Assembly (NCBI GenBank): GCA_012520935.1
Contig: JAAYNG010000096.1
Location: 1 to 19,613, forward strand
Reading direction: 5' to 3'
Length of the DNA stretch: 19,613 nt
DNA from: Tissierellia bacterium
GTDB taxonomy: Bacteria; Bacillota; Clostridia; Tissierellales; Peptoniphilaceae
In this document: in pieces, positions 1-19,613 of the stretch
Layout of the letters: each line of letters begins with the position of its first letter
Position numbering within the stretch: position 1 is the stretch's first letter
Position numbers and translations under genes: made by a program
The notes under the pieces: generated by a model
Told to the model about the DNA's origin: nothing
The model's database searches: none
The model's input: the letters and a program-made list of their open reading frames with translations, nothing else

Positions 1-255
1 CAAAAAAATTATTTGTCCCCTTTTACTTGGATATGTGGTTATATATATTAAATAGACATTTAATATTAAAATAAATCTCACAAACCGTCATTAGGAGGAA
101 GGAATGCGACGAAGCAATCCGGAGGACTTAACCATTCTCTGCTTAATAAATATTACTTGATTGTCACAAAGACAAATAAACTTTAAGTTTTGTGATTGAA
201 GTTTAAATATTTTAAAATTATACAGAAAAGTATAGATTATTCATAAGGAGGGCAT

Positions 256-1578
256 ATGAAAAAAATAAACCTTATATTATTTCTTCTTTTACTTTTTACC
301 GCCTGTGGGACGAAAAACAATGAGCCGGTTGAAGAGATATCTAAAGAAGAAGCTATAGTAAAAGTTGAGGAAAAAAATGAAAATGAAAAGATTAAAGAAG
401 AAAAACTATCGTCTGACGGTGTGAGGATTACTGAATACGAAGACGGCTATACAAGTATGCTGTCGCCGGTTGGTGAGATGGTGATTGTAAGAAAACCGGA
501 AGCTTATGATTATACAAGCTTTCCTGACTATGTTTTAAGCGAATTGCCTGCCGGCACAGGAACAGAGTTTAATCAAGATTTAAGGAGTAAGGATGTCACA
601 AATATTGACCTGTCATATAAGTTGGACTACTTACTTGAAGCAGACTTTGACGATAATACCAAGTGGCCTGACAGCCTGCCCAAGGAATTTGATATAGAAA
701 AAATAATGGAATACGGAAAGGACCCCGGCTTTGGTGTTCGAGAACTTCATAAGCAGGGGATTAATGGAGAAGGTGTTGGTATTGCCATAATAGATGGTTC
801 TTTATTGGTAGACCATGTGGAATATAAGGATAGGCTGAAGTTATATGAGGAAATTCATATGCATCCACAAACCAATACTTCTGAAATGCATGGACCTGCA
901 GTTGCCTCGATTGCAGTAGGGAAGAATATCGGGGTTGCACCTATGGCAGACTTATATTACATAGCTGTGACTCATGGGGTATACAATGAGGGTTCTTTTG
1001 ATTTCGATTTGTACTGGTTTGGCAAGGTTATTGACAGGGTTATAGAGATAAACAAAACTTTGCCTGAGGACAGGAAAATTAGGGTGATTTCTATATCCTT
1101 TGGTTTAGGAGGAAGTGGATTAAAAAATGAAGATTTAGCTATGGAGGCAGTTGAGAGGGCAAAAGAAGAAGGAATTTACACAATTACCGTTAGTCAATCC
1201 ATGGGGGGACTTGGAAGGAATCCTTTAGGTGACCCTAATGATATTAATTCATATACTAAGGGATACTTTTGGAGGGATTCTCCTGCTCCGGGTTTTATAG
1301 ATAGGACTATGGCTCCTATGGACTCTAGGTGTCTTGCCAGCCCGACAGGAGAAGATAAGTATGTATTCTATTATTCGGGGGGTATGAGCTGGGCAGTCCC
1401 TTATACTGCCGGTCTTTATGCCTTGTGCTGTCAGGTAAATCCCGAAATTACTTCGGAAGAATTTGAAAGGCTTGCCTTGGAAACTGCTGATGATGTCCAG
1501 TTAACGGGAGAAGGAATAAAAAGGAAGATTGTAAATCCGAAGGCATTGATTGAAGAGGTTAAAAAGATAAAAGAATAG
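256..1578 (+). CDS. Lipoprotein subtilisin-like serine peptidase (S8 family)
   Basis: N-terminal signal peptide with lipobox (LLLFTAC). Subtilase catalytic motifs are present: Asp in GVGIAIIDGS, His in HGPAVASIAVG, Ser in GGMSWAVPYTAG. An RBS AAGGAGGG lies 6 nt upstream of the ATG. Confidence 0.8.
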   Translation: MKKINLILFLLLLFTACGTKNNEPVEEISKEEAIVKVEEKNENEKIKEEKLSSDGVRITEYEDGYTSMLSPVGEMVIVRKPEAYDYTSFPDYVLSELPAGTGTEFNQDLRSKDVTNIDLSYKLDYLLEADFDDNTKWPDSLPKEFDIEKIMEYGKDPGFGVRELHKQGINGEGVGIAIIDGSLLVDHVEYKDRLKLYEEIHMHPQTNTSEMHGPAVASIAVGKNIGVAPMADLYYIAVTHGVYNEGSFDFDLYWFGKVIDRVIEINKTLPEDRKIRVISISFGLGGSGLKNEDLAMEAVERAKEEGIYTITVSQSMGGLGRNPLGDPNDINSYTKGYFWRDSPAPGFIDRTMAPMDSRCLASPTGEDKYVFYYSGGMSWAVPYTAGLYALCCQVNPEITSEEFERLALETADDVQLTGEGIKRKIVNPKALIEEVKKIKE

Positions 1579-1592
1579 TGGTGAATCAAAAG

Positions 1593-1631
1593 GCTTTGGG
1601 AGGGTGTAACAATCATTCCAAAGCTTTTTTA
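1593..1631 (+). terminator. Probable rho-independent terminator after the peptidase gene
   Basis: Inverted repeat GCTTTGG ... CCAAAGC with a large loop, followed by a T6 run. Confidence 0.5.
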
Positions 1632-1649
1632 TTTGTAACTTTATTAAAC

Positions 1650-1741
1650 ACTGGAACTAAATTACTCAAAACACTGGAATGAAAATACTAAATTTACTGG
1701 AATGAAATTGCTAAAAATACTGGAATGAAATTATAAAAACT
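1650..1741. repeat. Four tandem direct repeats (iterons), 23-bp period, core ACTGGAA(T/C)(G/T)AAA
   Basis: Copies start at 1650, 1673, 1696 and 1719, exactly 23 bp apart. Each opens with ACTGGAA followed by an A/T-rich tail. Confidence 0.75.
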
Positions 1742-1962
1742 TGAAATTTTCAAAACTTTTTTAATTCTTAATTTCTTTTTAACCATAAATTTACATTCAT
1801 CTCGTATAATAATCCTAGAGAATTTCTTCTCTCTCTTTTTCGTTTAGGAAGGCGTTCGGTGCAGCGTCTTTCTTTTTTGTTTGACTTTTCTATCACCATA
1901 GTACAAAAATATTGACATCATACGCAATATGACGTACCCTATTATTATAGGGGGAAATATTA

Positions 1963-2613
1963 ATGCCAATGACATCTAGGCAGAAGATTAAGCTTTTAAA
2001 GGATAATGGTTTTACATATATACCAAGTGGCGATGGTTCTCATAAGAAGTTTAAAAATTTCAAGATTGGTAGAACTACCATAGTTCCGGACTATCCAGGC
2101 AAGGAGTTGGGAAAGGTTTTGGAGCATGAAATTTTGAAACAAGCAGGTCTTAACATGAATTGTTTAATGAAGGAGGGGATTGTTATGTTTGTTGTTTATC
2201 CTGCTATTTTTTTAAAGGGATTTGATGGAGGATATACTGTTAATGTGCCTGACTTAGATGGTTGTTTGACAGAGGGAAAAAATTTATACGAAGCTTTTGA
2301 AATGGCTGAGGATGCTATTTGTTCTTATCTTTTTGAGCACTATATTGATAAGATTGCTTTTCCTCCTGCTTCAGATATTTCAAACATAGAGATTAAATTA
2401 GATGAAGAAGAAAAGTTAATTTTTGATTTGTCCGGGTCTTTTATAAGTTATGTTCATGCTAATGTGGGAGAATTTATTAAGAGAAGTGAGAATAAGGCTG
2501 TTAAAAAGACTTTATCTATTCCAAGCTACCTTAATGAAATTGGAATTAGCAAAGGAGTTAATTTTTCTCAAATCTTACAGGATGCACTGAAAAATGAATT
2601 TAACCTTAGTTAA
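1963..2613 (+). CDS. hicAB: HicA toxin domain fused in frame to HicB antitoxin (216 aa). HicB also has its own RBS and ATG at 2185.
   Basis: Residues 1-63 match HicA: GSH catalytic motif, KELGKVLEHEILKQAGL C-terminus. From about residue 75 the protein is HicB-like (MFVVYPAIFLKGFDGGYTVNVPDLDGCLTEGKNLYEAFEMAEDAI, RNase-H-like fold). The C-terminus looks like a ribbon-helix-helix DNA-binding tail. There is no in-frame stop between the two domains. An internal AAGGAGGGG RBS sits 7 nt before ATG 2185. Confidence 0.75.
   Translation: MPMTSRQKIKLLKDNGFTYIPSGDGSHKKFKNFKIGRTTIVPDYPGKELGKVLEHEILKQAGLNMNCLMKEGIVMFVVYPAIFLKGFDGGYTVNVPDLDGCLTEGKNLYEAFEMAEDAICSYLFEHYIDKIAFPPASDISNIEIKLDEEEKLIFDLSGSFISYVHANVGEFIKRSENKAVKKTLSIPSYLNEIGISKGVNFSQILQDALKNEFNLS
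2185..2613 (+). CDS. hicB: HicB antitoxin (independent translation start inside the fused ORF)
   Basis: Strong internal SD AAGGAGGGG at 2169-2177 with a 7-nt spacer to ATG 2185. The sequence from MFVVYP onward is a typical HicB N-terminus. Confidence 0.6.
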   Translation: MFVVYPAIFLKGFDGGYTVNVPDLDGCLTEGKNLYEAFEMAEDAICSYLFEHYIDKIAFPPASDISNIEIKLDEEEKLIFDLSGSFISYVHANVGEFIKRSENKAVKKTLSIPSYLNEIGISKGVNFSQILQDALKNEFNLS

Positions 2614-2630
2614 AAAACCATGTTCAAAAA

Positions 2631-2663
2631 CCCTCATTAGAAAATTCTTTGAGGGTTTTATTT
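2631..2663 (+). terminator. Rho-independent terminator after hicAB
   Basis: CCCTCA / TGAGGG stem followed by a T-rich tract (TTTTATTT). Confidence 0.65.
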
Positions 2664-2702
2664 GACTTTTCTATTCTAATATAATATTCTCACTTCACAT
2701 AT

Positions 2703-2783
2703 CGTCATTGCGAGCAAAGCGAAGCAATCCAGTTCCAAGTCAAATACTTATGGATTGCTTCGGGCTAAAGCCCTAGCAATGAC
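2703..2783. repeat. 81-bp imperfect palindromic element (long hairpin). A partial copy of its left arm lies at 85-120.
   Basis: Arms are CGTCATTGC...GAAGCAATCC and GGATTGCTTC...GCAATGACG, around a 21-nt centre. An inner GGGCTAAAGCCC mini-hairpin is also present. The motifs CGTCATT and GAAGCAATCC recur at 86-92 and 111-120. Confidence 0.6.
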
Positions 2784-2885
2784 GGGGGTAAGAAGGATTT
2801 TTAACTTGGAAGTATGAATTAATATATTTGCATTGGTTATTGTAAAGATATTCTATTTTGCCCAATGTAAAGACTTGTTGCGGAG

Positions 2886-2915
2886 ATGTAAACCATAATT
2901 GGTAGAAGTTTACAT
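2886..2915. promoter_or_regulatory. Candidate operator: inverted repeat ATGTAAAC-N14-GTTTACAT, with extra TGTAAAG half-sites at 2841 and 2866
   Basis: Perfect 8-bp inverted repeat seen directly. It lies about 40-110 bp upstream of the XRE regulator gene start. Confidence 0.4.
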
Positions 2916-2998
2916 GTCTTTATTTTAAACTTAAGGGCAAAGGGGGATTTATATATGGAACTATCTGAAAAAATTTTAATTTAAGAAAAAAGCAAGGA

Positions 2999-3580
2999 AT
3001 GTCCCAAGAGGACTTGGCAGAAAAACTAAATGTTTCAAGGCAGGCTATTTCTCGCTGGGAAAACGGGTCTACAAAGCCGGATGCGGATAATATTTTACAG
3101 TTAAGCAAGCTGTTTGCTGTTACGACTGATTACTTACTTAATGATGAATATGAATCAGACAATGACCTGCCAAAGGTAAAGGAAGTTAAAGAAGACCAAA
3201 GCGGACAGATATTAATTTATCTTGCAATATTAATGCTTATGAATTTAATTGTACAATTTATGTGCGTTTTCATCTTAAAAAATTTATTGTTCAGTCTATT
3301 AAGTTTTATTCCTTTTGTTAGTATGATACTTGCCTATGAATATGCTTATAGAAAGAAACCTACTGAAAGGGGAAAGGTATTTAGAAAGAAGTTTTACAAG
3401 ATTGCTGTTTGGCTTGGAACTTATTTTCCGATTAGACTTTTATTTTTAATTGTTATGAGTTTGTACTCTCGTCCATATTCAACTTTAGCGTTGGAGTGTG
3501 TCATTTTAGCGGTTTATATTGGAACGGCTTTAAAGATTGATTTATTTATAGAAGAAAGTTATTTAAAAAATCAGAACTGA
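2999..3580 (+). CDS. XRE-family HTH regulator fused to a 4-TM membrane domain. The N-terminal helix is encoded upstream (2955-2984) in another frame.
   Basis: MSQEDLAEKLNVSRQAISRWENGSTKPDADNILQLSKLF is a canonical XRE HTH lacking helix 1. ATG 2955 encodes MELSEKILI followed by a stop. Adding one A to the A6 run at 2968-2973 would give MELSEKNFNLRKKQGMSQEDL..., a complete HTH. The C-terminal half has four hydrophobic helices. Confidence 0.7.
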   Translation: MSQEDLAEKLNVSRQAISRWENGSTKPDADNILQLSKLFAVTTDYLLNDEYESDNDLPKVKEVKEDQSGQILIYLAILMLMNLIVQFMCVFILKNLLFSLLSFIPFVSMILAYEYAYRKKPTERGKVFRKKFYKIAVWLGTYFPIRLLFLIVMSLYSRPYSTLALECVILAVYIGTALKIDLFIEESYLKNQN

Positions 3581-3600
3581 ATTTTTAATTTCTTAAAGAA

Positions 3601-3629
3601 TTGACTTTTATTCCTTATTAGTGTATATT
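3601..3629 (+). promoter_or_regulatory. Sigma-A type promoter (TTGACT-17-TATATT) for the small peptide + comEC transcript
   Basis: -35 TTGACT at 3601-3606, exact 17-bp spacer, -10 TATATT at 3624-3629. Confidence 0.5.
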
Positions 3630-3647
3630 CTTAACAGGGGTGTTATA

Positions 3648-3824
3648 ATGAGTATTAGTGATGCCATGATTCTGCTGGGAATTATTATTCTTATTTATAC
3701 ATTAAATAGGGTAGGTATTAATCGTCTTAGGCAACAAAAAAAAGAAGATAAAAAGTTTGAAGAATGGAAGATGAGGACACACACATGGGGGAGTAGGGAG
3801 AAAAGGGGAAAAAAAAGAAAATGA
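3648..3824 (+). CDS. Small membrane peptide (one TM helix plus a basic tail). Its stop overlaps the comEC start in an ATGA.
   Basis: RBS GGGGTG lies 6 nt before ATG 3648. The sequence MSISDAMILLGIIILIYTL is hydrophobic and the C-terminus is K/R-rich. The tracked ORF start at 3621 lacks an SD. Confidence 0.45.
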   Translation: MSISDAMILLGIIILIYTLNRVGINRLRQQKKEDKKFEEWKMRTHTWGSREKRGKKRK

Positions 3825-6106
3825 AGAAGACTCCTTTTCTATTTCCTTTTCTGGCAATTTCTATTTTAATTTTAATATTAAGCAACTTAAACATTAAGCT
3901 TTGGAGGGAATCTTCAAAGCTAATTTATATTGAGGGCAAGAAGGTCGAACTTGTTGGAGTGGTTGAGGAGGTAAAAAAGAGGAAGGATGAATATACCGGC
4001 TATGTCTTAAAGGCTAAAGACTTGGTCAAGGGGGACAGGTCTTTAAAGTTAAATGAAAATGTCTACTTGGCTGTAATTGGTGAAAGTGCCTATGACATAG
4101 GGGACATAATTAAGTTTAGGGAAATTGTAAAAGTTCCAGAAGAAAATACAAACCATGGTCTATTCAACTACCAAAGATACCTTAAGTCATCCTTTATTTA
4201 TACCACATATTCAGCAGACTCTTCTGCTGTTACAAAGGTTGGCAGAGATAATAGTTTGGGATACGGTCTTAAAAGGAGCTTTAGGTCCTATGTTGAAAGG
4301 GTAACTTACACTAATTTAGAAGAAGAAAATGCTGACCTTTTGTCTTCGGTTATTTTGGCAGACTATAACTATATTGATGACCAAGTATCTGAATCCTACA
4401 GAAAACTTGGCTTGTCACACCTTTTGGCAGTTTCTGGCCTACATATTGGAATAATAGTGGGACTTTTTGTTTTTATCCTTTCTAACCTTGGGGTAAAGAG
4501 GGAAGTCTTGACCACAATAACATTGGCAAGTCTTTGGCTTTATGCCTGTATTATAGGTTTTCCCCCATCTGTTGTAAGAGCTGCCATAATGACTAGCCTT
4601 ATGCTTATAGCCTTTCTTTTAAGAGAACCCTACAGCATGGAAAACTCTTGTTTTCTTGCTGGTTTCATAATTCTTTTTTTTAATCCCTATGAACTATTTA
4701 ACACTGGTTTTCAACTTTCTTTCGGGGCGACTTTATCCATAGCCTACCTTACAAGGCCATTGAAGAACTTGCTTTACCCTGCCAAGTCCTTTCTTGTGGA
4801 TGCTTTATATGCAACACTTGCTGTTCAAATTGGGATTTTTCCAATAGTAATCTACCACTATTCTTATTTTAATCCTGTAAATATTTTGACTAATTTAATA
4901 GTTACTCCCATCTTTACACTTGTCTTATGGTTGACCGTCTTACTGTTACTTGCCTTTCCAATTTTGGGTGCTGGAAACTTTTTAGGGACCATACTAGATT
5001 TTTTAGTAAGGTTTATGGAGACTTGGAATGATATTTTTGGTGTGGGTGAATTCTTAGGGAGGAACTATAAGGCTCCTGACCTTGAGGGATTTATTTTATA
5101 TTATGTAATCATATTTGTCTTTCTATTCTTAAGGAAGTATGGCAGGAAGGTTGATGGATTACTTCTTAAATTTACTGTGGTTTCACTTATAGCTACTATT
5201 GCAGTAACAATTGCCATAACAGACAGAAACGCATTAAACTTAACAATGATTCATGTAGGTCAAGGGGATGCTATTTTTCTTGAGGGTTATAGTAAGAAGA
5301 TTTTGATTGATACAGGTGGAAGTTATTTTACCGAAGATGAGGTAGCCAAGAGGATAACAATTCCTTTTTTAAAGAAGAGAGGGGTAAATAGGCTAGATAC
5401 TGTAATCCTCTCCCACTTTGATGGAGACCATGCAGCAGGAGTGGAAGCCATCTTAAGTGAATTTAAAGTTGATAGGTTTTTTATCCCATATGTTTCTGAT
5501 TCTAAGTATTATGATATAATTAGGGATAGTGGGGTTAAGACATACATTTCAAATGTTGGTGGAACCTATGCTTTTTCAGATAATTCTGGCCTAATAACTA
5601 TCTATCCCGATGGAGAAAGCCTGCCTGGCTATAAGAGGAAGGGGAACCTATCCACTGTCCAAGTCCTGAAACACTATAACAATACCATGCTTTTTACCGG
5701 CGACTTGGAAAAGGAAGATGAGTTAGAGATATTAAAAGTTTTAAAGCCAGTGGATGTCTTAAAGGTCGGTCACCATGGGTCAGACACATCAAGTTCAGAA
5801 AGATTTTTAGAGACCACAAAACCAAGATTGGCTTTGATATCTGTAGGCAGGGACAATGAATATGGCCATCCATCACAGGATGTGGTAGACAGGCTGGAAA
5901 GAATTGGTTCACTTATACTCCGTACAGATAGGGATGGGGAGATAAATTTAAAGTTTACAAAAGAGGGTATATATTATTCAACTTTTTATGGAAAGACCTT
6001 TGATTTTAAAGGTTTAGTTTGTTTCTTGCTAGCTGGTCTAGTTTTTGTATATCAGTTGATTTACTATATTAGGAGAAGAGATTATGGATTACAAGGACTT
6101 CATTAA
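3821..6106 (+). CDS. comEC: DNA internalisation competence protein ComEC/Rec2
   Basis: Polytopic N-terminal and competence domain, plus a C-terminal metallo-beta-lactamase domain with HVGQGDA, SHFDGDHAAG, VGHHGS and GHP motifs. Length 761 aa. Confidence 0.9.
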   Translation: MKKTPFLFPFLAISILILILSNLNIKLWRESSKLIYIEGKKVELVGVVEEVKKRKDEYTGYVLKAKDLVKGDRSLKLNENVYLAVIGESAYDIGDIIKFREIVKVPEENTNHGLFNYQRYLKSSFIYTTYSADSSAVTKVGRDNSLGYGLKRSFRSYVERVTYTNLEEENADLLSSVILADYNYIDDQVSESYRKLGLSHLLAVSGLHIGIIVGLFVFILSNLGVKREVLTTITLASLWLYACIIGFPPSVVRAAIMTSLMLIAFLLREPYSMENSCFLAGFIILFFNPYELFNTGFQLSFGATLSIAYLTRPLKNLLYPAKSFLVDALYATLAVQIGIFPIVIYHYSYFNPVNILTNLIVTPIFTLVLWLTVLLLLAFPILGAGNFLGTILDFLVRFMETWNDIFGVGEFLGRNYKAPDLEGFILYYVIIFVFLFLRKYGRKVDGLLLKFTVVSLIATIAVTIAITDRNALNLTMIHVGQGDAIFLEGYSKKILIDTGGSYFTEDEVAKRITIPFLKKRGVNRLDTVILSHFDGDHAAGVEAILSEFKVDRFFIPYVSDSKYYDIIRDSGVKTYISNVGGTYAFSDNSGLITIYPDGESLPGYKRKGNLSTVQVLKHYNNTMLFTGDLEKEDELEILKVLKPVDVLKVGHHGSDTSSSERFLETTKPRLALISVGRDNEYGHPSQDVVDRLERIGSLILRTDRDGEINLKFTKEGIYYSTFYGKTFDFKGLVCFLLAGLVFVYQLIYYIRRRDYGLQGLH

Positions 6107-7118
6107 GTACATAAGAGCAGGTTCACTTGGAAATTTCTACCTTTTTAAGGGAGAAGAAAAATACTTAATAGATAATACTTTGGGCATAGTTAAGGGAATT
6201 ATCCCAGAGGACTTTAGGGACTTTAATTTATATATACCAGATGTGGATGAGTTTTCTGTGGATGCTATGATGGACTTTATAAATAGGGCACCCTTATTCC
6301 ATGATAGGAAGCTCTTAATCATAAGGGATTTAAAGACTGCAAAAGACAATTCTAAGTCGGAATTATACGACAAGATACTAGAAGTAATACCGAAACTTAC
6401 TGACACAACATTAATAGGTGTGGACAGGGAGAATGCACTAGATAACAGGTTTAAATTGGTTAAATACGCAAAGGACCAAGGGGTCTTGGTGGAATTCAAG
6501 AGGGCAGACAATAAGGAGTTTGAAAGGTGGGTCCTGAAAAAGATTTCTGATAGCGGAAAAGAGATAAGTAGGGAAAACCTAAGGCTATTAGTCGATACTA
6601 CAGGCTATACTAAATATAGGAGTACAGTAGACCTCTATACAGTGGACAATGAATTGATGAAAGTGTTGAATTATGATGAGGGAAAGGAAGTCAGCAAAGA
6701 AGCCATAAGAGAGACTGTGACTGGTTATGTTGATGATAACATTTTTAAGTTATTGGAAGATATTTTTTCGGGCAATAAAAGGGCCATTGTATCTTTTAGA
6801 GAAATGGAGTCCGGCAGTGAGCCGATTTTTAAGATATGGCACATGGTCCTTCGTTGGGGGAGGCTGCTTTTTGAGATTAGGACCTTGAAGGAAGCCTTTC
6901 ATGCCGATGATGAAATTAGAAAGCGTTTATTTCTCTCGCCTTATGAATTTAAAAGGTTAGTCCCTATATCATCAAGACATACGGCTAATGAATGGAGGGA
7001 AGTTTTTAAAAGGCTTGAGAAAATTGACTATATGAATAAGTCTTCTGTCTTGGACTTAAAGGGTAAGATTGAAGAACTTATTGGCTTTATGATAGAAAAG
7101 AAGGAAGTTATGAGATGA
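6084..7118 (+). CDS. holA: DNA polymerase III delta subunit
   Basis: The N-terminus GNFYLFKGEEKYL is typical of HolA. Length about 340 aa. It sits in the conserved position immediately after comEC in Firmicutes, with rpsT divergent further on. Confidence 0.7.
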   Translation: MDYKDFIKYIRAGSLGNFYLFKGEEKYLIDNTLGIVKGIIPEDFRDFNLYIPDVDEFSVDAMMDFINRAPLFHDRKLLIIRDLKTAKDNSKSELYDKILEVIPKLTDTTLIGVDRENALDNRFKLVKYAKDQGVLVEFKRADNKEFERWVLKKISDSGKEISRENLRLLVDTTGYTKYRSTVDLYTVDNELMKVLNYDEGKEVSKEAIRETVTGYVDDNIFKLLEDIFSGNKRAIVSFREMESGSEPIFKIWHMVLRWGRLLFEIRTLKEAFHADDEIRKRLFLSPYEFKRLVPISSRHTANEWREVFKRLEKIDYMNKSSVLDLKGKIEELIGFMIEKKEVMR

Positions 7119-7212
7119 GTAATAAAAGAAGTATAAAAAGGGAAGGGGCCCATCCTTTGAGAAGTTTATTGGGTCGATAGTTGCGGTTGTATTTGGGATT
7201 TTTTGGACAGTA

Positions 7213-7578
7213 ATGGCCTTTAAATTGTCTTCTCCATTTAGAACAGAAATGAGTGATGGAGGTCCATTTGGAAATACTTTCTCTATTTTTGGCACAATTT
7301 TTCCTTTATTTGGAATAATATTTGTAATTTCAGGAATTGTTACTGCTGTAATAAGTTACAACAACGCATTTGGGAAAAATCGGTTTTCAGAATATGATAT
7401 AATGGATTCAGATGAAGAGGTTGACCCATTTCAAAAGTTTGTGGACAGCAGGGATGATGATTATATGGATGAAGAGGACAATGGCGATATAGGGGAGGCA
7501 AACTTCTGTCCAAACTGCGGGGCAAAAGCTGAAGGGGACTTTGAATACTGCCATAAGTGTGGGAGTAAACTACCTTAA
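7213..7578 (+). CDS. Small membrane protein with an acidic linker and a C-terminal zinc ribbon. The probable true start is ATG 7115, via a frameshift.
   Basis: C-terminal CPNCGAKAEGDFEYCHKCGSKL (CxxC-N10-CxxC). There is a TM helix after Met-1. Upstream in the same frame the reading is open and encodes a second TM helix (FIGSIVAVVFGIFWTV) with no start codon. ATG 7115 overlaps the holA stop (ATGA) and reads MSNKRSIKREG in the other frame up to a stop at 7178. Confidence 0.6.
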   Translation: MAFKLSSPFRTEMSDGGPFGNTFSIFGTIFPLFGIIFVISGIVTAVISYNNAFGKNRFSEYDIMDSDEEVDPFQKFVDSRDDDYMDEEDNGDIGEANFCPNCGAKAEGDFEYCHKCGSKLP

Positions 7579-7601
7579 GTTTAATGTCAAGGGAGGAACT
7601 T

Positions 7602-8855
7602 ATGAAAAAGTTTATCAATGGAAAAATTTACAAGAATGATGAAACTAGCGAAATTCTTGTAGAGAATGGAAAGATTGTCGAATTAGGAAAGAATCTAAAA
7701 GATGTTGATGAAATTATTGACTTGGGTGGAAAGTTGGTATGCCCGCCTTTTGTGGATTCCCACCTACACTTAGACTATGTTTATACTCTTTCAGAGATGG
7801 CAGAGACAGGTGCCAAGTCCGGTACCCTTTTTGAGGCTATTGAACTATGGCCTAAGTATAAGGAAAGTATGATGACTAGAGAAAGTGTAAAGCGTTTGGC
7901 TAAGAAGGGGATAATGGACGAGCTTAAACACGGAGTACAATATATAAAGACACATGTTGATGTAACAGATCCTAATTTCACTGGCTTAAAGGCTATGTTG
8001 GAGTTAAGGGAAGAATTAAAGGACAAGGTCTATATCCAAATTGTTTCCTTCCCGCAAAACGGTATGTATACTTACAAGGGCGGGGTAGACCTGGTGGAAG
8101 AAGGCTTAAAGATGGGGGCGGACTCTGTTGGCGGAATTCCTCACTATGAACCGGCTAGGGAGTTTGGGGAAAAGTCAATCCATGACATTGTGAAACTTGC
8201 TATGAAATATGATAAGCTAATTGATGTTCACTGCGACGAAACAGATGACCCTCAATCAAGATTTGTAGAGTTATTAAATGCCCTAGTCCTAATGGAAGAT
8301 TATGGAACAAGGACTACAGCTTCCCACACTTGCTCCTTTGGTTCAGACAATGACTCTTATGCATACAGGATGATAGACTTATTTAAGAAGTCAAAGATGA
8401 ACTTCACTTCACTACCGACAGAAAATGTATACCTTCAAGGAAGGCAGGACACATACCCTAAGCGAAGGGGTTTAACGAGGGTTAAGGAATTTATAGAAAA
8501 CGGAATAAATGTGGCATTTGGCCAGGATTCAATAAATGACCCATGGTATCCGGCAGGGAACGGAAACCACATGATAATTTTAGACCACGGAATACATTTA
8601 GCACAGATTATGTCAGCTGAAGACATGGAAAGAAACTTAGACCTAATCACATACAATGGGGCAAAGTGCTTAAATATTCAAGATGAATATGGTATAGAGG
8701 TTGGAAGGGCAGCAAACTTTATAGTCCTTGACGAGTATTCACCAGCTGAGGCTATAAGGAACAGGTCAGATGTTTTAATGTCGGTTAGAAATGGAGAATT
8801 CCTATTTAAGAGAAAGCCGGTTGAGTATGAAGTGGAATTGGATTTAGGTAGGTAA
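7602..8855 (+). CDS. codA: Cytosine deaminase
   Basis: Near-identical blocks to E. coli CodA: PPFVDSHLHLD, SGTLFEAIELW, THVDVTD, LKAMLE, IDVHCDETDDPQSRFVE, TYPKRRGLTRVKE. RBS GGGAGG lies 5 nt before ATG 7602. The tracked start at 7584 is an alternative. Confidence 0.9.
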   Translation: MKKFINGKIYKNDETSEILVENGKIVELGKNLKDVDEIIDLGGKLVCPPFVDSHLHLDYVYTLSEMAETGAKSGTLFEAIELWPKYKESMMTRESVKRLAKKGIMDELKHGVQYIKTHVDVTDPNFTGLKAMLELREELKDKVYIQIVSFPQNGMYTYKGGVDLVEEGLKMGADSVGGIPHYEPAREFGEKSIHDIVKLAMKYDKLIDVHCDETDDPQSRFVELLNALVLMEDYGTRTTASHTCSFGSDNDSYAYRMIDLFKKSKMNFTSLPTENVYLQGRQDTYPKRRGLTRVKEFIENGINVAFGQDSINDPWYPAGNGNHMIILDHGIHLAQIMSAEDMERNLDLITYNGAKCLNIQDEYGIEVGRAANFIVLDEYSPAEAIRNRSDVLMSVRNGEFLFKRKPVEYEVELDLGR

Positions 8856-8859
8856 TTGA

Positions 8860-10041
8860 ATGGCAGATAGTAGACAGAATAATGAAATTTTTGAGTGGAA
8901 ATACTTCCTACTACTCTCAACTGTGCCCTTCTTTGCAGTTCTCACGGAACTTGCACCCACAGGCGTCTTAAGTTCAATTGCCGGAGACCTTAATGTGGAC
9001 ATTGCTAAGGCAGGTAGTCTTGTGGGACACTACGCCTTGGCAGCGGCGATTTTCGGAATACCCCTTATAGCTGCCAGCGTTACTATGGATAGGAAAAAAC
9101 TTTTAATGATGATATTGTTCGCCCTAGGTATATTTAATTTAATAGTTGCTTTTTCCACAAATTTCACCTTGACCCATATAGCCAGGTTTTTGTCGGGCCT
9201 TAGTGCAGGTGTAATGTGGCCAATGATAGTTGCTTATGGTGTAAAGATGACTTCTAAAAATCATGGAGGAAGGGCTGTTGCAGTTATTATGGCAGGCTCA
9301 ACTATTGGTATGAGCCTTGGAATTCCATTATTTACACTTGTTGCAAAGTTATTTGGCTGGAGGGCAGAATTTTACCTAATGGGTGGGCTAATCCTATTAG
9401 ACATGTTATTAATAGGAAAAATTCTACCCAGTGTACCAGGAGAGGAAAGAACAGAGTCGAATTCACTCCCTATGATTATTAAAAACAAGGGGGTCTTGAC
9501 TGTAATGTTAATTACTACTTTAGTTATTATAGCCAATTATGGGGTGTATGTGTATATTGAAAGGATGGTAGATAGTTTTAAGCTTTCCGGAGGCATAAGT
9601 CTTGCCCAGTTGTGTTTTGGAGCCGGCTCACTGGTATCGGTTATATTGGTCACTAAATTAATAGACGGCCATTTATACGGATTGCTAGTAGGACTTTTTT
9701 CTCTGGGAGTCTTGTCCCTATTATCTTTTAGGATTTTTAGAGGGACAGCTCTTGTTGCCCACCTGAGTTTCGCAGCTTGGGGGATGTCCTATAGCTCCGT
9801 ATCAACACTTCTTCAGGCGGTAGTGTCAAAACAAGTATCCAAAGGAAGGGATATAGCCACTTCTTTACAATCGGCCATGTTTAATTTGTCTATTTTGATT
9901 GGAACACATTTCAGTGGTTTTATCCTAACAGAAACAGGCGGAGATATTAATCCGGTTATCCTTATGGGGATAGTATTTTTGACAGGGGGAACGATTGTTG
10001 CAATATTAAGTAGGAAGATAATAGAAAGGGACCCGGCATAG
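8860..10041 (+). CDS. MFS transporter (12 TM, DHA1-like)
   Basis: Twelve hydrophobic segments and an MFS-type TM1 motif (ELAPTGVLSSIAGDL). It starts 5 nt after the codA stop. Confidence 0.75.
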   Translation: MADSRQNNEIFEWKYFLLLSTVPFFAVLTELAPTGVLSSIAGDLNVDIAKAGSLVGHYALAAAIFGIPLIAASVTMDRKKLLMMILFALGIFNLIVAFSTNFTLTHIARFLSGLSAGVMWPMIVAYGVKMTSKNHGGRAVAVIMAGSTIGMSLGIPLFTLVAKLFGWRAEFYLMGGLILLDMLLIGKILPSVPGEERTESNSLPMIIKNKGVLTVMLITTLVIIANYGVYVYIERMVDSFKLSGGISLAQLCFGAGSLVSVILVTKLIDGHLYGLLVGLFSLGVLSLLSFRIFRGTALVAHLSFAAWGMSYSSVSTLLQAVVSKQVSKGRDIATSLQSAMFNLSILIGTHFSGFILTETGGDINPVILMGIVFLTGGTIVAILSRKIIERDPA

Positions 10042-10052
10042 GGTAATATAAA

Positions 10053-10092
10053 AAGCTTATCTCCAACAAAGTCCTATGTTAGAGATAAGCTT
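10053..10092. terminator. Bidirectional terminator between the convergent MFS gene and lipoprotein gene
   Basis: Perfect 11-bp inverted repeat AAGCTTATCTC ... GAGATAAGCTT flanked by A/T runs on both sides. Confidence 0.6.
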
Positions 10093-10171
10093 TAATTAAT
10101 ATCTATTTGCCATAATTTTCTTTCATATAAGCAGCCCATTCATCATAGGAATTCTTCTCATCCTTCATTTT

Positions 10172-10816
10172 TTAATATAGGTTTCTGACTTGAATATCGT
10201 ATATTTGTCCCAGCTCTAAGATATCTGCATCCTTATCTACAAGGCTTCCGTCAAAGGAAACTTCCACAATATTACTAGGCAGTCCTTCTGTGGTAATAGT
10301 TTTACCGTCAAGGGAGTGGTTTAGGTTTTCTATACTTAAGGACACTAACTTATCTTCTTGATTTTTAAAAATATATTGGAACTCTTCCGGAATAGACCTT
10401 ATTTCAACAATTAGCTCATCTTCCCTCGTTTCAACAATAACTCCTACAAAGTGAGCCACATCTTCAGTCGGTCCATCGTAGCTGATGGCAATGCTTCTGA
10501 AAATAAACCATCGACCGTCTATTTTAACATTTATTCTCGAAGGCTTTCCCTTCTTATACTCATAGCCCTTTCCAAAGTTGGATTCATTATCTTTTTTAGG
10601 ATCTTCAGACCCTTTCACTGTACTTTCTATTTTACCGTCGGGACTATCCCAAGTGATATTGCTGTTTACATATCCGGTATCCACATACAATTGTCCGTCT
10701 ACCATTACCATAGGGGGCAAGTCGGAAGGGACTTCGCCCTTGTCCTTAGCACAAGCTGTTATTATTAAGGTGCTGGCAAGTAACAAGGTAAGTAATAATA
10801 TTTTTTTATTTTTCAC
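10172..10816 (-). CDS. Hypothetical lipoprotein. The start is assigned to a GTG with an SD, not the upstream ATG.
   Basis: The minus strand reads GGAGAG, 6 nt, then GTG AAA AAT AAA AAA. That gives VKNKKILLLTLLLASTLIITAC, a signal peptide with an ITAC lipobox. The tracked ATG at 10846 would place the SD inside the coding sequence. Confidence 0.65.
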   Translation of the reverse strand: MKNKKILLLTLLLASTLIITACAKDKGEVPSDLPPMVMVDGQLYVDTGYVNSNITWDSPDGKIESTVKGSEDPKKDNESNFGKGYEYKKGKPSRINVKIDGRWFIFRSIAISYDGPTEDVAHFVGVIVETREDELIVEIRSIPEEFQYIFKNQEDKLVSLSIENLNHSLDGKTITTEGLPSNIVEVSFDGSLVDKDADILELGQIYDIQVRNLY

Positions 10817-10844
10817 AAGTATCTCTCCAATTAACATAAATAAC

Positions 10845-10869
10845 AAAAAAACCGCAGTTAGGCGGTTTT
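10845..10869 (-). terminator. rpsT rho-independent terminator. The stop codon sits in the hairpin loop.
   Basis: On the minus strand: AAAACCGC-CTAACT-GCGGTTTT followed by a T-run. The TAA stop lies in the loop. Confidence 0.7.
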
Positions 10870-11130
10870 CATTGCTTTATTCAGCTTTAATTGTAGTCTT
10901 CCGAGTTTTCTTGAAGCAGCATTCTTATGAATGACATTCTTATCCGCTGCCTTCTTAAGCTTTTTGTCAACTTTTTTAAGGGCTTCCTTAGCCTCGTCGA
11001 ACTTGCCTTCGTTAAGAAGAGCTTCAAAACGCTTAATATATGTTTTCATTTCAGACTTTCTCGCCTTATTCCTAAGAGTTTTCTTTTCAGTAACAAGAAT
11101 TCTTTTCTTTGCAGATTTTATATTCGCCAA
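10858..11130 (-). CDS. rpsT: 30S ribosomal protein S20
   Basis: MANIKSAKKRILVTEKKTLRNKARKS... is a canonical bS20 sequence. TTG start, with RBS GGGAGGTG 6 nt upstream. Confidence 0.9.
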   Translation of the reverse strand: MANIKSAKKRILVTEKKTLRNKARKSEMKTYIKRFEALLNEGKFDEAKEALKKVDKKLKKAADKNVIHKNAASRKLGRLQLKLNKAMKTA

Positions 11131-11161
11131 TCATTTCACCTCCCGTATAATCACAACGAAG

Positions 11162-11190
11162 ATTTTAACATAAAATTGAACAGATTGCAA
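11162..11190 (-). promoter_or_regulatory. rpsT promoter (minus strand: TTGCAA-17-TAAAAT)
   Basis: Reverse complement of 11185-11190 is TTGCAA. Reverse complement of 11162-11167 is TAAAAT. Spacer is 17 bp. Confidence 0.5.
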
Positions 11191-11226
11191 GTAGAATTTA
11201 TTTTTAGATAAAATATGTTTTTCCTC

Positions 11227-11255
11227 TTGACAAGTTAACTCTTTTAGACTATAAT
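11227..11255 (+). promoter_or_regulatory. Consensus sigma-A promoter TTGACA-17-TATAAT driving the T-box leader and ABC operon
   Basis: Perfect -35 (11227-11232) and -10 (11250-11255) hexamers with a 17-bp spacer. Confidence 0.7.
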
Positions 11256-11261
11256 GCTTTA

Positions 11262-11516
11262 AATCATACTAAAGAGTTGATAAAGGGTAGTAGTTAAGAT
11301 AGGTTCGTCCAAGAGAGCGGCGTTTGGTGGGATGTCGTATGAAGGTCTTAATGAATGGGCTTTTGATTGCAAACCGAAATAATAGTAGGCTTTGACGGAA
11401 TTCGAAACGTTATATTCGAGGCACATATGTGCAAAGTGGGCTATTTTATATAGTCAATTTAGGTGGCACCGCAGGTACTCCTGTCCTATTTTTTATATGG
11501 GATTGGGAGTTTTTTT
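11262..11516 (+). promoter_or_regulatory. T-box riboswitch leader, apparent specifier UGG (Trp)
   Basis: Conserved T-box sequence AATTTAGGTGGCACCGCAGG at 11456-11475, with a 7-nt UGGCACC bulge in a foldable antiterminator (11460-11488). A mutually exclusive terminator hairpin (11477-11510) is followed by T7. Stem I elements: AGAGAG bulge at 11312-11317, distal loop GGCGUUUGGUGGGA. The specifier loop has GUAGUAG opposite UGAAUGGG (GAA-UGG-G at 11353-11359). Confidence 0.7.
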
Positions 11517-11542
11517 ATTTCAAAATTTAGGGGGATGTTATT

Positions 11543-12508
11543 ATGAAGAAGTTATTTATTTTGTTTTTAGGACTTATTATTTTAATAGGTTGTGGGCAGG
11601 TAGATGAAGGAAGTGGAACTAGCAAGAAGAAGGTAGGTATTGTTCAGTTTGCTGAACACCCATCCTTGACAAACTGCACAAATGGATTTATTGAAGGCAT
11701 AAAGGAAGCCTATGGAGAGAATCTTGAAATAGATTTGAAGAACGCAACAGGTGAAGGGCAAAATGCAGCCCTAATTACAGACCAGTTTGTTTCAAAGAAA
11801 TATGACTTAGTGTGTGCAGTTGCCACCCCTGCAGCCATGTCAGCCTTTAATAGTTCTGACGGAATAGTCCCTGTGGTTTTCTCAGCAGTTTCTGACCCCG
11901 TTGCAGCAGGTTTGGTAGAAAGCCTTGAAAGTCCAGGTACAAACTGTACTGGGACAAGTGATACCTTGCCAATTGATACCCAACTTCAACTTATAAAGGA
12001 TTTAGTTCCAAATGCAAGCAAGATAGGTATACTATACACAACAAGTGAGGTAAACTCTCAAACTAACCTTAAGAGGATGGAAGAGTCCAGTCAAAAGTTT
12101 GGCTTTGAAATCATACCTATTGGTATTAATAACGCAGATGAAATTCCAATGGCAACCGATGCTCTTTTGAAAAAAGTTGATGTAATTACTATGCTCACAG
12201 ATAATAAGGTTGTGGATAACCTAAAACTTATTACAGACAAGGCTAGGGCTGCTGGTGTCCCTGTCTTTGGGTCTGAAGAGGAACAATTAAATTCCGGCTG
12301 TGTGGCAGCTATGAATATAAATTATTTTGACCTTGGAGTTGAAACCGGAAAGATAGGTGCGGAACTTTTGAAGGGAAAGGATGCAAAGGAGATTCCAGTT
12401 ATGGTTATCGACTCTGCCAACCCTGTATTAAATCCCGCCATTATCTCAGAGTATGGTCTTGAGATACCGGAAGCTTTAAAAGAAGCTAAAACCTACGGAG
12501 GGGAATAG
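11543..12508 (+). CDS. ABC transporter substrate-binding lipoprotein (ABC_sub_bind / COG2984 family)
   Basis: Signal peptide with LIGC lipobox. The VGIVQFAEHPSL...GFIEGIKE N-terminal block is typical of this family. Confidence 0.75.
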   Translation: MKKLFILFLGLIILIGCGQVDEGSGTSKKKVGIVQFAEHPSLTNCTNGFIEGIKEAYGENLEIDLKNATGEGQNAALITDQFVSKKYDLVCAVATPAAMSAFNSSDGIVPVVFSAVSDPVAAGLVESLESPGTNCTGTSDTLPIDTQLQLIKDLVPNASKIGILYTTSEVNSQTNLKRMEESSQKFGFEIIPIGINNADEIPMATDALLKKVDVITMLTDNKVVDNLKLITDKARAAGVPVFGSEEEQLNSGCVAAMNINYFDLGVETGKIGAELLKGKDAKEIPVMVIDSANPVLNPAIISEYGLEIPEALKEAKTYGGE

Positions 12509-12509
12509 G

Positions 12510-13409
12510 ATGGATGTTGTTTTTTCTTTACTTCTAACAGTTCTGGAAGAGGCTTTTATATATTCCTTTTTAAGCTTGGGAATTTATATAAGCTATATAA
12601 TACTCAACTTTCCAGACCTGTCTGTAGATGGGACATTTCCTTTGGGAGGGGCAGTAACTGCCATCTTGTTGCTGGCAGGTTGGAACCCTTTGCTTGTATT
12701 GGTCTTGGCCTTTATTGCTGGTAGTCTGTGTGGAATTTTAACAGGAATCTTCCATACTAAATTTAAAATCAAGGACCTACTTTCCGGCATTATTACCATG
12801 ACAGGCTTGTATTCTGTGAATTTACTCATAGCAGGCTCTGCCAATGTTTCTATAATGAATACTAAGACTGTTTTCAACTCAGGTTTAGGAAGTCTACTTC
12901 CCGAAAGTCTAAAGGAATATAATATAGTTATAATAGCTTTTTTATTGTTGATTATTGTAAAGCTTATACTAGACCTATTTTTAAAGACAGAGGCAGGACT
13001 TATCCTAAGGGCTAGTGGAGACAACAAGAGGGTGGTTACATCCTTAGGCAAAAACCCTGGCAGTGTAATTATTTTTGGTCTAGCTTTGACAAATGGACTT
13101 GCAGCCCTTTCAGGTGCTATCCTAGTCCAAGCCCATGGCTATTTTAATGTAAATAGTGGTATAGGGATGATGGTGGCAGGACTCACCTGTATGATTATAG
13201 GCAACTCACTCTTTAAGGGGCTTTCTTTTATAAAGATAAGTACAATGGCGATATTGGGGACAATAATTTATAAGGCCTTGATATCTTTAGCCTTTAACTT
13301 AGGTGCTCCACCAAACACTTTAAAATTAATAAATGCAATTATATTTTTAGTAGTCTTAGTCGCAAGAGAGAAGTCAGCAAGGCAGACTTATATCAGGGGT
13401 GAACTATGA
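12510..13409 (+). CDS. ABC transporter permease (BPD_transp_2 / COG4120-like)
   Basis: Polytopic membrane protein immediately downstream of the binding-protein gene, with an 8-10 TM pattern. Confidence 0.7.
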   Translation: MDVVFSLLLTVLEEAFIYSFLSLGIYISYIILNFPDLSVDGTFPLGGAVTAILLLAGWNPLLVLVLAFIAGSLCGILTGIFHTKFKIKDLLSGIITMTGLYSVNLLIAGSANVSIMNTKTVFNSGLGSLLPESLKEYNIVIIAFLLLIIVKLILDLFLKTEAGLILRASGDNKRVVTSLGKNPGSVIIFGLALTNGLAALSGAILVQAHGYFNVNSGIGMMVAGLTCMIIGNSLFKGLSFIKISTMAILGTIIYKALISLAFNLGAPPNTLKLINAIIFLVVLVAREKSARQTYIRGEL

Positions 13410-14182
13410 TAGAATTAAGAAATATTTATAAGGCTTTTAATAAGGGGACAGTAGATGAGATTAATATATTTGAAGATTTTAACTTCAAATTAGATGAAGG
13501 GGACTTTGTAAGTGTCATTGGGTCCAACGGGTCTGGCAAGTCTACCTTATTAAATCTAATTTCCGGGAGTGTATATCCAGATAGTGGTCAGGTTTTAAAA
13601 AATGGAGAGGATATAAGTTTACTGGAAGAATATAAGAGGTCAGCTTCTATTATGAGGATTTTTCAAGACCCTTCTCTTTCGGGGAGTCCAAAACTTACAA
13701 TATTAGAAAATCTTGCCCTATATGATTCTAAGGCTAGGAATTTTTCTTTAAGACCAGCCATTAAAAAGAATAGGTTGGATGAATATAAGGAGATGCTTTC
13801 TCGTTTGGGAATGGGACTAGAAGACAGGTTACATGACAAGCTTGCAAGTCTTTCAGGAGGTCAGAGGCAGGCTCTAATGCTTGTCCTAGCTAAGTTATCA
13901 GGGGATGGGGTTTTACTTTTAGATGAACATACAGCAGCCCTTGACCCTAAGGCTGCAGAAACTGTGATGGGATTGACAAATCAGTTGATAAAAGAACTAA
14001 AGCTTTCTGTGGTTATGGTTACCCATAATTTAAAACATGCCTTATCTTATGGTAACCGCCTAGTGATGCTCCATAAAGGGAAATATATTTATAATACAGA
14101 AAACCATGTTGGTAAATTAAAAATGGATGAGGTGTTAAATAAGTTTTACGAAACAAGTATAGAAGTTGGAAATAGCGTTTGA
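13406..14182 (+). CDS. ABC transporter ATP-binding protein (COG1101-like)
   Basis: Walker A GSNGSGKST, signature LSGGQRQ, Walker B LLLDEHTAALD. 4-nt overlap with the permease gene. Confidence 0.85.
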   Translation: MIELRNIYKAFNKGTVDEINIFEDFNFKLDEGDFVSVIGSNGSGKSTLLNLISGSVYPDSGQVLKNGEDISLLEEYKRSASIMRIFQDPSLSGSPKLTILENLALYDSKARNFSLRPAIKKNRLDEYKEMLSRLGMGLEDRLHDKLASLSGGQRQALMLVLAKLSGDGVLLLDEHTAALDPKAAETVMGLTNQLIKELKLSVVMVTHNLKHALSYGNRLVMLHKGKYIYNTENHVGKLKMDEVLNKFYETSIEVGNSV

Positions 14183-14200
14183 ATTTTCAAACGCTATTTT
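14171..14200. terminator. Bidirectional terminator (near-perfect 13-bp palindrome) between the ABC operon and the convergent DUF1858 gene
   Basis: AATAGCGTTTGAA-TT-TTCAAACGCTATT, followed by TTTT on the + strand and preceded by A-rich sequence. Confidence 0.65.
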
Positions 14201-14208
14201 GAAAAAGT

Positions 14209-14415
14209 CTATTTTTCAGAGCTTACTTTGTCTTTAAGTTCCTTGACTAACTTTTCGTAGTCTATCCCATGCTTAGATGTAAAGTCTCCTAACTTATCAA
14301 AAAGATTATTACACATTACACATTTACCAACGACCTCGTCATAGGGTTTAAAAACTATTTCTGTTTCTGGATGTTCAGATACGATATCCAGTATAACACT
14401 CTCCTTATTAAACAT
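14209..14415 (-). CDS. DUF1858-type small redox-disulfide protein (hybrid-cluster-protein-associated family)
   Basis: 68 aa with a CxxC pair (CVMC) and an I.DI....P....VF N-terminus typical of DUF1858. RBS AAGGAGG on the minus strand. Confidence 0.55.
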   Translation of the reverse strand: MFNKESVILDIVSEHPETEIVFKPYDEVVGKCVMCNNLFDKLGDFTSKHGIDYEKLVKELKDKVSSEK

Positions 14416-14437
14416 TTTTTCCTCCTTATAAAGGTGG

Positions 14438-14459
14438 CGACCATGTTAATTGATGGTCG
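14438..14459. promoter_or_regulatory. Inverted repeat CGACCAT-N8-ATGGTCG between the promoter region and the RBS of the DUF1858 gene (candidate operator)
   Basis: 7-bp perfect inverted repeat seen directly, located 15-35 bp upstream of the minus-strand start codon. Confidence 0.3.
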
Positions 14460-14815
14460 GCTAAATATCATTTGAGTAACATCAACAATACTATCTTTTC
14501 TTTCCAAATAACAGGGAAAGGACAAATAAAACTATAAAGATAAAAAACAAATTAGCTATGGAAGTTGCAGCTCCTGCTATGCCACCAAAGCCAAAAATTG
14601 CAGCTATTATTGCTATTATTATAAATATTATTGAATACCTTAACCTATACTTACCTCCTCAATTTGTATTTACTAGATTAGTCTTATGATACCCGAATAA
14701 TTAAAGTTAAACGAAAAAATATTTAAAGGATAAAATAAATATTTAATAAATTTATCAATTTATGATTAATTTGACTGTGCAATAGTGTATAATAGTAAAA
14801 AAAGGAGGGATAATA

Positions 14816-16030
14816 ATGGGAATTATTAAAGCTGTAACAGGAGCTGTGGGTGGAGCCTTAGCTGACCAGTGGCTAGATGCCTTTGAAGCCTATGATATGG
14901 GACCAAGCACAGTCTTTACTTATGGGGCACCAATTAGAAACGACAAGAGGAGTTCAAATACAAAAGGAACAAGCGACTATATTACAGATGGGTCTAAAAT
15001 CCATGTTGGACCTAATCAATTTATGATGCTATTAGATGGTGGTAGGGTCGTAGACTATACTGCAGAGGAAGGTTATTATACTGTAGATATGAAAACTCAA
15101 CCATCTCTCTTTAATGGCGACTTTGGCGATGCAATAAAAGAGTCCTTTGAGAGGATTAAGTTTGGAGGTGGGACTCCGACTAAGCAACAAGTTTTTTACA
15201 TCAACCTTCAAGAAATTAAGAACATAAAATTCGGGACTGCAAATCCACTAAATTATTTTGACGACTTCTATAATGCGGAGTTGTTCTTAAGAACTTTTGG
15301 AGACTATTCTATAAGGATTACCGACCCTTTGAAATTTTTCAGAGAAGTGGTTCCAAGAAATGCTAACAAGGTAGACATAGATGAAATTGACGACCAATTC
15401 TATTCGGAATTTATGACTGCCCTACAATCTACAATGAACAAGATGTCTGCAGATGGCTTTAGGATTTCCCATGTTTCTTCAAGGGGACAGGAGTTATCTG
15501 ACTATATGAGTCAGGCACTTGATGAAAAGTGGATGGACCTTAGGGGCTTTGAAATTGTTTCTGTAGGTATTACAAGTATTTCTTATGACGACGAGTCTAA
15601 GGAATTAATAAACATGAGGAACAAGGGGGCTATGCTGGGAGACCCTAGCGTTCGAGAGGGTTATGTTCAAGGCTCTATAGCCAGAGGCTTGGAAGCTGCC
15701 GGTTCCAATGAAGGCGGAGCAACAGGTGCCTTTATAGGTATGGGCATGGGTATGCAGAATGCCGGCTCATATATGGCTGGCGTATCACAAGTGAATCAAC
15801 AACAAATGCAGGCCCAACAACAAGCCCAACAACAGGCGCAAAGTCAACAGGTGCAAGGTCAAGCCGGTGGGTGGAAGTGTACAGAGTGCGGAACATCTAA
15901 TTCAGGTAAATTCTGTACTAACTGTGGTGCAAAGGCTCCTGAAGTTTCTGCATCTAAATTCTGTTCAAATTGTGGAACAAAACTTGGAGAAGGGGCTAAG
16001 TTCTGTACTGAATGTGGAACTAAACTATAG
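14816..16030 (+). CDS. SPFH/Band-7 family protein (Band_7_1 type, YdjI-like) with a Q-rich linker and a C-terminal double zinc ribbon
   Basis: The N-terminus MGIIKAVTGAVGGALADQW is characteristic of the Band_7_1 SPFH family. C-terminus: CTECG...CTNCG and CSNCG...CTECG, two CxxC-N7-10-CxxC ribbons. Strong RBS AAGGAGGG. Confidence 0.75.
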   Translation: MGIIKAVTGAVGGALADQWLDAFEAYDMGPSTVFTYGAPIRNDKRSSNTKGTSDYITDGSKIHVGPNQFMMLLDGGRVVDYTAEEGYYTVDMKTQPSLFNGDFGDAIKESFERIKFGGGTPTKQQVFYINLQEIKNIKFGTANPLNYFDDFYNAELFLRTFGDYSIRITDPLKFFREVVPRNANKVDIDEIDDQFYSEFMTALQSTMNKMSADGFRISHVSSRGQELSDYMSQALDEKWMDLRGFEIVSVGITSISYDDESKELINMRNKGAMLGDPSVREGYVQGSIARGLEAAGSNEGGATGAFIGMGMGMQNAGSYMAGVSQVNQQQMQAQQQAQQQAQSQQVQGQAGGWKCTECGTSNSGKFCTNCGAKAPEVSASKFCSNCGTKLGEGAKFCTECGTKL

Positions 16031-16038
16031 GTGATGCT

Positions 16039-17094
16039 ATGTCTTCTGTAGATCAATATAAATGTATTTCTTGCGGGGCTCCAATATTTTTTAAGCCCGA
16101 AGTAGGGAAATTTAAGTGCGATTACTGCAATTCAGAATACACCGAAGAGGAACTTACCGCTTATTTAGAGAGTCTGAAGGAAGGCAAGGAAACAAAAGAA
16201 GAAACAAGGGGAGAAACATCTGGTGAATACCAACAGTATCACTGCAATAACTGTGGGGCTGAAGTGGTTTCAGATACTGAAACCACTGCAACCTTCTGTT
16301 ATTACTGCCATTCGCCGGTTATAATATCATCAAGGCTTTCAGGTGAATTTAAGCCTGAGAGGATTGTTCCTTTTAAAGTATCCAAGGATAAGGCTGTAGA
16401 AATCTTCTTAGACTGGGCTGGAGGCAAAAAGTATGTGCCGAATGACTTTGGAAAGAAAGAACATATAGATAAGATGACAGGTATTTATATTCCATACTGG
16501 TCCTATGATGTTGTTTTAGATGTTGATTACCAAGCCATTGGCGAGAATGTAAGTGTTTGGACAAGTGGAGATGTGGAATATACAAACACTAAGCAGTATT
16601 CCATTGTAAGGTCAGGGGACATGGAATTTAACAACATTGATGAGCTGGCCACAGATAAGTTTGAAGAGAGGTTATTAAATGGAATTTCTCCTTATGAAGA
16701 GGATTCTGAAGTGGAATTTTCTAAAGGCTACCTGTCAGGTTTTTTTGCAGAGTCTTTCAATGTAGACCGTGATGCCTGCATGCCGGATGTGGAGGAAAGA
16801 GTGAAAAACTATTCCAGCAACTTGCTGGCTGATGCAACCGGAAACTACTCCAGGGTAAAGGTGGAGAGGGATAACCGAAATATTAAGAAGGCTGAGGAAC
16901 AATATGCCCTGTATCCGGCATGGATACTCACATATAACTTTAATGGCAAGATTTATGTGTTTGCAATCAATGGGCAAACAGGCAAGGCCTTTGGTGAACT
17001 GCCTGTTGATAACGGGAAGCTATATAGGACAACAGGAATAATATTTGCAATAATAGCCGTCCTTCTTGTGTTGGGAGGTTTGTTCATATGGTAA
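16039..17094 (+). CDS. Double zinc-ribbon protein with a C-terminal TM anchor (YdjG-like partner)
   Basis: N-terminal CISCG...CDYC and CNNCG...CYYC ribbons, a central soluble domain, and a C-terminal hydrophobic helix IIFAIIAVLLVLGGLFIW. It starts 8 nt after the SPFH gene. Confidence 0.65.
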   Translation: MSSVDQYKCISCGAPIFFKPEVGKFKCDYCNSEYTEEELTAYLESLKEGKETKEETRGETSGEYQQYHCNNCGAEVVSDTETTATFCYYCHSPVIISSRLSGEFKPERIVPFKVSKDKAVEIFLDWAGGKKYVPNDFGKKEHIDKMTGIYIPYWSYDVVLDVDYQAIGENVSVWTSGDVEYTNTKQYSIVRSGDMEFNNIDELATDKFEERLLNGISPYEEDSEVEFSKGYLSGFFAESFNVDRDACMPDVEERVKNYSSNLLADATGNYSRVKVERDNRNIKKAEEQYALYPAWILTYNFNGKIYVFAINGQTGKAFGELPVDNGKLYRTTGIIFAIIAVLLVLGGLFIW

Positions 17095-17852
17095 AAAGAA
17101 TAATAATATTAATAATGCTTGTTTTATTATTAAGCCTGCCATCAATTGCCAATGCCGAAGTTGACCATCTTGTTTTCTTGGATGGAAACCAAGAAAAGTA
17201 CATGACTGATAAGGAAGCCAATGAGTTTAGGACTAGGTTGGAAGAGATTTCAGATAAGCATAATGCAGACTTTGTAATAATTTTCAAGGAAAATGTTGGT
17301 AACGCTCAAAGTTATGCAGAACAATACTATGTAAACAATAATCTAGGCAGGGGACCTAACAAAGACGGGGTTATTCTTCTAATAAATATGGCCGGCGGTC
17401 CCGGCAATAGGGATATTTATATTGCAACCCATGGCATATCTAAAGATTATATTACAGATAAAAAAATAGATAAACTATTGGATGTCCTAATTGACAATGG
17501 GCTGGGGGACTATATTTACTATGAGCCGATATCAGCCTATATTAAAAATTTGGATAAGCTTCATAGGGGGAACTATGTAAGCCCTCTTGATGCCTTGATA
17601 TCTGCAGTGGCAGGTTTATTTGCATCCGGTGGCTATGCTGCAAAGGTAAAGAGAGAATATAAGGCCTCCAATCCTTCAAAACAATATAGGATGGCCTCTA
17701 ATGCTATAGCAAACTATGCAAGTGAAAGTGACAACTTTATAAGAGAATATACTACATCAAGAACTATACCAAAGCCTTCAAGCTCAAGTTCAAGTGGCGG
17801 TGGAGGTAGTAGCGGCGGGTCAAGTTTTGGTGGTGGAGGAAGAAAGTTCTGA
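17088..17852 (+). CDS. TPM-domain (TLP18.3/Psb32/MOLO-1 phosphatase-like) membrane protein with a Gly/Ser-rich tail
   Basis: Signal peptide, then a TPM core (DFVIIFKENVG...GVILLINMAGGPGNRDIYIATHGIS), a TM helix, and an SSSSSSGGGGSSGGSSFGGGG tail. The ATG overlaps the upstream stop (ATGGTAA). Confidence 0.75.
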   Translation: MVKRIIILIMLVLLLSLPSIANAEVDHLVFLDGNQEKYMTDKEANEFRTRLEEISDKHNADFVIIFKENVGNAQSYAEQYYVNNNLGRGPNKDGVILLINMAGGPGNRDIYIATHGISKDYITDKKIDKLLDVLIDNGLGDYIYYEPISAYIKNLDKLHRGNYVSPLDALISAVAGLFASGGYAAKVKREYKASNPSKQYRMASNAIANYASESDNFIREYTTSRTIPKPSSSSSSGGGGSSGGSSFGGGGRKF

Positions 17853-17853
17853 T

Positions 17854-18579
17854 ATGTATAAAGACTTTTCAAAAGTATATGACTTATTGATGTGGGATTA
17901 TGACTATGAAAAATGGTCTGAATATTATAAAGAAATTTTTGAAAGCTTTTCAATTGCACCGGAAACGATATTAGAAGTGGGTGCAGGAACAGGGTCTATG
18001 ACTGAAGTACTCTCTAGAGATTATAGGGAAGTAGTGGCCATAGACCCTTCTCCTGCCATGCTTACACTTGCAAGGGAAAAGCTATTTGATGCTCGTAATG
18101 TTAGATTTTTATTAAAGGACATAAGGGACTTTGAGATTGAAAAAAAGTTTGATGCCTGTGTCGCTGCCTGTGATGTCATGAACTATATGCTCACAAAAGA
18201 GGATTTTATTTTAGCCTTAAAAAATGTAAGGGGAGCTTTGAGGGAAGGTGGACTTTTCTTATTTGATATGAGTTCATATTATAAGCTCTCTGAAATGCTT
18301 GGAGATAACACCTTTATTCACGATACTGAAGATATTTATTATGTCTTTCAGGGAGAATTTGCAGGGGATACAGAACATATAGACTTGAATATTTTTATTA
18401 AAGAAGGGGATTTTTATAAAAGATATTCAGAGGTGCAAAGTATGAGAGCTTACAAGATAAAAGAGGTGCTTTCGATGGTAGACCAAGCTGGCTTTAGAGA
18501 ATTTGAAGCCCTTGCCCCTTTTTCTTTTAGCAGGCCAAAAGAGGTTACTGAAAGGATTTTATTTTTAGGGCGTAAATAG
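17854..18579 (+). CDS. Class I SAM-dependent methyltransferase
   Basis: Motif I ILEVGAGTGSMT, acidic motif II VVAIDPS, and a post-I ACDVMNY. It starts 1 nt after the TPM stop. The tracked upstream extension to 17794 overlaps the TPM gene in another frame. Confidence 0.75.
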   Translation: MYKDFSKVYDLLMWDYDYEKWSEYYKEIFESFSIAPETILEVGAGTGSMTEVLSRDYREVVAIDPSPAMLTLAREKLFDARNVRFLLKDIRDFEIEKKFDACVAACDVMNYMLTKEDFILALKNVRGALREGGLFLFDMSSYYKLSEMLGDNTFIHDTEDIYYVFQGEFAGDTEHIDLNIFIKEGDFYKRYSEVQSMRAYKIKEVLSMVDQAGFREFEALAPFSFSRPKEVTERILFLGRK

Positions 18580-18685
18580 GGGAGCATTTGAATTTTTAGA
18601 GGAGAGTTAATAGGGAAAGCTTTCAAAACTAGATGGTCGAAGCGTGACAAATTTATGTTCATTAATCGTAATCTTTGAAGAGTTG

Positions 18686-18714
18686 TTGACTCAATGACTT
18701 TAATATGTTAAAAT
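18686..18714 (+). promoter_or_regulatory. Sigma-A type promoter TTGACT-17-TAAAAT, flanked by direct repeats (T)(G/C)AAAGAGTTG at 18675-18685 and 18735-18745
   Basis: Hexamers and spacer counted directly. The repeat copies match at 9 of 11 positions. Confidence 0.5.
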
Positions 18715-18772
18715 GCTCAATGTTCAACTAATATTCAAAGAGTTGAAAATACCATTATGAGGGAGAAATTTC

Positions 18773-19613
18773 ATGAACACACTGATTAGTGTCGATAACA
18801 CTTGGGCTTTGTGGGCAGTTTTAACTGTTGCAGCAGCAGCGGCAATTTATTTAGAGCAGAAATATGACTGGGCGAATAAGGTAACAGGGACTATTATAGC
18901 CTTAGTTATCGTTATGGCATTATCTAACTTAAGAATTATCCCTACGGATGCACCAGTCTATGACATAGTTTGGGCCTATGTGGTCCCTTTAGCGGTTCCC
19001 ATGCTATTGTTTAATGCAAATGTAAAAAAAATCGCTAAAGAATCAGGCAGGATGTTATTAATGTTTACACTTAGTAGCTTGGGTACCTTATTAGGTTCAT
19101 TTATTGCATTTTATGCTCTTAGGAAATTTATTCCACAGATAGAGATAATTATGCCTATGTTTACAGGAACCTATATAGGTGGAAGTGTAAACCTTGTTGC
19201 AATGGCAGATGCATATAATGTACCTGGAGAAATAACATCAGCAGCAATTGTTGCAGACAACCTTCTAATGGCAATATATTTCTTTATTTTGATTGCTTTG
19301 CCCAGCATAAAACCTATAGCAAAATATTTTTCAAGACCGTATATTGAAGAGTTTGAAAAAAATTTTGATGCAAATTCAAAAGAAACACAGGCAGCAAAAC
19401 ATTGGACAGCAAAACCTATTGCACTATTAGATATTGCTCTAGTTGTAGCTATTTCATTTACAATAGTTACAGTTTCAACAGGGCTAGGAGACCTTTTATC
19501 AGCAGTTATTCCTACAAGCAATTTCTTCTTTCAATTGTTAAATGGTATGCTGGGGAGCAAGTATTTGCTAATGGCTACAATTACAATGATATTAGCATCT
19601 GTTTTTGCAGAGC
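18773..19613 (+). CDS. DUF819 (YjcL-like) polytopic membrane protein, truncated by the window end
   Basis: RBS GAGGGAG lies 7 nt before ATG 18773. The frame stays open to the end of the window and shows multiple hydrophobic helices. The minus-strand ORF 19171-19521 is its antisense shadow. Confidence 0.65.
   Translation, partial: MNTLISVDNTWALWAVLTVAAAAAIYLEQKYDWANKVTGTIIALVIVMALSNLRIIPTDAPVYDIVWAYVVPLAVPMLLFNANVKKIAKESGRMLLMFTLSSLGTLLGSFIAFYALRKFIPQIEIIMPMFTGTYIGGSVNLVAMADAYNVPGEITSAAIVADNLLMAIYFFILIALPSIKPIAKYFSRPYIEEFEKNFDANSKETQAAKHWTAKPIALLDIALVVAISFTIVTVSTGLGDLLSAVIPTSNFFFQLLNGMLGSKYLLMATITMILASVFAE

Follow-up and report, generated by a model that had tools for sequence, protein, structure and literature searches.

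A 4-bp deletion joins hicA and hicB in a single reading frame in part of a near-clonal biogas-reactor population

When a hicA toxin gene and a hicB antitoxin gene appear as one uninterrupted reading frame in an assembled sequence, it has to be asked whether the fusion is real, how it arose and what it would do to the toxin. Such a frame lies in the window analysed here, which comprises an entire contig (19,613 bp) of an NCBI MAG with the label Tissierellia bacterium. A sequence-only reading had recognised HicA and HicB in a single in-frame ORF, put the end of HicA at about residue 63 and pointed out a strong Shine-Dalgarno (SD) site and ATG 2185 at the junction. It noted TAA and TGA triplets 1 nt out of frame at the junction and ascribed the fusion either to a single-base indel or to a sequencing error. 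Its description of the ORF holds: according to the ORF list the frame is uninterrupted for 216 aa up to the stop codon at 2611–2613, both Pfam domains are present, and the SD site and the ATG are found at the junction and are retained inside the fusion. Its account of the origin had to be replaced. The parts of the fused gene are the following:

1963..2613, + strand: fused hicAB ORF (ORF list, Pfam HicA and HicB; identical protein P0124, near-identical P0001 and P0127 in seven other assemblies)
1963..2151, + strand: HicA toxin domain, residues 1–63 (Pfam PF07927, alignment with 5YRZ_B, AlphaFold2, Foldseek)
2152..2184, + strand: linker, residues 64–74 (NMNCLMKEGIV), the translated remnant of a former 31-nt hicA–hicB intergenic spacer
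2170..2178, + strand: hicB SD site AAGGAGGGG, now inside the coding frame and identical in the split alleles, where hicB uses it
2185..2613, + strand: hicB frame of 142 aa from the retained ATG (2185–2187) (NCBI annotation; the same 142-aa protein in the split alleles)
2185..2487, + strand: HicB N-terminal domain, RNase H-like and toxin-binding, residues 75–175 (PF15919; phmmer to 5YRZ_A, E 4e-15; Foldseek to 5yrz_A/C, E 3e-10)
2494..2610, + strand: HicB C-terminal ribbon-helix-helix (RHH) DNA-binding domain, residues 178–216, a KKTLSIP strand followed by two helices (alignment with 5YRZ HicB, AlphaFold2)

The toxin half matches the HicA_toxin family of Pfam (PF07927) over residues 6–63, with an E-value of 1.6e-13 and 51 bits against a cut-off of 27, and the match covers profile positions 2–58 of 58. 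The catalytic-His motif G25-S26-H27 is kept and aligns to the GSH of HicA from Streptococcus pneumoniae (5YRZ_B), while the KQAGL at the C-terminus aligns to the very end of the same protein. An end at about residue 63 also agrees with the closest HicA homologues retrieved from 5.8 billion clusters, all 22 of which are free-standing proteins of 52–64 aa; the seven whose sequence was read have 63–64 aa and end in KQAGL(K/L). The sole change in the HicA domain of the fused allele is K64N. Residues 75–216 align over the full length with S. pneumoniae HicB (5YRZ_A, E 4e-15, phmmer), and the HicB_lk_antitox family (PF15919), which represents the N-terminal part of HicB, matches residues 79–143 (E 7.4e-8, 33 bits, cut-off 27). 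In the DNA-binding domain, KKTLSIPSYL...NFSQILQDAL is found where the S. pneumoniae protein has KKTLTIPKWA...NFSQTLTDAI. The SD site and ATG 2185 both fall within the linker-coding stretch. The NCBI annotation of the contig contains only the 142-aa HicB that starts at this ATG (P0121, NLM06599.1), and a search of NCBIfam with the fusion protein gave no match.

The model of the 216-aa fusion predicted by AlphaFold2 (AF2), which was built on 126 homologues, has a mean pLDDT of 84.3, with values of about 80–95 outside the linker. Only residues 66–72, which are part of the linker, fall below 50 and are predicted to be disordered. The HicA part follows the alpha-beta-beta-beta-alpha order of the dsRBD fold (H5–14, E18–20, E27–32, E37–42, H51–61), and the HicB domain is well folded, with the RHH helices at 188–196 and 201–212. 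The strand of the RHH has no counterpart in the monomer model, as this strand forms only in the dimer. The pTM is only 0.52, and a docking of HicA on its own HicB across the disordered 11-residue linker is hypothetical. In a Foldseek comparison with the PDB, HicB chains rank first (5yrz_C/A, E 3e-10; 4p7d; 6g26), and the N-terminal 60 residues retrieve the HicA chains 5yrz_B (TM-score normalised to the target 0.85, rmsd 2.0 Å) and 6g26_E.

How the two genes came to share a frame can be read from a second, split allele of the same locus, in which a hicA of 64 aa (...AGLK-TAA) is separated by a 31-nt spacer from a hicB of 142 aa. The junctions differ by 4 bp, GGTCTTAAGTAACATG in the split and GGTCTTAACATG in the fused allele; read by codon, GGT CTT AAG TAA CAT GAA... 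stands against GGT CTT AAC ATG AAT.... Over the approximately 4.8 kb compared in twelve assemblies, the fused and split alleles differ at nine SNP sites and at this one indel.

2150..2153, + strand: site of the 4-bp deletion, ancestral CTTAAGTAAC to CTTAAC here (alignment of the fused and split alleles; TAAGTAA in the outgroup L012; stop of the relatives at the same codon)

The lost bases can be written as TAAG, AAGT, AGTA or GTAA, and their placement is ambiguous because TAA flanks the site on both sides (TAA...TAA microhomology). A 4-bp loss flanked in this way is what a microhomology (slippage) deletion leaves behind. It takes out the TAA stop of hicA and moves hicB from the +1 frame into the frame of hicA. 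The remaining 27 nt of the spacer contain no stop in the hicA frame and are translated as N64-MNCLMKEGIV-M75. Stops close the spacer in both other frames, TGA 2156, TAA 2165 and TGA 2168 in one (+1) and TAA 2151 in the other. The single-base indel that had been proposed as the origin is ruled out by the alignments of the alleles and of the outgroup, since the loss of 4 bp (TAAG/AAGT within CTTAAGTAAC) removes the stop and corrects the frame at once. The out-of-frame triplets TAA 2165–2167 and TGA 2168–2170 do exist in the +1 frame, together with a TGA at 2156–2158. They are spacer sequence and are ruled out as the old stop, which is the deleted TAAG|TAA at about 2150–2153.

Whether the deletion could itself be an error is answered by its recurrence. 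Clustered at 90% identity, the fusion falls into a group of three 216-aa fusions, three 142-aa HicB and two 64-aa HicA proteins, and the contigs that encode them carry two alleles of one locus with the same neighbourhood (S8 peptidase, hicAB, an XRE-family gene, ComEC and HolA). The fused junction is present in eight assemblies, namely the window, ERZ27280794, ERZ27280797, ERZ27280799, ERZ925071 (ERR843250), ERZ925075 (SRR3184552) and the Logan contigs of SRR3184675 and SRR3184649, and was produced by MEGAHIT k127, MEGAHIT k141 and Logan. The split allele is found in at least five (ERZ925054, ERZ925076, ERZ773356, ERZ778524 and one JGI metagenome contig); across the assemblies, the two alleles are equally widespread. 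Several of the source samples are recorded by name as biogas fermenter metagenome. A synonymous SNP 30 nt upstream accompanies the fused junction in most cases.

If the fusion were a mis-called indel, the true locus would be an ordinary pair of separate genes. This could be argued from ERZ925054 and ERZ925076, which are split and are the MEGAHIT assemblies of SRR3184675 and SRR3184649, whose Logan contigs are fused, and from the NCBI annotation of HicB alone on this contig. Against this, the identical 4-bp deletion recurs in eight assemblies from at least seven read sets and three assembly pipelines, lies outside any homopolymer and is accompanied in most assemblies by the distinct base at the SNP 30 nt away. 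An artefact is therefore very improbable: no fewer than two assemblers produced each allele, several runs yielded each of them, and the two occur together in at least two read sets, which makes an error account untenable. A junction with the stop restored, which had been named as the result that would refute the fusion, does occur in the same read sets, not as a correction but as a coexisting second allele. The fusion is a real allele in part of a near-clonal biogas-reactor population in which split copies coexist.

Three SNPs lie inside the ORF, at 2066 (I35/T35), 2121 (synonymous, L53) and 2338 (H126/Y126), and the fused allele also carries the amino acid changes T35I and Y126H. In the order 2066, 2121, indel and 2338, the haplotypes of the numbered loci are:

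T-G-del-C: the window and L009
T-G-del-T: L001–L004
C-G-del-T: L008
T-A-del-C: L010
C-A-ins-T: L005 and L006 (L007 ends before 2338)
T-A-ins-C: L011
T-N-ins-T: L017

Comparison with L012 suggests C-G-ins-T as the ancestral haplotype. Between the indel and sites only 85–190 bp away, all four gametes are found. This mosaic could result from recombination among coexisting strains, or from assemblers that handle adjacent bubbles separately when populations are mixed. An N at 2121 in the JGI contig speaks for such independent bubble resolution. The presence of both alleles within the same samples, the occurrence of the indel on several SNP backgrounds and the four-gamete violations within 90 bp could also be taken for reversible phase variation, in which the 4-bp tract would toggle between a split, toxic-capable form and a fused one. 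This has almost no chance of being right, as TAAGTAAC is not a repeat tract and, once the deletion has occurred, no template is left by which slippage could bring back the missing G-containing unit. For the mosaic haplotypes, recombination or separate bubble resolution is the simpler explanation, in line with the N at a linked SNP in one contig. SNPs are not significantly enriched in hicAB, with three in 651 bp compared to six in about 4150 bp (rough Poisson P of about 0.12). The dN/dS values relative to L012 (0.26 for hicA and 0.40 for hicB) come from only 10–13 differences each, which are too few to conclude from.

The direction of the change emerges from more distant loci. L012 (Logan SRR23724921), which is about 95% identical over the locus, has the split junction TAAGTAA. 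Its hicB is intact, and its hicA is interrupted by the nonsense change K28* (AAG to TAG) directly after the catalytic His. Beyond L012, the nearest sequence relatives are the split hicAB loci of Anaerococcus, Urinicoccus and Peptoniphilaceae (e.g., A. tetradius ATCC 35098, NZ_GG666295), with HicA 60–79% and HicB about 50–56% identical. This Anaerococcus group was assembled from L013–L016, which were found through HicA homologues (from gene tables, with the junctions of three aligned), and from five GTDB species representatives, namely Anaerococcus sp., A. tetradius, A. porci, Urinicoccus massiliensis and Peptoniphilaceae bacterium. The GTDB scaffold of A. tetradius is the same as L013, which leaves eight loci. 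All eight are split and have the stop after codon 64, a spacer of 31–38 nt with an SD site, and a hicB of 143–145 codons. Gene order and the SD-bearing spacer of 31–38 nt are thus as in the locus studied here, and the difference is that the hicA genes of the relatives all keep the stop after codon 64, which the window allele is without. A stop codon at the junction, for which a comparison with related loci had been suggested, is found both in L012 and in all eight members of the Anaerococcus group. On these comparisons, the fusion is a recent, derived state of an ancestrally split locus, since L012, all eight Anaerococcus-group loci and the 22 nearest HicA homologues are split.

Fusions of this kind are also rare among wider relatives. 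A HMMER scan of 1.84 billion representatives yielded 1,874 relatives, and the best 150 of these, ten of which had an unusual length or match pattern and were submitted to a Pfam scan, include one other HicA and HicB fusion, P0264 (164 aa). Its linker resembles a translated spacer followed by the Met of HicB, and its C-terminus is aberrant. The fused state is not conserved in relatives and, among those examined, is confined to one allele of one near-clonal population. The exact junction pattern has no match in the GTDB species genomes, which indicates that the species with this sequence is not represented among them, and a protein-based scan of the same genomes retrieved Anaerococcus-group loci only.

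A covalently tethered HicA–HicB had been regarded as unusual for the family. This stands insofar as one other fusion occurs in the best 150 of the 1,874 relatives and none among the closest ones, but it has to be qualified, because such an arrangement has already been described. The genomic contexts of HicA have been sorted into 14 classes, one of which, Class 11, consists of monocistronic HicA-HicB-DBD fusions that were defined bioinformatically only and modelled as three domains dimerising through the DBD (Gerdes, mBio 2024, PMC10865869). For Class 12, a fusion of ancestral separate genes was considered plausible, although the reverse could not be excluded (PMC10865869). The window ORF has the same order as Class 11, with an N-terminal HicA dsRBD, an RNase H-like HicB and a C-terminal RHH in one ORF, and thus corresponds in architecture to its definition as a single ORF of HicA, HicB and then HTH or RHH. 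The canonical bicistronic hicAB of Class 4, with two separate proteins, is represented by the split allele and not by the window ORF. The window fusion stands apart from Class 11 as an allele that a 4-bp deletion created very recently and that still segregates alongside the split form; its linker is an untouched translated spacer in which the SD site and ATG of hicB are still present. Judged by its domains, the window ORF is Class 11 in architecture, without the conservation of the fused state that marks a selected family.

The closest solved relative of both halves is the HicBA of S. pneumoniae (5YRZ), which is bicistronic and has a HicB of the RHH type (E 4e-15 for HicB and 1e-3 for HicA). 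Its two proteins are separate, whereas the window locus encodes one chain. In this complex, the N-domain of HicB sterically blocks the active-site His of HicA, and the RHH binds the operator (PMC6159526). CapRel(SJ46) and EzeT, which have been cited as a model for fused HicAB (PMC10865869), have been studied experimentally and hold toxin and antitoxin domains in one polypeptide with auto-inhibition in cis, a one-chain layout that they share with the window ORF. However, the protein families are unrelated, and CapRel(SJ46) and EzeT are ancient fusions that are conserved and whose triggers have been demonstrated.

From the layout of the two alleles, the likely consequences for toxin and antitoxin can be outlined. 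The starting module, in the layout of Gerdes Class 4, consisted of a 64-aa HicA and a 142-aa HicB that ends in an RHH. The loss of 4 bp between two TAA triplets deleted the stop of hicA and brought hicB into frame, turning the spacer into an 11-residue flexible linker. Translation from ATG 1963 would produce a 216-aa (24-kDa) HicA-linker-HicB-RHH chain, and the intact internal SD site and ATG 2185 would in addition provide free HicB of 142 aa. Free HicA would no longer be made, and each toxin domain would be tied 1:1 to its own antitoxin. HicA may be blocked in cis, or in trans within a dimer mediated by the RHH, and the disordered 11-residue linker, with about 35–38 Å when extended, should allow HicB to reach HicA's active site. 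The toxin would share the proteolytic fate of the antitoxin, and the differential-stability logic of type II systems would be lost or strongly damped, since with both on one chain selective proteolysis of the antitoxin would generate no pool of free toxin unless the linker is cleaved. Proteolysis in the disordered linker could release active HicA. The repressor and antitoxin functions would be kept.

The allele is probably a tolerated, toxin-attenuating lesion of a canonical chromosomal hicAB, in which a 4-bp deletion has recreated the Class 11 architecture; it would show such a fusion at its birth and not a single-chain system under selection since ancient times. This reading is derived from the one shared chain and from the nonsense codon in hicA of L012 next to an intact hicB, by which toxin loss seems to be tolerated in the lineage. 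The spread of the fused allele, which equals that of the split one, and its changes T35I and Y126H speak against attenuation and would fit a functional, even favoured allele.

A lesion that goes further has also been considered, in which the fusion misfolds or is degraded and the locus is plainly a pseudogene with a solitary hicB, an orphan antitoxin or repressor translated from the internal start. L012 reaches the same end state through its hicA nonsense codon, the SD site of hicB (AAGGAGG) is stronger than that of hicA, and the NCBI pipeline annotated HicB only. Such an outcome is nevertheless rather unlikely, given that AF2 predicts both domains to be well folded, with pLDDT of about 80–95 outside the linker, that natural fusions of the same layout exist, and that no sequence feature predicts instability. 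At the other extreme, the chain could be a working and positively selected HicAB of the Class 11 type that inhibits itself in cis until a trigger, for example a phage protein binding to HicB, releases it, as in CapRel(SJ46), with free HicB tuning its sensitivity. Families of fused HicAB do exist, with a proposed role in defence (PMC10865869). Here neither domain is damaged, the catalytic His is kept, and the allele occurs in numerous samples and has since acquired two non-synonymous changes that do not disrupt it. Still, this is unlikely. Only part of one near-clonal population carries the allele, none of the relatives examined has it, the linker is a mere translated spacer with no sign of adaptation, and the locus is surrounded by housekeeping genes (S8 peptidase, ComEC, HolA and RpsT) and is not part of a defence island. 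Moreover, the sister lineage, L012, simply knocked out hicA, and the substitutions are too few for selection to be detected. The fuller version, a newborn functional single-chain HicAB that is released by a phage protein or by cleavage of the linker, has its threshold set by free HicB and is rising in the reactor through better-controlled defence, is quite unlikely; if true, it would be a natural example of how Class 11 toxin-antitoxin systems arise in a single mutational step.

The locus shows that a single microhomology deletion of 4 bp is enough to give a standard two-gene module the Class 11 architecture. Fused HicAB (Classes 11–13) are known only from database surveys, and here both the direction of the change and the mutation are visible. 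The main value lies in the pair of fused and split alleles, a natural matched control in which the split form is carried by an almost identical genome in the same samples. The pair also calls for caution, because some catalogued fused toxin-antitoxin systems may be recent, possibly degenerative read-through alleles and not evolved single-chain systems; the spacer-like linker and aberrant C-terminus of P0264 lead to the same caution. Beyond the allele pair and this caution, the finding is ordinary toxin-antitoxin micro-evolution.

A promoter scan returned seven sites compared to 6.3 expected by chance, which is no excess, and no significant RNA structure was found over the internal hicB SD site in either allele (z of +0.33 and -0.24). 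A candidate operator palindrome at 1937–1952, CCCTAT-N4-ATAGGG, was dropped, as it is not conserved in L012. Two further features flank the ORF:

1949..1955, + strand: putative hicA SD site AGGGGGA, 7 nt before ATG 1963, read from the sequence
2627..2663, + strand: hairpin AAAACCCTCA / TGAGGGTTTT followed by a T-run, 14 nt past the stop (inverted repeat I14, 100% complementary)

The hairpin was not reported by the terminator scan on account of its 13-nt loop; with the T-run that follows it, it is likely to be the terminator of the operon.

The toxin gene of the hicAB locus also carries a lesion in L012, a roughly 95% identical relative from the Logan contig set (SRR23724921) and the nearest one in which hicA and hicB are separate genes. 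At positions 289-291 of this contig, hicA codon 28 reads TAG in place of AAG, a nonsense change (K28*) directly after the catalytic histidine, and hicB is intact. The toxin has here been knocked out independently at the same locus.

Around the 4-bp deletion at 2150-2153, alleles are mixed within 4.8 kb that are otherwise near-clonal. When the indel is compared with SNPs 30-190 bp away (window 2066, 2121 and 2338), all four allele combinations are found, and the JGI metagenome contig L017 has an N at the SNP linked to the indel (L017 position ~311). The four combinations may have come from recombination, from recurrent mutation or from the assembly of mixed haplotypes. The hairpin that is the putative terminator of hicAB has two further SNPs in its 5' arm, at 2630 and 2635; a C at 2635, found in the window, L003 and L005, gives a perfect stem, and the A of the remaining assemblies costs one stem pair.

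Among the best 150 representatives from the protein library, the only other HicA-HicB fusion is P0264, a protein of 164 residues in which a spacer-like linker of 13 residues precedes the HicB methionine. Its C-terminus is aberrant and lacks the RHH, and therefore P0264 may also be an accidental product of read-through or frameshift. At the protein level, HicA beta2-beta3 (FKNFKxGRTTIVPD; window 2050-2095) resembles HicB beta1-beta2 (FLKGFDGGYTVNVPD; window 2209-2250), closely enough that MAFFT placed HicA homologues on HicB. The likeness is probably due to chance, and it is a pitfall for the automated alignment of fused HicAB proteins.

Between hicB and the next gene lies a segment of ~138 nt (window ~2683-2820, core 2703-2784) that is not present in L012. 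It occurs once in the window. Perfect inverted repeats are nested within it (CGTCATTGCGAG...CTAGCAATGACG and CGAAGCAATCCA...TGGATTGCTTCG), and its predicted fold is at -37 kcal/mol (z-score -5.8 against shuffled sequences). Comparison with Rfam gave no match; the segment could be a small inserted palindromic element, MITE- or REP-like, or an uncharacterised RNA.

The gene directly 3' of hicAB, which encodes an XRE-family HTH/membrane protein (window 2956-3580), is apparently frameshifted at its 5' end, near 2981. In L012, this end reads ATG GAA TTA TAT GAG AAG ATT TTA ACT TTA AGA... and the product has 208 residues (MELYEKILTLRKKQGMSQ...); the window, with one base fewer (...ATT TTA A-T TTA AG), encodes MELSEKILI followed by a stop. 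The remaining ORF, 193 residues from ATG 2999, is missing the first 15 HTH residues, and the 5' sequence with the missing base is common to all 12 near-clonal assemblies.

Elsewhere in the window, a 43-nt direct repeat occurs in three overlapping copies spaced by 23 nt, corresponding to about four 23-nt units (ACTGGAATGAAAnTnCTAAAnnT), at 1650-1738 in the intergenic DNA that follows the S8 peptidase gene, and an RNA leader is located upstream of an ABC substrate-binding/permease operon:

11268-11491, forward strand: T-box leader, full-length (RF00230, 120.7 bits, E 1e-26)

Follow-up and report, generated by a model that had tools for sequence, protein, structure and literature searches.

Comparative genomic studies by Panina in 2003 and by Vitreschak in 2008 reportedly predicted a trpXYZ-type tryptophan importer under T-box control, the name trpXYZ being said to come from the later study. 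The class is already known: besides the prediction from comparative genomics, it has been validated experimentally in Streptococcus suis (PMC9382623). In this species, as Dresen et al. (2022) showed, trpX is co-transcribed with permease and ATPase genes, is induced at low tryptophan, and is required for growth under that condition; mutations in the UGG specifier, the UGGC bulge, or Stem I abolish the induction (PMC9382623). Solved relatives of the binding protein carry different ligands, namely phenylalanine in VC_1101 (PDB 3LKV) and tryptophan in SP1069 of S. pneumoniae (PDB 3LFT), and CD0873 of C. difficile bound only tyrosine out of 20 amino acids tested (PMC6816091). According to Bradshaw et al. 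(2019), two positions set the ligand (Glu263/Tyr279 in CD0873, Ala246/Tyr262 in VC_1101, and Ala268/Gln284 in SP1069), with the Tyr keeping tryptophan out by steric hindrance and the Glu bonding to the hydroxyl of the tyrosine ligand (PMC6816091).

Here we describe a leader and operon of this kind in an uncultured Tissierellia genome, of which a stretch of 19.6 kb (hereafter the window) was analyzed. We put at roughly 85% the probability that a transcriptional T-box specific for tRNA-Trp controls a three-gene trpXYZ-type ABC importer at this locus. Under this reading an operon annotated only generically ("ABC transporter substrate-binding protein") would respond to tRNA-Trp charging and probably import tryptophan, and by extension the same would apply to 70 or more related operons in the Bacillota. 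The elements of the promoter and leader are as follows.

11227 to 11255, forward strand: putative sigma-A/sigma-70 type promoter, TTGACA (11227-11232), 17-nt spacer, and TATAAT (11250-11255), 12/12 matches to consensus.
11274 to 11368, forward strand: Stem I, from the Rfam model alignment, the same helices being obtained independently with RNAalifold on 56 leaders.
11278 to 11280, forward strand: UGA, GA/K-turn-type internal loop of the Stem I basal helix (Rfam model alignment).
11286 to 11292 and 11353 to 11359, forward strand: specifier loop, 5' side GGUAGUA and 3' side GAAUGGG (Rfam model alignment).
11312 to 11316, forward strand: AG bulge, AGAGA, fitting the RF00230 AGAGA consensus and invariant in 56/56 aligned leaders.
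11322 to 11332, forward strand: distal loop of Stem I, GUUUGGUGGGA (model alignment).
11356 to 11358, forward strand: specifier codon UGG (Trp), followed by G11359, from the model alignment and the covarying closing helix.
11369 to 11394, forward strand: Stem II with GAA/AGUA S-turn-type motifs, aligned to RF00230 at high posterior probability.
11396 to 11409, forward strand: Stem IIA/B region, likewise aligned to RF00230 at high posterior probability.
11439 to 11455, forward strand: Stem III hairpin (Rfam model alignment).
11460 to 11488, forward strand: antiterminator helix with the 7-nt bulge UGGCACC (11464-11470), -7.1 kcal/mol (Rfam model alignment).
11461 to 11475, forward strand: T-box sequence AGGUGGCACCGCAGG, the 5' half of the antiterminator (model alignment).
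11464 to 11467, forward strand: UGGC, predicted from the T-box mechanism to pair with the 3' end of uncharged tRNA (G73-C-C-A).
11477 to 11516, forward strand: intrinsic terminator identified by folding, stem 11477-11489/11497-11510, 7-nt loop, and U7 at 11510-11516.
11529 to 11535, forward strand: Shine-Dalgarno sequence AGGGGGA, 7 nt upstream of the ATG, read from the sequence.

The promoter is the single exact consensus match in the 19.6-kb window, where shuffled sequences predict 0.02. An earlier note, made from the sequence alone, had described a consensus sigma-A promoter feeding a leader of about 255 nt. Both descriptions hold, the length being that between the -10 box and the last base of the U-tract, and every other element listed in that note likewise lies where it was placed. 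The full 5' UTR, up to the ATG at 11543, is approximately 280 nt long.

Membership of the leader in the T-box family was evaluated by covariance-model search, as the earlier note had proposed. Rfam model RF00230 (T-box) matches positions 11268-11491 of the forward strand over its full length (model positions 1-219 of 219) with 120.7 bits and an E-value of 1.1e-26, above the gathering score of 93. No other Rfam family reached an E-value of 0.1 or below when the whole window was rescanned with permissive settings. The alignment places the upper helices, the AG bulge, and the distal loop above the specifier loop, and the GGUAGUA/GAA-UGG-G, AGAGA, and GUUUGGUGGGA motifs of Stem I are all present, including the AG bulge that had been noted as a Stem I hallmark. 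In solved T-box structures the AG bulge and the distal loop form a platform that touches the tRNA elbow. Minimum-free-energy folding, applied to Stem I alone or to the whole leader, failed to reproduce the canonical fold and gave energies no better than those of shuffled sequences (z approximately -1.1). The Stem I structure given here is for this reason based on the covariance model and on covariation. Of the computational folding of Stem I that had been suggested, the comparative form (RNAalifold on 56 leaders) thus yields the helices, whereas the single-sequence energy fold does not.

Related leaders were collected by searching a genome collection for the binding-protein gene. A scan using the single binding protein as query returned no relatives, and an alignment of 26 homologs was needed as the query; with it, 80 genome loci carrying a related binding-protein gene (41-51% identical) were obtained. 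It is important to note that Glu245 forms part of one of the two peptide patterns employed, which biases the 80 loci toward Glu at that position. The loci derive from Lachnospiraceae, Oscillospiraceae, Peptococcaceae, Christensenellaceae, Tissierellia, and others, representing several orders of Bacillota. A full-length Rfam T-box lies directly upstream of the gene in 55 of the 80, and all 55 of these leaders carry GAA (CAA in one)-UGG-N at the equivalent place. Equivalent terminators, followed by U-runs, can be recognized in the orthologous leaders as well.

A MAFFT alignment of 56 Stem I regions, analyzed with RNAalifold, gave the same five helices, with compensatory changes in 16 of 19 pairs. 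Paired states account for 94.8% of Stem I cells, compared to 77.5% in shuffled alignments; shifting the 3' partners by 1-3 columns lowers the value to 36-46%. The covariation score is 0.555, whereas controls reach 0.093 at most. Covariation extends to the helix that determines the register of the specifier: pair 15:102 occurs as AU (41), UA (10), GC (3), and CG (1), and pair 16:101 as AU (51), GC (4), and GU (1). A custom Stem I covariance model built from the 56-leader alignment detected 19 further leaders, every one of which has UGG in the specifier column. Sixteen of these come from loci either overlooked by Rfam or truncated at the end of a contig, and the remainder belong to Desulforamulus reducens and to the two closest relatives (54-55% identity). 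Leaders of this type thus occur at 71 of the 80 genome loci. Taken together, UGG is found in 75/75 leaders (74 related leaders plus the window, with binding proteins 41-55% identical) and no other codon in any, a conservation that marks the leader as a probable Trp-specific T-box.

The position of the codon within the window follows from the two helices that flank it in the model alignment. CUUAAU (11347-11352) pairs with GUUAAG (11293-11298) in the upper helix adjoining the specifier loop, and CUUU (11360-11363) pairs with AAAG (11282-11285) in the closing helix, leaving GAA-UGG-G (11353-11359) unpaired between them. This register is the canonical one, in which the codon follows the S-turn GAA and a single nucleotide separates it from the closing helix, so the codon is UGG at 11356-11358. 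The UGG specifier proposed previously is consequently upheld both by the model-alignment register and by its presence in all 74 related leaders. An alternative also raised in the earlier note, in which GGU (glycine) within GAAGGUC (11341-11347) would serve as specifier and the leader would sense tRNA-Gly, draws on the fact that this string, located 12 nt upstream of GAAUGGG, resembles GAA-NNN-purine. However, the model alignment places its AAGGU in an internal loop between two upper helices and not next to the basal helix, and the ortholog comparison that had been proposed as a check on UGG gives an invariant specifier column (AAUGG) and GAAGGUC columns that vary freely. By the established T-box covariation rule between the variable base of UGGN and tRNA position 73, a leader for tRNA-Gly would moreover require UGGA (U73) and not UGGC, and we know of no link between the PF04392-type transporter family and glycine. 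We rejected the glycine reading for its wrong register and variable columns, and regard the probability that it is correct as close to nil.

The 3' part of the leader contains the two alternative helices of the switch. The conserved 14-nt T-box sequence, the antiterminator with its UGGN bulge, and a competing terminator ending in U7 are all present, as had been claimed from the sequence, and positions 11477-11488 are common to both helices, which are thereby mutually exclusive. As an isolated hairpin the terminator is the more stable (-13.8 kcal/mol versus -7.1 kcal/mol for the antiterminator), and the 91-nt segment that holds it (11430-11520) folds at -25.4 kcal/mol with a z-score of -3.1. 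Such an asymmetry is usual for T-boxes, in which the weaker antiterminator needs tRNA to win over the terminator. Bacterial tRNA-Trp has G73, a major identity element (PMC12135181), and the C of UGGC would for this reason form a Watson-Crick pair with it. In approximately 49 of 55 orthologous leaders the bulge reads UGGU in place of UGGC, which would give a U-G wobble with G73. No tRNA genes were found in the 19.6-kb window; two, for Val and Leu, were found in the related loci.

Given this architecture, we propose the following course of events. Transcription would start approximately 7 nt past the promoter at 11227-11255, and Stem I of the nascent leader would dock tRNA-Trp, UGG at 11356-11358 pairing with the CCA anticodon and the platform contacting the tRNA elbow. 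When the tRNA is uncharged, its 3' end (G73-C-C-A) would pair with UGGC at 11464-11467 and stabilize the otherwise weak antiterminator, leading to read-through, so that the importer would be made as charging of tRNA-Trp falls. With charged tRNA-Trp, whose 3' end is unable to pair with the bulge, the more stable terminator at 11477-11516 would form and transcription would stop. The importer expressed in this manner would most probably take up tryptophan.

Two features of the leader are weaker than in its relatives, and could be taken to indicate a decayed, non-functional T-box remnant: the basal helix in the window is GA/UU, whereas nearly all orthologs have a stronger CC/GG, and the window is the lowest-scoring full-length match to the custom Stem I model (77 bits). 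Against such decay, the leader matches the Rfam model over its entire length and clearly exceeds the threshold, all conserved motifs are intact, and a consensus promoter precedes the leader. Control at the level of translation instead of transcription termination is likewise opposed by the strong terminator and U7, which are sited exactly to compete with the antiterminator, and by the position of the Shine-Dalgarno sequence, 13 nt past the U-tract and outside the switch helices. We judge it very improbable that either of these two explanations accounts for the leader, and retain transcriptional control by tRNA-Trp as the preferred reading.

Downstream of the Trp T-box lie genes for a PF04392 protein, a PF02653 protein, and an ABC ATPase, that is, the trpXYZ layout.

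11543 to 12508, forward strand: substrate-binding lipoprotein of 321 aa in the TrpX position, lipobox LIGC with Cys17, PF04392/COG2984 (PF04392 E-value 4e-73).
12510 to 13409, forward strand: ABC permease of 299 aa in the TrpY position, PF02653 (E-value 2e-25).
13406 to 14182, forward strand: ABC ATPase of 258 aa in the TrpZ position, PF00005 (E-value 2e-27).
14171 to 14198, forward strand: AT-rich 12-bp hairpin across the ATPase stop codon, -14.2 kcal/mol, candidate terminator.

The genes are tightly packed, with the permease starting 2 nt past the stop of the binding-protein gene and the start of the ATPase gene overlapping the permease stop by 4 nt, and the same gene order is found in loci L088-L090. 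The hairpin at 14171-14198, which faces a convergent small ORF, probably marks the end of the operon; its scarcity of G-C pairs kept it from being detected in a terminator scan. The interval described in the earlier note ends with the binding-protein gene, and the operon runs on to 14182. A Tissierellia metagenome-assembled genome has an annotated binding protein identical to this one, and since identity drops to 53-55% for the next closest proteins, the lineage appears thinly sampled.

The binding protein itself gives a less uniform picture. Its relatives in the PDB are 6HNI, 3LKV, and 3LFT (E-values 1e-61 to 1e-50), from which it is approximately equidistant at 35-37% identity. The NCBIfam TrpX equivalog model NF041285 scores it at 262.1 bits, below the cut-off of 390 bits. 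Residues that hold the amino acid backbone are retained, with T108, A127, T129, D152, and N233 of the S. suis protein corresponding to T95, A115, S117, D140, and N221 in the window; S117 is a Ser for Thr replacement, as in CD0873, and all five are invariant in the window clade. At the two specificity positions, the window does not have the Ala and Gln of the Trp-type pocket (SP1069/TrpX) but Glu245 and Tyr261, which align with Glu263 and Tyr279 of CD0873 in ungapped stretches of HMMER alignments. Glu245 is invariant and Tyr261 nearly so among the 26 similarity-selected homologs, and all 80 loci have Glu and Tyr with the exception of one Phe for Tyr. Because the pattern used to search for the 80 loci contained Glu245, its invariance is taken from the similarity-selected set. 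The earlier proposal that the downstream genes belong to a predicted tryptophan transporter family thus stands at the Pfam/COG level and in gene layout, but not at the level of the TrpX cut-off or of the pocket pair, which is Glu/Tyr.

These observations raise a second question, namely whether the T-box senses tRNA-Trp while the importer is not Trp-specific and transports tyrosine or aromatic amino acids generally. The Glu245/Tyr261 pair matches that of CD0873, reported as tyrosine-selecting and tryptophan-excluding (PMC6816091), Glu and Tyr are invariant or nearly so across the T-box-regulated clade, and the equivalog cut-off is missed (262 versus 390 bits). However, the 75/75 clade leaders with UGG, and none with Tyr or Phe codons, are hard to explain unless the operon serves tryptophan supply. 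The two-residue rule was derived from just three structures, and approximately 20 other positions are fixed differently in the window and CD0873 clades (e.g. Phe113/Ile, Phe242/Ile, Glu247/Gly, Cys253/Ala), any of which could reshape the pocket. The Glu carboxylate, we suggest, could accept an indole N-H as well. In addition, the CD0873 clade is regulated differently, as judged from six loci in which neither Rfam nor the custom Stem I model found a T-box before the CD0873-type genes, and in which gene order differs (permease, ATPase, binding protein in 5 of 6); none of the six encodes CD0873 itself, the closest protein being 95% identical. These loci had been examined for a Tyr-specifier T-box as a means of calibrating the pocket rule, and all six lacked one.

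We consider an importer that is not Trp-specific unlikely, though it deserves more weight than the alternatives discussed above. Tryptophan is kept as the likeliest substrate because the unanimous UGG specifier was judged stronger evidence than the pocket pair; the tryptophan assignment rests on regulation and not on the binding pocket, and tryptophan is the most likely predicted substrate of the importer. A further reading, which we consider less likely than not, is that either the Clostridia/Tissierellia clade binds tryptophan by a second, undescribed pocket solution, in which case the rule fails, or a tryptophan switch controls an importer with another main substrate. Given that a two-residue rule based on three crystal structures disagrees with the regulation of a whole clade, substrate predictions in this protein family should not rest on the rule alone.

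Compared to canonical transcriptional T-boxes (RF00230; e.g. tyrS and glyQS of Bacillus subtilis), the leader in the window displays no structural difference, and it is the UGG specifier and the regulated genes that differ. The T-box mechanism here is textbook, and nothing in it is mechanistically new. The closest counterpart is trpXYZ of S. suis, which has the same order of leader, binding protein (PF04392), permease, and ATPase, the same UGG specifier and UGGC bulge, and the same terminator-based control; the arrangement is also predicted in S. pneumoniae, induction by tryptophan limitation having been demonstrated for S. suis only. The S. suis leader is 461 nt long with a U4 tract, whereas that in the window is approximately 255 nt long with U7. 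The streptococcal binding proteins differ further in having Gln at the position of Tyr261, with Ala at that of Glu245 in SP1069 of S. pneumoniae, and the window protein is approximately 35% identical to the S. pneumoniae protein. The best-scoring solved relative is instead CD0873 (PDB 6HNI; 210 bits, 37% identity), a lipoprotein of the same family with the same Glu/Tyr pair at both reported specificity positions. What the locus adds to the known picture is a regulatory signal at odds with the published pocket rule: CD0873 binds tyrosine (PMC6816091), whereas the window operon is wired to tRNA-Trp.

The variable base of the UGGN antiterminator bulge, the site proposed to pair with the 3' end of uncharged tRNA, is C in the window (11464-11467) and in seven orthologs, and U in approximately 49 orthologs when the 55 related loci are compared; an example of an ortholog bulge lies around position 2725 of L008, one of the genome loci carrying a related binding-protein gene. 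With the bacterial G73 discriminator, the predicted contact in most orthologs would be a U-G wobble instead of a Watson-Crick pair.

Five of the related loci carry a THF riboswitch a few hundred bases past the point where the three-gene importer operon is expected to end, approximately 2.8-3.2 kb downstream of the binding-protein gene start:

L008, 6195-6291, THF riboswitch
L012, 3629-3725, THF riboswitch
L023, 5830-5926, THF riboswitch
L025, 3432-3529, THF riboswitch
L030, 5900-5997, THF riboswitch

These loci belong to two Bacillota MAGs, a third, unclassified Bacillota MAG, Herbinix, and Mobilitalea. The THF riboswitch neighbourhood that recurs in them is absent from the window, which also contains no tryptophan biosynthesis genes. 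Features 5' of the ABC operon include:

1963-2613, plus strand, 216-aa ORF encoding two domains, HicA toxin (residues 6-63) and HicB-like antitoxin (residues 79-143)
3821-6106, comEC
6084-7118, holA
10172-10846, minus strand, 224-aa ORF downstream of rpsT
10858-11130, minus strand, rpsT

The presence of comEC, holA and rpsT is consistent with the Bacillota origin to which the protein match to a Tissierellia MAG points. The 216-aa ORF represents a toxin-antitoxin fusion or, alternatively, two genes wrongly joined into one. No Pfam family matches the 224-aa ORF, whose only NCBIfam match is sub-threshold, and a hairpin resembling a bidirectional terminator (10847-10870) lies between it and rpsT. 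On the 3' side of the operon are:

14209-14415, minus strand, 68-aa ORF that converges on the ABC operon
about 14515-14650, minus strand, reading frame for a small hydrophobic peptide
14816-17852, plus strand, three-gene cluster and a methyltransferase ORF

The 68-aa ORF weakly matches, below the cut-off, the hybrid-cluster-protein-associated redox disulfide domain (TIGR03980). The small hydrophobic peptide, which we take to resemble DUF1328/UPF0391, has no ATG, GTG or TTG start in its frame and has AGG at the expected place of the ATG; the frame may be a pseudogene or reflect an assembly error. The three-gene cluster encodes a 404-aa SPFH/Band-7 protein with C-terminal zinc ribbons, a 351-aa protein to which no family is assigned, and a TPM-domain protein, and the listed GTG start of the methyltransferase ORF overlaps the preceding gene by 59 nt.

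All six CD0873-type binding-protein loci (L081, L083, L084, L085, L086, and L087) lack a T-box, and in five of them the permease and ATPase genes precede the binding-protein gene. The exception is L085, whose binding-protein gene adjoins neither a permease nor an ATPase gene; a c-di-GMP-I riboswitch (L085 4966-5043, minus strand) lies close by. L086 contains three PF04392 genes, two of them side by side.

The window binding protein (11543-12508) misses the NCBIfam TrpX cut-off. Its residues 245 and 261 are Glu/Tyr, as in tyrosine-specific CD0873 of C. difficile, and this pair, at the reported CD0873 specificity positions, is kept in the Trp T-box-controlled binding proteins (window and L001-L080). 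These proteins thereby differ from the S. pneumoniae tryptophan binder SP1069, in which the two specificity positions are Ala/Gln.

What the first reader, a model, noticed from the sequence alone, without database searches (positions are those of the whole stretch)
14816..18579. Translationally coupled SPFH(Band-7)-double-zinc-ribbon / ZnR-TM / TPM operon without PspA
Three consecutive genes, with an 8-nt gap and then an ATGGTAA overlap between them, encode:
- an SPFH/Band_7_1 protein carrying its own C-terminal double zinc ribbon;
- a membrane-anchored protein with two N-terminal zinc ribbons;
- a TPM-domain membrane protein with a Gly/Ser tail.
A SAM methyltransferase starts 1 nt after the TPM stop. 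The domain set matches the B. subtilis pspA-ydjGHI envelope-stress module, but the gene order differs (I-G-H) and no pspA/Snf7 gene lies within the window. Fusion of the zinc ribbon onto the SPFH protein and the tightly linked methyltransferase are not part of the described module. This may be a PspA-independent membrane-organising or stress system, possibly with phage-related roles; SPFH plus zinc-ribbon pairs also occur in defence islands.
Basis: partly seen in the sequence, partly recalled or inferred. Interest (0 to 1): 0.7.

Follow-up and report, generated by a model that had tools for sequence, protein, structure and literature searches.

The report
SPFH, zinc-ribbon, TPM membrane-stress cassette
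Three tightly packed genes encode the widespread counterpart of the Bacillus subtilis YdjI/YdjG/YdjH (SamI/G/H) membrane-stress complex, here in a different gene order and without a neighbouring pspA; it is a conserved, ordinary chromosomal module, and the adjacent methyltransferase is not part of it.

Summary
Three co-directional genes sit at 14816-16030, 16039-17094 and 17088-17852, separated by an 8-nt gap and an ATGGTAA overlap. They encode:
- a Band_7_1 SPFH protein with a C-terminal double zinc ribbon;
- a tail-anchored protein with two N-terminal zinc ribbons;
- a TPM-domain membrane protein with a Gly/Ser tail.

Each is a full-length homologue of B. subtilis YdjI, YdjG and YdjH (E 1e-13, 2e-61, 5e-8).

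Two "unusual" features do not hold:
- **Zinc ribbon on the SPFH protein.** YdjI itself has one, and so do all 52 complete relatives examined.
- **Methyltransferase.** It is adjacent in only 2 of 85 loci, both of the same lineage.

Across the 85 loci, the YdjG-like gene is followed by the TPM gene in 77 of 81 informative loci. It is preceded by the SPFH gene in 56 of 77. No locus has a PspA gene within 10 kb. The PspA-free I-G-H cassette is therefore the common form among these relatives, and B. subtilis pspA-GHI is the exception in this sample.

No defence or phage link was found. A 2026 preprint already reports PspA-independent phenotypes for SamGHI.

Verdict: a new member of a known kind, of low to moderate interest.

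The parts
14766..14808 (+). Putative promoter and ribosome-binding site: weak -35-like TTAATT (14766-14771), 16-nt spacer, perfect TATAAT (14788-14793), GGAGG (14804-14808) 7 nt before the ATG
   Evidence: Read directly from the sequence. The consensus scan did not list it and found no more sites than in shuffles, so this is inference only.
14816..16030 (+). samI/ydjI-like gene: cytosolic SPFH (Band_7_1) protein, 404 aa. Layout: conserved N-terminal MGIIKA..GGALADQWL motif, SPFH domain (aa 56-268), Gly/Met- and Gln-rich linker, two C4 zinc ribbons (aa 355-404).
   Evidence: Pfam. No hydrophobic segment. 23% identity to YdjI, E 1e-13, collinear including the ribbon. N-terminal motif conserved in relatives. 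C-terminal CxxC motifs in 52 of 52 relatives.
16039..17094 (+). samG/ydjG-like gene: tail-anchored protein, 351 aa. Layout: two N-terminal C4 zinc ribbons (aa 9-30 and 69-90), beta-rich PepSY/YpeB-like domain (about aa 100-320), C-terminal transmembrane helix (aa 332-350).
17088..17852 (+). samH/ydjH-like gene: TPM-domain membrane protein, 254 aa. Layout: N-terminal signal or TM segment (aa 5-23, ...ANA), TPM domain (aa 35-157), weakly hydrophobic second segment (about aa 165-185), Ser/Gly tail ending GGGGRKF. Its start overlaps the stop of the previous gene (ATGGTAA).
   Evidence: Pfam TPM_phosphatase, E 1e-14. 21% identity to YdjH, E 5e-8, collinear. Tail and second-segment conservation. ATGGTAA overlap conserved in 38 of 85 loci.
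17854..18579 (+). Class I SAM-dependent methyltransferase, 241 aa from the first ATG. Probably co-transcribed, but a lineage-specific neighbour and not part of the conserved module.
   Evidence: Pfam Methyltransf_25, E 9e-18. Below every NCBIfam cut-off. A homologue is adjacent only in L001. The next gene has its own promoter-like site at 18686-18714.

Best explanation
This is a SamI-SamG-SamH (YdjI-YdjG-YdjH) type envelope-stress module of an uncultured low-GC Bacillota bacterium. Its closest named relatives are Tissierellia.

**Inferred mechanism.**
- The TPM protein spans the membrane. Its TPM domain faces outside and its conserved Gly/Ser tail faces the cytoplasm.
- The YdjG-like protein is held at the inner face by its C-terminal helix. 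Its two zinc ribbons and its PepSY-like domain lie in the cytoplasm.
- Together these two form the membrane sensor and anchor pair.
- They recruit the soluble SPFH protein, which oligomerises under the membrane. There it acts as a scaffold and brake on the sensor pair and influences membrane fluidity and stress signalling.

The 8-nt gap and the conserved overlapping stop/start suggest co-translation in fixed proportions. The cassette is self-contained. Whether it also docks a PspA/ESCRT-III protein encoded elsewhere is open.

**Shown:** gene layout, homology, domain make-up, conservation of the linkage, absence of pspA nearby.

**Inferred:** topology, complex formation and function, which are transferred from B. 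subtilis genetics.
For: - **Homology.** All three proteins align collinearly with B. subtilis-type YdjI, YdjG and YdjH. Pfam families are the same on both sides.
- **Linkage.** Among 85 loci, TPM lies directly downstream of the YdjG-like gene in 77 of 81 informative loci. SPFH lies directly upstream in 56 of 77. Clustering of 1357 neighbouring genes found no other widely shared neighbour family apart from one scattered cluster that includes the window's ABC-transporter ATPase ORF.
- **Coupling.** The ATGGTAA, ATGGTAG or ATGGTGA overlap between G and TPM occurs in 50 of 85 loci. Most others have ATGA- or GTGA-type overlaps.
- **Spread.** The same order is seen in Tissierellia, Clostridia, Lachnospiraceae, Treponema, Bacillaceae and Enterococcus. 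The family has 6390 representative clusters at E<=1e-3.
- **Topology cues**:
  - no hydrophobic segment in the SPFH protein;
  - a single C-terminal TM in G, preceded by K and R;
  - a signal-like N-terminus in the TPM protein, and a second hydrophobic segment in 63 of 73 relatives (KD>=1.6).
- **B. subtilis experiments.**
  - YdjG and YdjH are required for YdjI membrane foci, and YdjH interacts with YdjI and YdjG (PMC8581546).
  - SamI restrains SamGH signalling, and PspA is dispensable for that phenotype (bioRxiv 10.64898/2026.02.06.704340).
- **No pspA nearby.** PspA probes validated by Pfam and by a positive control gave no hit within 10 kb in any of the 85 loci. They also gave none in five further plasmid-collection loci.
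Against: - Function is transferred across only 21-30% identity.
- The window-type SPFH is a divergent subfamily. Its Band_7_1 score is 68 bits against 147 for YdjI. It has an extra conserved N-terminal motif and a second ribbon, so details may differ.
- The second hydrophobic segment of the window's TPM protein is weak (below KD 1.6), so its topology is less certain.
- No expression, interaction or phenotype data exist for this organism.
- The rest of the genome is unknown, so a distal pspA cannot be excluded.
- In 21 of the 77 informative loci (about a quarter; mainly Ruminococcus) G-TPM occurs without the SPFH gene. The SPFH component is therefore not obligatory for the pair.
Confidence: 0.72

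Rival explanations
1. The cassette is only a docking platform for PspA. It has no function of its own and works with a pspA/liaH gene located elsewhere in the genome, as YdjGHI does for PspA foci in B. subtilis.
For: - In B. subtilis, PspA foci and membrane recruitment need YdjI, YdjG and YdjH (PMC8581546).
- Band-7 genes lie next to pspA in several phyla (PMC9239133).
- The window covers only 19.6 kb, so a distal pspA is possible.
Against: - None of 85 loci, nor five further loci from Proteobacteria, Actinomycetota and Enterococcus, has pspA within 5-10 kb.
- Persistent separation across so many lineages argues against an obligate partnership.
- In B. subtilis the delta-samI phenotype is independent of pspA.
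Confidence: 0.2
2. It is an anti-phage defence or phage-derived system, in which SPFH plus zinc-ribbon proteins sense infection.
For: - The YdjG-like protein has a weak PADLOC hit to candidate PDC-S64 (E 2e-5), confined to the zinc-ribbon region.
- One distant Vibrio plasmid homologue pair lies next to a TIR-domain gene.
- A HicA/HicB-type ORF lies about 12 kb upstream.
Against: - PADLOC gave no hit for the SPFH or TPM proteins.
- PHROGs gave only ribbon-level matches.
- Only 9-10 of 50,697 phage records match. These are unannotated fragments or poorly curated records that look like host DNA.
- Neighbours in the window and in relatives are housekeeping genes: comEC, holA, ABC transporters, rpsT, prfB and dnaX.
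- No defence gene family recurs in the neighbourhoods.
Confidence: 0.03
3. The methyltransferase is a functional fourth component. It would methylate one of the three proteins or a lipid, making this a new four-gene system.
For: - Its ATG lies 1 nt after the TPM stop codon, and no terminator intervenes.
- The same arrangement occurs in the 86%-identical relative L001.
Against: - It is absent from the other 83 loci.
- The next-closest relative in this set (58% identity, L002) has a different downstream gene.
- The protein is a generic class I methyltransferase that falls below every curated NCBIfam cut-off.
Confidence: 0.04

Closest known systems
Bacillus subtilis pspA-ydjGHI (renamed pspA-samGHI) operon
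   Same: - All three proteins are homologous and collinear: G at 30% identity (E 2e-61), I at 23% (E 1e-13), H at 21% (E 5e-8).
- Pfam families are the same.
- The SPFH protein has no membrane anchor, and has a low-complexity linker and a C-terminal zinc ribbon.
- G has two ribbons plus a C-terminal TM.
- H has a TPM domain plus a Gly/Ser-rich tail.
   Different: - Gene order is I-G-H instead of G-H-I.
- No pspA lies upstream.
- The SPFH protein is 80 aa longer. It has a conserved N-terminal MG[LI]IKA..GGsLADQWLE motif that YdjI lacks, and two ribbons instead of one.
- A sigma-W promoter was not found, but that test was inconclusive.
SPFH-NfeD pairs (E. coli QmcA-YbbJ, YqiK-YqiJ; B. subtilis FloA/FloT with NfeD proteins) and HflK/C-FtsH
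   Same: An SPFH scaffold is encoded next to its membrane partner. The expected role is an oligomeric assembly that organises or restrains a membrane complex. This rests on established knowledge and on the discussion.
   Different: - Those SPFH proteins carry their own membrane anchor and long coiled-coil or flotillin regions.
- Here the SPFH protein is soluble and ends in zinc ribbons.
- The partners here are YdjG-like and TPM proteins. No NfeD or FtsH gene is present.
E. coli PspABC phage-shock system
   Same: It has the same logic: a membrane sensor pair is held in check by a peripheral regulator. The 2026 preprint draws this analogy.
   Different: There is no sequence homology of G or H to PspB or PspC. 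No PspA or PspF is present in the window.
SPFH-YdjG-like two-gene pairs of Proteobacteria and Actinomycetota (Vibrio, Comamonas, Paracoccus, Tsukamurella)
   Same: - The order is the same, SPFH then the YdjG-like gene.
- No pspA is nearby.
   Different: - They have no TPM gene.
- Identity to the window's G is only 23-24%.
- Their SPFH proteins are closer to YdjI than to the window protein.

Membership tests
YdjGHI / SamGHI membrane-stress module | Band_7_1 SPFH protein without its own membrane anchor, with a low-complexity linker and a C-terminal zinc ribbon (YdjI/SamI) | tested here: met
   Pfam Band_7_1 plus DZR and Zn_Ribbon_1. No hydrophobic segment. BLASTP to YdjI E 1e-13, including the ribbon.
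YdjGHI / SamGHI membrane-stress module | YdjG/SamG-type protein: two N-terminal zinc ribbons, a YpeB/PepSY-like domain and a C-terminal TM | tested here: met
YdjGHI / SamGHI membrane-stress module | YdjH/SamH-type TPM-domain membrane protein with a low-complexity tail | tested here: met
   Pfam TPM_phosphatase E 1e-14. BLASTP to YdjH E 5e-8, collinear. Conserved ...GGGGRKF tail.
YdjGHI / SamGHI membrane-stress module | The three genes are adjacent in one operon | tested here: met
   8-nt gap and 7-nt overlap. The adjacency is conserved in most of the 85 loci.
YdjGHI / SamGHI membrane-stress module | Operon headed by pspA, with gene order pspA-G-H-I | tested here: not met
   The order is I-G-H. 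No PspA_IM30 gene is in the window or within 10 kb in any related locus. The probes detect PspA in the control locus L086.
YdjGHI / SamGHI membrane-stress module | Sigma-W-dependent promoter | tested here: inconclusive
   The pattern TGAAAC-N15-18-CGTA, recalled from memory, gave 0 matches in the window. It also gave 0 matches in the B. subtilis-type control locus.
YdjGHI / SamGHI membrane-stress module | G and H recruit I to the membrane; the proteins interact physically | not testable with these tools
   Known only for B. subtilis (PMC8581546).
Known anti-phage defence systems (PADLOC) | Proteins match models of a known or candidate defence system, and the locus lies among defence genes | tested here: not met
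   No hit for the SPFH or TPM proteins. G has only a ribbon-only hit to PDC-S64, and the methyltransferase only a domain-level hit to mad2. Neighbours are housekeeping genes.
SPFH-NfeD operons | An NfeD-family partner gene lies next to the SPFH gene | tested here: not met
   No NfeD family appeared in Pfam scans of the cassette and the larger window ORFs.

The most novel reading that the evidence does not exclude
The PspA-free I-G-H cassette is an autonomous envelope-stress sensor and scaffold system, and it represents the ancestral, general form. An SPFH plus YdjG-like pair is shared across Bacillota, Spirochaetota, Proteobacteria and Actinomycetota. The TPM protein was added in Bacillota and Spirochaetota. 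On this reading the B. subtilis link to PspA/ESCRT-III is a late, lineage-specific recruitment. The window-type SPFH subfamily, with its conserved N-terminal motif and double ribbon, would work without any ESCRT-III partner.
Probability: 0.4. Interest if true: 0.45.

Novelty: new member of a known kind. Interest (0 to 1): 0.27.

Why it matters
The YdjGHI/SamGHI module has been studied only in B. subtilis, where it is fused to a pspA operon and is usually read as a PspA accessory.

This analysis shows two things:
- The same three proteins occur as a tightly coupled, pspA-free cassette in many other Bacillota and in Treponema.
- An SPFH plus YdjG-like pair reaches Proteobacteria and Actinomycetota.

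This supports the recent genetic claim that the module has a function of its own. It also points to organisms in which that function could be tested without interference from PspA.

For annotation, the middle gene is usually labelled 'hypothetical protein' or mis-named as an RNA polymerase subunit or as PriA. It can instead be named YdjG/SamG-like.

Tried and rejected
- **Exact-protein look-up of the SPFH protein.** Not on record.
- **NCBIfam.** No specific model for any of the three proteins.
- **PHROGs.** Only ribbon-level hits.
- **PDB by sequence.** No relative with a solved structure for the SPFH or TPM proteins. Only ribbon matches for G.
- **AFDB fold library.** Not available.
- **Candidate neighbours suspected to be PspA or a divergent SPFH in Ruminococcus loci.** They turned out to be an NMN transporter (PnuC-like) and an Rce1/CPBP protease.
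- **Promoter and terminator scan.** Promoter-like sites were no more frequent than in shuffles, and no terminator-like site fell in the intergenic gaps of the cassette.
- **Sigma-W motif search.** Inconclusive, because the control locus also failed.
- **Supplement search of PMC11237479 for PspA in the relevant genera.** Nothing useful.
- **Whether cassette-bearing genomes have pspA elsewhere.** Could not be tested.
- **Rejected readings.** A four-gene system including the methyltransferase, a defence system, and chance adjacency were all considered and rejected.


Full report
**1. Observation**

The ORF list and the junction sequences confirm the layout.
- A 404-aa ORF lies at 14816-16030.
- After an 8-nt gap, a 351-aa ORF lies at 16039-17094.
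- A 254-aa ORF at 17088-17852 starts inside the previous stop codon (ATGGTAA).
- A methyltransferase follows, with its first ATG (17854) 1 nt after the TGA.

Each start has a Shine-Dalgarno sequence.

Pfam gives:
- Protein 1: Band_7_1 (E 1.5e-18, aa 56-268), plus DZR and Zn_Ribbon_1 (aa 355-404).
- Protein 2: nothing above cut-off.
- Protein 3: TPM_phosphatase (E 1e-14).
- Protein 4: Methyltransf_25 (E 9e-18).

Simple sequence analysis shows:
- Four CxxC motifs at each ribbon end: protein 1 at aa 355-400, protein 2 at aa 9-90.
- No hydrophobic segment in the SPFH protein.
- One strong C-terminal TM helix in protein 2 (aa 332-350).
- A signal-like N-terminal segment ending ANA in the TPM protein.

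The rest of the window is ordinary chromosome. It holds a subtilase, a HicA/HicB ORF, comEC, holA, an amidohydrolase, an MFS transporter and a T-box-controlled ABC transporter. GC content is 36.9%. No PspA gene is present.

**2. Homology to the B. subtilis module**

I used a primer sequence printed in PMC8581546 to recover a B. subtilis-type pspA-ydjG-ydjH-ydjI locus from the metagenome collection (L086). Its gene starts and ends match the published primers. Its proteins hit PspA_IM30, zinc-ribbon families, TPM_phosphatase and Band_7_1 plus a zinc ribbon.

Pairwise BLASTP gave full-length, collinear alignments:

| Window protein | B. subtilis protein | Identity | E-value |
|---|---|---|---|
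| G | YdjG | 30% | 2e-61 |
| SPFH | YdjI | 23% | 1e-13 (runs through the linker into the ribbon) |
| TPM | YdjH | 21% | 5e-8 |

**3. The two supposedly unusual features**

*Zinc ribbon on the SPFH protein.* YdjI itself ends in ...[23 protein letters not shown].
- Ravi et al. [quoted passage not shown] They describe YdjG as two ribbons plus a YpeB-related domain plus a TM. They describe YdjH as a TPM domain plus a low-complexity segment (PMC11237479).
- The 2026 preprint says the same of SamI.
- Among related loci, all 52 complete SPFH proteins have at least two CxxC motifs in the last 70 residues, and 36 have four.
- So the ribbon fusion is a family trait. Only the doubling differs from YdjI.

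*Methyltransferase.* It has a homologue next to the cassette only in L001, the 86%-identical relative.
- In L002 (58% identity), Treponema and an Alkaliphilus-type locus, the downstream genes are unrelated.
- It is a generic class I enzyme that falls below every curated NCBIfam cut-off.

**4. How widespread the linkage is**

The YdjG-like protein has 3428 database hits at E<=1e-3 in the word-indexed search. In the exhaustive search it has 6390 50%-identity cluster representatives at E<=1e-3, and 1246 at E<=1e-30.

A scan of species-representative genomes found at least 576 loci. The best 80 were fetched with 10-kb flanks. They come from Tissierellia, Clostridia, Oscillospiraceae, Lachnospiraceae, Ruminococcus, Peptostreptococcaceae, Treponema, two Bacillaceae and two Bacteroidota MAGs.

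I called ORFs locally and searched them with the window proteins. The set comprised these 80 loci, four fetched earlier and the window.
- TPM lies directly downstream of G in 77 of 81 loci with enough sequence.
- SPFH lies directly upstream in 56 of 77.
- The 21 loci without SPFH are mostly Ruminococcus, where G-TPM stands alone.
- The overlap ATGGTAA occurs in 38 of 85 loci, and ATGGTAG or ATGGTGA in 12 more. It encodes the conserved terminal Trp of G and the Met-Val start of the TPM protein.

Clustering of all 1357 neighbouring genes found no other widely shared neighbour family. The only large exception is one scattered cluster (31 loci), which includes the window's ABC-transporter ATPase ORF. 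Lineage-specific neighbours were seen: a Tim44-like plus zinc-ribbon protein in Lachnospiraceae, and a TM plus DnaJ protein in some Tissierella.

**5. PspA**

The real B. subtilis-type PspA from L086 was also used.
- All gave zero hits at E<=10 on every ORF of the 85 loci.
- They detected PspA in the control loci L085 and L086.
- Five annotated loci from the plasmid collection also lack pspA. These are Enterococcus gallinarum with SPFH-hypothetical-TPM, and Vibrio, Comamonas, Tsukamurella and Paracoccus with an SPFH-YdjG-like pair only.

In this sample the pspA-free SPFH-first order is therefore the rule, and pspA-G-H-I is the exception. I could not test whether these genomes carry pspA elsewhere.

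**6. Structure and topology**

An AlphaFold2 model of the YdjG-like protein, built from 83 sequences, is confident (pLDDT 88.5, pTM 0.81). It shows two ribbon modules, a disordered linker (aa 50-61), a beta-rich domain with very long hairpins, and the terminal helix.

Topology is inferred as follows.
- G has no signal peptide, has zinc ribbons, and has K and R before the single C-terminal helix. This indicates a cytoplasmic, tail-anchored protein.
- The TPM protein has a signal-like N-terminus. In 63 of 73 relatives it has a clear second hydrophobic segment (KD>=1.6), followed by a conserved ...HGGGGR[KSR]F tail. This suggests an external TPM domain and a cytoplasmic tail.
- The second segment is weaker in the window protein.

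The window-type SPFH proteins share an N-terminal motif, MG[LI]IKA..GGsLADQWLE, that YdjI lacks. They also score lower on Band_7_1 than YdjI (68 against 147 bits). The proteobacterial and actinobacterial SPFH partners are closer to YdjI. The window protein therefore belongs to a divergent subfamily.

**7. Mechanism**

In B. subtilis:
- YdjG and YdjH are needed for YdjI and PspA membrane foci.
- YdjH interacts with YdjI, YdjG and PspA (PMC8581546).
- Loss of SamI (YdjI) causes constitutive SamGH-dependent stress signalling.
- That signalling is suppressed by deleting samH and does not depend on pspA (bioRxiv 10.64898/2026.02.06.704340).

By homology, the window cassette most likely encodes a membrane sensor and anchor pair (TPM protein plus tail-anchored ribbon protein) and a soluble, oligomerising SPFH scaffold or brake. 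The tight coupling would keep the proportions fixed. All of this is inference for the present organism.

**8. Rivals**

- **A pure PspA docking role with a distal pspA.** This cannot be excluded. The consistent absence of linkage and the B. subtilis genetics make it less likely.
- **A defence or phage role.**
  - PADLOC has nothing for the SPFH or TPM proteins. It has only a ribbon-level hit for G and a generic domain hit for the methyltransferase.
  - Only 9-10 of 50,697 phage records match, and all are unannotated fragments.
  - The neighbourhoods are housekeeping.
- **The methyltransferase as a fourth component.** Its restriction to one shallow lineage rules this out.

**9. Verdict**

The cassette is an ordinary, very widespread member of the YdjGHI/SamGHI family. 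Neither the ribbon fusion nor the methyltransferase is a distinguishing feature.

The modestly useful point is that the pspA-free, SPFH-first arrangement is the general form. This fits the newly reported PspA-independent role of the module. Novelty: new member of a known kind. Interest: about 0.27.

Noticed in passing
window 14516-14650, minus strand: A short ORF reads ...[51 protein letters not shown]. From memory it resembles UPF0391/DUF1328 small membrane proteins. A GGAGG lies just upstream, but there is no in-frame ATG, GTG or TTG, and AGG sits where the Met codon would be expected. It could be a start-codon mutation, a sequencing error or a rare start codon.
   Followed up: partly
window 11268-11491, plus strand: A T-box leader (Rfam RF00230, 120.7 bits) lies upstream of the ABC-transporter substrate-binding gene at 11543-12508.
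   Followed up: no
window 1963-2613, plus strand: A single 216-aa ORF carries both a HicA toxin domain (aa 6-63) and a HicB-like antitoxin domain (aa 79-143). It looks like a fused toxin-antitoxin.
   Followed up: no
window 7213-7578, plus strand: A 121-aa protein downstream of holA has a C-terminal zinc ribbon (DUF7577/Zn_Ribbon_1). It matches the SPFH-ribbon profile weakly, through the ribbon only.
   Followed up: no
L053, L055, L057, L060, L077 (about 7.8-8.6 kb in L053): In Lachnospiraceae and Roseburia loci, a roughly 257-aa protein sits directly upstream of SPFH-G-TPM, after prfB. It has an N-terminal TM, a Tim44-like domain (Pfam E 2e-9) and a C-terminal zinc ribbon. It may be an extra, lineage-specific ribbon-bearing partner.
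   Followed up: partly
L006, L025, L047 (gene directly upstream of the cassette); also L014 1606-2391, where it lies elsewhere in the locus: A membrane protein with a C-terminal DnaJ (J) domain lies directly upstream of the cassette in some Tissierellia loci. In L047 it directly precedes G-TPM, and no SPFH gene is present.
   Followed up: no
L045-L051, L054, L056, L061-L063, L066, L071, L074, L083, L084: Ruminococcus-type loci carry only the G-TPM pair, with no SPFH gene within 10 kb. They often have an Rce1/CPBP-type membrane protease gene downstream.
   Followed up: partly
L088 1-3004 (Vibrio coralliilyticus plasmid NZ_CP048695): A distant SPFH plus YdjG-like pair lies next to a divergently oriented block of three genes that includes a TIR-domain gene. 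This was the only defence-like neighbour seen.
   Followed up: no
window 14209-14415, minus strand: A 68-aa protein has a weak match to the hybrid-cluster-protein-associated redox disulfide domain (DUF1858). It lies between the ABC transporter and the cassette.
   Followed up: no
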